Part shown: in pieces, positions 1-64,000 of the stretch
How the letters are laid out: the number at the start of each line of letters is the position of its first letter
Position numbering within the stretch: the stretch's first letter is position 1
Assembly: GCA_963796365.1 (NCBI GenBank)
Contig: CAWCLJ010000004.1
Coordinates: 1,229,208-1,293,207, forward strand
Length of the DNA: 64,000 bases
Direction: 5' to 3'
From: an uncultured Chloroflexia bacterium
GTDB taxonomy: Bacteria > Chloroflexota > Dehalococcoidia > Dehalococcoidales > RBG-16-60-22
The notes under the pieces: generated by a model
Database searches by the model: none
What the model was told of the DNA's origin: nothing
Seen by the model: only the letters and a program-made list of their open reading frames with translations
Position numbers and translations under genes: made by a program

Positions 1-443
1 ACAGCGCTATGATGTAAAGATCTCAAAGCCCAAGCTAAATGGAATTTTTCCCAAGTTTTTACTATTTTTCTAATATCACCTTTCGCTTCTTCAAAAATGA
101 GGTATGGTACATTACTTAATGGTCCAAAACCTCCTAGTACCTTCGCTGTTCCCCACGCGATTGGTACAACTACATGTTTCAAATTTTTTTCTTTACATTG
201 TTGCAATAAATTTCTTTCAAAATTATAAGCACTAGTTAATTCCTCGAGACGACCTGTCATATCTGCATCCTGCATTGCTTCTGAAAAATCCAATGCTTTT
301 AAAAATGCTCCTTTTCCTTGTTTATTACTTACCAAATAACTGATAGAAGAATATCCGCCTGTACCGCCTTCATTTTTAAAAATTTTATCAACATGCCAAC
401 CACCTTCAAGATCTAATCCTGCCATGTTTTCAGCCGGTTTCAT
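1..443 (-). CDS. Ser/Thr protein kinase, N-terminal part (runs off left edge)
   Basis: Manual translation MKPAENMAGLDLEGGWHVDKIFKNEGGTGGYSSISYLV...AFLKALDF...YLIFEEAKGD: Gly-rich loop, AxxK motif and hinge; GGAGG RBS upstream; not in the ORF track. Confidence 0.75.
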   Translation of the reverse strand, partial: MKPAENMAGLDLEGGWHVDKIFKNEGGTGGYSSISYLVSNKQGKGAFLKALDFSEAMQDADMTGRLEELTSAYNFERNLLQQCKEKNLKHVVVPIAWGTAKVLGGFGPLSNVPYLIFEEAKGDIRKIVKTWEKFHLAWALRSLHHSA

Positions 444-715
444 CTTTTACCTCCAAATTTTCTTACTAAGGCAAAGTATTTACATAAGATTTTACTTAAC
501 TAAATTTTACATCCAAACTATGAAACGTACAATCTTATTTCTTTCCATTTTATTTTTTAATTTGGTTTTTTCGTTAATATCTTTCTAATCAATATTTACA
601 TTATCCTATATTAACGCTATTCCCGATATCTTATACTCCCGCCCTTCGGTTTCGCTTACTAGAGCTCACCTACGGTTGGGCTAAACAATAACACCTAAAT
701 TCAAATACCACACCC

Positions 716-750
716 AAAAAAGAAGCCCCTAGCATTATCGCCAGAGGCTT
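716..750 (-). terminator. Intrinsic terminator downstream of tRNA-Ala
   Basis: Minus strand AAGCCTCTGG-loop-CTAGGGGCTT followed by a T tract. Confidence 0.6.
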
Positions 751-758
751 AAAATTCG

Positions 759-831
759 TGGAGCGTACGAGATTCGAACTCGTGACCTCTTGGATGCAAA
801 CCAAGTGCTCTCCCGATTGAGCTAACGCCCC
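759..831 (-). tRNA. tRNA-Ala(UGC), CCA not encoded
   Basis: GGGGCGT/ACGCTCC acceptor with G3:U70, D arm AGCTCAATCGGGAGAGC, anticodon stem CTTGG-TT TGC AT-CCAAG, GTTCGAATC T loop. Confidence 0.95.
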
Positions 832-835
832 GTAC

Positions 836-1996
836 TTAAACTTTCCTCAATATTCTACGTAATAATCTTACTTCTTTGCAACCGGAGAAATGTTCACCAC
901 GCATGACTAATGTTTTTATAAAGCTATTTCTTATTAATTCCAAATCTTCTTTATTCAAGGAAGGTCTTATCTTAATATCTTTCGGTATATCAGGCAACAT
1001 CTGATTAATTAATACCTCATCACCCATTCCGGCATTTTCTGGAAGAGCTAATACTTCGTTTTGTTTTACTTCTAACTTGCCTTGCTTTAACATCATAACG
1101 CCGGCCAGCTCCATTGGTGATATTTCACGCTGTATATCTTCTTCAGCATCATGTATATATCTCATAGAAGTATTGATATTATCATGTTGAAGCAGAGCCT
1201 TAACCGCCAGGGCAGACCTTGTATTCTTTGCTACAATTGACGCGCCTGTATGCCTTAGAGTGTGAGGACCGAGCTTTTCTCCGGTTAAACCAGCCCGCTT
1301 AAATACTCTTCTAACTTTACTAGCTAGGTCATTAGGTGTAATACATGCAACCGGATAAACTACATTCCTACTATCATCTTTTCTTGGAAAGACTACTCCA
1401 TCCACTGCCATTTTCCGCATCATATCTATTAGCCTGGTATCGCACCTATACCAGCGTTCACCAGTCTTTTCTCTTGCTTTAAAGCCATCTCTACCCAAAT
1501 CTTCAACTTTTAAACCCGCTATACCCTTAATTCTGCATGTTGAATCTAGAAGAGAAGCTATTAAAACTCTCTCTTCCATGCTTTTACATGCGCCTATTAT
1601 CGCTTTTAACTCATCTTCTTTAAAGTATCTTCTGGTTTTATGTTTAACTTCAGGTCTATCGGCATTTTCCGTAGGATCATCCCAACTATACACTCTTTTT
1701 GTATACCTACCGATAGCACGAATATACCCGAAAATTGCTCTTACAGATTCATCATTAATATTGCCAAGTCCGGCAATAAACTCATTAACTTCCGAAGCTT
1801 CATTAAACCAATATTCTCTTTTTTCGAGTAACCTATCAAAAGTCCAATTATAATTGCGAATAGTAGCAGGACTTAAACGCCCGCGTTCTTTTAAATATTT
1901 TTCTTTTAAGTCAACCAGCTTAACCTTAACTTTTTTCTTGCCTTTTCCTTTCAAAAGATTTAAAATCTCTTTAGCCTGTTTTTCATTGATTTCCAT
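836..1996 (-). CDS. Tyrosine recombinase/integrase with C-terminal extension
   Basis: STCR, HTLRH, LLQH and MRY catalytic motifs; next to a tRNA 3' fragment. Confidence 0.9.
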   Translation of the reverse strand: MEINEKQAKEILNLLKGKGKKKVKVKLVDLKEKYLKERGRLSPATIRNYNWTFDRLLEKREYWFNEASEVNEFIAGLGNINDESVRAIFGYIRAIGRYTKRVYSWDDPTENADRPEVKHKTRRYFKEDELKAIIGACKSMEERVLIASLLDSTCRIKGIAGLKVEDLGRDGFKAREKTGERWYRCDTRLIDMMRKMAVDGVVFPRKDDSRNVVYPVACITPNDLASKVRRVFKRAGLTGEKLGPHTLRHTGASIVAKNTRSALAVKALLQHDNINTSMRYIHDAEEDIQREISPMELAGVMMLKQGKLEVKQNEVLALPENAGMGDEVLINQMLPDIPKDIKIRPSLNKEDLELIRNSFIKTLVMRGEHFSGCKEVRLLRRILRKV

Positions 1997-2035
1997 CGTA
2001 AATCACCTCGCTATGTACATACAATAACACATTTA

Positions 2036-2073
2036 CATCGCGAAGGTAAGGGGTTCGAATCCCCTCGGCTCCA
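2036..2073 (+). mobile_element. att site: duplicated 3' half of a tRNA-Ala
   Basis: CATCGCGAAGGTAAGGGGTTCGAATCCCCTCGGCTCCA = 3' anticodon strand, T arm and Ala acceptor strand; no 5' half present. Confidence 0.8.
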
Positions 2074-2108
2074 TTTGTTCATATTTTGAAAAAACGGACT
2101 GATATAAT

Positions 2109-2852
2109 ATGAAACATTACTTATTAAGAGTCGGGGCGGATAAAGACAAGGGCGGCGGTTTTATAAGTCCCATATTTGACGATAGGTCATATAAGTTTAT
2201 CCCCATCCCTGATGATAAAAAAGACTTGATTTTGGATAGAGCTATTACTTATAAAGATTTCAAATGGCAAAACAACTCTATTGTGTCATTTCTGCCTACA
2301 AGGCTTTCACCCCGAAAAGTGTGGCCTAGCAGACCACTTGAGCAAACCATCCATAACGACCCCGAGTTTGTGACATTCACGTACGGTTCTCCTAAGTATA
2401 ATCAGGCCGGTAGTAAAGAAAAGAATTATGATACTCTACTGAATATGGAGAGGGGTGACATTCTAACATTCTATGCGGCATTTTCGAGCAAAGATGGCAA
2501 ATTAGACGGGCTATATTTCTTTGCTTATTTTATTATTGATACCTCGATATGTTGGGGCAATCTTAACGAGCTTAGCCAGTATGATCAAGTTCTGGTGAAA
2601 AACAATCACCACTTCATCCATAAGCGATCAAACCAAGTTGTGGTAGTCGGTGGACCCGAGAGCAGAGTCTTGAATAAGGCAGTTCTGTTGAGCTTGAGAA
2701 CAACAGATTTAAAGGGGACAAACTACTACCCGTGCGTGTCAATAAGGGAGAACGCTAAATACTCTGAATCTATGAATATGTCTTCATTAAGATGTCTACC
2801 CGGTGAAGTGTCTAATTCGTTCAGAGAGTATCTGGATCTCCATAGTGCATGA
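2109..2852 (+). CDS. Nucleotide modification associated domain 3 (Nmad3)-like protein
   Basis: Motifs LRVGAD..GG..SPIF..IPIP, HNDPEF..FTYG, GDILTFY. Confidence 0.7.
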   Translation: MKHYLLRVGADKDKGGGFISPIFDDRSYKFIPIPDDKKDLILDRAITYKDFKWQNNSIVSFLPTRLSPRKVWPSRPLEQTIHNDPEFVTFTYGSPKYNQAGSKEKNYDTLLNMERGDILTFYAAFSSKDGKLDGLYFFAYFIIDTSICWGNLNELSQYDQVLVKNNHHFIHKRSNQVVVVGGPESRVLNKAVLLSLRTTDLKGTNYYPCVSIRENAKYSESMNMSSLRCLPGEVSNSFREYLDLHSA

Positions 2853-2965
2853 GAATTATGCTTAAGGTGACCAAAGCACTTAGACTAAAGACCAAATCGA
2901 AGTCCTTATTAGTCCTACCTGTTGATACCCCAACTCCACTTTACTCAAGCCGACCGCTATTGCCC

Positions 2966-3601
2966 CTATTCCGTAAATTGTACGGTTACCTTTTTAACAT
3001 CCCAGAGGCTCCCGAGCTTTTCCAAAACCTCTTCTTTAATAGCTGGCGCGAACTGGTTGCCCTCCGGCAGATCAATCACCACCCGGACCTCGCCGTCCTT
3101 CAGTTCGATATTTTTCACCAGATTGGTGCGTTCCAGGTCCAACCCGCTAAGGGGATTCATGACCTTTCTCAGACGCCGGTGCAGTTCATCGATGGTCGTC
3201 GGCACCTGGTTTTTTATAAGGCCGTGGCGTTCTTCGTAGTTTTGGATCGCAGAGCGTAGCCCTTCTACTGCCAGCACCGAGCAATGGGCTTTGATTTTGG
3301 GCAATCCGCCAAGTGCTTCGGCAGCCTGCTGCCAGCTGATTTTCTTAGCCTCTTCCAGGGTTTTGCCCTTAGCCAGTTCCGTGATGATTGAGCCGGTGGC
3401 TATATTGGAAGCGCAGCCGTAAGACTCAAATTTGATGTCCGAAAGCGTCTTCTTCTCCGGGTCTACTTTGATGTAGACGGAGACCATGTCGCCGCAGGCC
3501 GGACTACCTTCAGTGGCCTTGCCGTCGGCATTCTCGATTTTCCCTACATTACGGGGGTGACGGAAATGTTCCAATACTGTATCGCTATAAGGGAATTTCA
3601 T
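2966..3601 (-). CDS. iscU: IscU/NifU-type Fe-S scaffold fused to a C-terminal DUF59/SufT-like domain
   Basis: YSDTVLEHFRHPRNVG, ACGD, GCA, KAHC; C-terminal VMNPLSGLDL..NLV. Confidence 0.9.
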   Translation of the reverse strand: MKFPYSDTVLEHFRHPRNVGKIENADGKATEGSPACGDMVSVYIKVDPEKKTLSDIKFESYGCASNIATGSIITELAKGKTLEEAKKISWQQAAEALGGLPKIKAHCSVLAVEGLRSAIQNYEERHGLIKNQVPTTIDELHRRLRKVMNPLSGLDLERTNLVKNIELKDGEVRVVIDLPEGNQFAPAIKEEVLEKLGSLWDVKKVTVQFTE

Positions 3602-3602
3602 C

Positions 3603-4772
3603 TTATGCCTCCTTCTTACCGAGTGGGCTAATCACCCGCAGTTCGTTTACTACTTCGGCCAGCGTTTGTACCACGGCGTCGACTTCCCCCATAGTGTTCT
3701 CGCGGCTCAAGGAGATGCGTATCGAGCCGTGGGCTCGTTCATGGTCGCCGCCGATGCCATAGATGACATGACTTCCCTGGAGCGAGCGGCTGAAACAGGC
3801 CGAGCCGGTATTTACCGCGAAGCCGTGCATGTCCAGGTGCAAAGTAATTGACTCCCCTTCTACGAAATGGAAAGAGATGTTAACGTTCTGCGGTAAGCGC
3901 GGCTTCCGCGGTCCGTTGAGAACAACATCCGGTATCTCTGATAGTAATCGTTCGATGGCGTGGTCTCGCATTACCTCGAGGCGCCGGTTCTCTTCCTCGG
4001 TTACAAGCGTTGCTGCCCTGGCAAAGCCCACGGCACCGGCGATGTTTTCCAGACCGCCGCGCAGGTCGAACTCCTGAAAGCCGCCGTCCATCCACTTTGT
4101 AATAGGCGTACCTTTTCGTATGTATAGACCGCCGATACCTTTAGGCCCGTGGATGGTGTGAGCCCCAATGCTGATAAGATCTACTGGTATTTTACTGACA
4201 TCGATGGGCAGCCGCCGGAAGGTATGTGTGGCATCGGTATGGAAAAGAACGCCTTTTTCCCGGCAGATTTTGCCGATAGCAACGATGTCCTCGACGGCGC
4301 CGATTTCCTGGTTGGCATGTTGTATGGAGACCAGAATTGTCTCCGCTGTTATCGCTTTTTCTAATTGGTCAAGATTAACTAATCCTTCGCCATCTACATC
4401 AAGATATGTTACGGTGAAGCCCTGTTTCTCCAGAGATTGGGCGCTGTGCAATACCGGGAAATCTTCTATTTTAGAAATGATAATATGTCTGCCCTTCTTT
4501 TTGCCTAGAGCTATGGCTACCCCTTTGAGGGCCATATTTGATGATTCGGCGCTTCCGGAGGTAAATATGAGTTCCTCGGGGCCAGCCGACAACAGCCCTG
4601 TAAGGGTTGCGCGCGCTTCTTCCAGAGCTTCCCGCGCCTCGATACCCTGGGTGTAAGCAAACTCGGAGGTAGCAACCGCATATTTTTCGAAGAAGTAGGG
4701 CGTCATCGCCTCCAGCACCCTCTCATCAAGGCGGGTAGCGGCGGAATTATCAAAATATATCCTTTTTTCCAT
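3603..4772 (-). CDS. iscS: IscS/NifS-family protein lacking the PLP-binding lysine
   Basis: YFDNSAAT, FTSGSAESSN, GPKG, TGSAC; canonical HK reads HT. Confidence 0.85.
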   Translation of the reverse strand: MEKRIYFDNSAATRLDERVLEAMTPYFFEKYAVATSEFAYTQGIEAREALEEARATLTGLLSAGPEELIFTSGSAESSNMALKGVAIALGKKKGRHIIISKIEDFPVLHSAQSLEKQGFTVTYLDVDGEGLVNLDQLEKAITAETILVSIQHANQEIGAVEDIVAIGKICREKGVLFHTDATHTFRRLPIDVSKIPVDLISIGAHTIHGPKGIGGLYIRKGTPITKWMDGGFQEFDLRGGLENIAGAVGFARAATLVTEEENRRLEVMRDHAIERLLSEIPDVVLNGPRKPRLPQNVNISFHFVEGESITLHLDMHGFAVNTGSACFSRSLQGSHVIYGIGGDHERAHGSIRISLSRENTMGEVDAVVQTLAEVVNELRVISPLGKKEA

Positions 4773-4786
4773 CTTTGGTCACCTCA

Positions 4787-5206
4787 TTAAATAAACAGGG
4801 TTATTTTTGATTCCATGGCTTCTTTGACGTATGTCCCGACCGCGCAGTATTCAGAAATCACGTCATTGCGCAGGTCTTCTTTTTTGATACCCATGATGTC
4901 CATGGTCATATCACAGGCCAGTATTTTACCGCCGAGCTCTTTAAAGTCCTGCAAGAGCCTCTCCAATGAGGCTACGTTGGCCTGCTTCATCTTACGTTTC
5001 ACCATCCATTTACCCAGGCCAAGCATGTTCATCTTGGAAAGAGGGCCCTTTTCCAGCCCTCCCTTCTTGAGCCGCTGTAATCCCCAGAAAGTAAAATACA
5101 TAGATACATCCATGCCCATAGCCAGGGCGCCGTTACCGATAATCATGGCGCTGTAAACCTTATCCATATCACCGCTGTGCACAATAATTGTTGCTTTATC
5201 TGTCAT
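4787..5206 (-). CDS. DsrE/DrsE_2-family sulfur carrier
   Basis: HSGDMDK, FTFWGL, ACDMTM. Confidence 0.85.
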   Translation of the reverse strand: MTDKATIIVHSGDMDKVYSAMIIGNGALAMGMDVSMYFTFWGLQRLKKGGLEKGPLSKMNMLGLGKWMVKRKMKQANVASLERLLQDFKELGGKILACDMTMDIMGIKKEDLRNDVISEYCAVGTYVKEAMESKITLFI

Positions 5207-5221
5207 ATTCTTTTTCTCCCG

Positions 5222-5446
5222 CTACTTACGTATTCTTATTTTCCAGGTCCCGCCTTCTCCCTCTTCGATACCTAGCAGCTCAAGTCCCAACGCTTTGACC
5301 GCTAAAGGTATCTCCTTTTTGGAAGAAGGGTGTGTACCGATGACCTCGACAATGTCACCTTTCTCCGCCTTCCTTAAGGCTTTCCGCGTTTCAACTAAAG
5401 GCACCGGGCAGGTCTCGCCGGTGCAGTCAACTTTAAACTCTGTCAT
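5222..5446 (-). CDS. tusA: TusA/SirA sulfur carrier
   Basis: DCTGETCPVP motif, 74 aa. Confidence 0.85.
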   Translation of the reverse strand: MTEFKVDCTGETCPVPLVETRKALRKAEKGDIVEVIGTHPSSKKEIPLAVKALGLELLGIEEGEGGTWKIRIRK

Positions 5447-5716
5447 ACTTTCCTCCTGCTTACCTTAGCGTTCAGGCTACCTTTGGAGTCTCTGTACTCA
5501 TATACCATTATGTTATTACTTACCGGTGCCATGTATGTGATATAAATCCCATTCCGGAAAGGTGGGTTTTTATTACAAAGCATGTATGGAGATTGTCCAA
5601 ATTGTTTCACTCCCCTTGTCTTTCATAACAATGTTTTAACAATTGTGATTCTGGCGCGTCAGAATTTTGACCCGGCTCCAGCTTGGTTGTACACTGGATA
5701 TTGGTGATATCCTGAT

Positions 5717-7660
5717 ATGATGCGCGGCCGCTATAGTTTTTTACACCCTAATAATGCCCCCGATGCAAAACCTAGAATAACTTGGCGTTTAATGAAACGC
5801 GTCTGGGGTTATGCCCGTCCATACCGCTGGTGGATAATCGGTATGCTGGCGATGACGCTGGTTACTACCGGGCTGGGTTTGATATCTCCGCTTATCCTGC
5901 GCCAACTGATAGACCAAACGCTTCCGGCCCGCGATTTACACCAGTTATTATTACTGACGATTGCCCTGCTTTTTATCCCGCTTCTGACCGGGTCGCTGAA
6001 CGTGTTCCAGCGGCAGATTAACGCCCGGGTGGGGGAGGGTGTTACCTATGATTTAAGGGTGGATTTATTTTCCTACCTGCAGCGCATGTCGCTGGGTTTT
6101 TTCACACACACTAAAATCGGCGAGCTCATGAGCCGGCTCAACAATGACGTCCAGGGCGCCCAGAGCGCTATCAGCAATACGTTTGTCAGTATCGTCAGCA
6201 GTCTCATCCAGGCGGTTGTGGTAGCTACCGTTATGTTCGTTCTGGAATGGCGGTTGACGCTTATCAGCATCGCGATTCTTCCTTTACTTCTCCTCGCGGC
6301 GCGGGGCCTGGGGAACCGTTTACGTGATATTACACGCAGGCAGCTCGACGTTTTAGCCAAGATGAATGCCGTCATGCAGGAGCTGCTGAATATCAGCGGC
6401 GCACTGCTCGTAAAACTGTTCGGGCGGACCCGGGAAGAAGATGAGCATTTTAAACAGCGCGCCAAAGATGTCCGCAATATTAACGTAAGGCGGGCAGTGA
6501 CCGGTGCGCTCTTCTTCGTCAGCATCGGCTTGTTAAGTTCCATCGGCGTCGCCATTGTCTATGGTTTTGGCGGGTACCTGGTCATAAAACAGACGCTCAC
6601 TATCGGTACCATCGTGGCTTTAACGGTTTACCTGGGAACATTGTATAACGCGCTGCAGGTCCTGACGAATGCGCCGGTGGATTTCGCCACTTCCATCGTA
6701 AGTTTCGAGCGCGTCTTTGAAGTGCTCGATTTGCCCCATGAAATCACCGAGAAGCCGGATGCTTTCGTCCTTAAGGACGTGCGCGGCGTGATTGAATTTG
6801 AAGACGTCAGTTTCCACTACATGAAAGAAGGGAAGGGACTACTAAAAGATATTCGCCGCTTCGGGTTATTGCAGGATACCGTGATGGAATCAGCCGCTGA
6901 CAGGTCAATTCCGGTTGATAACAATAAAGATAATCAAAGCGAAGAAGAAGCCGTCTCCGTCCAGGCCCGTGAAGAAGTGCTGGACCATGTCTCCTTCCGG
7001 GCGGAACCCGGCCAGCTGGTAGCGCTGGTAGGCCCCAGCGGCGCCGGGAAAACGACGTTGACTTATCTGATACCGCGCCTTTATGAACCCACCGCCGGAC
7101 GGATATTAATTGACGGGCATGACCTGCGGGATGTGACGCTGACCTCCCTCACCCTTCAGATAGGTATGGTAACGCAGGAGACTTATCTTTTTAATGACAC
7201 GATACGGGCCAACCTTCTCTACGGCAAACTGGATGCGACCCAGTCTGAAATCGAAGAGGCGGCGCGGGCGGCCAATATCCATGATTTTATTAAGGGACTG
7301 CCCCTGCAGTATCAAACAATCGTCGGTGAGCGCGGTTACCGGCTAAGCGGCGGTGAGAAACAGCGCCTGGCGCTGGCGCGTGTTATTCTAAAAGACCCGC
7401 GTATCCTCGTGCTGGATGAAGCAACCAGTTCGCTGGACAGCCAGTCGGAAGCTCTGATCCAGGAAGCTCTTAGCCATGTGATGGTCGGCCGGACCAGTAT
7501 CGTAATCGCACACCGTTTGAGCACGATTCTGGCGGCGGATTTAATACTGGTTATGGACTTCGGCCGTATTGTCGAACGTGGAACGCACAACGAGCTCCTG
7601 GCACTGGGCGGGCTATATGCTAATTTGTATGAAACGCAGTTCCGCCATAAGACAAAGTAG
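5717..7660 (+). CDS. ABC exporter, TMD+NBD half transporter
   Basis: TM helices, GPSGAGKT, LSGGEKQR, VLDEATS. Confidence 0.95.
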   Translation: MMRGRYSFLHPNNAPDAKPRITWRLMKRVWGYARPYRWWIIGMLAMTLVTTGLGLISPLILRQLIDQTLPARDLHQLLLLTIALLFIPLLTGSLNVFQRQINARVGEGVTYDLRVDLFSYLQRMSLGFFTHTKIGELMSRLNNDVQGAQSAISNTFVSIVSSLIQAVVVATVMFVLEWRLTLISIAILPLLLLAARGLGNRLRDITRRQLDVLAKMNAVMQELLNISGALLVKLFGRTREEDEHFKQRAKDVRNINVRRAVTGALFFVSIGLLSSIGVAIVYGFGGYLVIKQTLTIGTIVALTVYLGTLYNALQVLTNAPVDFATSIVSFERVFEVLDLPHEITEKPDAFVLKDVRGVIEFEDVSFHYMKEGKGLLKDIRRFGLLQDTVMESAADRSIPVDNNKDNQSEEEAVSVQAREEVLDHVSFRAEPGQLVALVGPSGAGKTTLTYLIPRLYEPTAGRILIDGHDLRDVTLTSLTLQIGMVTQETYLFNDTIRANLLYGKLDATQSEIEEAARAANIHDFIKGLPLQYQTIVGERGYRLSGGEKQRLALARVILKDPRILVLDEATSSLDSQSEALIQEALSHVMVGRTSIVIAHRLSTILAADLILVMDFGRIVERGTHNELLALGGLYANLYETQFRHKTK

Positions 7661-7718
7661 CAACGCGCCATAAATAAGACCTGATAAGAAATACCAGGTT
7701 AAAAAAAGGAAGGCCCGG

Positions 7719-8405
7719 ATGGTTAATATTAATCAATATGATTGTCTTTTAGACCTGGTGAAAAAGCGACGTACCGTCCGCCAGTTTAAATCTGACCCGG
7801 TGCCGGATGAATATATTACCAAAATTATTGAAGTAGCGCGCTGGGCCCCTTCCGGTTTCCATACCCAGCCGTGGGAATTTATAGTCATAAAAGACCCGGA
7901 GATAAAAAGCAAGGTCGTAGCTGCGCTGGAGCGGCATAGCCCTCCTATCAAAGACCCGGCTAAGAAATCCTCGCGGCGCAATAGCTACAAGGACGCGCCA
8001 GTCTTTATCCTGGCGTTGTGTGATTGGCGGGCAAAGGTCGGCTTGCCCGGTTCACCCAGGACCAACGAACAGGCGGCAGGGCTTTATACTTCCAGTATGG
8101 CTAATGCCTTTTTGTTGATGCACCTCGCCGCAACCGCTCTGGGCCTGGCGTCACAGTGGTACACCGCTACTTCCCGCCCGGAGACAGAGCAAGCTTTAAG
8201 AGAAATTATTGGCATCCCGAAGGACCTGACTATTTATGATATGATGGTTCTCGGCTATGCCGCTGCTTCACCAGGTCCTAAGTTTGTAAGAGACGTCGGC
8301 GAAATAATGCACTTTGATAATTGCGGCGCTAATGATTTCCGGACGGACGAAGAAGTAAACGCCTATGCTGAAAAGACCAAAGCCTGGTGTCTGGCGGAGC
8401 ACTGA
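7719..8405 (+). CDS. Nitroreductase family protein
   Basis: RRTVRQF, WAPSGFHTQPWEF. Confidence 0.9.
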   Translation: MVNINQYDCLLDLVKKRRTVRQFKSDPVPDEYITKIIEVARWAPSGFHTQPWEFIVIKDPEIKSKVVAALERHSPPIKDPAKKSSRRNSYKDAPVFILALCDWRAKVGLPGSPRTNEQAAGLYTSSMANAFLLMHLAATALGLASQWYTATSRPETEQALREIIGIPKDLTIYDMMVLGYAAASPGPKFVRDVGEIMHFDNCGANDFRTDEEVNAYAEKTKAWCLAEH

Positions 8406-8415
8406 TAACGAATTT

Positions 8416-8850
8416 TTAAACCTTTAGACATCTTGGTTGCGGCAGTCCGCGCTTTATCAGTTCCTTTTTGAAGTCGGCGAATGACGGGGTGGTTAAAAAT
8501 CGGGTAAGATGTGTCCGGCAATGACAATCCGAACTCCCAAAACCCGGGATGCAGGGAGTTGCCCCGGGGAGCCCTGCCACAATAGTATTCCAGGTGCATT
8601 CGAGCCGCTCATTGCTTAATACGTACCATACTTGAATTATGCTGGTATGCGAAAGCAAATAATCGATGTGCCAGTGCAATGACTTCTCTTGACTGAAGTG
8701 ACGCTTTACCCGGTTTTTTAGTCCTCGTAAGGCGCTGCCGGCATAGACGTAGAAGCCGGACGGAATTTCAAACGTCCCTAAACTGCCGACCTGCAGACGG
8801 AGCCGCTCCGGAGAAAAAATAACTAAGGCATATGTCCCGGCATCGTTCAT
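8416..8850 (-). CDS. GIY-YIG/Uri superfamily nuclease (DUF123 type)
   Basis: GTY...YVYAGSA, HWHIDYL, GFGSSDC.C.THL. Confidence 0.85.
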   Translation of the reverse strand: MNDAGTYALVIFSPERLRLQVGSLGTFEIPSGFYVYAGSALRGLKNRVKRHFSQEKSLHWHIDYLLSHTSIIQVWYVLSNERLECTWNTIVAGLPGATPCIPGFGSSDCHCRTHLTRFLTTPSFADFKKELIKRGLPQPRCLKV

Positions 8851-8982
8851 AAACTCATTCTACTTGTAAGTTTTATCCCTTACAACGTCGGATGTATCAA
8901 AATTAGCATTTTTCCATCTTTTAGTGTTACAATCTGTGCAATCCGCTTGCCTGAATAGCTAAATAATGGTGGAGGAATATAT

Positions 8983-9942
8983 ATGGACAGGTTTGAAGGT
9001 ACGCGCCCGCTTTCTATGGATAAGACAAAGCTGAAAAAGGGCACTCTGGCCGGTGAAGTGGCGGTGGTTACCGGCGGCGCCGGGAACGTGGGATTGGGCG
9101 TGGCCCGGAGCCTGGCATGGCTGGGGGCGAAAGTAGTGATTCCTGATGTTACGGTAGAAGCCGGAAAAGCCGCTGAAAAACTCATCGATAACGAGAACAA
9201 GCCCGGGACCGCCCTCTTTGTAGAGACCGATGTTTCCAGCGAATCTTCCATGAAAGATATGGCTAAAAAGGCCTTCGATGCGTTCGGGAAGGTGGACATC
9301 CTGGTCAATAATGCCATGATCATGTCCCTAGCGGCGCCGGTTCTCAAGTCCACTATCTACCAGATGGACCGGCAGTATGAAATCGCGGCGCGAGGCACGC
9401 TTATCGGGATACAGGTTTTCGTACCCGGCATGCAGGAAAGGCGCCACGGGATAGTTACTTACATGTCCACTTCTTTTAAATTCCCGGTCGGGCCGAGCAA
9501 TTATAGCGCGGCTAAAGCGGCCGCCACCTCTTTAATGATGTCCTTGGCGGCGGAACTCGGGCCGTATAAGGACACCGGAATTTCCGTCTTTACCTTTATC
9601 CCGGCCGGGGTGGGTTTCCCGCGGAGCGCCGGGCCGCTGCCTAAGGAGCTGCCGAAGAATTTCAAAATGCCCTCGATGCCGGGTTATGAAGGAAATATCC
9701 CGCCGGAGGATTGCGGCGCGGCTTTCGCTTATTGTGTTACCCGGGCCGCCGAATTGCACGGTTCGGGCTTGATTATTAATCAGGCTTTCCGCCAGATGGA
9801 CTGGCCATTCCCCAGGCCGGAGACAGTGCCGCAGACGGATTTCCAGCGTATCGATGATATGGCGCTGGGTCTGATGTTTGCCTGCATGGGTCCCGGCTTC
9901 CCCGACCCTAAAGTGCCCTTGAAGCCGATTGCACGGGAATAA
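8983..9942 (+). CDS. SDR oxidoreductase
   Basis: TGGAGNVG, NNA, YSAAK. Confidence 0.9.
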   Translation: MDRFEGTRPLSMDKTKLKKGTLAGEVAVVTGGAGNVGLGVARSLAWLGAKVVIPDVTVEAGKAAEKLIDNENKPGTALFVETDVSSESSMKDMAKKAFDAFGKVDILVNNAMIMSLAAPVLKSTIYQMDRQYEIAARGTLIGIQVFVPGMQERRHGIVTYMSTSFKFPVGPSNYSAAKAAATSLMMSLAAELGPYKDTGISVFTFIPAGVGFPRSAGPLPKELPKNFKMPSMPGYEGNIPPEDCGAAFAYCVTRAAELHGSGLIINQAFRQMDWPFPRPETVPQTDFQRIDDMALGLMFACMGPGFPDPKVPLKPIARE

Positions 9943-10144
9943 AACGACAATTTATCATAGAAATATAAAAGCGTCCTGGCATGATTGCCGCACTGGCGGT
10001 TAATGCAGCCCCGGCAAATGTCTCTTTTCCAGCGGATGTAAACTGCTTCTATGTGTTTGCTTAGTTCATTCTATCACTTAATACGAATACACAACTTGCC
10101 GCCTGATTGATTATGCTGTAATTTCAAGGGGTTGCTGTCAACCG

Positions 10145-10993
10145 GTGGGAGTTGGTGTGAACGGATTGGTACTGGTCATATTTTACGGCAGTATTTTGTT
10201 CTGTATTTTCGCCTGCCTGTACAAGGTTTTGGTTTATGCCAGTTTCCCTATGCATCTCCGTTGGGAGATATATAAGAACAGTTCTGTTTATGAAACCGGA
10301 AATTTGTGGCGGAAAAAGGGTACCGGCTACGGTCAAAAGCTGGATAATATTTTTACGAACGTCGTCACCTTAAAGGAATATTATAAAAATAACAGGGCAT
10401 TCTGGCTGCCGCTTTACCCTTTCCATCTGGGCGTTTATCTACTGATAACCTGGCACGCATGGCTGTTTGTCTATTCGCTGGTCTTTCGTAAAAACTGGCC
10501 GGTCGGCTACTCTTTGATATGGGGCCATGCCGCCACCGGTCTGATATTCGCCGGGGCGCTTGGTGTCTTAATTTCCCGCCTTGTCAGCCGCTCTTTAAGG
10601 GCTACTTATCCCCGCTGGCATTATTTAAAGTGGCTTATGGTCATGGCGGCCGCCGCCACCGGCTTTATCGCCGTGCAGTTTTATTTTAACGGTGTCATGG
10701 CGGAAGTGCTCGGTTACGTTAGAGGTCAGCTCCAGTTTCACTGGGCGGAAAAAATGAACCCTCCCCTGTTGACTTCCCTGCACGTTTTGACCGTGTCGAT
10801 GGTGCTGGTGTATTTGCCTTTAAGCCATGCCGTCAGGCTTTTCTTCCGGTATTATCATGAATGGCGCTGGAATTTTATTCCTATCCTGCATATTACCCGG
10901 GTGAGCAAAAAAACTAAGAATATGCTTGAATATCCCGTTACCTGGGCAGCCAAACACGCTGCGGCGGGGACGTTATGGAAGGACCTTGCATAA
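10145..10993 (+). CDS. DsrM/HmeC-like membrane cytochrome b (NarI family)
   Basis: PMHLRWEIY, several TM helices with His residues, upstream of a DsrK-like gene; start uncertain. Confidence 0.75.
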   Translation: MGVGVNGLVLVIFYGSILFCIFACLYKVLVYASFPMHLRWEIYKNSSVYETGNLWRKKGTGYGQKLDNIFTNVVTLKEYYKNNRAFWLPLYPFHLGVYLLITWHAWLFVYSLVFRKNWPVGYSLIWGHAATGLIFAGALGVLISRLVSRSLRATYPRWHYLKWLMVMAAAATGFIAVQFYFNGVMAEVLGYVRGQLQFHWAEKMNPPLLTSLHVLTVSMVLVYLPLSHAVRLFFRYYHEWRWNFIPILHITRVSKKTKNMLEYPVTWAAKHAAAGTLWKDLA

Positions 10994-11006
10994 ACAGGAA
11001 TAAAAA

Positions 11007-12569
11007 ATGGCTAATGCTAAAACAACGATTTATGCAAAAACTCATAGCCGTCCGGTAGAACGCATCGAGCCGGACAAACTTCTGGCATTGCCTTTCCTGG
11101 ACGACGGATGCCGGGCTATCCGTGAAGGCGAGTGTAACATCAGCCGGAGCCTGGATGGCGTTTCCGCCCTGTGTTTGTCCGAACTCGGTTCCCGCATGGA
11201 TGAGCGGATCATGGCTGCCAAATTCATTTCCGGGTTAAGGAAACTGTTTTCGCCGGCCGATAACTGGACCTTCGCCCAGCAGTTGCATCTTTCGCTGGAA
11301 AACTGTGTCCATTGCCATACTTGTGATGCCGCCTGCCCGGTCTATATTTCGAGCGGGAAAAAGGAAATATACCGTCCCACCTTCAGGCTGGAACTGCTGC
11401 AAAAATTAAAAAAACAGTATGCGGATGACAACCTTTTCAGATGGTCATATTCCCTGCCGGACTGGCACCTGATAGCGAGGCTGGCGGAACTGTCCTACCG
11501 GTGTACGCTCTGCCGCCGCTGCGCTATGGTGTGCCCGATGGGTGTAGATAACGGCCTGATTACCAGGGAAATCCGTAAACTTTTCAGCCAGGAAATGGGG
11601 ATTGCGCCGGAGGGGCTGCACGCCAATGGCACCGTTAAGCAGCTGGAGCCGCTCACCGCCCCGATAACGCCGATGGATATTACGCTGCTGGAACAAAAGA
11701 TAAAGCAGATAACGGGGCGGAGAATCAAAGTCCCGATGGATAAGATGGATGCTGATGCAGTGGTTATGTACACGCCGTATGACCATCCTGCCCATATGGA
11801 AAATGCGGCGGCCATGGCGATAGTGATGAACGCTTCCGGCATGGACTGGACATTTTCTAACCAGATCGACCGCCAGACGAATAATTACGGTGCTTGGTAT
11901 GATGATATCCAGCTTACGAGGATAGCCGGCGCCCAGGCGAAAATAGCCAGGAATCTCCGGGCGAAAAGAATCATGCTTGGGGAAGGGTGTGCGCATACCT
12001 ATAATGCCTCGATAATCATGTCGGACAGGCTGTTAGCTAAAGAAGTCAATGTTCCCCGTGAAACATACCTCCCGATACTGGAAGATATTGTTTGTAACCA
12101 CAAAATTAAGACTAATCCCCGGAAGTTGAATTTCCCCGTAACCCTCCATGACCCGTGTAATATCGTCCGCCAGATGGGCATCGTCAACCCGCAGCGGAAT
12201 GTCCTTAAAGAAATTTGCCCGAATTTCCGTGAGATGGAGCCTCACGGGGTGGATAATTTCTGCTGCGGCGGCGGCAGCGGCTTCGTGCTTATCCAGGGGC
12301 CGGATTTCATGGACTGGAAGGCGCTGGTCTCCGGCCGGATGAAAGTCAAGCAAATACTGGAAGCATTTAAAGACGAGTTATATAACCCGACTTATAAATA
12401 TATTTGCAGCCCCTGCTTGAGCTGCCGCGTGCAGATTAATTGGCTCCTGGACTTTTACGGATTGCGGGAAAAGTATTTTATTTATTGCGGCGGGCTGCTT
12501 AACCTGGTCTTGAATGCCATGGAAGATGTAAAATCGCCGCCGCCGCTATTCACCGTCAATTATGCCTGA
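11007..12569 (+). CDS. DsrK/HmeD/HdrD-like Fe-S oxidoreductase
   Basis: Two CxxCxxCxxxCP motifs, HDPCN, CCGGG (CCG domain). Confidence 0.85.
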   Translation: MANAKTTIYAKTHSRPVERIEPDKLLALPFLDDGCRAIREGECNISRSLDGVSALCLSELGSRMDERIMAAKFISGLRKLFSPADNWTFAQQLHLSLENCVHCHTCDAACPVYISSGKKEIYRPTFRLELLQKLKKQYADDNLFRWSYSLPDWHLIARLAELSYRCTLCRRCAMVCPMGVDNGLITREIRKLFSQEMGIAPEGLHANGTVKQLEPLTAPITPMDITLLEQKIKQITGRRIKVPMDKMDADAVVMYTPYDHPAHMENAAAMAIVMNASGMDWTFSNQIDRQTNNYGAWYDDIQLTRIAGAQAKIARNLRAKRIMLGEGCAHTYNASIIMSDRLLAKEVNVPRETYLPILEDIVCNHKIKTNPRKLNFPVTLHDPCNIVRQMGIVNPQRNVLKEICPNFREMEPHGVDNFCCGGGSGFVLIQGPDFMDWKALVSGRMKVKQILEAFKDELYNPTYKYICSPCLSCRVQINWLLDFYGLREKYFIYCGGLLNLVLNAMEDVKSPPPLFTVNYA

Positions 12570-12603
12570 CGACCGGTAGACGACAAAATAGTATAATGCT
12601 ACT

Positions 12604-12992
12604 ATGGCCACAGGAAAATTCGGTACCGCCATAAATTGCATGGACGGGCGGGCGCAGTTGCCGGTTATCAACTGGATGAAGAAACAGTTCCGCCTGGACT
12701 GTATCGATATGATAACCGAGCCTGGGTAGATAAAGTGCTTGCTTCCGGCACCTTTAATCAGCTTGAAGCTTTAAAATCGAAGGCGCAGGTTTCCGTCAAC
12801 ACTCACGGTTCCCGGATTATCGTCATCGCCGGGCACGATGATTGCGCCGGCAACCCGGCGACGCCGGAAGAACATAAGTCGCAGATTTTGAAAGCGGCGG
12901 AAAAAGTCCGTGCCTGGAAGCTGCCGGCTGAAAAAATAATCCCGGTCTTGATAAACAAGGACTGGGAAATCGAAGTTGTCGCGGCAAAGTGA
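12604..12992 (+). pseudogene. Small beta-carbonic-anhydrase-like protein, frameshifted near 12725
   Basis: MATGKFGTAINCMDGR...ITEPG in one frame continues as VDKVL...GHDDCAG in another; one G missing in a G run. Confidence 0.7.
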
Positions 12993-13080
12993 CCGCGCAA
13001 AATTACCGTTCTTCTCAAAACCACCGGGCTATCACTGCCATGATTTCAGATTTCCCTTTACAATTATAATTCTTTGTTTC

Positions 13081-13122
13081 TTGACAAAACCGCGATAACT
13101 GTTATAATAATACTATAACAGT
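13081..13122 (+). promoter_or_regulatory. Sigma70 promoter overlapped by a GntR/YtrA-type operator
   Basis: TTGACA 13081, TATAAT 13103; inverted repeat ACTGTTATA-N7-TATAACAGT at 13098-13122. Confidence 0.7.
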
Positions 13123-13127
13123 AAAGC

Positions 13128-13520
13128 GTGAACATGATGTGGATTTCGATTAATGAAAAAGATGACCGGCCCATTTACCTGCAAATCATTAACCAGTTGA
13201 AAGAACAGGTAAGTAACGGCACTCTCAAACCGGGGGATGAGCTGCCTTCCGTCAGGGAGCTGGCTGACAGCCTGGGGATTAATCTCCACACCGTACGCAG
13301 CGCCTATTTAAAGCTGCGCGACCAGGGCGTTATCGTCCTGCATTTGGGCCGCCGGGCAAAAATCGCCAAAATTCAGCATTCTTTATCCGCCAAAGTTGTT
13401 GAAGCCCAACTGGAACAAAAAATCAAAGAGTTGATTACGGATGCCAGCCTGTTGGGCCTTTCCCCGGATGAAATCCGCAGCCTCGTTAACCGGCAACTTA
13501 ACCGGAACAAGGAAAGTTAA
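13128..13520 (+). CDS. GntR (YtrA subfamily) regulator
   Basis: PIYLQI...LPSVRELA...NLHTVRSAY. Confidence 0.9.
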   Translation: MNMMWISINEKDDRPIYLQIINQLKEQVSNGTLKPGDELPSVRELADSLGINLHTVRSAYLKLRDQGVIVLHLGRRAKIAKIQHSLSAKVVEAQLEQKIKELITDASLLGLSPDEIRSLVNRQLNRNKES

Positions 13521-13523
13521 GCC

Positions 13524-14538
13524 ATGACTTTTAACAAGGGAACGCAACAACGAAGACTTATTCACCCGCTTTGGGTACATTTACCGGCGGCAGCCGCGCT
13601 GATTGCTTTGATTGTTTATTTGATACGCAGCCTGCCGCTGCCGTCTAATGCGCCCGTTCACTTCGGGTTAAACGGCCGGCCGGATAGTTACGGTTCGCCG
13701 TGGGGAGTTGTGGTTGCGTCGCTGGGTTTATCGGTGTTTTTTTATTATCGTTTCCGGTCTTATCGATGAACTCTGGGCCCGGCAGGAAAAGAAAAAAGCC
13801 TTTAACTGGCTGTGCTGGCTGGACGGCTTTGTTGTAGGCTGGATGGCCGGCACCGCTATTGATTATCTGCGATTTTTACAAAGCAGCGCGTCCGCATATA
13901 CTTTACACCGGTTTTTGATAGGCGGCATAGCCGGCGGTGCGTTATTGCTTTCGCTGTCACTCGAGATTATTCGTCCTTACCGTCCTTATGCCTGGAAGCC
14001 GGTCACTCACGATACGCCTTTTTCGGAAGGGGAACTGGCCCGGCAAATAAAAGAAAATGCCGCTTTTCTATACTGGGACAGCCAGAGCCCGTTTTGGGTT
14101 ACGCTGCTGGCCGTATTATTGCCGCTCGTGTTTATTGGCGTTGCGGCAGGAGTCTGGGCAAGCGCCGGATGGGGTGCTTTTACACTCGTATTTTTTGGCT
14201 TGAGCGCGTTAATCACCATAGGAATGGTCGCTTTTGCTTATGGCGGTCAGCGTATCCTGGTGACGCGGCAGGAACTTGACGTGCGGTGGGGTTCGGCGGG
14301 CATAAAAGTCCTGCATTTAAATACAGCAAATATTACGGATACAGCACTAATGGAATTTGCCCCTTTCCGGGACTTTGGAGGGTATGGTATACGTTACGGC
14401 AAGGGCATGAAGGCTTACTTTTTCCGCGGCAATCGTGGTATCGTGTTAACAACGATGAACGGCAAGAAATATCTCGTGGGTTCGGACCACCCGGAACGTT
14501 TGCTGAATATCCTGCAGATGGTAAGGGGAAGGAAATAA
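13524..14538 (+). pseudogene. DUF1648-type membrane protein, frameshift in a T run at ~13740
   Basis: LPSNAPVHFGLNGRPDSYGS in ORF1 continues as FIIVSGLIDE... in ORF2; C-terminal FGGYGIR. Confidence 0.7.
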
Positions 14539-14546
14539 ATCAATCT

Positions 14547-14939
14547 CTAGACTGACGATTCTTTCTTCAGGGTCTGTTTTATCAACTCTTGAATTTGTGA
14601 CGGCGTAAAAGGTTTCATCAGGTACGGCCGGTTAATCCGCTGCAGGAATTGTGCGGTGGCTGTGTTAAGACTGTCCCCGGTCATAAAAAGCACTCTCTCC
14701 GTCCGTTCGCGGTGCTCTTTTTCGAAGTGTTCAAACAGCTGGATACCGCTCATTACCGGGGTCTGGATATCGAATATAAACAAATCGTATTGTTTCCCGG
14801 CGTTTATTTTCGCTTTGGCAATACTTCCGTTTTCGGCGGTATCTATTTCAAATCCATCGGCTTTAAGCGTCCGGGACAGGACGGTGGAGATTACCGGTTC
14901 ATCTTCCAGGATTAATACTCTTTTTTGTGTATCAGGCAT
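14547..14939 (-). CDS. Single-domain response regulator
   Basis: LILEDE, FDIQTP, MTG, KPF. Confidence 0.9.
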   Translation of the reverse strand: MPDTQKRVLILEDEPVISTVLSRTLKADGFEIDTAENGSIAKAKINAGKQYDLFIFDIQTPVMSGIQLFEHFEKEHRERTERVLFMTGDSLNTATAQFLQRINRPYLMKPFTPSQIQELIKQTLKKESSV

Positions 14940-14949
14940 TCGGCTTTGC

Positions 14950-17055
14950 CTACTTGGCGGGCGGAATGTTAAGCGGTAATTCCACGACAAAGGTGGCTCC
15001 GTTCCCGAATTTACTTGTGGCATATATGTTCCCGCTATGCGCGGTCACGATACCGTAACTGATGCTTAGTCCCAGCCCGGTGCCTTTTCCCGCCTCTTTC
15101 GTGGTAAAGAACGGGTCGAAGATATGCCGCAGGTTCCCGGGCTCTATACCCGGGCCGTCATCGGTAAATGTTATCCGCAGCATGTTGCCCGCGGCTTCCG
15201 TCTTAATTTTTAATATTCCTTTGCCGTGTGCATTTACCATGGCATATTCGGCGTTCAGTATGATATTGATGAACACCTGCTGTATCTGCGAGTAGTCGAC
15301 CATGATATCCGGCAGGCTTTCATCCAGTTCTTTTACGGTTTTGATATTATTCACCCCGTGCTCGTAAGAACGCAGCCTTAATACATCATTGATTAGTTTA
15401 TTGATGTTGGCGGACTGCTTGACCGTGGCATTTTTCCTCGCGAAACTTAAGAGGTTCCTGACGATGCCGGCCGCCCGGTGGGATTCGCTTTTAATTAAGC
15501 TCATATCTTCCTTCACGTTTTCTGGTATCTCGTCGCGCATGACTATTTCAGAAAGGCCGATGATGCTGGTTAGCGGATTATTCAACTCATGCGCAATACC
15601 CGAGGCCATTTCACCGACCGATGCCAGCCGGTCCGTCAGGTACAGGCTCTCCTGTTTGGCCCGCTCTTCGCTGATATCCGTGAGATAAAGAATATAAAGC
15701 TCTTCTTCCTTCAGACGTGCAAAGTTGGCGATATAAATCTTGTTTACCCCGTTGCGTACACGGTGGATTTCTTTTTTGAAGCTGTTCATCCGGCTTAACC
15801 TGAAATTATTGATTTCTATGGCGATATCGCTCATATCCGGCAGGTCTTCCAGCTTTAAGCCCAGCATGTTGCGGTTTTTCAGGTCGAACATGACCCGGAA
15901 TGTATCGTTAAGCAGCATGATATCACCGTTCTCGTTTACCGCCACGATTCCGTTGGGGATGATGGACATGATATTCCCGATGACTTCTTTCTGGGATTGC
16001 CGTCTCATCTCAGATTTCTCCAGGGACTCCAGCATGCCGTTGATATTATCCGCCAGCCGGGATAATTCATCGTTGCCTTTAATTTGAACACGGTTTGAAA
16101 TTTCCCCCCTTGAGCCGATGGCATTAACGGCGCTGGTCAATGTTGTAAGCCTGGAGAGAATCATACGGCGGAAGAAGAAAATAAGGACGGCGCCAAACGC
16201 AATAGCGATAACTAACAGCGAAGCAGGCAGATATGTTACTGCACTTTGCCCCCGGGCAAATATATCTCTGGGCACCGATACTTTGTATACAAAAGCCGGA
16301 TTTCCGTTAAGGTCTTTAATTTCTCCGTAACCGTCGATGGTATTATTGTTTTCTGTTTTCACGTAAGCAGCGCCGGGAACGGTTAATGAATTCAAAGCAG
16401 TATCCAGTTCGGGGGTCTTGCCGGGGCTTTTCATGGGGAGAATCGAGACCGGGAATTGCACATCTGCAGATAATGTCTTTATAACGGCATCATCGATAAA
16501 GCGGCCTACCAGCAAATAGCCGGCAACGGGGCCCTGGTCCAGGCCGGTAAGTATAGGTCTCAAAGCGGTCATTAAAGGTTGACCGGATAAAATCGTTACC
16601 CCCTTGAATTCTTTTTGTAGATTCACCGTGTTTTTCATAAATGAAGAAGACAGGAATGCAGGCAGGCTTTCGGGGAGGTCGGTGTCCCGCTCGTTGATAA
16701 CGTCATAGGCTTTACCGTACAACATTTCACCTTTGGTATTTAATACCAGAAAAAGGTTTATATCCTGGCTTTTAAAGGTTTCGTCCGTCAGGTTCTTCGT
16801 AGCATATTCCGGGTTATGACCGGAAGCAAAGTTATAGGTATCGTCCCAGCTGGCCCGGTCCTGGCAGAGAGCATCGAGTGTATTAAGCTTGTCGCTGATA
16901 ACATCTGCTACCCCTGTTACATTCCGCTCGACCTGCTGGTTTTCCAGCGTTTCAAAACCTTTAAGATAAATGAAGTTGGAAATCAAAAATACCACCAGGA
17001 AAAGGACAACGGTGACGCCGATGACCATTAAAATCGTTTTTCTGACTATTGGCAT
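14950..17055 (-). CDS. Sensor histidine kinase (CHASE4-HAMP-PAS-HisKA)
   Basis: ASWDDTYNF, IAHELNNPL, DDGPG, GTGLGL. Confidence 0.9.
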   Translation of the reverse strand: MPIVRKTILMVIGVTVVLFLVVFLISNFIYLKGFETLENQQVERNVTGVADVISDKLNTLDALCQDRASWDDTYNFASGHNPEYATKNLTDETFKSQDINLFLVLNTKGEMLYGKAYDVINERDTDLPESLPAFLSSSFMKNTVNLQKEFKGVTILSGQPLMTALRPILTGLDQGPVAGYLLVGRFIDDAVIKTLSADVQFPVSILPMKSPGKTPELDTALNSLTVPGAAYVKTENNNTIDGYGEIKDLNGNPAFVYKVSVPRDIFARGQSAVTYLPASLLVIAIAFGAVLIFFFRRMILSRLTTLTSAVNAIGSRGEISNRVQIKGNDELSRLADNINGMLESLEKSEMRRQSQKEVIGNIMSIIPNGIVAVNENGDIMLLNDTFRVMFDLKNRNMLGLKLEDLPDMSDIAIEINNFRLSRMNSFKKEIHRVRNGVNKIYIANFARLKEEELYILYLTDISEERAKQESLYLTDRLASVGEMASGIAHELNNPLTSIIGLSEIVMRDEIPENVKEDMSLIKSESHRAAGIVRNLLSFARKNATVKQSANINKLINDVLRLRSYEHGVNNIKTVKELDESLPDIMVDYSQIQQVFINIILNAEYAMVNAHGKGILKIKTEAAGNMLRITFTDDGPGIEPGNLRHIFDPFFTTKEAGKGTGLGLSISYGIVTAHSGNIYATSKFGNGATFVVELPLNIPPAK

Positions 17056-17280
17056 TTTTCTTAACGGACCGTCTAAGATGCTCCCGTATTATTACCAGAG
17101 TGGTGGCAAGATTATAAACAATCTGATGCGATTTGTAAAATTATCACGAATGGCAGGGCCTTTTTCGCCCGCAATCAGGTTCTTTAAGCGGGCTTTTGTT
17201 AAGGGACTTGACAGCGTGGTATAATAGGGTTAAGTTCAAGTTTAGGTTGTTACAAGCTCTGTGGAAACTAATAAAGTAAT

Positions 17281-17342
17281 TCCTCTCGAGTGCTGGATGA
17301 CCAAAACTCTAACTAATACGTAAGAGAGGAGGTCATCCAATG
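17281..17342 (+). promoter_or_regulatory. Structured 5' leader occluding the RBS
   Basis: TCCTCTC (17281-87) pairs with GAGAGGA (17324-30); TGGATGACC (17294-302) pairs with GGTCATCCA (17331-39). Confidence 0.5.
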
Positions 17343-17642
17343 GCTTTTCAAGACAAAACCCTTACATGTTCCGATTGCGGGAAGACCTTTACGTTCAGTG
17401 CCGAAGACCAGGAGTTTTTCCAGTCTAAAGGGTACACCAACGAACCGAAGCGTTGCCCCGAGTGCCGTCAGGCAAGGAAATCGGAACGGTTTGGCAGCAG
17501 CGGCGGCGGCGGCATGAGGCGTCAGATGTTCCCTGCCACCTGTGCCCAGTGCGGCAAGACGACCGAGGTCCCGTTCCAGCCCCGCGGCGATAAACCCGTT
17601 TATTGCTCCGATTGTTACCGCAAGATTAGACCCGCCCGGTAA
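17340..17642 (+). CDS. Zinc-ribbon / CxxC-x17-CxxC domain protein
   Basis: DKTLTCSDCG..F.F...Q.F, PKRCPEC, CAQCG..PFQP...PVYCSDC. Confidence 0.9.
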   Translation: MAFQDKTLTCSDCGKTFTFSAEDQEFFQSKGYTNEPKRCPECRQARKSERFGSSGGGGMRRQMFPATCAQCGKTTEVPFQPRGDKPVYCSDCYRKIRPAR

Positions 17643-17659
17643 TTAAAAGGCTGACAGAC

Positions 17660-17696
17660 AAGAAAGCCGGTAGTTTTACGACTGCCGGCTTTTTTA
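17660..17696 (+). terminator. Intrinsic terminator
   Basis: AAAGCCGGTAG-loop-CTGCCGGCTTTTTT. Confidence 0.75.
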
Positions 17697-17704
17697 TATT
17701 CCCG

Positions 17705-17750
17705 TGTCATTGCGAGCCATCGAGACGAAGTCGAGAGGCGTGGCAATCTC
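17705..17750. repeat. GTCATT-type palindromic repeat (family A, half element)
   Basis: TGTCATTGCGAGCCAT...GGCGTGGCAATCTC, matches copies at 47111 and 49156. Confidence 0.75.
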
Positions 17751-17830
17751 ACTTCAGGGTATTGATTGAAAGTTCATTCTTCAGCAACCAATATTGATAT
17801 CCAAATTCTAAAACTTTATTGCCAAATTAT

Positions 17831-18604
17831 TTAGCCTCTCGGCGAGTTCGGCGCGGAAACCTCGAAAATCTGCCCGGAAAGCTTGCTGGAAACATCGGAT
17901 ACCAGGAAAGCTACGGCATTAGCGATATCTTCCGGCGTGGTAGTTTTCCCGGCTTTAGCCAGCGCTTCGACGATGCCGGCCATGTGCGGGTCGTTCCCGC
18001 TGACTTTATGGAAGTTAGTGTTCCCAGGCCCGGGCGCAATAACGTTGACATTAATCCCTTTATACCCCACCTCCCCGGCCAGCGTTTTGCTAAACATCAC
18101 CGTACCGGCTTTGGCGGCAACATAGCTCGACGCGCCGGCGAGACCAGTGGGCTGGTGGGCGGCGTGGGTGGAGAAGTTAACGATTTTTCCGTAACCCCGT
18201 TCCAGCATATGGGGCAAGACCGCCTGCGTAAAGTTCATCGTCCCTTTAAGGTTGATGTTGATATCGATGTCCCACTGCTCCTCGGTGCTTTCTACAAAAG
18301 GCCGTAAGCCGCTGGCGCGCCCGGCGCAGTTGACCAGTATGTCTAGCCCGCCGAATTCCGCCAGGACTTTCTTGAACGCGGCATCTATTTCCGGTCTTTT
18401 GGCGATATCGACTTTTAAAGCCATCGTCTTATGACCTGATTTCTTTGCTTCCACCGCTGTCTTTTTAGCGCCTTCCAGGTCAACATCGATACAGGCGACG
18501 TCACAGCCCTCCTGCGCCAGCATCAAAGCGATGCCCCGCCCGAAGCCTATCTGGCTGCCCGTTCCCGTTACGATAGCTGTTTTACCCTTAAGTTTCAGGT
18601 CCAT
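17831..18604 (-). CDS. SDR oxidoreductase
   Basis: VTGTGSQIGFG, YVAAK; start chosen at MDLKLKG from the RBS. Confidence 0.9.
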   Translation of the reverse strand: MDLKLKGKTAIVTGTGSQIGFGRGIALMLAQEGCDVACIDVDLEGAKKTAVEAKKSGHKTMALKVDIAKRPEIDAAFKKVLAEFGGLDILVNCAGRASGLRPFVESTEEQWDIDININLKGTMNFTQAVLPHMLERGYGKIVNFSTHAAHQPTGLAGASSYVAAKAGTVMFSKTLAGEVGYKGINVNVIAPGPGNTNFHKVSGNDPHMAGIVEALAKAGKTTTPEDIANAVAFLVSDVSSKLSGQIFEVSAPNSPRG

Positions 18605-18744
18605 AATGGTCTCCTTCTTGTTCCCGTAAACCGATTTTAGCATTATAGTGTATATTGCTTCAAATACAGGGGAGGGAAGGAAAGTAGCAAGTAGCAATCG
18701 GTCAAGTAATAAGGAAATTTTAAGGAGTATAAGAGGAAATCATA

Positions 18745-18848
18745 AAAGAGAGTCCAGAGAGAAATCTCTCTGGCGGTCCGCCTGAGGCGGACGGGTGTGT
18801 CCCCCGGCCTCTTTTCTCACGTGTGGGGGGAATAGGGGGGTGACTAAA
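18745..18848 (+). repeat. Family B palindromic repeat (GAGTCCAGAG...CTCTGGCGG...GGGGGTTGA)
   Basis: Close similarity to 22507-22615 and to the reverse copy at 32678-32782. Confidence 0.8.
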
Positions 18849-19041
18849 AATTATTTAGAATTTTCTTGAGAATTGAAAATTGTTTGATTTAGATATTAGG
18901 GTTAAGAGTTTTACTTCTTCCTTTGTCACTTGTAACTTGATAGTTCCTTGATACTTGTTACTTGGCGGTTGTTACTTTATTAAATTTGGATTATCTTGAT
19001 AACTAGAGTCACCAAGCGACTATATTATATACTGGAGTAAC

Positions 19042-19575
19042 ATGAAAATAATCGGCATTTGCGGCTCTCCGCGGCGGGGCAATACCGAATGGTTGCTCAC
19101 CAAAATTTGTGAAGACCTGGAGAAGGGCGGAGCGGATGTGGAAATGATGCTGCTGCGTAAAATGGATATAAAAATGTGCCGCGGCTGCCTCTCCTGTGAA
19201 AAAGGCGGTAAAGAACGCAACGGCGATTGTGTTATCAAGGATGACATGGTCTCTGTCTATCCGAAACTTCTGGCGGCTGATGCTATCGTCCTGGCATCAC
19301 CGGGCTATATGGGTATGCTTTCCGGCCTGCTTAAAAACTTCCTCGATAGGACCTGCGCCGTCTGGCCGCGCCTGGAAGGCAAACGTATCGCCGGGCTGGC
19401 GGTAGCGGAAGAAACGACCGGACAGGTAATACAGAATTTAAGATATTACGCCAAACTACTCAAGATGCCGTGGGCGGGTAGTGTTTTTGTGTTTGCCAAG
19501 CTCCCCGGGGATGCGGTAAAAATACCGGGAATCGAAGGGCGCCTTAACCGGCTGGCAAAGAAGATTATTAGCTAA
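19042..19575 (+). CDS. Flavodoxin / iron-sulfur flavoprotein family
   Basis: GSPRRGNT, CxxCxxC...C.IKDD, ASPGY. Confidence 0.85.
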   Translation: MKIIGICGSPRRGNTEWLLTKICEDLEKGGADVEMMLLRKMDIKMCRGCLSCEKGGKERNGDCVIKDDMVSVYPKLLAADAIVLASPGYMGMLSGLLKNFLDRTCAVWPRLEGKRIAGLAVAEETTGQVIQNLRYYAKLLKMPWAGSVFVFAKLPGDAVKIPGIEGRLNRLAKKIIS

Positions 19576-19670
19576 AGCAGCCCTCATTATTTGATACATA
19601 TTTTTCAGAATTTGAACTCCGCGTGTCATCAATGTTATATTCAAAATAAAAAAAGCGAGTGTGAATCAAC

Positions 19671-20912
19671 ATGGAAAAAACGGGTAAACAGCTGCGTAAA
19701 GAGCGCGAACAGCGTATCATGGACACCATCGCGTTAAAACCTGCGGACAGGGTACCGGTCATCAGCGGCATCGGGTATTTCCCGGCCAAATATGCGGGCA
19801 TTCCCTGTTCCGCCGCTTATTATGATTATGATGCATGGTATGACGCTTATAAAAGGGCGCTTACCGATATCCAGCCGGATATGGTCTTCCCGCAGGCGTT
19901 CACCCCGGGGAAAGCGCTGGAAATCCTTAACCTTAAAGCGCAAAAGTGGCCCGGCCACGGCGTGGACCCGTACCAGGGGCACCAGGCCATCGAAATCGAT
20001 AATCTTAAAGCGGATGAATATGAAGCTTTTATGCATGACCCGTCGGATTTCCTCGTCCGTACCTTCCTCCCCCGCACCAGCCCGGAACTGGAAGGCCTGG
20101 CGGGTCTGCCCCGGCTTTCCGACCTTAGCGGTGGGCTGGGGGCCATCGGTCTGGCTGTCAGTATGGAAGACCCGAAGGTTGCCAAAGCTTTCACTACTCT
20201 TTTAAAAGCCGGTAAAGAATTCCGGAAATGGCAGCCGAAAATGAAGCGGTTCAATAAGCTGATTTCCGATATGGGCTATCCGACCTATTTCCAGGGCGCC
20301 TGGATGCCGCCTTTCGATGTGCTTTCCCATTCCATGAGAGGTATGAGCGGCACGATGATGGACATGTTCCGCCAGCCGGAGAAAATCGAGAAAATCACTG
20401 AATTTATCCTTAAAAAATCGCTCGAAAGGCCGGATCCGGTACCCAGTGAAAACGGCTACTCCCGCATCTTTATGACCAATACCCGCGGCGACGATGCTTT
20501 CATGTCCATGGCGAAATTCAAACGGTTTTACTGGCCCTCTTTCTATAAGCTGGTGACGGCGCTTATCAAGAGAGGCCTGACCCCCTGCATCTTCTTCGAA
20601 GGCAATTTTACCTCACGCCTCGAATTCCTGCTTGAATTCCCCAAAGGAAAGATACTCGCCCGCCTCGATACGACCGATATCTTCAAGGCCAAAGATGTGT
20701 TAAGGGACCATGTCTGCCTCGAGGGGAATGTCCCGTCATCGCTGCTGCAGGTTGGCTCTAAGGATGACGTTACCGCCTATTGCAAGAAACTCATCGATTA
20801 CGTTGGCAACGGCGGCGGCTTAATTGTTTCCCCCCGCTCCTCCACCGATGAAGCCAAGCCGGAAAACATGAAAACGATGATCGAGTTCACCAAAGAGTAC
20901 GGCCGATACTAA
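19671..20912 (+). CDS. Uroporphyrinogen decarboxylase / MtaA-like family protein, paralogue 1
   Basis: DRVPV, MRG..MMDMFRQPE, FYWP, EGNVP, GGGLI, PEN. Confidence 0.85.
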   Translation: MEKTGKQLRKEREQRIMDTIALKPADRVPVISGIGYFPAKYAGIPCSAAYYDYDAWYDAYKRALTDIQPDMVFPQAFTPGKALEILNLKAQKWPGHGVDPYQGHQAIEIDNLKADEYEAFMHDPSDFLVRTFLPRTSPELEGLAGLPRLSDLSGGLGAIGLAVSMEDPKVAKAFTTLLKAGKEFRKWQPKMKRFNKLISDMGYPTYFQGAWMPPFDVLSHSMRGMSGTMMDMFRQPEKIEKITEFILKKSLERPDPVPSENGYSRIFMTNTRGDDAFMSMAKFKRFYWPSFYKLVTALIKRGLTPCIFFEGNFTSRLEFLLEFPKGKILARLDTTDIFKAKDVLRDHVCLEGNVPSSLLQVGSKDDVTAYCKKLIDYVGNGGGLIVSPRSSTDEAKPENMKTMIEFTKEYGRY

Positions 20913-20917
20913 CAATA

Positions 20918-21021
20918 GGGAGTCCAGAGACCTCTCTGGCGGGGGTTCCGGGGGCGTCCCACGGCCACTCCATGCCCACTCCATGCCCCCCAAGAATGGA
21001 GGATTTAGGGGGTTGACTAAA
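20918..21021 (+). repeat. Family B palindromic repeat
   Basis: GAGTCCAGAGACCTCTCTGGCGGGG...GATTTAGGGGGTTGA. Confidence 0.75.
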
Positions 21022-21249
21022 TACCGAATAAAGGGTCTTTTTAGGAAATAAATTACAGATTTTAATGAGGTCGGGTGAGCTTTAAATCGGGGCGGGTCTT
21101 AGGCCTGCCCTTTTTGTTTGGCTTTTTTCCTGATTATCTGGCGCAAAAAATGATAACTCCCTGTTGTTCAATAAGCGTTTCCTGCCTCATTTGAATCCAG
21201 AATCAAATTGATGTTATATTCAAAAGAAAAAAAACGAGTGTGAAAAACC

Positions 21250-22497
21250 ATGGAGAAAACCGGGAAACAACTGCGTAAAGAACGCGAAAAGCTTATCATG
21301 GACGCCATCGCCCTGAAACCGACGGAAAGGGTCCCGGTCTCGAGCTCTATCGGATACTTCCCCGCCAAATACTGCGGCATTCCCTGCTCCGCCGCCTATT
21401 ATGACTATGACGCCTGGTATAACGCTTACAAAAAGACTTTAACGGATTTCCAGCCGGATATGATATTTGTCCAGGGATTCCAGCCCGGCAAAGCCCTGGA
21501 AATCCTTGACCCTAAAAACTTACGCTGGCCCGGTCACGGTGTCGAGCCCAACCAGGGTCACCAGTCCATCGAGCTTAATAACCTGATGAAAGCGGACGAG
21601 TATGCTGATTACATGGAAGACCCATCCGACTTCATGCTGCGCGTCCATGAACCGAGGATTTCGGAAAACCTGGAGGGGCTTGCCGGACTTCCGCCCCTTT
21701 CCATGATGGGCGGGGGAACGATGGGCATAATCGCTTTAGCCAGGTCTCTGGGTAATACCGATGTCTGGAATACGTTTACTACCCTGCGCGCCGCCGGCCG
21801 TGAATTCAAGAAATACGATGCTAAGGTCAAAAGATTTAATAAAATGGTCCGGGACATGGGTTTTCCGGACTTTTTGCAGGGAGCCGCCATGCCTCCTTAC
21901 GATATTGCCGCCAATACCCTGCGCGGCATGACCGGCATGATGCTGGACATTTTCCGCCAGCCGGAGAAAATAGAAAAAATATGCGAATTTATCCTCCAGA
22001 GAGAGCTTGCCCAGCCCAAGCCGCAGCCCAGCGAGAATGGCTACTACCGCATTTTCATGACCAACACCCGCGGCGATGACTCTTTTATGTCCATGGCGCA
22101 ATTCAAGCGGTTCTACTGGCCGACCTTCTCCAAACTGGTCAAGGGGCTGGTGAAAAAAGGCCTGACCCCCTGCATCTTCTTCGAAGGCAATTTTACCTCA
22201 CGCCTCGAATACCTGCTTGAGTTCCCGAAGGGCTCTATCCTGGCGCGTTTCGATAGGACCGATATCTTCCGGGCCAAGGACGTCCTTAAAGGCCATCTTT
22301 GCATCGAGGGAGATGTCCCGTCTTCTTTACTGCAGATAGGTACGAAAGACGATGTCATCGCTCACTGCAAGAAACTCATCGATTACTGCGGTAAGGGCGG
22401 CGGATTTATTCTCGGCCCCCGCTCCTCTACCGATGAAGCCAACCCGGAAAACCTTTTGGCGATGATCGAGTTCACCAAGGAATACGGGAAATACTAA
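21250..22497 (+). CDS. Uroporphyrinogen decarboxylase / MtaA-like family protein, paralogue 2
   Basis: Highly similar to 19671-20912 along its whole length. Confidence 0.85.
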   Translation: MEKTGKQLRKEREKLIMDAIALKPTERVPVSSSIGYFPAKYCGIPCSAAYYDYDAWYNAYKKTLTDFQPDMIFVQGFQPGKALEILDPKNLRWPGHGVEPNQGHQSIELNNLMKADEYADYMEDPSDFMLRVHEPRISENLEGLAGLPPLSMMGGGTMGIIALARSLGNTDVWNTFTTLRAAGREFKKYDAKVKRFNKMVRDMGFPDFLQGAAMPPYDIAANTLRGMTGMMLDIFRQPEKIEKICEFILQRELAQPKPQPSENGYYRIFMTNTRGDDSFMSMAQFKRFYWPTFSKLVKGLVKKGLTPCIFFEGNFTSRLEYLLEFPKGSILARFDRTDIFRAKDVLKGHLCIEGDVPSSLLQIGTKDDVIAHCKKLIDYCGKGGGFILGPRSSTDEANPENLLAMIEFTKEYGKY

Positions 22498-22506
22498 ACA
22501 ATTGTT

Positions 22507-22615
22507 AAAGAGAGTCCAGAGAGAATTCTCTCTGGCGGTCCGCCTGAGGCGGACGGGGGTGTCCCCCAGCCTGTACAAGTCCCCCATGAATGGGAGATTT
22601 AGGGGGTTGATTAAA
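22507..22615 (+). repeat. Family B palindromic repeat
   Basis: Same motif as 18745 including the CCGCCTGAGGCGG inner hairpin. Confidence 0.8.
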
Positions 22616-22829
22616 GCTAATTATAGGTTTATTAAATAAAAAGAACACCCGTTCAATGAGGCCGGGCCGGTATATCGACCCGGCTTTTTATTAATTACGA
22701 TTAAAGAACATCCATTCACCAGCTCTAATTTTACATTTTTTCATCTTTATTCTGTGTTTTTGATTTTCTTAATTACATATCCTGTTTCTTGATTATTGCG
22801 TGTCTGTGTTAACATAGAATTGTATCCGT

Positions 22830-25800
22830 ATGAAAATATTCTGGAGAATCGCCGCGTTATTTTGGAAGCAGCGCCGCATGGCGGTCCTCACTTACCTTTG
22901 CCTTTTTGGCGGCGCGGCGCTGTCCATCTATATTCCCAACCTTACCGGCCAGGCCATCGACCAGGCTTTAGGCTCTGCTAAAGCAAGCATTATCGTATAC
23001 ATCGCGCTGGGTATCGCTATTGCCGGCATCCTGCGCGGAGTTATTAACTACTACCAGAGCTACCTGGCGGAAGCATTGTCCCAGCATGTATCATTCGACC
23101 TGCGCAACCAGCTTTATAACCACCTCCAAAAGCTTTCTTATGCCTTCCACGACCGCTCCCAGACCGGCCAGCTTATGAGCCGCGCCACCTCGGATGTGGA
23201 AGGGGTGCGGATGTTCGTGGGGTTTGCCCTGCTGCGCGGCGTCTATTTCATCGTCCTCGGCGTGGCCATCATCGTCCTGCTGATGGTGATTAACTGGAAG
23301 TTGGCGCTCATCAGCATCGTCACGATACCATTTATTTCCTACCGCACTTTGGCCATCGGCCAGCGGTTCCGCTCCCTTTACACTAAGATACAGCAGGGTG
23401 TGGGCGTGATGGGCACTTATATCCAGGAAAGCATCGTCGGGGCCAAGGTGGTCCGCGCTTTTGCCCGCGAAAAGTACGAGACGGATAAGTTCATGAAACA
23501 GGCGAAAGAGAACTTTACCTGGGACATTACGATATCCAAACTCTGGGCGGTGAACAGCCCGCTGATGGGCTTTGCCTTATATCTGGCGATGGCGGGTATT
23601 CTCTGGTACGGCGGCCGGCTCGTTATCGGCGGGACGATGACCACCGGCACGATGACGGAGTTCCTGCTTTACGTGGTCATGCTCAATGCCCCGGTCAGGA
23701 TGCTCGGCTGGCTGGCACAGTTATATTCCCGCGCCTTGTCCTCCGGGAAACGCGTTTTTGAAGTGCTGGACGCGGAAACCGAGGTCAAAGAAAAACCCGG
23801 CGCGGCGGAAATCAACGACTGCAAAGGTGAGATACGTTTTGAAAATGTCTGTTTCAGCTACGGCGCGGAACAGCCGGTCTTGCAGGACATTAATTTTGAG
23901 GCGAAACCCGGCCAGGTCATTGCCCTGGTTGGCGCGAGCGGCAGCGGCAAGTCCACCGTCGCTAACCTTATCCCGCGCTTTTATGATGTCACGGAAGGCC
24001 GCATCACCATCGAAGGCAAAGACATTCGCGACCTTACTCTGGAGTCTTTAAGGCGGAACGTCGGCATTGTGCACCAGGATACTTTCCTCTTTTCCGCCAG
24101 TATTCGGGAAAATATCAGCTACGGCAAACCGGGCGCGACGCTGGAGGAAATTACTAAAGCCTCCAAAATCGCGCGCTTGCATGATTTTGTCATGAGCCTG
24201 CCGGAAGGTTACGAGACCTGGGTGGGGGAGCGGGGCATTACGCTTTCCGGCGGCCAGAAGCAGCGGCTGGCCATCGCCCGTACGCTTTTATTGAATCCCT
24301 GCATTATCATCATGGACGATGCCACTTCCAGCGTGGACATGGAAACCGAGGGTGAAATCAGGCAGGCGTTGAATTCGCTTTTGCAGGGCCGGACGACCTT
24401 TATCATCGCCCAGCGGCTGCGTTCCGTCCAGATGGCCGACTTAATTTTAGTGCTGGAAGACGGGCGTATCGTTGAGCGGGGCACTCACGCCGAGCTTATC
24501 GCCAGAAATGGCTATTATAGCAAGCTTTACAACCTGCAGTTCCAGTACCAGGAAGGCTGGCAGGCCGCCGAAGGCGGAACGGAAACGGAAGAAGTGGCAA
24601 CTGAAGAGCCGGTTGAAGAAAAGCCTGTTTCCGCCAAAGAAACGCCGGTATTACCGGCCGCTGGGAAACTCCGCGCTAAGAGCAGCCTTTCCGATTCCGA
24701 TGATATTGTTTTTGGGAAACCGTATGATTCGCGGGTGGTCGGGCGCATGGCTAAATACTTCGGGGAGCACCGGACGGCCGTCATCCTGACCATTATTACG
24801 ACACTGTTGTATAACGGCACGCTGGTCGCTACTCCTTACCTGGTGGCGCTGGCCATCAATAATTACATTACCGTCCACAACGCGAGCGGCCTGAACTTTG
24901 CTATTTTCCTTTTCCTGGGCAACGGCGTCCTCAATTTTGCCTCTTTCTGGGGCCAGATACGCGCCGAGATGACTATCGGGCTAAGCATTCTTTTAAGACT
25001 GCGCCGGCAGGCCTTTACGCAGCTGCAGCGCCTCTCCATCAGCTTTTTCGACCATAATGAGGCGGGGCGGATTATGTCCCGCGCCCAGGACGATGTCCAG
25101 GAGGTCGGGGATTTCTTTGATTCGGGGGTGTTCTGGGTCGTCGGCGAGGTCGTCAGCCTGATAGCCATCGTCGTGGTCATGCTGGTTTTGAGTTACAAGC
25201 TGGCGCTCACCGGCCTGGTGGTCGTGCCGTTCCTCCTCTGGTTCATCATCACCTGGCAGAAACGTGCCCGGCATGATTTTATCCAGGCGCGCCAGAAGCT
25301 TTCCGCCGTCAACGGGCTTTTGCAGGAGAATATCACCGGCATCCGCATCATCCAGAGCCTTTCCCGGGAAAAGATAAACTCGGAGAATTTTGAGAAGGTA
25401 AATAAAGAAAATCTGGATTCGAATATCCAGGCAGCCAAATCATCCAACGTCATGATGCCGGTGGTGGAAACGCTTGTGTCCATCGCCACGGCGCTGGTCC
25501 TGATATTCGGCGGCATGGACGTGCTTCATAGCGTCCTCCTCGTCGGCACGCTGGTGGCGTTCAACCTTTACATCCAGCAGTTCTTCGACCCCATCCGGGC
25601 GCTGACGATGGAGTATACCCAGCTTCAGCGGGCGATGGCTTCCGCCGCCCGTATCTTCGAGCTTATCGATATCAAGCAGGAAATTACGGACAAACCGCAG
25701 CCGGTGGTGCTGCCGCGGATTAAAGGCCGGATCGACTTTGAAAATGTTTCCTTTAAATATGAGACCGGGCCGGAAGTGCTGCACGATGTTAATTTCCACG

Positions 25801-26462
25801 TCAGCCCGGGCGAAACGGCGGCTTTAGTGGGGCCGACCGGCGCCGGCAAGAGCACCATGATTAGCCTGATTGCCCGCTTTTATGATGTTGCCGGCGGCCG
25901 GGTGCTGGTGGACGGACATGACCTCCGCGATGTCGAGCAAATCAGCTACCGCAGCCAGCTCGGGCTGGTCTTGCAGGACCCCTTCCTTTTCTCCGGCACC
26001 ATCGCGGAAAACATCCGCTACGGCAACCCGCAGGCGACTTTCGAAGAGGTTGAAGCCGCCGCCAAGACCGTCGGCGCTCATGACTTTATCATGAAGACGG
26101 ACAAGGGCTACGATACCGTGCTCCAGGAGCGGGGCCAGAACCTTAGCATGGGGCAGCGCCAGCTTATCAGCTTTACAAGAGCGCTGCTGGCTAACCCGGC
26201 CATTCTGCTGCTGGATGAGGCGACCGCCAATATGGACTCCTACAGCGAGCAGGTCCTGCAGGAAGCTTTGAAAGAGCTTTTGAAAGGCCGGACGGCCATC
26301 GTCATTGCGCACCGCCTCTCCACCATCCGCCACGCCGACCATATTGCCGTGATGGATAACGGGCGTATTGTTGAAGAGGGCAAGCATGAAGATTTACTGG
26401 AGCTCGGTGGTTTGTACGCCCGTCTCTATGAAATGACCTATGCCGGCATGGCGATGAGGTAG
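22830..26462 (+). CDS. Fused full-length ABC exporter (TMD-NBD-TMD-NBD)
   Basis: Two Walker A motifs (GASGSGKS, GPTGAGKS), signatures LSGGQ and LSMGQ, acidic linker. Confidence 0.95.
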   Translation: MKIFWRIAALFWKQRRMAVLTYLCLFGGAALSIYIPNLTGQAIDQALGSAKASIIVYIALGIAIAGILRGVINYYQSYLAEALSQHVSFDLRNQLYNHLQKLSYAFHDRSQTGQLMSRATSDVEGVRMFVGFALLRGVYFIVLGVAIIVLLMVINWKLALISIVTIPFISYRTLAIGQRFRSLYTKIQQGVGVMGTYIQESIVGAKVVRAFAREKYETDKFMKQAKENFTWDITISKLWAVNSPLMGFALYLAMAGILWYGGRLVIGGTMTTGTMTEFLLYVVMLNAPVRMLGWLAQLYSRALSSGKRVFEVLDAETEVKEKPGAAEINDCKGEIRFENVCFSYGAEQPVLQDINFEAKPGQVIALVGASGSGKSTVANLIPRFYDVTEGRITIEGKDIRDLTLESLRRNVGIVHQDTFLFSASIRENISYGKPGATLEEITKASKIARLHDFVMSLPEGYETWVGERGITLSGGQKQRLAIARTLLLNPCIIIMDDATSSVDMETEGEIRQALNSLLQGRTTFIIAQRLRSVQMADLILVLEDGRIVERGTHAELIARNGYYSKLYNLQFQYQEGWQAAEGGTETEEVATEEPVEEKPVSAKETPVLPAAGKLRAKSSLSDSDDIVFGKPYDSRVVGRMAKYFGEHRTAVILTIITTLLYNGTLVATPYLVALAINNYITVHNASGLNFAIFLFLGNGVLNFASFWGQIRAEMTIGLSILLRLRRQAFTQLQRLSISFFDHNEAGRIMSRAQDDVQEVGDFFDSGVFWVVGEVVSLIAIVVVMLVLSYKLALTGLVVVPFLLWFIITWQKRARHDFIQARQKLSAVNGLLQENITGIRIIQSLSREKINSENFEKVNKENLDSNIQAAKSSNVMMPVVETLVSIATALVLIFGGMDVLHSVLLVGTLVAFNLYIQQFFDPIRALTMEYTQLQRAMASAARIFELIDIKQEITDKPQPVVLPRIKGRIDFENVSFKYETGPEVLHDVNFHVSPGETAALVGPTGAGKSTMISLIARFYDVAGGRVLVDGHDLRDVEQISYRSQLGLVLQDPFLFSGTIAENIRYGNPQATFEEVEAAAKTVGAHDFIMKTDKGYDTVLQERGQNLSMGQRQLISFTRALLANPAILLLDEATANMDSYSEQVLQEALKELLKGRTAIVIAHRLSTIRHADHIAVMDNGRIVEEGKHEDLLELGGLYARLYEMTYAGMAMR

Positions 26463-26529
26463 TGGAGAAAATACTACCAATACTAACCGTAAGTACCAAT
26501 AGTCAAATACCCCACCCCTTTTCCCTTGG

Positions 26530-26676
26530 TCTGTCATCCTGGAGCGACCTGTCCCGTATGAGCGACTTGTCCCGCATGAGCGAAGCGAATCGGGAAGCGA
26601 AGGAGAAGCATCTGGTGGGGAGGTATTTACGCCCCTTTACCCCCACCTTGTTATTCTGAGTGTAGCGAAGAATCCG
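26530..26676. repeat. Family A repeat cluster with an internal ~18-bp tandem duplication
   Basis: CTGTCATCCTGGAGCG..., GAGCGAC(C/T)TGTCCCG twice, TGTTATTCTGAGTGTAGCGAAGAATCC. Confidence 0.6.
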
Positions 26677-29531
26677 TTCCTTCTACTATTTTTCGCTCTT
26701 CATCCGTGAGTCCGTATAGCTGATAGACGATTTCGTCAATCTTGTGTTCCAATTTTGAAACATCAACTTTGGGGTTCTGGGCCTTCGCGATAAGTATCTT
26801 ATCAACAATAGATTCTAAGTCTTTGGTCTTTGTTGTTACCGGGATAGGAAAGTTTTTCATAAAAATAGCGCTAGGTTCATAATAGCCATTTTGAAGTTTA
26901 GCCAAATACTTATCGAATAAAAATGTGACGGTGTTAGAATTTAAAATACCTAATAAGTATTTAGTGGTATTAGGTATTATGAAAGCTTTTTGGTTTGTTA
27001 AATACCCATTGTCGTCCCAGGCAAATTCGTTCCGCTTGCAGATATTTGGATAAATGATTTTTGGTTGATCAAATTCATCCCAATATTTACATGACCTTAA
27101 TTCCCAGAAATATTTTCCCTGGTCTTCACGCTCAATCAGCTTTTTTCTGAAGTCATTGAATCTGGTATAAATAGCTGGATACGTTTCCGCAAAGATCGCT
27201 TCAGCGTCAGTGGCAGATTTTCCCGACCAAGGATGCGTCTTGTTTTCAGATGACTCAATTTTAATCAAGTATTGGTCGGCAAAATTGATAGCCCACCTTT
27301 TTACGTCCTTACCCCTAAGAAATGGCTTTATAACTTGAGCGGATGAAGGATGTTCTGAAATTAAAAGGTCTTTTGTAGTCCCATCAATGACAAAGGCTTC
27401 GTTGAGACCAGTTAAAACACCACGGTAGAATCGTCCGTTAACATATTCGGATAGCGGTTTTCCAACTTTGCGTAGTTTTTCCAGTAATCTAAGTGTCGTC
27501 TTGGATTCCAACCTCCAACCTGAACCGGTCAAATCTTTTTGGTTAATCGTGGAGCTGTTGGTGGCAACAACGGCAGAGAATTTTTCTAGCTGTTCATTGG
27601 GATTCCAGGTAAAAATGCGGGTATTGTGTTTCCCTGGTACCGTTTTGCGTAGGACAATAATACTGGGATAGGTTATTGCCTCGAAAATAGGCGCGTCACC
27701 AAAATCGATAATCTGCTCTATCGTGGTCTTGGTGCTAAGAAATTCCCGCAATTTCTGACCATAGCCTGAACGGAAATATTTGTTGGAGGAAATGTACGTA
27801 AGGAAACCGCCTTCTTTGAGTAGTTGGATGCCTCTTTCAAAGAAATAGACATAGATATCGGCAACGCCGTCATAACATTCAAATTCTTTTTGCCATATTG
27901 GCTTGAATTCGGATAATTGCTCTTGCCGTATATACGGCGGGTTGCCAATAACAATATCGAATCCCCCTTTAGCCATAACATCATGAGAATTCGTCTTGCC
28001 AATCAAATGGGTGTTGGTTTTTCCAATCGGGGCCAAAATATTTTTCGAGTTCTTCATCGGTGCCTGAAACTAATGAGTTGCCCTGTTTGATGTTATTGCC
28101 CAGAAATGGCAAAGGCTCACGGTGGGCAAGACTGCGAAGTAATAAATTTAAACGGGTTATCTCAATAGCCTTTTTATCAAGGTCAACACCGAATATGCTG
28201 TTTGTTAGTAAAGGCAGGCGTTCCCACTGGTCTAGCTTATTTAATGGTTTGTTCAATTCTTTGGCATGGTATCTAAGTAATTCATCGTAAGCGCGGATAA
28301 GAAACGAACCGGAACCACACGCCGGGTCCAGGATTTTGATGTTATGCAATTTATCAGGATACCCCTGATTTTCCTTTAAGAAACGTCCTACTGTTTCGCG
28401 TACAATGTAGTCGGTAACAATTTTCGGGGTATAATAAATGCCCTGTTCTTTTCGGTGCTGTTTTTTATCGGTAAGCGTATAGGTCTGCGTGTTAATTCCC
28501 AGGTCCATTTTCATCTGGGCTTCTTTCGCCCGTTGTTTCATCACTTCGGCCACATGGCCTAGATATTGCTCGTAAACTGCTCCGAGGACATCGGCGTCTA
28601 TATCGTTAAAATTATAGCTGGCATGGCTTCCCGGAATTTCATATAAACCTGTAAGAATGGATTCGATCACATCATAATCAATATGTAATTCTGGATTATC
28701 CAAAGGATGCTGCAGTGTCTGGTCGAACAACTCGCTGTCATAATAGCCGTTATATTCTTTAAACAATTGCCTTAATGAAGCTAGTAAATTGCCTTTTGAA
28801 CCTGTTGTTTTATCCTGATGCAGTAAAGCTAAAAGTCCCCTTTCCTCAATGCCTCGGTCTTCTGCCGTACGAATAAAAATAAGGCGATTGAAAAGTTTTT
28901 GGATAATATCATCAATCTGTTCCGGCTTCAGATTAAATTTATTGTTATAACGAAAAATCTGATTAAAGAGTTGCTCGCGCCAGGAACGCATCTGGGCAAA
29001 AAGGCGCTTTTCTACCGGCGTAGGTGTAGGTAAAGCTCCCCATTTTACCGCTTCTTGATTGAGTGACCCTGAAATCAAAGATTCTTTTGATAATAACCAG
29101 AGCCTGTCGAAGTCAGTTTCGTAAAGATTGAAATCGAGAGAAATGAACGGTTCGGTCTTTTGCGAATTAAAAACGCGTAAAAATTGGAAGTTAGTAAGAA
29201 TAGCCCAGGTTACGCCTTTGTTATAGGCATAAGAAACGGCCTGTTTTATGTGCTTTGGGTCGTTGATATCCTCTTTGAATGCTTTAGCTTCAACGAAGAA
29301 TTGAGAAATACCGTGCAGCTTGAAAGCATAATCGACACGGCCGTTTGAAGTATTATCTTCCGGCGATACTTCGTCTATATTGCTAAAATCCCAGCCAAGC
29401 GCTTCAAAAAGAGGCTGTATGAATCCTTGTTTAGTTGCTGCCTCATTGTAAAGCTTAAGCTTATGCTGGTCGGTGGATGTGTATTTTTGAACCAGGGCGG
29501 ATACTTTTTGTTTTGCTTCCTCTTTGCCCAT
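26651..29531 (-). pseudogene. Type IIG-like restriction-modification enzyme (HsdR_N-like nuclease + N6-adenine MTase + TaqI_C-like TRD), one frameshift at ~27985
   Basis: VDY..FVEAK, GIYYTP, DPACGSG in ORF 27981-29531; GNPPY and TRD in ORF 26651-28057; removing one base joins FDWQDEF to HDVMAKGGFD. Confidence 0.8.
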
Positions 29532-29670
29532 CCCCTGTCTCCATTGTTATATTGTTGTCATTATACACTACCCCGCCCCAACTGAAAACTGATAACTGTG
29601 AACAAAAAACTGCGCTCGCCCCATCGCTCGTCCTGAGCTTGTCGAAGGATCAATATGTGACAAAATCCTC

Positions 29671-29700
29671 TTGACAATATCAGAACAATTGTACTATTAT
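29671..29700 (+). promoter_or_regulatory. Sigma70 promoter with a LexA-like SOS box in the spacer
   Basis: TTGACA 29671, TATTAT 29695, AGAAC-AATT-GTACT at 29682-29695. Confidence 0.55.
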
Positions 29701-29871
29701 TGCCTTGCACTATCAAGCGTCTCTTTCTCTGTAAACGGGGAAAGAGACAGGAGAGATAGGGGTCGGTAGGCACCTTAACAACCAAATATCCCGGTGTCAC
29801 AGGCATCTTGCCTGTGATGGGCAGGCTGGGAAGCCTACCCTACCGTCTCTTGATAACAAACGACCCCAAAA

Positions 29872-30158
29872 TCACAAAACGAACGAAGCTAAATCACGAA
29901 AAAGGGCTGAAAAATTACAAAACCAATGAGGCTAATAAGGGTAAAACCAGTGAAAATATGACAAATCGAATTGAAGCTAAAATTATGAAAAATCGACAAA
30001 ATGGCAAAAATCTTACAAAACCAATCGAGACTGTAACGAAATTATCGTTAGCAAAATCACAAAACGAAGTGAATCTGAAAAACCCATCTTACAAAACGAA
30101 TAGCCTGAATTACCCCCTTCTCCCAAAAAGCCCTTTTTACAAAACGAATCGAGGCTAA
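29872..30158 (+). repeat. Array of 7 interspaced degenerate direct repeats, consensus TYACAAAACGAA(T)YGARGCTAA
   Basis: Cores start at 29874, 29917, 29961, 30015, 30059, 30091, 30139. Confidence 0.8.
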
Positions 30159-30160
30159 AC

Positions 30161-30190
30161 AAAAAGGGCGGTTCTTACGCCGCCCCTTCT
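30161..30190. terminator. Hairpin terminator between the array and the convergent gene
   Basis: AAAAAGGGCGG-loop-CCGCCCCTTCT. Confidence 0.6.
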
Positions 30191-30212
30191 AAAGCTTACA
30201 GCTTATAGCTAT

Positions 30213-31484
30213 CTACGCCGTCGTGTAGCCCTTCTTAAAGAACCTTAGCGCCGCGAACTGGTTGACCGCCTGCTCCAGCAGCTTCTTATCCAGCGTGGCG
30301 TCCGCGCTCAAGCTGCGGGCCAGGAATACCTGCGCCATGCGCTGCCGGTCCTTCATGATGGAACGCGTGCCCAGGCCGCGGTAGGTCTCGATGTCCTGGT
30401 AGTAGCGGAACTCGAACATTTCATGGGCATTCAGCGGGTCGGCGACGCCCTTGGGCGCTTCGGGGGGTGTAAGGTGTACCTGGAGACGCCCGTCATGAGA
30501 CTGCAGCAGCCCGGCGACAAAGCTCCAGGCTGTCAGCACGGAAGGCACCATCGCCTTCATGCGGAAATTCTTGAAGTTGATATCGCTCTTTTTAACGGCG
30601 TCATATTGCGCCTTGTGTAATTTCGCGAAAGCTTTACCGGCTTCGGTAAGTCCCTTGTCCGTCCAGAGCTTCTCCCCCATCTTTTCCGTCAGCTCGCGGT
30701 ATTCTTCATCGAGCGAGATGCCGGTCTGGCAGAGATAGGGTTCATAGACATTGCGGTCGAGCTCGGGGTCCGGTATCTGCTTGCCGGTCTCCAGGCCTTT
30801 GAAATAGTTGACCATAAAGCTGCGGGCGCCCTGGGTCGTGATTTTTTCCGCGTGCGCGCCGACGTCCGGGAAGTCCTCGCCTTCTTTCAGCAGCCCGACT
30901 TTGGTGCACCATTTCCTCAAATTCGGGCCCATATAGGTCTCTTCCAACTGCCGGTCGAAAAGGTCGTTGGAGACGGCCATGCTGGTATTGGAAATCAGGG
31001 CGAGCTCCGTCCTCTGTTCCTTGGTCAGGTTGACGTAGATACGGAAGCCGTGGTAGCGGGAGACTTTTTTAGCTTCGTAAGCGTCTATGATAGCGCGGGA
31101 GCGGTGCTGGCCGCCCCATATCTTTAACGGTTTGGCGGGTATATAGGAAGTAATATATTCCGCGATGATATCATTAAATTCCCGTTCTTTTTCCGCGTCG
31201 GCTTTCATACGGATGAAGGTATTGTGCGTCTCGAGGATTTCACGGTTGTCGCGGAAGGTCTCGCCGCTTTCCGGGTTGAGCCGGGCGTCCAGGCTGACGG
31301 AACTGCTCATGGTTTTACCGGAGACGGCGCAGCGGATGTAGTAGCTCTTTTTAACGCCGTCCTGGAATACCGTGACCGGCAACTCTTCGGCTTTTTCCAG
31401 GGTATCTATTTTATCAAGGAACTCTTTAACGGTCTTTTCCACCGCGGCGTTTAACTCCGCGTTCTTCTCGAAAATAATTTTCAT
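30213..31484 (-). CDS. DGQHR/DndB/ParB-like domain protein (GGQHR variant)
   Basis: NREI...PLKIWGGQHRSRAI; GGAGG RBS. Confidence 0.55.
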   Translation of the reverse strand: MKIIFEKNAELNAAVEKTVKEFLDKIDTLEKAEELPVTVFQDGVKKSYYIRCAVSGKTMSSSVSLDARLNPESGETFRDNREILETHNTFIRMKADAEKEREFNDIIAEYITSYIPAKPLKIWGGQHRSRAIIDAYEAKKVSRYHGFRIYVNLTKEQRTELALISNTSMAVSNDLFDRQLEETYMGPNLRKWCTKVGLLKEGEDFPDVGAHAEKITTQGARSFMVNYFKGLETGKQIPDPELDRNVYEPYLCQTGISLDEEYRELTEKMGEKLWTDKGLTEAGKAFAKLHKAQYDAVKKSDINFKNFRMKAMVPSVLTAWSFVAGLLQSHDGRLQVHLTPPEAPKGVADPLNAHEMFEFRYYQDIETYRGLGTRSIMKDRQRMAQVFLARSLSADATLDKKLLEQAVNQFAALRFFKKGYTTA

Positions 31485-31784
31485 ATTTCAATTCACCTCC
31501 ATGGTGAGCGTAAAAGCATAATTTGCTTCAATTCTACACCTAACATAAAACACGTAGCAATAGCCACAAATAGAAATAGGGGCATACTTATGATGAAATA
31601 GGTGGGATTACTTACGATGGGGTAAGGGAGAACTTAAAAGTCAAAAGTTAAAACAAATTTACTTCACGCGAGGGTGGTAAACAGACTTAGCCTTACCCGG
31701 CCGCATTGCGGCCGCTCTCTCTATTAGCGGTAAGCTATCAGCATTCAGCTTTCAGGAATGAAGGCTGCGGCCCTCTCCGCCAGG

Positions 31785-32498
31785 CTATTCCCCTTTTTGA
31801 GCGGTAAGTTTTTCGAGGAGTTTAACCTGGCCGTTACGGTTAACGTATTTAAAGACATCCCCGCCGATGGCTTCAACTTGACCGTCCGGCATGACTTTGA
31901 CGCCGGAACCGGAAGCCAGCCCGTAACCGGCGGCTCCGTCGCCTTTAAGTTTGACAGCCGCCTGGAGCTCTTCCCAGCCGCCTTCTTCATCATGGGTATC
32001 GCAAATAATTGGCGCGTACCCCAGGCAATCGAAAAGCTCGGCGGAGTTATCATCGTCCGGGTCCGGCCAACGTACCCATTCTTTAGCCAACATGATAGCG
32101 CCGGCGGAAATCCCGAAGAAAGGTTTGCCCTGCTGATAAAGCTCATTGAAAAACCCGAGCATGTTTTTATCCCGGAGCACCTGCATCCCGTATTCCACGT
32201 CCCCGCCGGAGACGAAGATAATATCCGCTTCTTCAAGGATTTTCCTGGCCTTTTTCAGGTCGGCGCCTTTTGGCGCGATGACCGCGTGGGTAACGCTGCC
32301 CGCCCCCGCGCTCACAAAAGAAGAAGAAATAAACCCGAAAAAGTTTTTGTCGTCATCGCTGGCGGTGCCGGTATATGCGACGGCCGGGTCTTTAATGCCG
32401 AACCCCTTGAAAACCGCTTCCAGTAAAGGGTCGCCCCCTTTGCGGCGGCTGCGCGGGCCTCCGGCTAATAAATAGACAGGTTTATCATAACTTGCCAT
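31785..32498 (-). CDS. Peptidase S51 family (dipeptidase E / cyanophycinase-like)
   Basis: TASDD, IFVSGGD, GISAGA nucleophile elbow, THDE. Confidence 0.85.
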   Translation of the reverse strand: MASYDKPVYLLAGGPRSRRKGGDPLLEAVFKGFGIKDPAVAYTGTASDDDKNFFGFISSSFVSAGAGSVTHAVIAPKGADLKKARKILEEADIIFVSGGDVEYGMQVLRDKNMLGFFNELYQQGKPFFGISAGAIMLAKEWVRWPDPDDDNSAELFDCLGYAPIICDTHDEEGGWEELQAAVKLKGDGAAGYGLASGSGVKVMPDGQVEAIGGDVFKYVNRNGQVKLLEKLTAQKGE

Positions 32499-32677
32499 AC
32501 AACTCTCTCTTTTTATTCTACCCTTCAAAATGTGTTTTTTCCAGATGTATAAGCACGAAATACGAATATCGAAGCTCGAAATAAATTACCAAGATACAAA
32601 ATACAATAGCTAAACATATTTAAAAATTCAATGACCAATTTTTGAAAATTCAATGATTAAGAAATCTCCGATTAAGG

Positions 32678-32782
32678 TTCAATCAACCCCCTAAATCCCC
32701 CAATCTTGGGGGACTTGGGGTGGACGGGGGACACCCCCGTCCGCCTCAGGCGGACCGCCAGAGGAATTTCCTCTGGACTCTT
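32678..32782 (-). repeat. Family B palindromic repeat (reverse orientation)
   Basis: Reverse complement of the 22507 copy. Confidence 0.8.
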
Positions 32783-32791
32783 GTTTCGGAT

Positions 32792-34108
32792 TTAATATTT
32801 ATCTACATCCTCTTCGATATTTTCCCTGGGGAAAAGCGTCTTGGCCAAGGAGTATTTACCGGAATCTTCCGGCGCCAGCTGCTCCTCGTAAATAACAGCT
32901 ACTCCGGCCTTTTTACCGTAGACCTTGCGCAACTTTTCTTCGGCCTCTTTAGTCAATTTATCTTTGTCTTTCCGCTTGCTGACCAGGAACAGTTTATATT
33001 CTCCCGGCGCGGGCTGCTCCAGGCGGTACTCATCGATGTTTTTCAGCGCGCTGACTTCTTTATCGAGCTGGTTAAGGGTGACGAGGCGCCCCTGCGTATC
33101 GAGGGTAGTATTCGTCCAGCGGCCTTCGACTTCGGCAATAATCCAGCCGTCATTCCTGCCGCAGGCGCATTTTTGCTCTTTATCAAGCCGGGCAAAATCA
33201 CCGACATCGAAGTGGAGCATGTAATACCACGGGTTATCGAAGGTGGTAACCAGCATCCGCCCGATGTGAGGGTCGCCGTGCTCCGGCTTTAAGGGCTGGA
33301 AATCGAGCCGGCAGGACTTGATGTTCTGGTGTAATTTCCCTTTTTCACACTGCATCAAAACATAGCCGGTCTCGGTGCTGCCGTAAGAGCTGATGGCCGG
33401 GCACTTAAAGACTTTTCCAACCTGCTTGTAAGCGAGCCGGGAAGGGAACTCATAAGTAAAGACGATGGCGCCCGGCTGAAAAACTTTTTTCCGGTTATGC
33501 GCGATATAGCGGCTGAACTTAGCGAGGAGAGATGGATTGCCCTCCAGTATTACCGGTCTAAAGGCCTCCAATTCCTCGATCATACGGTCCAATAGCTGCG
33601 GGGTCCAGGCGGTGGGGTCGGTTTTTTCATTGAGGTAAAGGAAGCGGGCAAGCCGCCGTTTTTCCATGGGCAGGTCTTCTTCATCGGAGATAATGCCGAC
33701 GTTACGCGCATTCACCAGGATGGCTTCCGGGTGTTCCCCGGTAGCCATCCTGGCGGCGTGGGCATTCAACTGCCAGGAGGCTCTTTCCGAGTTGTCCCAC
33801 CACTCCTGGTTCCAGATATTGGTCACGCGGAAGGCATCGCTGGAGCCGCTGGTTTTAACAAAATTGATTTCGCCGCCAGCGATGCCTTTTTCAATGTCTT
33901 TATCCGGCGGCACGAATCCATTGGGGAAATTTTCCCGTATTTCTTTCTTGGTTATTACCGGCATGGCGGAAAACCGTTCGTCGATGCTGTGTCCGGGGCC
34001 GGGATCGAAAGCCTGCCATGACTTATAAGTACCGAGGTTTTTTATGGCATAATCCAGGATATCGCGCGACTTCTTAAGATATTCTTCACTAAAATAGGGG
34101 TGGTTCAT
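32792..34108 (-). CDS. Phenylacetate-CoA ligase (PaaK)-like AMP-forming ligase
   Basis: TSGSS, YGSTETG, VGD, CACGR, EGR. Confidence 0.8.
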   Translation of the reverse strand: MNHPYFSEEYLKKSRDILDYAIKNLGTYKSWQAFDPGPGHSIDERFSAMPVITKKEIRENFPNGFVPPDKDIEKGIAGGEINFVKTSGSSDAFRVTNIWNQEWWDNSERASWQLNAHAARMATGEHPEAILVNARNVGIISDEEDLPMEKRRLARFLYLNEKTDPTAWTPQLLDRMIEELEAFRPVILEGNPSLLAKFSRYIAHNRKKVFQPGAIVFTYEFPSRLAYKQVGKVFKCPAISSYGSTETGYVLMQCEKGKLHQNIKSCRLDFQPLKPEHGDPHIGRMLVTTFDNPWYYMLHFDVGDFARLDKEQKCACGRNDGWIIAEVEGRWTNTTLDTQGRLVTLNQLDKEVSALKNIDEYRLEQPAPGEYKLFLVSKRKDKDKLTKEAEEKLRKVYGKKAGVAVIYEEQLAPEDSGKYSLAKTLFPRENIEEDVDKY

Positions 34109-34143
34109 GGGATGCCTTTCTTTGTGAGTTTACAGTCTACAGT

Positions 34144-34278
34144 TTAAAGTTGTCGGTTGAGACTTACTTCTTTAATGTGGTCGCGGAGGGCTAAATATCT
34201 CACACCGGCATCGTCCGGTTCAGGCAGCCAGTCAAGAGCTTTAACAGCGGACTTTCCCTCTTTGGCCATCGTAAACAT
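34144..34278 (-). pseudogene. Probable gene remnant (44 aa)
   Basis: MFTMAKEGKSAVKALDWLPEPDDAGVRYLALRD resembles the N-terminus of a larger conserved hypothetical protein; GGAG RBS upstream. Confidence 0.35.
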
Positions 34279-34335
34279 CTCCCGTTCACGCTGTTATTCA
34301 GAAAAGCACTGATTATTAGAACAGGTTATCTAATA

Positions 34336-35751
34336 TTACACCGTTGGCGCACCCGTGTCCAATTGAGGCTGCGGCATGGCGATAGCTTTTCTGAACTGAC
34401 GGTATAAAGGTATGAGTAAACCAAGTATCAATATCAATGTAAATATATCCGCGCCCGGGAAAGCCGCCCAAACGCCGTTCAACCCGTAATAAGTTGGTAA
34501 AATTACCGTCAGCGGTATGACAAAGACCAGGGGCCGTGCGATGGCTATAATGAAGGATTCCAGTGCTTTACCGATGGAAGGAAAGACCATCTGACCTACA
34601 TTATAAAAACCAAAAAACGGCATGGTGATAAAGATGATTCTTGAAGCATTGGCGGCCGTGCTAATCAACGTTCCATCCCCGGTGAAAACCTTAAGCACAA
34701 GCTCCGGGAAGAAAAAGAGAAGGACAAATGCGGCAACACTTATTATCAGGGAATACAGGAAAGTAATATTTAATACCTTCAGCGCTTGGTTGAACCGTTT
34801 TGCGCCGTAGTTGAAACCAAGTATCGGCTGCATCCCCTGTCCCAATACCTGGCCCGGCATCATGCCGATCCACATGATACGCTGGAGAATACCGAAAGCC
34901 GCCAGTGACGCATCGCTTCCGTAAGCAGACATGCGGTTAACGAGGAGCAACGCCGCCCCGGTAGTTGCCACGGTTTGGGCAAACTGGGATATACCTATCG
35001 CGAAAATGGATTTTAGTATTTTTAAATCCGGCAAAAAATTAGCCGCGTGTACCTGCAGGTAACCCCTTTTGGCAACGTAAAAATTTAAGGCATAAAACAT
35101 GGCGGCTGCCTGCGCAACCAGCGTTGCCAGGGCCGCACCTTTGATACCCATGTGCAGCTCGACAATGAAGACCCAGTCCAGCAGGATATTAAGACCAGAC
35201 TGGATTAACATTGAAATCATGGCAATGCGGGTATTGCCTTCGGAACGTATCAGTGTAAGGAGGACAGACCATGTGATATTGAAAATAACTCCGAAATAGG
35301 TCACCGACAAATAGTCCCTGGCGTAAGGGAGCAAGTCCGGCGTGGCGCCGATGAGAGTTACCCAGAAGTGCATAAAAGGTAAAACCACCGCCATGAGGAC
35401 CGCGGAAAAGAGGATACTTAATGCAAGGCTGTTTCCCAGGGCGCGTTCGGCGCGTTGTTTGTCCCCGGCGCCGAGAAGACGTGAAATCAGGGAACCGCCG
35501 CCTATGCCCACCATCATACCGACACCCTGCGCAAACATCTGGAGGGGGAAGGCTATGGATAGCGCGCCCATGCCCAGCGAGCCTACGTAGCGCCCGATGA
35601 AAATGGTGTCTATGATGGCGTAAATAACCTGGGCTATCGACCCTGCGAACATCGGGACGGAAAGCACCATCAGCAGGCGTCCGATTTTATCGGTATCCAG
35701 GATGGTGCGGCCGCGAGCTTGGTTTTGCATCTGTTTATTCAACGTTCTCAT
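34336..35751 (-). CDS. MATE efflux transporter (MepA-like), copy 3
   Basis: DTIFIG, EGN, QPILGFNYGA, many TM helices. Confidence 0.9.
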   Translation of the reverse strand: MRTLNKQMQNQARGRTILDTDKIGRLLMVLSVPMFAGSIAQVIYAIIDTIFIGRYVGSLGMGALSIAFPLQMFAQGVGMMVGIGGGSLISRLLGAGDKQRAERALGNSLALSILFSAVLMAVVLPFMHFWVTLIGATPDLLPYARDYLSVTYFGVIFNITWSVLLTLIRSEGNTRIAMISMLIQSGLNILLDWVFIVELHMGIKGAALATLVAQAAAMFYALNFYVAKRGYLQVHAANFLPDLKILKSIFAIGISQFAQTVATTGAALLLVNRMSAYGSDASLAAFGILQRIMWIGMMPGQVLGQGMQPILGFNYGAKRFNQALKVLNITFLYSLIISVAAFVLLFFFPELVLKVFTGDGTLISTAANASRIIFITMPFFGFYNVGQMVFPSIGKALESFIIAIARPLVFVIPLTVILPTYYGLNGVWAAFPGADIFTLILILGLLIPLYRQFRKAIAMPQPQLDTGAPTV

Positions 35752-37168
35752 TGTTTACCGGGGCATTAAATTGTTCTTTAAGTGGAACCGGGACGGGAAT
35801 AACAGGCTTCCGGTCCGCCGCGGCTTTACGGAATTTAATTATCAGCGGTATCAGGAACCCGAGCGTCAGGAGGAAACTTAAAGTATCGGAGCCGGGGAAG
35901 GATGTCCAAACCCCGTTAATACCGATGAAGCGGGGGAGGATAAGGGCTATCGGTATAATGAAGAGCAGGGGCCTGACCGTGGTAATAACTAAAGTCGGCC
36001 AGACTTTACCGATGGAAGGAAACACCATCTGTCCGATGTTGAAGACGCTGTATAGCGGTAACCCCAGGAACATAATCCTGGAAGCATTGGTAGAGACTTC
36101 GATGAGTCTGGGGTCGGAAGTGAAGATTCGGATAATCGGTCCCGGTATGGCGACAAGTATCGCCAGAATCGCCAGACCCACGCCGAAGGAAATAAAAACC
36201 GTAAGATTGATGGATTTTAACGCCTGCCGGAACTTCTTTGCGCCGTAGTTGAAACCGAGTATCGGCTGCATTGCCTGGCTTAACACATTGGACGGCATTG
36301 AGGCGAACGTCAGGATACGCTGCCCGATACCGAAAGCGGACAAAGCGTCGTCGCCGCCATAATTATTGACAATCCGGACCAGCGTCAGCGCTGAAATGCA
36401 GGTCGCGATGGTCATCAGCAACTGGGACATGCCGATGGCAAAGATTCCGCGGACGATTTCTTTTTCCGGTATAAAGTTGCGCCAACTCAGCTTTAAATAG
36501 CTTTCGTTCGAGAGGTAATAACTTAAGACATAAATTAGGGACACGGCTTGAGATATAACCATGGCCAGCGCCGCTCCGGATACCCCCATCTTCAGCGGTA
36601 TCATAAACACCGCATCCAGAATTGTATTCAGCACCGATTGAATTATCAGGGAAATCATGCTGACGCGGGCATTGCCTTCAGCGCGCACCAGGGACAGGAG
36701 CACCATCCCGGTGATATTGAATACGGTGCCGGCCATTGTGATAACGAGGTAACGCCTGGCGTAAGGGAAGAGGTTCTCCGAAGTACCGATAAGCTTTAGC
36801 CAGAAGCCGGCAAAAAGAAGCATCACAAGGGTTAAAAACACGGAAAAAATGAACGCAAAGAAAATGCTGTTGCCCAGGGCGCGCTCCGCTCTCTCTTGTT
36901 GACGCTGGCCGATAAGCCGGGAAATCAGGGATGCGCCGCCCACGCTGACCATGTTGCTGGCGCCGAAGATAATCATCTGCAAAGGCATGATAATCGAGAG
37001 CGCGGCAAGACCTTCGGTCCCGACATACCGCCCGATGAATATCGTATCTATAATCTGGTAGATATTCTGGAGAAACATGCCGAAAAAGGTCGGCGCCGTA
37101 AGCTTCATCAGCAGGCTGCCGATGCGGTTGGTATCCAGCGCATTATTAATGTTGCTTTGATTTTGCAT
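35735..37168 (-). CDS. MATE efflux transporter (MepA-like), copy 2
   Basis: Same motifs as neighbours. Confidence 0.9.
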   Translation of the reverse strand: MQNQSNINNALDTNRIGSLLMKLTAPTFFGMFLQNIYQIIDTIFIGRYVGTEGLAALSIIMPLQMIIFGASNMVSVGGASLISRLIGQRQQERAERALGNSIFFAFIFSVFLTLVMLLFAGFWLKLIGTSENLFPYARRYLVITMAGTVFNITGMVLLSLVRAEGNARVSMISLIIQSVLNTILDAVFMIPLKMGVSGAALAMVISQAVSLIYVLSYYLSNESYLKLSWRNFIPEKEIVRGIFAIGMSQLLMTIATCISALTLVRIVNNYGGDDALSAFGIGQRILTFASMPSNVLSQAMQPILGFNYGAKKFRQALKSINLTVFISFGVGLAILAILVAIPGPIIRIFTSDPRLIEVSTNASRIMFLGLPLYSVFNIGQMVFPSIGKVWPTLVITTVRPLLFIIPIALILPRFIGINGVWTSFPGSDTLSFLLTLGFLIPLIIKFRKAAADRKPVIPVPVPLKEQFNAPVNNENVE

Positions 37169-37194
37169 GTTAATAAATTTCTACCATAATGTTT

Positions 37195-38646
37195 CTAATC
37201 GACCGGAGTGCCTCCCGGCGGCAGAACGATGCTTTGATTTGGCGATACGGCCTGGGCGATAACCGGCGCAAGCTTTCCCGGCTTTGGCAATTGCGCCGCT
37301 TTCGCGAATTCTCTGAAGACCGGAATAAGGAGCAGGATGGTCAAAGCGAGGGTTAACGTATCGGAAGCCGGGAAGGAGAGGAAGACGCCGTTAATTCCTA
37401 AAAAGCCGGATAACGTAAAAACCGAGGGAATCATGAACAGAACGGGCCGCGCCAGGGCGGTGGTAAAAGCCCGGGCGGCCTTACCGAGAGAGATAAAGGA
37501 GTTGGTGCCCAGCATGACGAAGCCCATAATCGGCATGCTCCAGAAAGCCAGCCTTGAGGCGTGGGCCCCGGCCGCTATAAGGTCCGGGTCTGAAGTAAAG
37601 ATTTTAACGATAGAGCCCGGGATTAGGAGCAGCAGGAGAAATGCCGCCGTGCTTAAAAGAGTCGACCAGATGGCGGCGATTTTAAAGGCTTTGATAGCCA
37701 GCCCGTGGCGTTTGGCGCCGTAGTTAAAGCCCAGTATCGGCTGGACGCCCTGCCCGATGACCATCGCCGGCATGGTAGCAAACATCATGACACGCTGGAT
37801 AATCCCGAAGGCCGAAAGATAAATATCGCCGCCGTAAAATTCAACCCGGTCGATAATAATCAGGGCGGAAATACTACCGGCAGCCGTCTGGACGAAAGAA
37901 GAGACCCCGATGGTGAACATAGGTTTCAATACTTTCATATCCGGGCGCAGGTTTCTCCAGCTGAATTTTAAATAGCTGTTTTTCGATAAATAGAAATAGC
38001 TTAAAAAGATAAAAACGACGGTCTGGGCGATGACCGTGCCCATCGCCGCCCCGGTAACGCTTAAATTAAAATGGATGATAAATGTCCAGTCGAAAATAAT
38101 GTTGAGACCGGCGCCCATGATATTGGCAATCATTGGCACGCGGGCATTGCCTTCGGCCCTGATATAGTTCAGAAATACCAGGCCGATAAGGTTGACAATC
38201 GTGCCGCTAACGATTATGGTCAGGTACTTCCTCGCATAAGGCAATACATCCTCGGAAGCGCCGATAAGGCGCAGGAAACCGTTAATGTTCGGCAGGATGA
38301 TGGCCGTGACGATGAGAGCGAGTATGATGACACAGGTTATTCCGTTACCTAAAACGTGTTCGGCTTTTTCATTTTCCCTTGCCCCGATAAAGCGTGAAAT
38401 AAGGGAAGTCCCGCCCATGCCCACCATCATCCCGACACCCATCAACAGCATTTGAACCGGGAAGCAGATGGACAGGCCGGCGATGGCATTGGCGCCATCC
38501 GAGGTATGTCCGATGAAAATCGTATTAACGACGCTATAAAGCGTCTGGACGAACATACCGAAGAATGCTGGCGTTGTTAAGGTAAAAAGTAAAGACCCGA
38601 TACGCTCGGTATCGAGTATATTGCGCGTGTGTTCCTGGTTTTCCAT
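37195..38646 (-). CDS. MATE efflux transporter (MepA-like), copy 1
   Basis: Same motifs as neighbours. Confidence 0.9.
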   Translation of the reverse strand: MENQEHTRNILDTERIGSLLFTLTTPAFFGMFVQTLYSVVNTIFIGHTSDGANAIAGLSICFPVQMLLMGVGMMVGMGGTSLISRFIGARENEKAEHVLGNGITCVIILALIVTAIILPNINGFLRLIGASEDVLPYARKYLTIIVSGTIVNLIGLVFLNYIRAEGNARVPMIANIMGAGLNIIFDWTFIIHFNLSVTGAAMGTVIAQTVVFIFLSYFYLSKNSYLKFSWRNLRPDMKVLKPMFTIGVSSFVQTAAGSISALIIIDRVEFYGGDIYLSAFGIIQRVMMFATMPAMVIGQGVQPILGFNYGAKRHGLAIKAFKIAAIWSTLLSTAAFLLLLLIPGSIVKIFTSDPDLIAAGAHASRLAFWSMPIMGFVMLGTNSFISLGKAARAFTTALARPVLFMIPSVFTLSGFLGINGVFLSFPASDTLTLALTILLLIPVFREFAKAAQLPKPGKLAPVIAQAVSPNQSIVLPPGGTPVD

Positions 38647-38713
38647 GTCGAGTTTCTTTCAGTAATTTTATTTCGCGGACCTGGTAACTTTCTGGTTAAG
38701 AGACGGCAGGTAA

Positions 38714-39199
38714 TTATTTCTCCAGTCTGAACAAAATATCGCTAAGATTTCTTAGCGCACCGGATAAAGTCTCCACTTCCTTTTCGGAGAGCGAAGCCAT
38801 GTTTTCACTGATAGCATCGATAACGAGTTTGTCCCGGTCGTCCAGGATTTTATGTCCCTTTTCCGTCAGGGTGATGTTAAAGGTGCGGCGGTCAACGGAA
38901 TCCGCCTCCCTTTTCGCGAATCCCAGCTCAACCAGCTTATCGATAAGATGCGTCATCTGCGCCTTGGCAATAAGCAATCTATCGCCAATTTTTGCCGGGT
39001 GCATCGTTCCTTCTTCTTCCAGCACCCTCATAATTTCATAATGCAAAGGCCGCAAATCTACCGCTTCATCGGCCTGGATAAACACGTTTAACCTGCGGCG
39101 GATAAGGCGGTTGATAAGGGGCGGTATGGAAAGCAAATCGATAGCTATCTTCCCCAGGTATTGTTCCCGCGTCCCGGCAATCTTATTCATCTTAATCAC
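38714..39199 (-). CDS. MarR family regulator
   Basis: LIDKLVELG..R...DRR...LTEKG. Confidence 0.9.
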   Translation of the reverse strand: MIKMNKIAGTREQYLGKIAIDLLSIPPLINRLIRRRLNVFIQADEAVDLRPLHYEIMRVLEEEGTMHPAKIGDRLLIAKAQMTHLIDKLVELGFAKREADSVDRRTFNITLTEKGHKILDDRDKLVIDAISENMASLSEKEVETLSGALRNLSDILFRLEK

Positions 39200-39248
39200 C
39201 CCCGGACATTATGGTAAATATGGTTAACAAACTAAACAGTTTAAATAC

Positions 39249-39275
39249 TATATAGTATATATTATATACTATATA
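39249..39275. promoter_or_regulatory. Probable MarR operator
   Basis: Perfect 13-1-13 palindrome TATATAGTATATA-T-TATATACTATATA upstream of marR. Confidence 0.6.
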
Positions 39276-39278
39276 ACT

Positions 39279-39818
39279 GTGAAAATCAAGAGGGCGCAGG
39301 GTGCTTAAGTAATAGTTATTAATCTCCAAGACCTCAAAGGCTTGAGGCGACTGGGGTACGCCCCCAGACCCCCGCCAGAGAGACCTCTGGACTCCGTGAA
39401 AATCAAGAGGGCGCAGGGTACTTAAGTAATAGTTATTAATCTCCAAGACCTCAAAGGCTTGAAGCGACTGGGGTACGCCCCCAGACCCCCGCCAGAGAGA
39501 CCTCCGGACTCCGTGAAAATCAAGAGGGCGCAGGGTACTTAAGTAATAACCCCGTGTGCAAGTTTTTGCATATTTTACCCGACCCCACTCTCTTGATCGT
39601 CCCTCCCCGCTGGCAAGGAGGGAGACAATCTATAATGCTGATTCAGCACTTTCTATTGCCCTCTGTAAACGGAGGGTCGGGAAGAGAGGTCGCTACTAAT
39701 AAATACTTGCACATCACGTTAATAGTTATTAATCTCCAAGACCTCAAAGGCTTGAAGCGACTGGGGTACGCCCCCAGACCCCTGCCAGAGCGACCTCCGG
39801 ACTCCGTGAAAATCAAGA
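39279..39818. repeat. Tandem 117-bp repeat, about 3 units, related to family B
   Basis: Units start at 39279, 39396 and 39513; third unit interrupted at 39549-39719. Confidence 0.9.
39549..39719. mobile_element. 171-bp MITE with TAATA target duplication
   Basis: Ends ACCCCGTGTGCAAGT / ACTTGCACATCACGT; TAATA at 39544-48 and 39720-24. Confidence 0.75.
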
Positions 39819-39906
39819 TATTTACGTGAGACTTAAGTCCTATATAAAACCTCGTTTTATGTTAAAATAAACACGTTGGCGCCGGTGATGAAAGGGGTTT
39901 GAAAAT

Positions 39907-40197
39907 ATGGCAGTGAATATGGCGGTAACTCATGTCCCGGGTAAAAATAAAGGTAAAGTGATGGTTTTTGCCTTAAGCACCTGCGGGTGGTGTAAAAAGA
40001 CCAAGGCTCTTTTAAACGAATTGGGAGTGGCGTACGATTTTACGGATGTGGACCAGTTGAAGGGGGCCGAGCAGGAAGCGGTCGTTGATGAAATGGGAAA
40101 GTACAATCCCGCCACCAATTTCCCCACTATAGTTCTGGGTTCCGGTAAAGTAATCATCGGTTTTAAAGAAGACGATATCCGGAGAACGCTGGGATAA
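39907..40197 (+). CDS. Glutaredoxin / NrdH-like protein
   Basis: STCGWC, FPT, IIGF. Confidence 0.9.
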
Positions 40198-40727
40198 TGG
40201 AAGTCCAGGCTGAAGTAAGCCCGAAGGAAATAGAAGAGCTCTATAAAAAACTGGAGAAAGATACGGAAGCCTCTGGCTACCATCTCAACCCCGATACAGC
40301 AATGACGCGGGAGCTGCTGAACGGCTACCTGGTCAATCAAAAACGTTTCGGCTATCCTTCTTGCCCGTGCCGCCTGGCTTCCGGAAAAAAAGAAGAAGAC
40401 CTGGACATTATCTGCCCCTGTGATTACCGCGACCCCGACCTGGAAGATTACGGGGGATGTTATTGCAGCTTATACGTTTCAAAAGACGTTAAAGAAGGCA
40501 AAGCAAAAATAGAATCCATCCCGGAGCGGCGCCCGCCAAGGGCAAAGAGACTTGAATTGAAGCAGGAAGAGCAGGCGAAACTGGAAAGACCTGCCTCTGT
40601 AATTTCATCGCTGCCGCTGCCGGTCTGGCGGTGCAAGGTCTGCGGCTATCTCTGCGCGCGGGACGGCCCGCCTTCCGTTTGCCCCATCTGTAAAGCCGGT
40701 AAAGAGCGCTTCGAGCGGTTTATTTAA
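40197..40727 (+). CDS. Ferredoxin:thioredoxin reductase catalytic subunit fused to rubredoxin
   Basis: CPC, CPC, CYC motifs plus WRCKVCGY...CPIC. Confidence 0.9.
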
Positions 40728-40909
40728 CCTGAGGCGTAAAATTTTTTTATCCGACTCTTTCCTCATAATCTCCCTCCTCGTTTACAAGGAGGGAGACAAT
40801 AGATTAACGTATAATTCTCATTTAGCTCCTGGTATCGTCCTCCCCTTTGCCAGCGGAGAGGAGGATAAGAGGAGAAAAAGTCGGGTTTTAAAAAACTTGC
40901 TCAGGCGGT
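40727..40909. mobile_element. MITE related to 39549-39719, opposite orientation
   Basis: Shared GTTTACA, TTGCCAGCGG, GTCGGG, AAAAACTTGC blocks; flanked by TTATTTA direct repeats. Confidence 0.6.
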
Positions 40910-41290
40910 TTATTTAGCGGCAACCATTTTCTTTGGAGCCCTGGTATTTAACAGGACAAAGATAAGCCCGATTTCAAGCATTATCTGGGCGATTTTCGTT
41001 ATCAAGCCCGGAGCGCTGAACATGACATCCGACCGGCTGCGCCACATCACATAAAATATCAATATGGGGAAAACATTGATAATTACCAGCGCGACCGGTA
41101 TCCAGTGTTTTTTCACGAATAAAAGCAGGCCGGCGGCAAGGTAAAATGCGCCCGCTATCCAGGCAAAAGGCGGGGGCGCATCTTTCTGCGTCAGGTCCGC
41201 CGCATGAATCACGCCCGCCCCCATGAGGAAATACCCGATTGAAGCGATAAACGCCAGGACAGTACAAACCCAAAGTAAATTTTTTGTCAT
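40910..41290 (-). CDS. Small membrane protein, unknown function
   Basis: Four hydrophobic segments; GGAG RBS before MTKNLL. Confidence 0.65.
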   Translation of the reverse strand: MTKNLLWVCTVLAFIASIGYFLMGAGVIHAADLTQKDAPPPFAWIAGAFYLAAGLLLFVKKHWIPVALVIINVFPILIFYVMWRSRSDVMFSAPGLITKIAQIMLEIGLIFVLLNTRAPKKMVAAK

Positions 41291-41551
41291 CGTTCTCCCC
41301 GAATTTCCTCTGATATTTTGTAAAAGCATATCATTTTCACTATCATATGTCTAAATTATCATACCACGGTTAAAATTGTGATAAATTTGTGATTTTATTT
41401 GACACTGTTGTTCCTACAGAATAAGATAATTAAGGTAGGCAGGATTCCACTTATCTTTCAATATTCCATAAATACCGCTCGGTTCTACCACTATGGTTAA
41501 AACACCCCATTTTCACCGGGGTTACATATAGTAAAGAAAGGAAACGGTTAC

Positions 41552-42977
41552 ATGGTAGGTATTATTTCTGCAGGCGCTTATATTCCTATTTACAGGCTTA
41601 ACCGTGAAGAAATCGGTAAAATCTGGGGTGGACGGGGGGGCGGTGGAGCTAAAGCCGTGGCCGGCTATGACGAAGATACGGTAACGATGGCGGCAGCTGC
41701 CGCGCTGGACTGCATCAGGCGGGGAGGCGCGGGATTGAACGGGCTTTCCCTGGCGACCACCACCGCACCCTACCGGGAAAAGGCGTCTTCATCGCTCGTT
41801 GCGGCCGTTGCCGATGTCGGTGAAGAATGCAGCACCGCCGATTACGCGGACTCTTTAAGGGCGGCTACCGCTGCTTTAAAAGCCGCCGCCGACGCCGTCA
41901 ACGCCGGTTCGGCGAAAAAAGTGATGGTCGTGGCATCGGACAGCCGCATCGGGGCAGCCAAAGGCAATTTCGAGCAAAATCTTGGCGACGGCGCCGCCGC
42001 TTTTATTATCGGCACGGAAAAACCCATCGCCGAGATCGAAGCAGTCTATTCGGTATTCAGCGATTTTACCGATATCTGGCGGGCCGATGACGATAAATTC
42101 CCCCGCTCCGCCGAGGGCCGTTTTATCGATGATGTCGGATACAATCCCACCATGCAGGCGGTCATCACCGGCGTTTTGAAAAAGGCCAGGCTCACCCCGG
42201 CGGATATTAAAAAATATGTTTATACTGCTTCCGATGCCCGCCAGCATGCCGGCCTGGCGAGGAGAATGAAGCTGGACAAAGCGCAGGTACAGGACCCGCT
42301 TTATAACGAAATCGGCAATACGGGGACGGCGGCGGGACTTTTAATGCTGGCAGCGGCCCTGGAAACGGCCAAACCCGGCGACCGCATCCTCTTTATCGGC
42401 TACGGTGACGGCGCGGATGCTTTTATCCTGCGCGTCACGGATGAAATTAAAAAATATCAGCAAGAGCCCGGTGGTTACCCCGCAATTAAAAGGTAAAATC
42501 AATATTACCTACGGGCAATACCTGACCTGGCGCAATCTGGTGCCGGTCGAGGCTTCCACTCTTCCTGACCGGCCGCTGATTTCCCTGCAAAGCCGCTGGC
42601 GCGAACGCAAAGTCGTTACCACGCTTACCGGCGTTAAATGCAAGAAATGCGGCACCCCGCAGATAGTCAGATCGGCCAGACGCCGCGCGTTTGCGTCAAA
42701 TGCCAGACAAAAGATGAGTTCGAACTTTACAAGTTCTCCGATAAAAAAGGCGTACTCTTCACTTACGCCATCGACCAGCTGATGCCCACCCTCAATCCCC
42801 CGGGCGTTAACGGCGTCATCGACTTCGAGGGCGGCGGCAGGTTCGTGTGGAGAGTTGACGGATTGCGATATCAGCAAACTCAAAGTAGGCATGCCGGTCG
42901 AGATGACCTACCGGAAGATGTTCACCAGCAAGGGCATCCACAACTATTTCTGGAAAGCCAAGCCGGTAGAATATTAA
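41552..42977 (+). pseudogene. HMG-CoA-synthase-like protein fused to a DUF35 zinc-ribbon/OB fold, about 3 frameshifts
   Basis: YIP.YRL, DEDTVTM, GDGAAA, IGNTG; then CKKCG, CVKC, GMPVEMTYRK, NYFWK in shifting frames. Confidence 0.8.
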
Positions 42978-42988
42978 TTAGAAAGGGA

Positions 42989-43085
42989 CTGTCATTCCGA
43001 GGGAACGAAGCGACCGAAGAGTATCAGAGCAGAGTGGGGATTACCCCTTCTACCCCGGTATCCTTCGCAATGCTCAGGATGACAA
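42989..43085. repeat. Family A complete element
   Basis: CTGTCATTCCGAG...GCTCAGGATGACA terminal inverted repeats. Confidence 0.75.
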
Positions 43086-43101
43086 AACAGGAGGATAAAC
43101 C

Positions 43102-44318
43102 ATGGACGGTATTAAAGATAAAGTCGCCATCGTCGGGATGGGCTGCACGCAAATTCGGGGAGCGGTGGGATAAAGGGGTGGAAGACCTAATCGTCGAAGC
43201 GGCCTATGAAGCTTTCGAGGACGCCGGCATCGGGCCCAAAGATATTCAGGCGGCCTGGGTCGGCACGGTCTTTTCCGGCCTCTCCGCCATCACCCTTTCC
43301 CCTCTCCAGTTCCAGTACATCCCCATGACCCGCGTGGAAAATATGTGCGCCACCGGCTCGGAGGCATTACGCGCCGCCAGTTATGCGGTAGCCGCCGGCG
43401 TTGTGCGATGTCGCCCTGGCGGTAGGGGTGGAAAAGCTTAAGGACTCCGGCGCGACGGGCGTCAAAGGCCCCAGCGTCGTCGGCGATAACCAGGACGGCA
43501 GCTCGGCCATCGGCCCCGGCTACAGCGCCCCGGCCTCTTTTGCCTACCTCGCCACCCGCTATTTCCATGACTACAATATCAAACCGGAAGAGGGCAAGAG
43601 GATTCTCGCGCAGATCGCGGTGAAGAACCATCATAACGGCAGCTTGAATCCCAAGGCGCACTTCCAGAACGAACTGACTATCGACCAGGTGGTCAACGCG
43701 CCGATTATCGCCTGGCCGCTAGGGCTTTATCGATTGCTGCGGCGTCAGCGACGGCGCGGCGGTGGCGATGGTCACCCGCGCCGATATGGCCAAGAAATTC
43801 CGCCCCGACCCCATTTACATCAAAGCTTTGCAGGTCACCGTGGGCGCGCGGCAGGGCGCCATGATGCAGGACTATGATTTCGTCCACATGGAAGAAAACG
43901 TCCGCGGCTCCAGGCTGGCTTACGCCGAAGCCGGCATCAAAAATCCCGCGCAAAGAAATCATCCTGCGCCGAAGTGCACGACTGCTTCAGCATCCATGAG
44001 ATGATTGTTTATGAAGACCTGCGGTTCAGCCACGCGCGGCCATGCCCCGGAAGATATTCGAGGCCGGTACGTTCACGCTCAAGGGCGAGCTGCCGGTCAA
44101 CACCGACGGCGGTTTAAAGTGCTTCGGGCACCCGCTCGGCGCTAGCGGCCTGCGCATGATGTACGAAATGTACAAGCAGCTCCAGGGCAAGGCGGGCCCG
44201 CGGCAGGTAAAGAACCCGCACCTGCGCCCTCACCCATAACCTCGGCGGCAACGCCGGCACGGGCGTTTGCTCCTGCTTTATCGTGGGGAATGAGAAAGGT
44301 AGTAAAGACGTAAATTGA
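43102..44318 (+). pseudogene. SCP-x-type thiolase (acetyl-CoA acetyltransferase), many frameshifts
   Basis: RVENMCATG, KNHHNG..NPKAH, EVHDCF, NTDGGLKCFGHPLGASG in several frames. Confidence 0.85.
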
Positions 44319-44483
44319 AATCAAATCTCGAAGGCACGTCTCAAAGATAAAGATGAATCGGGCAATCGTAAATCAATCACTGAGTATACAATAGATTTAA
44401 TTTATGAGATTGCTTCGATCCCGTATCGCGTACGGGACAAGCTCTCGAATTAGATTGAGATTGATTTATTAGGAGGTACTCTC

Positions 44484-45700
44484 ATGAAAATGGCTCTTGA
44501 AGGAATCCGAGTACTCGATGTTTCCGAGGCCGGGCTGGCACCGGTCTGCTGCCGTATCCTGGCCGATATGGGCGCGGAGGTCATTAAAGTGGAGCGGACC
44601 GGCGGCGGCGACCAGACCCGCGGCATCCTTAAAATTTGCGGCAACGTCCCGATTTACGATATCAACTACGTCCTCGAGTTCTATAACATGAATAAAAAGG
44701 GCATCACTCTCGACCTCAAGAAGAAAGAGGGCCGGGATATTTTATACAAACTGGTGGAAAAATCGGACGTATTCGTCTGCAACTTCCGCCCCCATGCCCT
44801 GGTCAGACCTGAAACTGGAATACAAGGATATCTCCGAAAATAAATCCGAAAATTATTTACACCCATCTTTCCGGTTACGGCCTGCACGGGCCGGAAAAAG
44901 ACACCGGCGCTTATGACTTCGTCGGTTACTGGGCGCGCAGCGGCGTCATGGCTTCCCTCGGCGAGCCGGGCACGTCGTTGGCTTTCCAGGTGCCGGGCTT
45001 CGGCGACAATACCACCGGCATGTATGCCGCCTGTGCCATCATGATGGCGCTCTTCCACCGCGAGCGCACCGGCGAAGGTCAGGAGGTCTGCGTCTCTCTG
45101 CTCGGCGGGGGCATATGGTCGATGGGTATCGTGCTTTCATCGGTGCTGGCCACCGGCCTGGAATACGGGCGTATTTCCCGCTTTAACCAGAGCAACCCAA
45201 TCTTTAACAACTACGAATGTTCCGACGGCCGCTGGATACAGCTTGCCTGCATCCAGGGAGACCGGTACTGGGACGGCATCTGCAAGGCCCTGGAACTGGG
45301 CAAACTGCATGACGACCCGAAATATAAGACGCATGAACTCCGCATGAAGAATAACGTGGAGTTAATCGCTATTCTCGATAAGATTTTCAAGAAAAAAACC
45401 CAGAAAGAATGGGCGGAGCGGCTCGCTAAAGAAAACGTTATCTGGACGACCGTCCGCACGCCGGGCGAAGTCGCTCAAGACCCCACCGCCTGGGCAGACA
45501 CTTATTTCCGGGAAATCGACCATCCGTCAGGAAAGAAACTGAAGGTCATCATGCCGCCGTGGCAGTTCAGCAAGACCCCCACCACTATCCGCCGCTCCGC
45601 CCCGGAATACGGCCAGCATACCGAGGAAATCCTCACGGAAACGCTCGGCATGAGCTGGGATGATGTTTCCAGGCTGAAAGATAAGAAAGTAATAGAGTAA
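44484..45700 (+). pseudogene. CaiB/BaiF family III CoA-transferase, frameshifts near 44810-44840
   Basis: LEGIRVLD, LADMGAEVIKVE, NFRP; later GD..G, ALFHRERTGEGQ, APEYGQHT. Confidence 0.85.
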
Positions 45701-45725
45701 TAGAGCAATAGAGTAATTGCATTAC

Positions 45726-46154
45726 TATCATTCTGGAGCGAAGCGAAGAATCCGGTCGAGGGGTGGTGTAAAAAATAACTTGAGATGAGAGAGTACTTTG
45801 TGTATATCCTCTCGAATAAACGCGATACTTTATACGTTGGGGTGAATAACGATTTAGAGCGCCGCGTTTTTGAACATAAGAACAAGCTAATCGAAGGTTT
45901 CACAAAGAAGTATAATGTTACCGGGCTCGTTTACTTTGAATCTACTGATGATGTGACAATAGCCATTGCGAGAGAAAAACAAATAAAAGGAATGCTGAGA
46001 AGCAAAAAGATTGAACTGATAAAGACCATGAATCCGCAATTGGAAGACTTGAGCGAAGATTGGTTTGAAAAATAGTTAAAATAGCCCCCCGCTACCGGAT
46101 TCTTCGTCCCCTGATAGGGGAAAAAGAAATATCGGGGGACTCCAGAATGATAGT
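45726..46154. mobile_element. Candidate element: GIY-YIG gene bracketed by family A inverted repeats
   Basis: Left CTATCATTCTGGAG..CGAAGAATCCGGT; right ACCGGATTCTTCG..CTCCAGAATGATAG. Confidence 0.65.
45785..46075 (+). CDS. Small stand-alone GIY-YIG nuclease
   Basis: YFVYIL...LYVGVNNDLERRVFEHK, FTKKY, AIAREKQIK, NP.LEDL. Confidence 0.9.
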   Translation: MREYFVYILSNKRDTLYVGVNNDLERRVFEHKNKLIEGFTKKYNVTGLVYFESTDDVTIAIAREKQIKGMLRSKKIELIKTMNPQLEDLSEDWFEK

Positions 46155-46167
46155 TAAGGAGGTAATT

Positions 46168-47105
46168 ATGGGCGATTTATTAAAAGGCAAAGTTGCGGTA
46201 GTAACCGGTTCCGGCAACGGCCTGGGACGCGCTGAAGCTATCGCGATAGCGGCACAGGGCGCGAAAGTTGTTATTAATGACCTCGGTACCACTTCTGATG
46301 GCAAAGGCCAGGACAAAGGCCCGGCGGAACGGGTCGTTAATGAGATTAAAGCGGCCGGCGGTACGGCCGTTCCCAGCTATGCCAGCGTCGGCACGGTGGA
46401 AGGCGCCGAAAGCATTATTAAAACTGCCGTCGATAATTTTGGCCGGCTGGATATTTTAGTAAATAACGCCGGTTTTAACCGCGACCGTATGATATACAAT
46501 ATCCCGGATGAAGACTGGAACGCCGTTCTTTCCGTAAATTTGAGCGGGACTTTTTACTGCACCCGCGCGGCCTGCCGCATTATGAAAGACCAGAAATACG
46601 GGCGTATTATCAGCACTTCCTCTCACGCCGGGCTGGGTAACATGGGGCAGTCCATATACAGCGCCGCAAAAGAGGGTATCGTAGGCCTGATGCGCACGGT
46701 AGCGCGTGACATGCAGCGGTACGGCGTCACCTGCAATGTTATAAGGCCGGTATCCGGTACACGCGGTTTTAAAGAAATGCTGGAAACAAGGGACTTGCGG
46801 ATGCCTGGGCCAAGATGTGGGGCAAAGAAATTGCCGAACGCCGCCTCCACCAGATGGTAGATTTAAATCAGCCGGAAGATGTCGCTAACCTCGTAGCTTA
46901 TCTGGCGACCGATAAAGCGGACAACATTAACGGCTGTGTCTTCGAGGTCTGGCACGGGCACATCGGAGTTTTCAACGACCCGCCGCCGCTGGAAGGCGTG
47001 CTCTGGAAAGACGGGCGCTTTACGCCGGAAGAGCTTGCCGAGACGATGCCGGCGACGATTACGAGAAATAAAGTACACGACCTGCCGGCGATATTCCCGT
47101 TCTAA
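46168..47105 (+). pseudogene. SDR oxidoreductase, frameshift at ~46800
   Basis: TGSGNGLG, NNAG, YSAAK; C-terminal part PEDVA..YLA in the next ORF. Confidence 0.8.
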
Positions 47106-47110
47106 TAAGG

Positions 47111-47225
47111 CTGTCATTGCGAGCCATTGATCCACCTCCGGCGGAGAAAGGCGTGGCAATCTCCTGGACCGAACTAATCCGATGATAGAGATTCTCACGG
47201 TCGCTTCGCTCCCTCAGAATGACAA
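47111..47225. repeat. Family A complete element
   Basis: CTGTCATTGCGAG...GCAATCTC-spacer-GAGATT...CTCAGAATGACA. Confidence 0.8.
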
Positions 47226-47245
47226 ATAATAATAGGGAGAAAAAA

Positions 47246-47641
47246 ATGTTAAAGAAAATGGACCACATCGGCGTCGTCGTTAAGGACCTGGATAGCGCTA
47301 TCAAGAATTACACGGATATGTTCGGTTTTAAAGTAGTAGAAAAAATGGAAGGCCCGGGCGGCGAATTTAAAAACGCCATGCTGCAGCAGGGCGATGTCCG
47401 CGTGGAGTTGTTCCAGCCTTTAAAGGAGGGGAGCTTCTCCCGCTTCCTCGAGGAAAAGGGCGGCGGCATCCATCATATTTCTTTTGTCACGGATAACATT
47501 GAAAAAGAAGCTAAAGCACTAAAAGCCAAAGGCAAGAAACTGCAGAATGAAAAACCAATAGAAATGCCCACGGCAAAAATTATCTTCATCCACCCCTCCG
47601 CCGCGGAAAACGTTCTCATCGAGCTGGTTGAAAAGAAATAA
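47246..47641 (+). CDS. Methylmalonyl-CoA epimerase / VOC family protein
   Basis: DHIGVVV, VELFQP, GGIHHI, FIHP....VLIEL. Confidence 0.85.
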   Translation: MLKKMDHIGVVVKDLDSAIKNYTDMFGFKVVEKMEGPGGEFKNAMLQQGDVRVELFQPLKEGSFSRFLEEKGGGIHHISFVTDNIEKEAKALKAKGKKLQNEKPIEMPTAKIIFIHPSAAENVLIELVEKK

Positions 47642-47745
47642 GCATTTCGAACGGAATTAACGACAACCAAAATACCCCCTCACCTTAATCCTCTCCCGCA
47701 AAGGGCGAGGAAACGGGATGAGGGGTATTTTTTTGGTTATTTCCC

Positions 47746-49137
47746 TTACGCCACCAGCAAGGGAATCAGTTTCCTTACGCTGTCCACTTTTTCCAGGTTA
47801 AGCAGCTTATCCAGCAGTTCCGTGGCTTTCTTTTTGCCGATTTTTTGCGTGAAATCAACGTTTACCCAGTATTTGGCGATAATTTCGTCATGGCTCATGG
47901 GGTTATCTTTGGGGTCGCCTTTAACTTTAGTAACGTTTTCCGTCAGCTTGCGGCCGTCTTTGGTAGTAACGATGATGCGGGCTTTTTCAAACTCGACGTC
48001 TTTCACAGCGGTAAGATTTATTTTCTTGATGAATTCAGCCACGGCCGGATTGCGGATAGCTTTTTCCGTCATATGCTCCGGTTTGACGCTGCCGAATAAA
48101 AATGCAGTAGCGATGACATATTGATAGTTGAATGCGGCGTTCCCGTGCGGGAAAGGCCCGATTTTAAAGGGGTGCCCCACCACGTGGTCGATACCGCCCT
48201 GGGCGGTTTCCAGCAGGACCGCATCAATGTCATCACCTTTAAGATTGTATTTTTGTACCAGCGTTAAACATGCCTGGATGGCGGAATGGACGATTCGGCA
48301 GCAGGGATAAGGTTTTATCGTGCCATCATAACAATAGTCTTTACCCACGCCTTCGGAAAGCACCTGCGGTTTTTTGCAGCCCTCGGTGAACATCTTGTAA
48401 TAGCCGAACTTGCCCATCAAAGTATCTTCCGGCCCGGTCCACCCGGCTTTAGCCAGCTGCGCCGAAGTGATGCCGCCCCTGGCGGCCAGCCCCTGCGGCA
48501 GCTTGAAGGCCGTCGCCCCGTCCCAGAAGGACTGGAAGGTCGTCCCTATCTGGTTTAAAGCAATGCCGAAAGCGTTTCTTAACTGCAGTTTGTCCAGCCC
48601 CATCAGCCGGGCAGCGGTAGCCGTGACGCCGAAAGTATTGACGGTGCCCACGCCGTCCCACCCTAAGGAAAACCCGAAGCCCGAGCCGGCGAGAATCCTG
48701 GAAGCAATGTCATCGCCGACCAGCAGGGCGGCGATAAATTCCTTGCCGCTGGCATTAGCGGCTTCGGCGAGGGAAAAGGCCGCCGGTACCGTGGTTTCGC
48801 TGATATGCCCCGGGCAGCTGACGCCGTCTACCAGCGGGCTGACCGAGCCGAAATCGAACGAGCGTGCCATAATGCAGTTCATGAAAGCGGCTTCCGCTAC
48901 CGGTAATTTGTCCCCGTGGATGAGCACGGTAGCTTCTTTTTTGCCGCCCTTATCTTTAAAGAGCTTTAGCAGTTCAGGATTTCCTGCATCCAGAGAACCG
49001 CCGATGAGACAGCCAAGCGTATCGATAATCCGGTACTTGGTGGTTTCCAGCAATTCCGGTGTAAAATTTTCAAAACGCGTGTCCAGCGCATGGGCCGCCA
49101 GGCGTTCGATAGCGGTAGGTTCGGCTGAATTATTCAT
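47746..49137 (-). CDS. MmgE/PrpD family protein
   Basis: DTLGC..G, FDF, IKPYPCCR..H, KGDP. Confidence 0.9.
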   Translation of the reverse strand: MNNSAEPTAIERLAAHALDTRFENFTPELLETTKYRIIDTLGCLIGGSLDAGNPELLKLFKDKGGKKEATVLIHGDKLPVAEAAFMNCIMARSFDFGSVSPLVDGVSCPGHISETTVPAAFSLAEAANASGKEFIAALLVGDDIASRILAGSGFGFSLGWDGVGTVNTFGVTATAARLMGLDKLQLRNAFGIALNQIGTTFQSFWDGATAFKLPQGLAARGGITSAQLAKAGWTGPEDTLMGKFGYYKMFTEGCKKPQVLSEGVGKDYCYDGTIKPYPCCRIVHSAIQACLTLVQKYNLKGDDIDAVLLETAQGGIDHVVGHPFKIGPFPHGNAAFNYQYVIATAFLFGSVKPEHMTEKAIRNPAVAEFIKKINLTAVKDVEFEKARIIVTTKDGRKLTENVTKVKGDPKDNPMSHDEIIAKYWVNVDFTQKIGKKKATELLDKLLNLEKVDSVRKLIPLLVA

Positions 49138-49155
49138 TTCTGCCTCCAATGTTTT

Positions 49156-49262
49156 TGTCATTGCGAGCCATTGGAGGCGAAGCCGACAAGGCGTGGCAAT
49201 CTCTTAGATTGAATTAAGATAATGATTGAGATTGACGCTTCGCTTCGCCCATCGCAATGCCA
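49156..49262. repeat. Family A complete element
   Basis: TGTCATTGCGAG...GCAATCTC-spacer-GAGATTG...TCGCAATGCCA. Confidence 0.8.
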
Positions 49263-49270
49263 GTTAATAT

Positions 49271-50443
49271 TTATTTTCCCAAAACAACCGGCTTTTTCCC
49301 GGCGGTAACAAGCTTTTTCGCGTTTTCTTCGTTTAATTCCACGCCGAGGCCGGGCCCGTCCGGCGGATAAAGGTAGCCGCCTTCATAGCGGACCGGTTTG
49401 ACGGCCAGGTCGTTCTTTATCGGGCCGCTAACAGTATCGTAAAGTTTATTAAGGTTCAGCGGGCCGATGGATTCCTGTTCGATCTTGCCCATCCAGCCGG
49501 TGCCGGCCAGGAAAGCCGCTTCTACCGCTGCCCCGAGCCCGGTATTGATCATGCAGCCGCACATTACCGGCAGATTGGCGGCCATCGCCACCGCTACCCA
49601 CCGGCGTGACTTTAAGATGCCGCCGGCCTTGGGCACCTTGAGGAAAAGGCCGTCGGCGGCGTCTTTTTCAATAATCTGGAGCACATGGCCGAGCTCGGCG
49701 GCGGACTCATCCGGGAAAATCGGTACGTCTACCTTGCGGCGCAGCCTCGCCAGGCCGTCGATGTCCCACCAAGGCACCGGTTGTTCGGCTAAGACGATGT
49801 CATATTTAGCCGCTTTCTGGAGGAAATAAAGTGCCTGGTTATACATCCAGCCGCCGTTGGCATCTGTCATGATTCTGATTTTGTTTCCCACCGCTGCCCT
49901 TAAAGCGCCTAACATCTCAAGGTCTTCATCCGGCGTGTGGGCGCCCACCTTTAATTTCAGCGCCTGATATCCGGCTTTGACCAGCGCTTTGCCTTCCGCT
50001 CCCACTGCTTCCGCCGAGCCAGAAGACATAACGAAACAAAGCTGGATTTTAGGATTGCACAGGCCGCCGATAAGCTTGTAGACAGGCACTCCCAGCGCTT
50101 TTCCCATCAGGTCATGCAGGGCGTAATCCACCACCGCTTTGGAGTGATTGTTGGCGCGCGTGGCTTTGTCCATCTTCGCCACGATTGTCTCGATGTTAAA
50201 CGGGTCTTCTCCAAGTAAAATCTGCGGCCCGAAGACCTGTGTCAGGTTAAACATAATGGAGTCCTGGCTCTCACCCATATACCAGAGCGATGTATCGCCG
50301 GTTTCCGCGATGCCCGTAATACCTTCATCCGTATGAATTTTGAGTAAAACGGCATCCGACTTGGTGACCGCACCACCGGACATTATCATCGGTTTTGCGA
50401 AGGGTATTGATAGCGGGATACATTCAACTTTGGTGATTTTCAT
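49271..50443 (-). CDS. Mandelate racemase / muconate lactonizing enzyme family
   Basis: KLKVG, DAN, EQP, DES, GPGLG. Confidence 0.9.
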   Translation of the reverse strand: MKITKVECIPLSIPFAKPMIMSGGAVTKSDAVLLKIHTDEGITGIAETGDTSLWYMGESQDSIMFNLTQVFGPQILLGEDPFNIETIVAKMDKATRANNHSKAVVDYALHDLMGKALGVPVYKLIGGLCNPKIQLCFVMSSGSAEAVGAEGKALVKAGYQALKLKVGAHTPDEDLEMLGALRAAVGNKIRIMTDANGGWMYNQALYFLQKAAKYDIVLAEQPVPWWDIDGLARLRRKVDVPIFPDESAAELGHVLQIIEKDAADGLFLKVPKAGGILKSRRWVAVAMAANLPVMCGCMINTGLGAAVEAAFLAGTGWMGKIEQESIGPLNLNKLYDTVSGPIKNDLAVKPVRYEGGYLYPPDGPGLGVELNEENAKKLVTAGKKPVVLGK

Positions 50444-50611
50444 GGGGTTTCCTCCTGATATAAGCAGTACAACTATAAAATGTCATTTCTATTTAGCACC
50501 AAAAAGAGGAGATAAGTCAAACGAACTGGAGGTATCGGGAAGTCAAATAACCAAAATACAAGATACAAATTCCAAACAAATCTCAAATTTCAATAACCAA
50601 AATTAAATATT

Positions 50612-50724
50612 ATCATTCCTGACCCCGTATCAAGTACGGGGCAGGCTCTGATCGGGAATCCAGCGTTGAGCTCAATTACTCTTTACCTTCATTTAGTGGA
50701 TCCCCGCTTTCGCGGGGATGACAA
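50612..50724. repeat. Family A-like element with nested CCCGTATCAAGTACGGG hairpin
   Basis: ATCATTCCTG...GGGAATCCAG-spacer-TGGATCCCCGCTTTCGCGGGGATGACA. Confidence 0.7.
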
Positions 50725-50767
50725 CTTCTGGCGTTTAGTTATGGTTTCTTGGTTGGTAGTTTTTCGT

Positions 50768-51343
50768 CTACGCCCTTTTTAACGCTTTCGGCCTTGTCCT
50801 GAACCAGGTGGTAATGCCGACCAGCGCCGGCAGGGCCATCCCGTAAACGATGAGAATCGCGGGAATTTTCAAGACCCAGTCTACGAACGGAAGGACGATA
50901 AAAAGGAAAGCCATCGATGGGGTGACGTTGCGTCTCCAGATAAGAATTAACACTGTCGGCAGCGCGAGTATCAGCATAGGGATGGTCACCAGCACCATCA
51001 GTATTCCTAAAGTGGTCGCGACGCCCCGCCCGCCCCGGAAACCCAGGAAAACCGGCCAGTTATGACCGACGACCGCCGCCAGCCCGGCGAATAAAACGAC
51101 CGTTTGCGACATCGAAGCTGCCATCGCAATGAGGATTACCACGCAGCCTTTGACTGCATCGATAGAGCCGACAATAATTCCGGCTGTAGGATCGAGTTCG
51201 CGGTAGGCATTGGCGGCGCCAGCGTTGAGGTCGCCCATTTTGCGGATATCGTGCCCCGTGCCAAGACGGCCGGCGATGTAGGCGGTAGGAATCGAGCCGA
51301 CGAAATAACTCAAGATAACCACAAACCACGGCATAACACGCAC
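50768..51343 (-). CDS. plsY: Glycerol-3-phosphate acyltransferase
   Basis: YFVGSIP, DIR..G..NAGAAN, D..KG, GHNWPVF..FRGGRGVAT. Confidence 0.85.
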   Translation of the reverse strand: MRVMPWFVVILSYFVGSIPTAYIAGRLGTGHDIRKMGDLNAGAANAYRELDPTAGIIVGSIDAVKGCVVILIAMAASMSQTVVLFAGLAAVVGHNWPVFLGFRGGRGVATTLGILMVLVTIPMLILALPTVLILIWRRNVTPSMAFLFIVLPFVDWVLKIPAILIVYGMALPALVGITTWFRTRPKALKRA

Positions 51344-51350
51344 CCCATTT

Positions 51351-51437
<87 letters not shown>

Positions 51438-51727
51438 ACGTACAGAAATATTGTAGGGTGTAATACATAGAGTGTCAAGGGAGGGAGAGAAGGGGAAGGA
51501 AATCCTAAGCACTAAGCACGAAATCCGAAACAAGCACAAATAAACAAAATACTAATGTTTTAAGTTTTATAATTTGGAATTGGAATTTCTTTAGGATTTA
51601 GAGAAGCTCTGAATAAGTCCGAATCAGCCCTCCCGTGTCAAGTACGGGACAGGCTTTAAATCCCCCCATTCTTGGGGGACTGGGGACTCCTTTTTCAGAG
51701 GTTTCTTAGATATTAGAGTTTCCCTTT

Positions 51728-52498
51728 TTACCCGTGGGCTTTGCGGAAAGTTTCCATTTTCCGGGTATGGGTATTAAAAACCGGGTCTACCGGTTTTTTG
51801 GGTTTTTTCTCGGCCGGTGTTTTCTTTTCCACGGCGATAATCAGATGTTCTTCCTCCTTCAGGGTAAGAAGGGGTGAATGAGGTGAGGAATCTACGGGAG
51901 GGGTAGCGGGCGGGGTTTTCGTAGTAGTGTCTGAAAGCGGGGTTATTTTATCCGGCTGTAACATGACCACTTCCGGCAGTTTGCCGCGGCGGTTAAAGCT
52001 GCCGGACATGTGTGCTTTGCTTAAAGCGTTGGCGATGAGCCCGGCAATTACCATGATAAGGTCGGCGGTATCTTTTTCCAGTATTTTCCTGTTTTTTGAA
52101 GCGGTACCCAGCAGGCCCCAGGCCCGGTAAGTCATCAGCGGGACCGCTACCAGCCATTTATAGCCGGCCGCACGGAAAGAAGGCAGGCCGTATGTGCCGT
52201 CGTTATTAAGGTCGGGGATGACGATTTTGTTCCCCATCCCGATAATCTGCCCGCTGAATTCATGGGTCAGGTCCATCGAGGCCACTTCCGCCCGCATTTT
52301 GTCGGTAAAACCGCGGTCGCCGGCCAGGGAAAGGAGCTGTTTTTTACGGTCGCGGATAGTCTGTATCCAGCAGCATTCGATGTTTAAAATTTGGGAAAGT
52401 GTATCCAGGGCCGTACTGACCAGTTTTTCCGGCTCATTGGTAAGGGATAATGTCTCGTTAATTTCTCTGATTGCAGAGAAAACAGTTTCAGTTTTAAT
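51728..52498 (-). CDS. GAF-domain protein, probable ATT start
   Basis: Frame is open 67 codons upstream of the ATG at 52297 (IKTETVFSAIREINETLS...); VAVPL..GLLG..S GAF pattern. Confidence 0.6.
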   Translation of the reverse strand: MKTETVFSAIREINETLSLTNEPEKLVSTALDTLSQILNIECCWIQTIRDRKKQLLSLAGDRGFTDKMRAEVASMDLTHEFSGQIIGMGNKIVIPDLNNDGTYGLPSFRAAGYKWLVAVPLMTYRAWGLLGTASKNRKILEKDTADLIMVIAGLIANALSKAHMSGSFNRRGKLPEVVMLQPDKITPLSDTTTKTPPATPPVDSSPHSPLLTLKEEEHLIIAVEKKTPAEKKPKKPVDPVFNTHTRKMETFRKAHG

Positions 52499-52682
52499 GG
52501 CTGAAAACCCTCAAGAAAATGAGACCCGCTGCTATTATAAAACAAATAAAAACGGATGAAAAGTTTCAGGCGTAACAGTTTCGCGGGTATTCACCGATGG
52601 ATTCTGCATAAAAACCCGCAAATTTATAAAAAATTTGTAAAAAGTATTGACAAATTCAAAAATTCGTATTATTATGCGCAAC

Positions 52683-52949
52683 ATGACGATACAACACCAG
52701 CCGACCAAGCCGAGGTTCGCCAAAGGCCAGAAGGTCATCATCAAGCCGGTGAATGAAAACGGCCTTACGCAGCGCGAAAGCAGCGTTAATGAATACGCCG
52801 GGCAGACGGGGGAAGTGTCTAACTTTTACTGGATAAGCCCGCGCAGCGAGCAAATTTTCTATATCTATAAAATCAAAGTCGGCAAGGACAAAGAGGCGAA
52901 AAAGGAGATCGTGGTTTACGAGGACGAGCTGGAGCCGGTGCTCTGGTAG
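52683..52949 (+). CDS. Small hypothetical protein, SH3/KOW-like pattern
   Basis: F.KGQKV.I...YAGQTGEV...Y.I......EDEL; terminator hairpin follows. Confidence 0.6.
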   Translation: MTIQHQPTKPRFAKGQKVIIKPVNENGLTQRESSVNEYAGQTGEVSNFYWISPRSEQIFYIYKIKVGKDKEAKKEIVVYEDELEPVLW

Positions 52950-53060
52950 ATTAATTCAAGGCCGGATTGAAGAGGCTGCCGCGAGGCAGCCTTTTTTATT
53001 GGAGAAAAGAGGGGTGCGCAATTCAGGCACCCCCCAAATTCTTTAAAAAAACTGGGATAA

Positions 53061-54134
53061 CTATCGCATAGAGTGGAAGTTCCGGCTGAAGCCCTGGTGA
53101 CTGTGGCTGAAATTCCTGAAGTCTTTGAAGATGCCGAATTGATTACCGGTTGTTATCATCGAGCTTAACGCCATCAGACACTCCGAGTTATCTTCGCCGT
53201 ATTCGTTTCCATCCGGTTCGACCCAGCCGCCGTTATCAGCCTGTCCGCTTACCAGAAAAGTCCCGGCGGATTTGATGGCGTTCTGGACATTCTTCCCGTT
53301 CACGGTCTCCAACCCGAGAATTTCATATGCCGTGGTTTGGAACGTACCGGCATCCCAGGAACCGTCGCTCCCCTGTGCCGCCAGGATGGCCTGGGTATAT
53401 CCGGGGATAACTTTATCGAATCCTTTTACCTGGTCGAAGGCCCAGAGCAGGCTGCCGTAGCTTAGAATCGTATAATCGACTCCGCCCAGGGGAACATGCT
53501 CCCAATCGCCCGACCGCCGTATCAATTCCGTGGCAATGGCTTTAGCATACACCCAGTTGCCCACATCCATTGCCGCACGGATTTGCGATGCCAGGTCCCA
53601 ACCGGCCAGGGAAGCCCGGTTACCTTGAGTAATACTGATATATCTGTCTACGAGCTGTACCGGGGATTTATTATCAGTGATAATTTTGTACCAGTCAACG
53701 GCGGTCTTTAGATAGACGAAATTATGGGTATCTCTGCCGAGCTGGCATAAGAATTCAATATCGGTACTGTACGGTCGGTCGTCCCAGGTAGCGCCGTCTG
53801 CGACCATGGCCTGATATCTGGCGACCATAGTGTTGCCGCTGGCGATGGCCGCTTTAAGATAGGCGTTGTTTTTGGTTGCTTCCCAGGCATAGACCATGCC
53901 CAGCGCAGAAATACCCTGGACGTTTTCATAACTGTTTCCGGAGCCGATAATCCATTCCCACGAATTTTCGTATCCGGAATATGTTGCCTGAAGCGTGAGC
54001 ATATGGTCGGCACCCTGGATAAGGGCGTCTTTGACCCCGCTGTCTTTATCGGGGCCTTTCGCCAGGACCGGTGATGGCAGGATGATGGCGAGAATTAGTA
54101 CCGCCGTGAGTAGTAGTACCACATATTTTTTCAT
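53061..54134 (-). CDS. Secreted alpha/alpha-barrel protein with prenyltransferase-like QW repeats
   Basis: Signal peptide MKKYVVLLL..., AQGSDGSW, GQADNGGW. Confidence 0.6.
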   Translation of the reverse strand: MKKYVVLLLTAVLILAIILPSPVLAKGPDKDSGVKDALIQGADHMLTLQATYSGYENSWEWIIGSGNSYENVQGISALGMVYAWEATKNNAYLKAAIASGNTMVARYQAMVADGATWDDRPYSTDIEFLCQLGRDTHNFVYLKTAVDWYKIITDNKSPVQLVDRYISITQGNRASLAGWDLASQIRAAMDVGNWVYAKAIATELIRRSGDWEHVPLGGVDYTILSYGSLLWAFDQVKGFDKVIPGYTQAILAAQGSDGSWDAGTFQTTAYEILGLETVNGKNVQNAIKSAGTFLVSGQADNGGWVEPDGNEYGEDNSECLMALSSMITTGNQFGIFKDFRNFSHSHQGFSRNFHSMR

Positions 54135-54288
54135 CGCTCCTCCTTGCTTTTTGCACGCTAAAAGCGTGTAAGTATTTACCTGGTTATCCGGGCTGGCATA
54201 TCCTAGCACAATGTAAAAACCGTGTCAAATGATAATTACGGAACATGATAACGATTGGAATTTTAGCCGATGAATTCAGGGCCGCCGG

Positions 54289-54897
54289 TTATTTCCGGCT
54301 CACGAATTGGTTGCCATCTATCAGGAAGCGCCAGGGATATTCAATCGCTTCACCGGCATAATCGATATTGATGCGGGGCGTGGTGATGATATTAAAGGAG
54401 GCGGGTTTTTCGGGGGCGGTGATATAAAGCTCGTCGCCGCACAAATCGGCGCCGTTAAGGGACTTATCGATGCCCATCGCTTCGCAGAGCTTGGCCGGGC
54501 CGTTAGTCAGGTTAACCATGGCTTTATTATTGATTTGCGGAATCTGTCTCCGGCGGGCCATTAGGTCGATGCCCTCAACAGGTTCCAGCGCCCGCACCAG
54601 CACGGCGGCCGGAAAGCCGGCTTTCTGCGTGACAATATTAAAGCAATAGTGCATCCCGTAGATGAAATAGACGTAGGCATAGCCGCCTGGCCCGAACATT
54701 ACATCGTTACGGCCGGTCCTGCCCCGGTAGGCATGGGACGCGGCGTCATGCGGGCCGATGTAGGCTTCCGCTTCTACGATAATGCCCGCGGACGTTCCTT
54801 CTTTAGAGTTGCGGACGAAACGCATGCCTAAAAGCTCGTGCGCAATTATAATGGTGTCCCGTTCGTAAAAAGCACGCTTGAGTTTTTTGGATTTCAT
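54289..54897 (-). CDS. mpg: DNA-3-methyladenine glycosylase
   Basis: IVEAEAY.G..D.ASH, YVYFIYGMH.C.N, NGPAKLC, YPWRF. Confidence 0.9.
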   Translation of the reverse strand: MKSKKLKRAFYERDTIIIAHELLGMRFVRNSKEGTSAGIIVEAEAYIGPHDAASHAYRGRTGRNDVMFGPGGYAYVYFIYGMHYCFNIVTQKAGFPAAVLVRALEPVEGIDLMARRRQIPQINNKAMVNLTNGPAKLCEAMGIDKSLNGADLCGDELYITAPEKPASFNIITTPRINIDYAGEAIEYPWRFLIDGNQFVSRK

Positions 54898-54937
54898 AGG
54901 CGCGTTAAAAGAGGGAGGGGTTGGGGAGGAGTGAAAC

Positions 54938-54990
54938 TGGAGGCGACGGGCGGATTCGGACCGCCGAATAGGGGTTTTGCAGTCCTTTGC
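54938..54990 (-). mobile_element. att site: 3' fragment of tRNA-Cys(GCA)
   Basis: Minus strand GGACTGCAAAACCCCTATTCGGCGGTCCGAATCCGCCCGTCGCCTCCA; 5' half absent; GC drops to the right. Confidence 0.75.
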
Positions 54991-55239
54991 AGGCGGTCCC
55001 ACCCTATGTTTTCGGGTGTATTATAGCACCATCTTGTAGCTAAAAACAAGCATAATCATGGGGTTTCATATTGTCTGGTGATACCCCATGCTATCAAGTT
55101 GGTTAGCAAATCCGTTAGCAAAAATCTGGTATTCTAGCTAATAATAAAACGACTTTTCAAAGGGGATAGAATTCTTGGAAAAGAAAATGATTCTAAAACA
55201 AAATGGACGAATGTGATTTCGAGAAACGTGAATTTGCAG

Positions 55240-55455
55240 CTATTGGGAGAACTCGCCGACTACTGCAATTCGAAGAGAAGGCTCGTACTTCTTGAGGGTA
55301 CCAAAGGCAATTTCGGCTGGAAACCCATGACTCTTCCGCCAGTTTCGGTGCGGTGAATCGCCTGAATATGCAACGTGCTTGACCATCTCGCCCCATTTCT
55401 TGCTTGTTCGGCACACAGGGCAGGTAAAAAGATTGCTGAGATTCTTCGCTGGCAT
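55240..55455 (-). CDS. Small C2H2-type zinc finger protein
   Basis: CPVC-x10-H...H, GGAG RBS. Confidence 0.55.
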   Translation of the reverse strand: MPAKNLSNLFTCPVCRTSKKWGEMVKHVAYSGDSPHRNWRKSHGFPAEIAFGTLKKYEPSLRIAVVGEFSQ

Positions 55456-55532
55456 CAGACTCTCCTCCACGCCGTGTTTCTAATGCCCGAATTATAACAT
55501 CGCCCTGCGGAATTAGCCAATCCGCCCTCTGG

Positions 55533-56258
55533 TTAATTCTTTATGATAAATTTGATTTTATTAATAAGATTGGAGAAGAACTTGTGTCTTTTAGATAAAC
55601 TAATAGGGAGCAAATATTGAGGAATTTCGTAGGCTTTTATCTCACGAATTAAAAGATTATTCAGGAATTCATTTGGATTATTCGCAACTCCAACATTTTC
55701 AAGAATAAACCATTTTGAAAAGTGGGAAGAATTGTTACTTCCAATATCAACCCTAAAATAATGTTTACCAGGTTTTATCTGACCGCGCCACGGCAAAATA
55801 AAACAATTTGGGTCTCCTGTCATCTTTTCAATAATTGCAATATCTGCTGCCTCTCCACTGGCTATATCTATGAATTGGCCCGCATTCAGATTCGAGGACA
55901 TCCAGAATTTGTTACTGTTAGAGAATCCTGTAGGAGGTTGGAACAAGCGCTCCCAGTAGGCTCTGTCAAAGGTTGATGTTGTAGATCCTTGGGTCGTATT
56001 CTCATCGCCAGGAAGAGTAATCCATGCAAAGCATGAATGAGCATCTTGGCTGGGAAGGAGACTCCCGAATAACCAAGGCAGAGGTCGGTTTATAACACGA
56101 ATATGATTAGTTGCTTTATAAGAAGAATTTGGGCCAGCCGAAAGGCTCATCTCAGGAAGCAGGCTCATACTCAATCTTGGTTTTCTTATCCATTCATAAA
56201 TTCCGGTTGCAAACAAACCCGCAAATATACCACCCAATATATTTAAAATAATACTCAT
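55533..56258 (-). CDS. Hypothetical protein with N-terminal TM anchor
   Basis: Long AT-rich ORF with hydrophobic N-terminus. Confidence 0.55.
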   Translation of the reverse strand: MSIILNILGGIFAGLFATGIYEWIRKPRLSMSLLPEMSLSAGPNSSYKATNHIRVINRPLPWLFGSLLPSQDAHSCFAWITLPGDENTTQGSTTSTFDRAYWERLFQPPTGFSNSNKFWMSSNLNAGQFIDIASGEAADIAIIEKMTGDPNCFILPWRGQIKPGKHYFRVDIGSNNSSHFSKWFILENVGVANNPNEFLNNLLIREIKAYEIPQYLLPISLSKRHKFFSNLINKIKFIIKN

Positions 56259-56367
56259 TAATAAACTAAACCTCGTTTTTTGATGTTTAGTTGTACACAA
56301 TCATGACGTTGATATTCTAACATACAATTCCAAGAGGGTAACATTCCGCTATCTTGTTACCACCAGA

Positions 56368-57226
56368 CAAACATTGGGATTATTGTCCAGCCATGCGTAC
56401 GATTATCTAATACCTTTTAACTTTTCTATTAAATGAAAATCACTGGTGCACAAACACAATGAGTTTGCCCTTTCATACGTGCATTTCTATTTAAGTCATC
56501 ACATCAGGTATGATATATTAAATCCGTAATTTGCGCTTCATCATTGCTAGTAACCATAATACTGCTTACCTAAGCCTCAAATTGGAGATAGAAGAATGAA
56601 ACTTGTTCAAAACAATTTAGAAATCGAGATTCGTGCTGGTACCGTCCAAGATACACCTTTGATAATGTCGTTTATTAAGTCTATGGCGGAATTTGAGAAA
56701 CTGCAAGTTCGTGCAACAGAGGAGATTTTAAGAGAATCTCTTTTTTCTGATCATCCTACAGCATATACTCTATTAGCTTTTGTTAATGAACAGCCAATTG
56801 CCTATGCAGTTTATTTCTTTACATTTTCGACAATGGTCGGAAAGCGCGGTTTCTGGTTGGATGACTTGTTTGTAAGCCCTGAATTTCGTGGGAAGGGAAT
56901 TGGCAAGGCCGTAATGTCTTATTTGGCAGAGATTGCTATTCAAAATGATTGTGAACGTTTTGAATGGATGGTTCTTAACTGGAATAAACCTGCAATCGAT
57001 TTTTATAAAGCATTGGATGTAACAATTCTCAGTGAATGGCAGCTTTGCCGTCTCGATAACAAAAGAATAATAAATTTATATGCATCTAGAAACTATATCA
57101 TAAATTAGAACTGCATATTCATTGCGGAGCAATAATAGCAAGACTTCAATCCTAATCAAACATGGGGATGTATATCCAGCCATGCGTACGATTACTTAAT
57201 ACCTTTTAGCTTTTCTGCTAGGTGAA
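56368..57226. repeat. Pair of ~70-bp degenerate direct repeats (56368-56437, 57157-57226)
   Basis: Shared core TCCAGCCATGCGTACGATTA..TAATACCTTTTA.CTTTTCT. Confidence 0.8.
56596..57108 (+). CDS. GNAT acetyltransferase (diamine/SSAT-like)
   Basis: AEFEK, LDDLFV.PEFRGKGIG, VLNWN.PAIDFY. Confidence 0.9.
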   Translation: MKLVQNNLEIEIRAGTVQDTPLIMSFIKSMAEFEKLQVRATEEILRESLFSDHPTAYTLLAFVNEQPIAYAVYFFTFSTMVGKRGFWLDDLFVSPEFRGKGIGKAVMSYLAEIAIQNDCERFEWMVLNWNKPAIDFYKALDVTILSEWQLCRLDNKRIINLYASRNYIIN

Positions 57227-57398
57227 GTTACGGGACATCTAACCTTCTATGCAAACGTCTCATTTATTTAACAAATTGAGTTGTTGTTCAATACGAAGAC
57301 ATTTAACAAAAATACAATTCATTACTTACCGTTTTGGTATACGGAATTTAGTTACGTTGGTGAGTGCAAGAGCATTTTGGGTGAGATGGGTGATGTGG

Positions 57399-58127
57399 TT
57401 ATTTTTTATCGACTACTTCAAGTGTCTGTTTGAAATATTGATTAGTTCTTTGCATGAACATCTCGAGTGGCATGAGTGAACGGCTGATAATGCTCAGCGT
57501 TTCCTTGGATATTTTCCCGTCCTTTACCAGTAGGTGTCCGGCCTCTTCCGCTGCTTCCAGAACATCTTTTATCGGTGCGCCCATGTCCAGCATTGTCTTT
57601 AAAGCGCTACTGTGGGGCCGGAGGAGTGCACCAGCAAATTCACAGTCCAAGTTCCGGCACATTGCTTTCACATGCGCTATCAGCAACGCGAAATTATCTA
57701 TTTCATAGAAGGCACAACTGGATACCAGCACTACCTTGCGTTTCTTATTGCCTGTAATCTCCTGCCTGGGATGTCGACAATGACCATTACGCAACTCGAT
57801 AAATGGCTGCAACGTGGGTATCATTCTATCAATCAGGTTCTTCATTGGCCCACTAATCCCATCCACGTACAAAGGGCTGGCAAATACCGTCACGTCCGCA
57901 CCCGATTTGGGATACAGCATCTGCATATCATCCTTCTGGAAACACTGACCAGGCGTCTTCAGCCAACAATTAAACTCGCCCTGGCAGGGATTGATTTTCA
58001 GATCCATGGTATAGAATAACTCCACCTCCGCTCCGGCTTCTCTCATCCCCTTGAGGAAGGGATTGAGGATAAGAGCCGTGTTGCCCTTATCCTTATTGGG
58101 ACTGCTATTGAATACTAATATTTTCAT
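57399..58127 (-). CDS. Flavodoxin family protein
   Basis: NSSP..GNT, PCQG...CW..TPGQC..KDDM, ASPLY. Confidence 0.85.
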   Translation of the reverse strand: MKILVFNSSPNKDKGNTALILNPFLKGMREAGAEVELFYTMDLKINPCQGEFNCWLKTPGQCFQKDDMQMLYPKSGADVTVFASPLYVDGISGPMKNLIDRMIPTLQPFIELRNGHCRHPRQEITGNKKRKVVLVSSCAFYEIDNFALLIAHVKAMCRNLDCEFAGALLRPHSSALKTMLDMGAPIKDVLEAAEEAGHLLVKDGKISKETLSIISRSLMPLEMFMQRTNQYFKQTLEVVDKK

Positions 58128-58221
58128 TCCTGATATTCTCCTTTTACTTTAGTTAAGCTCATTGTTTATGATTTTTCCCTATTATCGTGTCGATACGCAA
58201 ATATCGTGAATTAATAATTAA

Positions 58222-58336
58222 TAATGGTCGCATAATTAAATGGATGCACTCTTTAGCCTCGAATTAAGGCATTTCGAGCATGGGAGAGGGTTGTAACGAG
58301 AGTAATTTGTGGGTTCAAATTATTATGAGACCATTA
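58222..58336. mobile_element. 115-bp MITE-like element
   Basis: 15-bp inverted ends TAATGGTCGCATAAT / ATTATGAGACCATTA, one mismatch. Confidence 0.55.
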
Positions 58337-58408
58337 GTAAGTGCGAACATCACCAATTTATCCTCCTTTTTACGATATATCTGGTGTCTTTTTTGGGAAT
58401 TAGGTCAA

Positions 58409-59944
58409 TTAGTCATCTTGCTTCGGAGGATGTACCCGCACCGGTAAAATAACAAGAGTAATTACCGCGGCCACCGCCATAACAACTGCCGCTACCACCA
58501 ATGCATGTGCTACGCCAGATGTAAATGCCGTTCTGGCTTCATCATTAATCATCGCTGACAACTGAATGTCGTGAACATTTTGGGCGGCAATTTGGGCCCC
58601 CTGGACGCTGTTGTGAATTAGCTGGATAACCTGTGCCGGCAATTGAACAGGCCAATTAACTTTATTAATGTTGGCTAAATAGGTGGAATTCATCAGGGTG
58701 CCAAGTGCCGCCACTCCAAGGGCGCCGCCGACCTGGCGGGTCGTGTCGTTCATGGCTGAGCCAACGCCGGCTTGACTAACGGGGATTGATCCCATGACAG
58801 AGTTCGTTGCCGGGCTCATCACCAGACCGATACCAAGGGACGAGATACAAAGGCCGAGTGCAATCTGACCGTAATCGGTGGTCACTGTAAGAATCCGGGA
58901 GAAATAGAAAAAGCCTATAGCTGCAATAATGGTGCCAAGGGCGACGGTATACTTGGTGCCAATCCGCTGGGCAACCATGGCCGACATCGCGGCGGCGACA
59001 AAGGCCGTCCCTGCCATAGGTAGCAGGCGTACTCCTGCTTGAAGCGGAGCATAACCTTGTACAGACTGCAGATATTGGCCCAGAAAGAAAAAAGACCCCA
59101 CCAAAGAGAATGCAACAAATGTCAAGGCCATGTTGGCTCCGGTGAACGACATGTTCTTGAAAAAGTTTAGTGGGAGCATGGCATTCCTGGCGCGGGCCTC
59201 CCATAAGGCGAAAAGGGTCAACAGAACGGCCGCTGGTCCGAAGGCGAACAACACGTTGTGGGCCGTCCAGCCATCCATCCCTGCCTCGATAATGGCATAC
59301 ACTAGGGAGAAAAGCCCAGCAATCGAGAAAATGACGCCAGGGACATCGGTTTTCCTCGGGTTCTCGGCCTTGGAGTTTTCGATGAAAAACTGCCCACCGA
59401 TGAGTCCGATGACCACGATAGGTATATTGATGTAGAAAATTGAACTCCAGCTGAAATGGTCCAGAAGGCCCCCTGCAATGAGCGGCCCGATACCCATTCC
59501 AAGCGCATAAACCGCTGTCCATATGGCAATGGCTTGAGCACGCTCTTTCGGGTTTAGGAACGTGGCAGTCAGAATCGAAAGGGTAGACGGCATAATAGTA
59601 GCACCACCCACACCCATCAATGCCCGCATGGCAATAAGGTTATCCGTGAACCTGGCAAGTGCAGCACCCAGCGAGAAGCAGCCAAATATCACCAAACCAA
59701 CCTGCAGTACTCTTTTTCGACCTAAACGGTCACCAATCGAACCGGTGGTCAACAATAACCCTGCAAAAACCAGGATGTAGGCATCCACAATCCATTGAAG
59801 CCCGCTGGCACTGGCTCCAAGATCTTTAGCAATCGCCGGCATGGCCATGTTCACCACAGTGTTATCCACTGAGATAATCAATAGTGAAAGCGTTAAAAAG
59901 CCGAGTGCGATCCATCTTCTCCGGTATCCCTTACTTTGTTCCAT
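58409..59944 (-). CDS. DHA2 (EmrB/QacA) MFS efflux transporter
   Basis: DNTVVN, GDRLGRKR, GP..GG, about 14 TM helices. Confidence 0.9.
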   Translation of the reverse strand: MEQSKGYRRRWIALGFLTLSLLIISVDNTVVNMAMPAIAKDLGASASGLQWIVDAYILVFAGLLLTTGSIGDRLGRKRVLQVGLVIFGCFSLGAALARFTDNLIAMRALMGVGGATIMPSTLSILTATFLNPKERAQAIAIWTAVYALGMGIGPLIAGGLLDHFSWSSIFYINIPIVVIGLIGGQFFIENSKAENPRKTDVPGVIFSIAGLFSLVYAIIEAGMDGWTAHNVLFAFGPAAVLLTLFALWEARARNAMLPLNFFKNMSFTGANMALTFVAFSLVGSFFFLGQYLQSVQGYAPLQAGVRLLPMAGTAFVAAAMSAMVAQRIGTKYTVALGTIIAAIGFFYFSRILTVTTDYGQIALGLCISSLGIGLVMSPATNSVMGSIPVSQAGVGSAMNDTTRQVGGALGVAALGTLMNSTYLANINKVNWPVQLPAQVIQLIHNSVQGAQIAAQNVHDIQLSAMINDEARTAFTSGVAHALVVAAVVMAVAAVITLVILPVRVHPPKQDD

Positions 59945-59979
59945 CAACTAATCTCCTTTCAATTACTGAAGTTAGATTA

Positions 59980-59997
59980 TTACTAATTTGTTAGTAA
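59980..59997. promoter_or_regulatory. Probable TetR operator upstream of the MFS gene
   Basis: TTACTAA-N4-TTAGTAA palindrome; related ACTAATTAACTAGT site upstream of tetR. Confidence 0.45.
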
Positions 59998-60049
59998 GAT
60001 ATTTATGAAAATAATAAGCTTTATAATACAATCCTTGTGTAATTCGGTC

Positions 60050-60673
60050 TTATCTTTTGAGAAAGCCAGACAAATATATCGAGACAAGGGTCTCAACCAC
60101 TTCGTTATCAGAAAAAGGCATTGGTGAGCCGCTTATAGATGCTGCTTGATCAGTTATATACATGTAAACTGTTTCTACAAACAGTCGTGCCGCTATTTCG
60201 GTATTGGTTTTGACAAAGGTCCCTTCATCGATCCTTTTACGGATGTGTTCGACTATCAAACCAAGCATTGGTGTTTCATCGACGTGAGTAAGCTCTCCGA
60301 AATTGATGCCTTCAAGCGAGCTGTGAATCGCCAACTTCAGGATTCTGGGGTCTTCTTGGTTGTGTTTGATGAGATGTAGCGCAATAGCCCGGAAAAAGCC
60401 GGCATCATCGCTAGCTTCCTCCAGGCTTGTTTTCAGTTCGTTGTTAATCGGGTGCCGGTGAAATAACACCGCTAACGCCGCTCTAATAAGTTCCTTTTTT
60501 GTCTTGAAATGCTGAAAGATAAGAGTACCGCTGATACCGGCCGCCTCGGCTATTTCATGAGTCCGGGTGGCGGCAAATCCTTTTTCGGCAAAAAGTGTCA
60601 ACGCGGTATCTATAATCTTCGCTTTCCGCTCTTCGCCGCTGATTCGTTCTCTTTGTTGGTCCTTTTTCGGCAT
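60050..60673 (-). CDS. TetR/AcrR regulator
   Basis: LFAEKGF..T...IAEAAGIS.TLIFQHFKTK. Confidence 0.9.
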   Translation of the reverse strand: MPKKDQQRERISGEERKAKIIDTALTLFAEKGFAATRTHEIAEAAGISGTLIFQHFKTKKELIRAALAVLFHRHPINNELKTSLEEASDDAGFFRAIALHLIKHNQEDPRILKLAIHSSLEGINFGELTHVDETPMLGLIVEHIRKRIDEGTFVKTNTEIAARLFVETVYMYITDQAASISGSPMPFSDNEVVETLVSIYLSGFLKR

Positions 60674-60835
60674 GTTGCCTCTTTATTATTAACTAGTTAA
60701 TTAGTATTATTTTAATGTTGAGATAATCGTTTGTCAATAGCTTTTCGAGGATACATAACGGGAGGTCGCACCAGCGGAAGTCAGAGATGAAGCTGGATTG
60801 TCAGTTTTGTGCAACTACAGGAAATGTTAGCAATC

Positions 60836-61309
60836 TCATTGCACAGTGAAATAGGTGGTTTGTGAGACGTTTTTCCCTTCAAAGCTTGCAGTAACGACTA
60901 TTAGCCAGGACCCGGAGGTCGTCCTAGTGCCTACCATCCAAGTCCATGAAACAGAGCCACTGCTATCTGCTGCCTTGGTCGAAAGTCCTTGAGCTTTGCT
61001 CGGGCCGCTTTTGTAATTCACAGTAATGCTACAATTCGCTCTAGGTACGGTTTTTGCCACCAAAGTGGCATTATGTCCAGGCAGTACTGGGGAAGTCACG
61101 GAGACAATTTCAAGTGTTAGCTCAGTCGTGGGTGTCGGATTTGTAGTCTGTGCAGGGGTTGGAGCAAGACTAACTGGTAAAGTACTTGAGGCCGTCAACG
61201 TTGGTGACGATTTTTCTATGGCCTGTGTAGGTACGGATGGAGCACAAGCCCCAAGCGAAAGTGTACCTATGACCAGGATTGCTAATATTGATCTTCGTAT
61301 TCTCTCCAT
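60836..61309 (-). CDS. Lipoprotein with Pro/Thr linker and Ig-like domain
   Basis: LGAC lipobox; GSVSWTW.VG. Confidence 0.7.
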   Translation of the reverse strand: MERIRRSILAILVIGTLSLGACAPSVPTQAIEKSSPTLTASSTLPVSLAPTPAQTTNPTPTTELTLEIVSVTSPVLPGHNATLVAKTVPRANCSITVNYKSGPSKAQGLSTKAADSSGSVSWTWMVGTRTTSGSWLIVVTASFEGKNVSQTTYFTVQ

Positions 61310-61413
61310 CCCAAACAGAGTATAGCACTCACTTCGGAACTGGGAAAGCTTTTTGTATATTAGAAATTGCGCGTTATTTCAATAGAGTGCCGTCGCAGTA
61401 TAATATAACCAAT

Positions 61414-62418
61414 ATGGCTAAGTTGTTGAAACGGGATTACCGGGATCAGCTTGACATCGATATTTTTAAGTCCGTATTGGACGAACTTATGGAATGTTAC
61501 CGCCAGGCGTTACATGCAGTTGAGTTGCTTCCCGGACATGGTGCTGTGCCAATAAATGAGTTACATTCTGAAATTTCTAAAACAATTAAAGTGAAGGGCA
61601 AGAAGGTTCTGAGAATCTCAAAGCGGAAAATAATAAAGCCAGACTGGGCCAGTTCTAGGTTTGCGGTTCGCTCCATCGCGAGAATGTATCTAAGGTCCCA
61701 CATCCGTTCAAAGTTAGGCACGATTGCTAATCGGCTGGAAATAGAATATCTTGGATATCGGCATAACGAAACAAATGCCTCTGAACGGCTCGATACAATA
61801 ATAAAAAAACTACGTGACTACAACGAGCGGTTCGCAACTAAAAAATCGGTGTTACCAAAGTTAGCGGGATGGTTATGGGCTATATTTGCTCCGTTATTCA
61901 CTACATATTTAAGTAGATTTGTATTACCACATCTAGAAGTATCCATGAATGGAATTCTAGTACAAATCGCAACGTATATGATCTTGTTAGGACTAATGGT
62001 TGGGCTTCCATTGTATTTTTTAGTGGTGTTAGGTGGATTTCGCTGGAAACGTCTAATCCTGTTGGGGCAGACCGGTGATGTTGATGTCAAGCTGGCGGCT
62101 TTCTTACGTTGGACACGAGCCCCCTTAGCAAACGCATATCAATCTGAAAATAGAGTATTCGAGATATTAAGTTTTCCAAAACCACGTGAATTTCCGTGGG
62201 ACCAAGTTCTGTCTCCCGACAAAGTCTGGGCGGCTTTCCTTTCATTTTCTATGTTATTGATACTCTTAGCTACACTTATTACGGTTAATCAATCTAATTG
62301 GGTAGCATTACTAATAATTATGGCTCTGACTTTTTTCTCAGTCTGGGTTTTAAGCCATTTTTTCTGGAACCCTATTTCAAAAACCATGAAACAAAGAATC
62401 CAAAGTAGTACTTGTTGA
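61414..62418 (+). CDS. Hypothetical membrane protein (about 4 TM)
   Basis: Long ORF with two hydrophobic hairpins; TATAAT just upstream. Confidence 0.6.
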   Translation: MAKLLKRDYRDQLDIDIFKSVLDELMECYRQALHAVELLPGHGAVPINELHSEISKTIKVKGKKVLRISKRKIIKPDWASSRFAVRSIARMYLRSHIRSKLGTIANRLEIEYLGYRHNETNASERLDTIIKKLRDYNERFATKKSVLPKLAGWLWAIFAPLFTTYLSRFVLPHLEVSMNGILVQIATYMILLGLMVGLPLYFLVVLGGFRWKRLILLGQTGDVDVKLAAFLRWTRAPLANAYQSENRVFEILSFPKPREFPWDQVLSPDKVWAAFLSFSMLLILLATLITVNQSNWVALLIIMALTFFSVWVLSHFFWNPISKTMKQRIQSSTC

Positions 62419-62572
62419 CAGCTTGGTATTCATTAGAGCATAAGTGCGATTATATGCTTTATCATCCGAATATCTTATCGCCACACCCTGCACAATTGTG
62501 CGTGGCATACTAATAGGGAACCAATAATGAGATAAACGGTGTTGATGTTATACGATCTTGTCAGTAGCTAAC

Positions 62573-64000
62573 TGTTAAGGGAAAATGTCAGTCATGAAGA
62601 AGGAACTGACATTGAAACAGATAGAACTACCAAGGATAACCATTCTGAATCGAGTTCTGGAAAAACAGATGACGGTCGATGAAGCAACTCGCATACTGGA
62701 GCTGAGTGAGCGCCAAATTTGGCGGTTGCTGGGAGCATACCGGAAAGAAGGTGTGTCGGCGATCGCCCATGGTAACAGAGGCTTGAAACCAGCCAATGCT
62801 ACTTCCTGTGAAATCAGGAACAAAGTCTTAGACCTAGCCCGTACTACCTATGCCGGTCTCAACCACACCCACCTCACGGAGATCCTATCGGAAAAAGAAG
62901 GCATCTCGCTATCCAGGTCCACAGTTCGCAATATCCTGGTAAGTGAAGGACTGTACAGCCATCATCGCCGCCGACCAACCAGGTATCGTAGCCGTCGGCC
63001 TCGCATGTCGCACGACGGTATGTTGATTCAGATGGACGGCAGCTACCACGACTGGTTGGAGGGCCGAGGACCGTGGCTCACCTTATTGTTGGCGGTAGAC
63101 GATGCCACCGGAACAGTGCCATATGCGCTCTTTCGCGAGCAAGAAGATACCGGTGGCTACTTCATGTTGATAGAAGGCATTATCAAACGCCGGGGTATTC
63201 CAATGGCGATTTACACCGACCGACATGCTGTGTTCGACCGTAACCACATGACGTTCCAATCAAAGACAAAGAAAAGCGTTAAAGTACAGACCCAATTTCC
63301 CAGATCGATGAAGGAGCTTGGCATATCAATGTTAGTTGCTAGAAGTCCCCAAGCTAAGGGCCGGATAGAAAGGATGGCTGGCACCTTTCAGGACCGGCTA
63401 GTATCTGAACTACGACTAGCCCGTGCCGAGAACATGCATGACGCTAACCGTGTCCTAGCCGATTACCTTCCTCGATTCAATAAGCGTTTTGGAGTGCCGC
63501 CGCGGCAAACGGAACCCGCGTACCGTCCTGTTGGTTCGGAACTTAACATGAAGGCAATAGTTTGCTGCCGGTATTCCCGTAAAGTGGCCAAAGACAATAC
63601 GGTCAGATATCGTTGGCGCACACTGCAACTGCTGCCGGAACCGGTTCGACGTAGCTACGCCGGGATGAGAGTTGAACTGAGAGAGTATCCCGATGGCAAC
63701 CTAGAGGTGAGCAGGCAAGGGAGAGTAATCAATACACGTGAGGCACCGCCAAGACCACACTATTTCAGTGCCAACAACCCGGAGTCTGCTTATGAACCAG
63801 GCTCTATTCCTGAATGGCTGGATAGAATATTGAGGCAGGAAGGCCCAACACAAAGAATAACAGCCAATTCACCTTTTAGTCGAAAACCCACTTCCCGCCA
63901 AAAGACTCGATGGGAAGCCGTTAGAGAAGCCGAGAGTCGCGGACTCTCAATCCGAGCTATATCTAAGGTGCTCAGTATGAGTCGTAAAACCGTGAGAAAG
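62573..64000 (+). mobile_element. IS1202/ISNCY insertion sequence; DDE transposase CDS 62594 to beyond 64000
   Basis: Left end TGTTAAGGGAAAATGTCAGTC; manual translation LSERQIWRL..HGNRG, QMDGS.HDW, VDDATG, YTDRH, SPQAKGRIER...FQDRL. Confidence 0.9.

Follow-up and report, generated by a model that had tools for sequence, protein, structure and literature searches.

The A-rich seven-unit array found in the window, the whole stretch of 64,000 nucleotides that was analysed, belongs to an ORF-less copy of a multicopy cassette, which is spread across one Dehalococcoidia-type genus. Leaving function aside, the window cassette is best assigned, on homology, as a non-coding element apparently descended from a phage-type small terminase gene. 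As to what it does, the explanation that we prefer, and hold tentatively, is that the array would be a pac-like binding site of an orphan TerS-like protein, with the ORF-less copies served in trans.

In its full form, the cassette combines, in this order, a promoter that has a GACAAAA element and bears an AGAAC-N4-GTRC operator within its spacer, a gene of 120-130 aa (ORF1) that is paralogous to the small-terminase-like member of a terS-terL operon widespread in the class, and an array of a ~23-nt motif (TTACAAAACGAATCGARGCTAA), which starts within the 3′ end of ORF1 and closes sharply with a terminal unit. The window copy has REP-like hairpins at the ORF1 position (Table 1).

Table 1. Position of the cassette parts and of the neighbouring features in the window
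Feature	Position	Strand	Description
Type IIG restriction-modification (RM) gene	26651-29531	-	Pfam and PADLOC matches; outside the cassette
13-mer TGTCATTATACAC (plus-strand spelling)	29556-29568	-	Promoter/5′UTR of the divergent RM gene, 24 nt from its start codon
Upstream promoter-module motif GTGACAAAATCC	29657-29668	+	GACAAAA element just 5′ of the -35 box
Sigma-70-type promoter	29671-29700	+	TTGACA 29671-29676, 18-nt spacer, TATTAT 29695-29700
LexA-type box AGAAC-AATT-GTACT	29682-29695	+	Within the promoter spacer; overlaps the -10 box
Leader of REP-like hairpin modules	29719-29850	+	Stems 29719-29748, ~29795-29817 and ~29819-29841
Conserved leader motif GCACCTTAACAAC	29770-29782	+	Found 5′ of the array or body in copies of classes A and C
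116-aa ORF	29808-30158	+	Spans the array; judged non-coding
A-rich seven-unit array	29871-30158	+	Core of ~23 nt, consensus WTTACAAAACGAATCGARGCTAA; sharp end after the last unit
Inverted repeat TAACGA-N5-TCGTTA	30034-30050	+	Stem invariant, loop variable among 16 copies
Intrinsic terminator	30161-30186	-	GC stem 30166-30171/30180-30185, T-run on the minus strand
423-aa GGQHR-motif protein	30213-31484	-	Translation; outside the cassette

Copies of the cassette in the genome

The array, of ~300 nt with its inter-unit DNA included, occurs in this genome in 16 copies with 80-87% identity, and one more diverged copy brings the number of scattered arrays to ~17. The DNA between the units, regarded in the preliminary description as a set of unique spacers, is indeed unique within the locus, but it recurs at 15 other loci with that same identity. 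In most of the 16 copies, array homology goes no further than the last unit or stops inside it, which gives the element a sharp 3′ boundary, and the flanking DNA is different at each of the copies compared. Five copies carry ORF1 between promoter and array, with an intact ORF1 at 364075-364476 of contig C4 in one of them, the others being ORF-less. Downstream neighbours are convergent in 10 cases and co-directional in 7 by a crude longest-ORF rule, a difference that is not significant, and the GC skew is too weak to define replichores, so that no replication-strand bias can be read.

Two further classes of element share the same kind of promoter. Class B elements (~25 copies) hold the unit in reverse complement behind a like promoter type and occur in none of the 17 other genomes of the genus. 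Class C copies keep the leader motif and the terminal unit of class A, with another body that contains a hairpin with GAAGCTAA stems. Near-identical forms of the leader motif are also present in two genomes of the same genus (G011 and G014) and in two other families.

The flanking genes of the locus had been given a part in the earlier reading, as RM gene, SOS promoter, array and ParB-like gene make up a tempting story. The locus is one instance of a genome-wide cassette and, as the cassette is multicopy, its neighbours should not serve to infer its function. The RM gene is split in two frames (27981-29531 and 26651-28057) and has a GC content of ~40%, against ~55% in its flanks. The 13-mer in its 5′ region is present three times in the genome, each time between the start of a divergent DNA-methylase/RM gene and a class A element. 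Besides the RM gene and that of the GGQHR protein, the genes around the locus include one for a peptidase and one that is ligase-like. The GGQHR protein has no match in Pfam, NCBIfam, PADLOC or PHROGs.

That the array would load this GGQHR/ParB-like protein, in the manner of iterons or centromeres, or else would be a CRISPR-like guide array, was first suggested by the adjoining GGQHR gene and by the interspaced direct repeats, and it now looks hardly credible. The GGQHR gene is single-copy and adjoins 1 of 17 arrays, so the idea of a loading array fails. The supposed spacers are conserved over 16 paralogous copies, the units are degenerate (68-88% alike) and their spacings run from 32 to 54, on which grounds a CRISPR array was rejected; moreover, the array DNA finds no match in a phage collection, and no cas genes had been noticed nearby in the preliminary description. 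Type III toxin-antitoxin ToxI arrays and CRISPR arrays consist of a promoter followed by direct repeats, and to this extent they resemble the cassette. The cassette differs from both, as no toxin or cas gene follows, the degenerate units are irregularly spaced and the inter-unit DNA is conserved between copies.

The promoter and its LexA-type box

The TTGACA/TATTAT promoter that had been proposed is present, with 11 of 12 consensus matches, and is one of 42 TTGACA/AGAAC-N4-GTRCT modules in the genome, 23 of which belong to class B, 10 to class A (five of these with ORF1), 6 to class C and 3 to other loci. Most of the 42 carry a GTGACAAAATCC-type element 5′ of the -35 box, and in other species and genera the homologous promoters contain a GACAAAA-type element as well. 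Every copy read has promoter-like sequence in a fixed orientation, of either the box type or the form TTGACA-N18-TATACT, except for one copy that lies behind an IS200-type insertion.

The box itself, with its half-sites at 29682-29686 and 29691-29695, was confirmed and lies within a 28-bp imperfect palindrome. Its left half and its spacing are those of a LexA box, and its right half has a single mismatch (GTAC for GTTC). This is the rule among the modules, since the right half-site is GTAC or GTGC in all 42 boxes and GTTC in none. Perfect AGAAC-N4-GTTCT boxes are present in this genome at lexA, of which there is one gene, at a Y-family polymerase gene and at a ParB_N-methylase gene. A box form like that of the cassette occurs in the promoters of homologous terminase-like operons from other genera. 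The LexA protein of Dehalococcoides reportedly uses GAAC-N4-GTTC, the Gram-positive-type (Cheo) box, with which the element shares the left half-site, the spacing and the overlap with the -10 box, but not the GTTC half. The proposed SOS box is, by its sequence, a credible LexA-type operator, with one right-half base that departs from the perfect boxes of the genome.

An array that acts at the nucleic-acid level

Seven copies of the motif are found as described, with the core ACAAAACSAA (one mismatch permitted) at 29874, 29917, 29961, 30015, 30059, 30091 and 30139, all on the plus strand. The same pattern has 17 matches in the 64-kb window, against 10.35 ± 2.97 in shuffled sequence, and the 10 outside the array are scattered. 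The core-to-core spacings of 43, 44, 54, 44, 32 and 48 were also reproduced. On the other hand, the helical phasing deduced from them was abandoned: five of the six spacings lie within 0.2 turn of a whole turn, for which a simple arithmetic estimate gives P ~0.04. In other species of the genus, seven arrays show spacings of 44-47 and then of 79-81 (88 in one of them) before the last unit, as expected if a ~44-nt unit had been duplicated in tandem, and the array of genome G002 instead keeps the spacings 99, 44, 32 and 48 of the genome studied here. Among 16 copies, the cores vary much less than the DNA that separates them, and they persist across species, where array lengths and inter-unit sequences differ.

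The array starts within the 3′ end of ORF1 in the genome studied here (G000), in G002, where the ORF1 stop likewise lies in array unit 2, in G012 and in two other families. At the C-termini of the homologues, the first unit is read as an LTERIEA-like sequence in some proteins and as SQTNES in others. Within the array DNA, A exceeds T (AT skew +0.37) and most of the sequence is predicted to be unpaired. An internal inverted repeat has no compensatory changes in the 16-copy alignment and is absent from the G002 array.

As the preliminary description had indicated, the cores are distributed over different frames of the overlapping 116-aa ORF, in fact over all three. None of the coding tests detected purifying selection on this ORF: substitutions at codon positions 1, 2 and 3 number 150, 152 and 161, without periodicity, and a pN/pS of 0.74 compares with 0.76 and 0.94 for the two alternative frames, after 3 of the 16 copies had been left out. 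Cores in all frames and no coding selection mean that the motif acts as DNA or RNA, and the array is thus an element of the nucleic-acid level that is not translated under selection.

A small protein encoded by the array, whether the 116-aa ORF or one of ~60 aa starting from a conserved ATGAAAAATCG, is accordingly very improbable, even if some features would suit it. One plus-strand frame is unusually open, with 0-1 stops over 85-96 codons in 8 of 16 copies, whereas the other frames mostly contain 4-11 stops; in four ORF1-bearing copies, a stretch of 90 codons is open in a shifted frame, and the substitutions made 8 stops, when ~20 would be expected at random placement. In addition to the substitution pattern and the frames of the cores, what speaks against this protein is that 1-nt indels shift the frame between copies (the window copy has a private 1-nt insertion), that in most copies the consensus frame continues past the end of the element into DNA unrelated to it, that neither length nor inter-unit sequence is kept in the arrays of other species, and that the 116-aa ORF has no match in Pfam, NCBIfam, PADLOC or PHROGs.

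Leader and terminator

The three hairpins described ahead of the array correspond to inverted repeats I2-I4 and to a strong fold of the leader, with a minimum free energy of -65.2 kcal/mol, against -44.0 ± 4.1 in shuffled sequences (z = -5.2; 0 of 200 shuffles as good). Part of this leader (query 111-191) occurs alone at more than 10 other loci and on both strands, as expected of REP-like modules.

The terminator placed after the array belongs to the other strand. On the plus strand, AAAAA precedes the stem and the sequence after it is poor in T, and the structure serves the convergent gene 30213-31484; a scan of the plus strand after the array found no terminator. The minus-strand terminator may also stop a transcript of the element.

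ORF1 and its terminase relatives

By its conservation, ORF1 is a real gene, with homologues in 44 protein clusters at E <= 1e-3, down to ~30% identity, and in 202 of the 401 genomes sampled from the class. Its link to terminases comes from gene neighbourhood, as a gene with an ARQGGKNE-type Walker A motif was found near the homologue in 13 of 22 readable loci of other genomes, and directly 3′ of it in the loci read closely. The genome studied here keeps one canonical copy of this kind, with a large-terminase partner (contig C4, ~37-39 kb). The canonical partner matches Terminase_6C (3.8e-8) and the large-terminase families phrog_2 (4.7e-10) and phrog_5909 (5.9e-11), and canonical small subunits match the small-terminase family phrog_1889 (6.6e-9 in G039 and 1.6e-6 in G000).

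ORF1 itself, which joins the canonical paralogues through the A1 profile at 1e-20 to 1e-35, has matches in PHROGs that are weak and restricted to residues 5-40 (phrog_1889, 0.005; phrog_509, 0.014; phrog_370, 0.034). Its likeness to TerS is confined to an invariant RGGQPGNQNARKHGFY stretch. ORF1 has no Pfam match and no detectable HTH domain. The AlphaFold model is all-helical, with a pLDDT of 70, and neither a Foldseek search of the PDB with this model (no fold match below E = 0.38) nor a profile search of the PDB sequences (nothing below E = 0.046) gave a relative; a tblastn search of the phage collection with ORF1 was also negative.

About half of the sampled genomes of Dehalococcoidia type retain the terS-terL-type operon. 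In a complete genome of 1.5 Mb it stands without adjacent capsid genes. A GAAC-N4-GTGC box precedes the ORF1 homologue in at least 10 of the 22 loci, as well as in G002 and G012.

The distribution of the array motif follows the absence of the large terminase. None of the 13 terL-linked loci contains AACGAATY, and it is found twice on the plus strand just after the stop codon (at +12 to +35 and at +110 to +118) in three terL-less loci of three families. The canonical terS-terL pairs of IMG/VR also lack AACGAATY after them in the 5 of 21 loci that were readable. Judged by this distribution, the motif tracks only the orphan, terL-less paralogues.

A proposed pac-like binding array

Because the motif accompanies only the terL-less paralogue, the array would most likely be the cognate binding array of the orphan TerS. 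Following this model, the promoter, probably repressed through its LexA-type box, would direct the synthesis of a ~480-nt transcript that crosses the array and ends at the shared terminator, and the ORF1 protein would bind the motif array, either as DNA or as transcript. The ORF-less copies could then be regarded as non-autonomous sites, served in trans by the five copies that bear ORF1. Many prophages are induced with DNA damage, and the LexA-type operator of the cassette suggests a similar co-induction.

The closest known counterpart is the pac site of phages of the SPP1/SF6 type, in which groups of direct repeats are located at terS and at the promoters of this gene (PMC4737164). The cassette shares this arrangement of direct repeats at a terS-type gene and its promoter, with a TerS homologue as the partner. 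In contrast to a pac site, its array lies at or after the 3′ end of the gene and not at the gene start, no large terminase adjoins the ORF1 of the array cassettes, capsid and portal genes are not adjacent, and there are ~17 chromosomal copies, most of them gene-less. One HK97-type capsid-like match lies on another contig, and a PF04860 portal was not found. Its protein also differs from the TerS of pac systems in that no HTH domain was detected.

Several observations weigh against the pac-like model. SF6 TerS binds its own pac repeats with little sequence specificity (PMC4737164), and the similarity of ORF1 to TerS is weak. Canonical TerS proteins share RGGQPGNQNARKHGFY, yet no AACGAATY lies near their genes, so the shared protein stretch alone cannot explain the recognition. 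Class B elements place the reverse-complement unit behind a like promoter type. Besides, the promoter is kept in a fixed orientation, which a site acting purely as DNA would not require and which speaks for an RNA product.

Could the product be an RNA in its own right?

The last observation leads to a second reading, in which the promoter would drive an A-rich and largely unstructured non-coding RNA of ~480 nt, member of a paralogous sRNA family partly under SOS control. This RNA could titrate an RNA-binding protein with its 23-nt motif, in the manner of CsrB/RsmZ, or pair with U-rich class B transcripts. Such a reading is possible, though we consider it doubtful. It draws on the nearly constant presence of an oriented promoter, which is conserved across species, on the A-over-T asymmetry and the unpaired array, on class C, where leader motif and terminal unit are joined to a different hairpin-bearing body, and on class B, whose units are the reverse complements of the class A units.

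Pairing between the two classes has one point in its favour, as ~24 nt of the terminal unit can form a duplex of -18 kcal/mol with a class B unit. However, the energy of the whole class A/class B duplex (-74.5 kcal/mol) does not surpass that of shuffled controls (-72.2 ± 7.4), and antisense pairing between the classes was rejected for this reason; class B RNA has an ordinary fold (z = -0.48) and, being absent from the 17 other genomes of the genus, class B cannot be a general pairing partner. There is also no Rfam family for the putative RNA: the window locus yields a single terminator-like match on the minus strand, limited to the hairpin of the terminator (E = 0.27, below the gathering score), and six class A and class B loci give nothing relevant. 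The missing plus-strand terminator and the lack of compensatory changes in the internal hairpin speak further against an RNA product.

CsrB and RsmZ are multi-site sponge RNAs that carry many copies of a short motif, and the putative transcript would resemble them in its many motif copies along a weakly structured RNA. The element differs in that its motif is longer (23 nt) and lies outside hairpin loops, in that the gene itself is multicopy, and in that the only candidate binding protein is ORF1.

Selfish or decaying DNA as a possible reading

The copies of the cassette are old (13-20% diverged), and they may simply be selfish DNA in decay. In its explicit form, this third reading takes the element as a functionless, non-autonomous, MITE-like derivative of a mobile cassette that contained terS, spread by some form of transposition or recombination, whose units would be binding sites of the mobilising enzyme at one element end, as at the ends of Tn7 and Mu. 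The dispersion of the copies in unrelated contexts, the coexistence of forms with and without ORF1 and the sharp 3′ boundary at the terminal unit would all fit, and so would the many ORF1 homologues on contigs of less than 1.5 kb, as is usual for repeats in assemblies, the richness of this genome in other intergenic modules and its size of 3.57 Mb, against 1.2-2.6 Mb in the rest of the genus. We regard this reading as unlikely all the same. A terminal inverted repeat was not found and all units lie on one strand; target-site duplications are not apparent in the flanks of the copies displayed; no transposase consistently adjoins the copies, with an IS200-type tnpA beside a single array. Above all, cores and promoter are conserved at this overall divergence and across species, which indicates selection on both.

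Among dispersed repeats, the REP/BIME, Correia, BOX and ERIC families are similarly modular and intergenic, with copy numbers in the tens, and some of them carry promoter activity; hairpin modules like theirs are nested in the leader of the cassette. PMC3184786 is placed with these mosaic intergenic repeat families. Unlike them, the cassette has in each copy a full promoter of sigma-70 type whose operator is conserved, repeats a non-palindromic 23-nt motif at a ~44-nt period, and is marked by a fixed 3′ terminal unit and an associated protein gene.

Implications

A broader and rather improbable version of the pac-like model would join the terS-terL operon, the orphan TerS and the arrays in one SOS-triggered system for handling chromosomal DNA. 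The arrays would then be pac-like entry or cleavage sites around the chromosome, and a domesticated terminase would, after damage, package host DNA in a manner like that of gene transfer agents or lateral transduction, or else process DNA, and the ~42 operators would, in addition, act as a buffer for the pool of LexA.

In any case, a LexA-type promoter present ~42 times per genome, a terL-less paralogue of a small terminase and a fixed array of a 23-nt motif make up a combination that is apparently undescribed; searches of the literature on terminases, LexA, intergenic repeats and small RNAs of Dehalococcoidia and Chloroflexota, in the parts available, found no description of the cassette. Should the arrays act as RNAs, they would form a large SOS-linked family of sRNAs. 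If the TerS-like protein binds the motif, the cassette would illustrate in a simple form how a terminase is domesticated, or what a minimal packaging-signal element is like, in a host group that is environmentally important and hard to culture, and whose terS-terL operon has been little studied.

The cassette in the window

A strong promoter of the sigma-70 type, a box in its spacer, a stretch of hairpins and seven repeat copies with their spacings are all present in the sequence, as the preliminary description had listed them. Matches to the repeat core with at most one mismatch occur 17 times in the window, versus 10.35 ± 2.97 in shuffled sequences, and 7 of the 17 are packed into the 275 bases of the array, which shows a strong strand asymmetry of A over T. 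The terminator thought to follow the array falls away, as the stem in question (30166-30171/30180-30185), whose T-run is on the minus strand, terminates the convergent gene 30213-31484, and a terminator scan of the locus gave none on the plus strand. An Rfam search of the locus returned no family, the best result being a terminator-like match (E = 0.27).

Features of the cassette in the window, of related promoters in the genome holding it (G000; C3, C4 and C5 are contigs) and of its perfect LexA-type boxes; promoter counts follow the search pattern
Feature	Location	Strand	Remarks
Sigma-70-type promoter, strong	TTGACA 29671-29676, 18 nt, TATTAT 29695-29700	+	11 of 12 consensus matches
Box AGAAC-AATT-GTACT	29682-29695	+	In promoter spacer, within 28-bp imperfect palindrome
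Hairpin-rich stretch	29719-29850	+	Fold z = -5.2 against 200 shuffles, none of them as good
Seven cores ACAAAACSAA	29874-30148	+ (all)	Spacings 43, 44, 54, 44, 32, 48 nt
Class A, 10 box promoters			Then A-rich array; 5 of 10 with the gene ORF1
Class B, 23 box promoters			Then ~48-nt tandem unit, roughly reverse complement of class A unit
Class C, 6 box promoters			Leader motif GCACCTTAACAAC and terminal unit as class A, body different
Other, 3 box promoters			Without class A, B or C content downstream
Class C copies, examples	C4:1502284, C4:701907, C4:1366787, C4:381740, C3:920814, C4:521679	-, +, +, +, +, -	G000
Perfect box AGAAC-N4-GTTCT	G000:C3:1054755		Just upstream of lexA
Perfect box	G000:C4:1933450		Just upstream of Y-family polymerase gene (PF00817)
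Perfect box	G000:C3:178612		Just upstream of second gene with same N-terminal sequence
Perfect box	G000:C5:13048		Just upstream of ParB_N-DNA-methylase fusion gene

A multicopy family

When the assembly holding the window (3.57 Mb, 5 contigs) was searched with 29660-30200, 63 matches were obtained. The whole A-rich array is present at 16 loci with 80-87% identity (BLAST), and the DNA between its units recurs with it, so that the spacers are not unique, as they had been supposed to be. A seventeenth, more diverged array lies behind a paralogous gene at C4:1477 kb. In most array copies the homology ends at or within the last unit. The flanking DNA varies from copy to copy, and the promoter and hairpin parts each occur alone as well elsewhere in the genome. 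The cassette is multicopy and not a local device; the neighbouring gene for the GGQHR protein is present once in G000.

The pattern TTGACA-N4-8-AGAAC-N4-GT[AG]CT is matched by 42 promoters in G000, sorted in the table by downstream content, copy counts resting on the search patterns used; the five ORF1-bearing copies include one outside the promoter pattern owing to a substitution. The box is absent from seven class A arrays, five with a TTGACA-N18-TATACT-type promoter, one behind an IS200-type gene and one for which no promoter was identified. Near-identical IS200/IS605-type tnpA genes occur at G000:C3:706.6-707.4 kb and C4:39.4-39.9 kb, the first directly 5′ of a class A array, the second separating a class B promoter from the canonical terS-terL operon.

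Class B occupies about 25 loci in G000, such as L020:480-775 (C4:1027269-1027574), 74-90% identical among themselves; a search of 17 further genomes in the genus found no copy. A GTGC-form box promoter is followed by 2-4 tandem units, each closing in GAWTCGTTTTTT and roughly equivalent to the reverse complement of the class A unit plus an 11-13-nt insert, and then by 7-base microsatellites. Class B promoters are oriented in runs (plus at C4 0.16-1.36 Mb, minus at 1.6-1.84 Mb, mostly minus on C3), the GC skew being too weak to tie these runs to replication. Class C copies show a GTAC-type promoter, a GCACTATCA start, hairpins, the leader motif and a distinct A-rich body with TGAAGCTAA/TTAGCTTCA hairpin stems, most being closed by the class A terminal unit. 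Seven-base periodic microsatellites (AACTGAA/AACTGAT, AGCTTAC/AGCTTAT, GGGGTAA/GGGGTTA, among others) lie at 29583-29603 and 30194-30212 of the window and flank many class A and class B copies, some tracts exceeding 200 nt. Cassette copies carry hairpin modules in the leader and 7-base modules in the flanks.

Neighbouring genes

The divergent type IIG restriction-modification (RM) gene of the window (26651-29531, minus strand) is broken into two frames that overlap (27981-29531 and 26651-28057), which could reflect a frameshift or an assembly error. Its GC content of about 40%, against about 55% in its flanks, suggests recent acquisition. The 13-mer TGTCATTATACAC has only three sites in the 3.57-Mb genome (window 29556-29568, G000:C4:1122679 and G000:C3:334322). 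All three adjoin a class A cassette and precede, by 24-25 nt, the start of a divergent gene that fuses DNA methylase and restriction functions (of type IIG in the window, N6_N4_Mtase with Mrr_cat at the other two); therefore, 3 of the 17 cassettes adjoin RM-type genes with a common promoter motif. The GGQHR protein (423 aa, 30213-31484, minus strand) was matched by nothing in Pfam, NCBIfam or PADLOC and by nothing significant in PHROGs.

Nucleotide-level constraint on the array

In 8 of the 16 array copies one plus-strand frame is unexpectedly open, but all remaining tests speak against a coding role. Across the 16 copies, codon positions 1, 2 and 3 have taken similar numbers of substitutions (150, 152 and 161), and pN/pS, at 0.74 for the candidate frame, is 0.76 and 0.94 for the others (13 of the 16 copies, leaving out two near-duplicates and one with a 44-nt deletion). 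The frame changes from copy to copy through one-base indels, an extra T being private to the window copy, the consensus frame runs past the element into unrelated DNA in most copies, and the motif copies are spread over all three reading frames. The array is not a gene.

Most of the variability among copies lies between the cores, which other species of the genus also keep, with 3-5 units and different inter-unit DNA. The spacings in those species are 44-47 nt, rising to 79-81 nt ahead of the last unit, which fits tandem duplication of a ~44-nt unit rather than the helical phasing read from the window. Constraint on the array acts at the nucleotide level. That the cassette is functionless selfish DNA seems to us rather improbable.

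ORF1 and the terminase link

In five copies a small-terminase-like gene of 120-130 aa, ORF1, sits between promoter and array, starting with the invariant RGGQPGNQNARKHGFY stretch and ending inside array unit 1-2; in G002, another species of the genus, its box promoter, stop position and array are as in G000. Homologues form 44 clusters at E <= 1e-3, some named 'YjcR' by their source, one from a Chloroflexota MAG and many on contigs shorter than 1.5 kb. Profile A1, built from 23 of these homologues, found one in 202 of 401 genomes, mostly one each, in what was a sample of the class rather than an exhaustive search.

Of 29 fetched loci, 22 were read, 7 lying outside the search pattern. In 13 of the 22, a gene encoding an ARQGGKNE-type Walker A motif is nearby, directly 3′ of the homologue in those read, and at least 10 of the 22 show a GAAC-N4-GTGC box promoter with an upstream GACAAAA element; the canonical operon of another genome, G012, also has this box promoter. 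The 466-aa partner of the canonical copy in G000 matches Terminase_6C (3.8e-8) and large-terminase PHROGs (up to 5.9e-11). Canonical small subunits reach 6.6e-9 and 1.6e-6 against phrog_1889, a small-terminase family, where ORF1 itself reaches only 0.005. Since the motif string AACGAATY is found at none of the 13 terL-linked loci, but lies twice, on the plus strand and just 3′ of the stop, in each of three loci that lack terL and come from three different families, the motif array belongs to the orphan terS paralogue.

The operon itself comprises a small ORF (MK.L..A...RW.LAAH), a terS-like and a terL-like gene behind a LexA-type box promoter (loci L056, G000:C4:24000-42000; L072, in G039; and L030-L050). 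In the complete 1.5-Mb genome G039 no capsid or portal genes adjoin the pair, whose neighbours encode an Ig-domain protein, a CT398-like protein and RNase H. The operon may be a domesticated, SOS-controlled terminase. The sole HK97-type capsid (PF05065) match in G000 (C2:211850-212386, minus strand, E = 9.6e-7) is not on the contig of the operon, and no PF04860 portal was found in that genome.

The box and LexA

G000 has one lexA gene, with a perfect AGAAC-AGGT-GTTCT operator; other perfect boxes lie 22-58 nt 5′ of a Y-family polymerase gene, the second gene sharing its N-terminal sequence and the ParB_N-methylase gene. The cassette boxes share the left half and the spacing of this operator, which makes the proposed LexA-type operator plausible, whereas their right half is GTAC or GTGC, never GTTC, in 42 of 42, and they could also be weaker LexA sites or sites of a different repressor. 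The GTGC form occurs in all five ORF1-bearing copies and 22 of 23 class B promoters; GTAC occurs in all 14 of the ORF-less class A, class C and three unclassified promoters, and in one class B. The recA promoter region (G000:C4:840400-840760) resembles the cassette promoter module, with GAAAC-AATT-GTGCT overlapping a -10-like TAATCT and a GAAGCTAA motif further upstream.

Possible role of the cassette

Judged by the defining features that were examined, the cassette belongs to none of the following classes: CRISPR arrays, iteron/parS arrays, type III antitoxin arrays and MITEs. The known systems closest to it are pac-site/TerS pairs, mosaic intergenic repeat families and the LexA regulon, and no description of it was found in the literature searched or in Rfam, including searches with class A and class B loci.

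The exclusive association with the orphan paralogue, together with the analogy with pac sites, makes the array a candidate cognate site of the TerS-like ORF1, the reading that we favour over the others. On the other hand, the likeness of ORF1 to TerS is weak, no HTH was detected by sequence-family, structure or fold searches, and canonical TerS copies carry the invariant motif yet have no arrays. Moreover, the promoter kept in the copies read and the A/T asymmetry suit an RNA product at least as well; a function through RNA only is somewhat doubtful. In any case, the combination of promoter, motif array and, in some copies, ORF1 is multicopy and genus-wide. If the array is the cognate site, the copy in the window, which lacks ORF1, would be served in trans.
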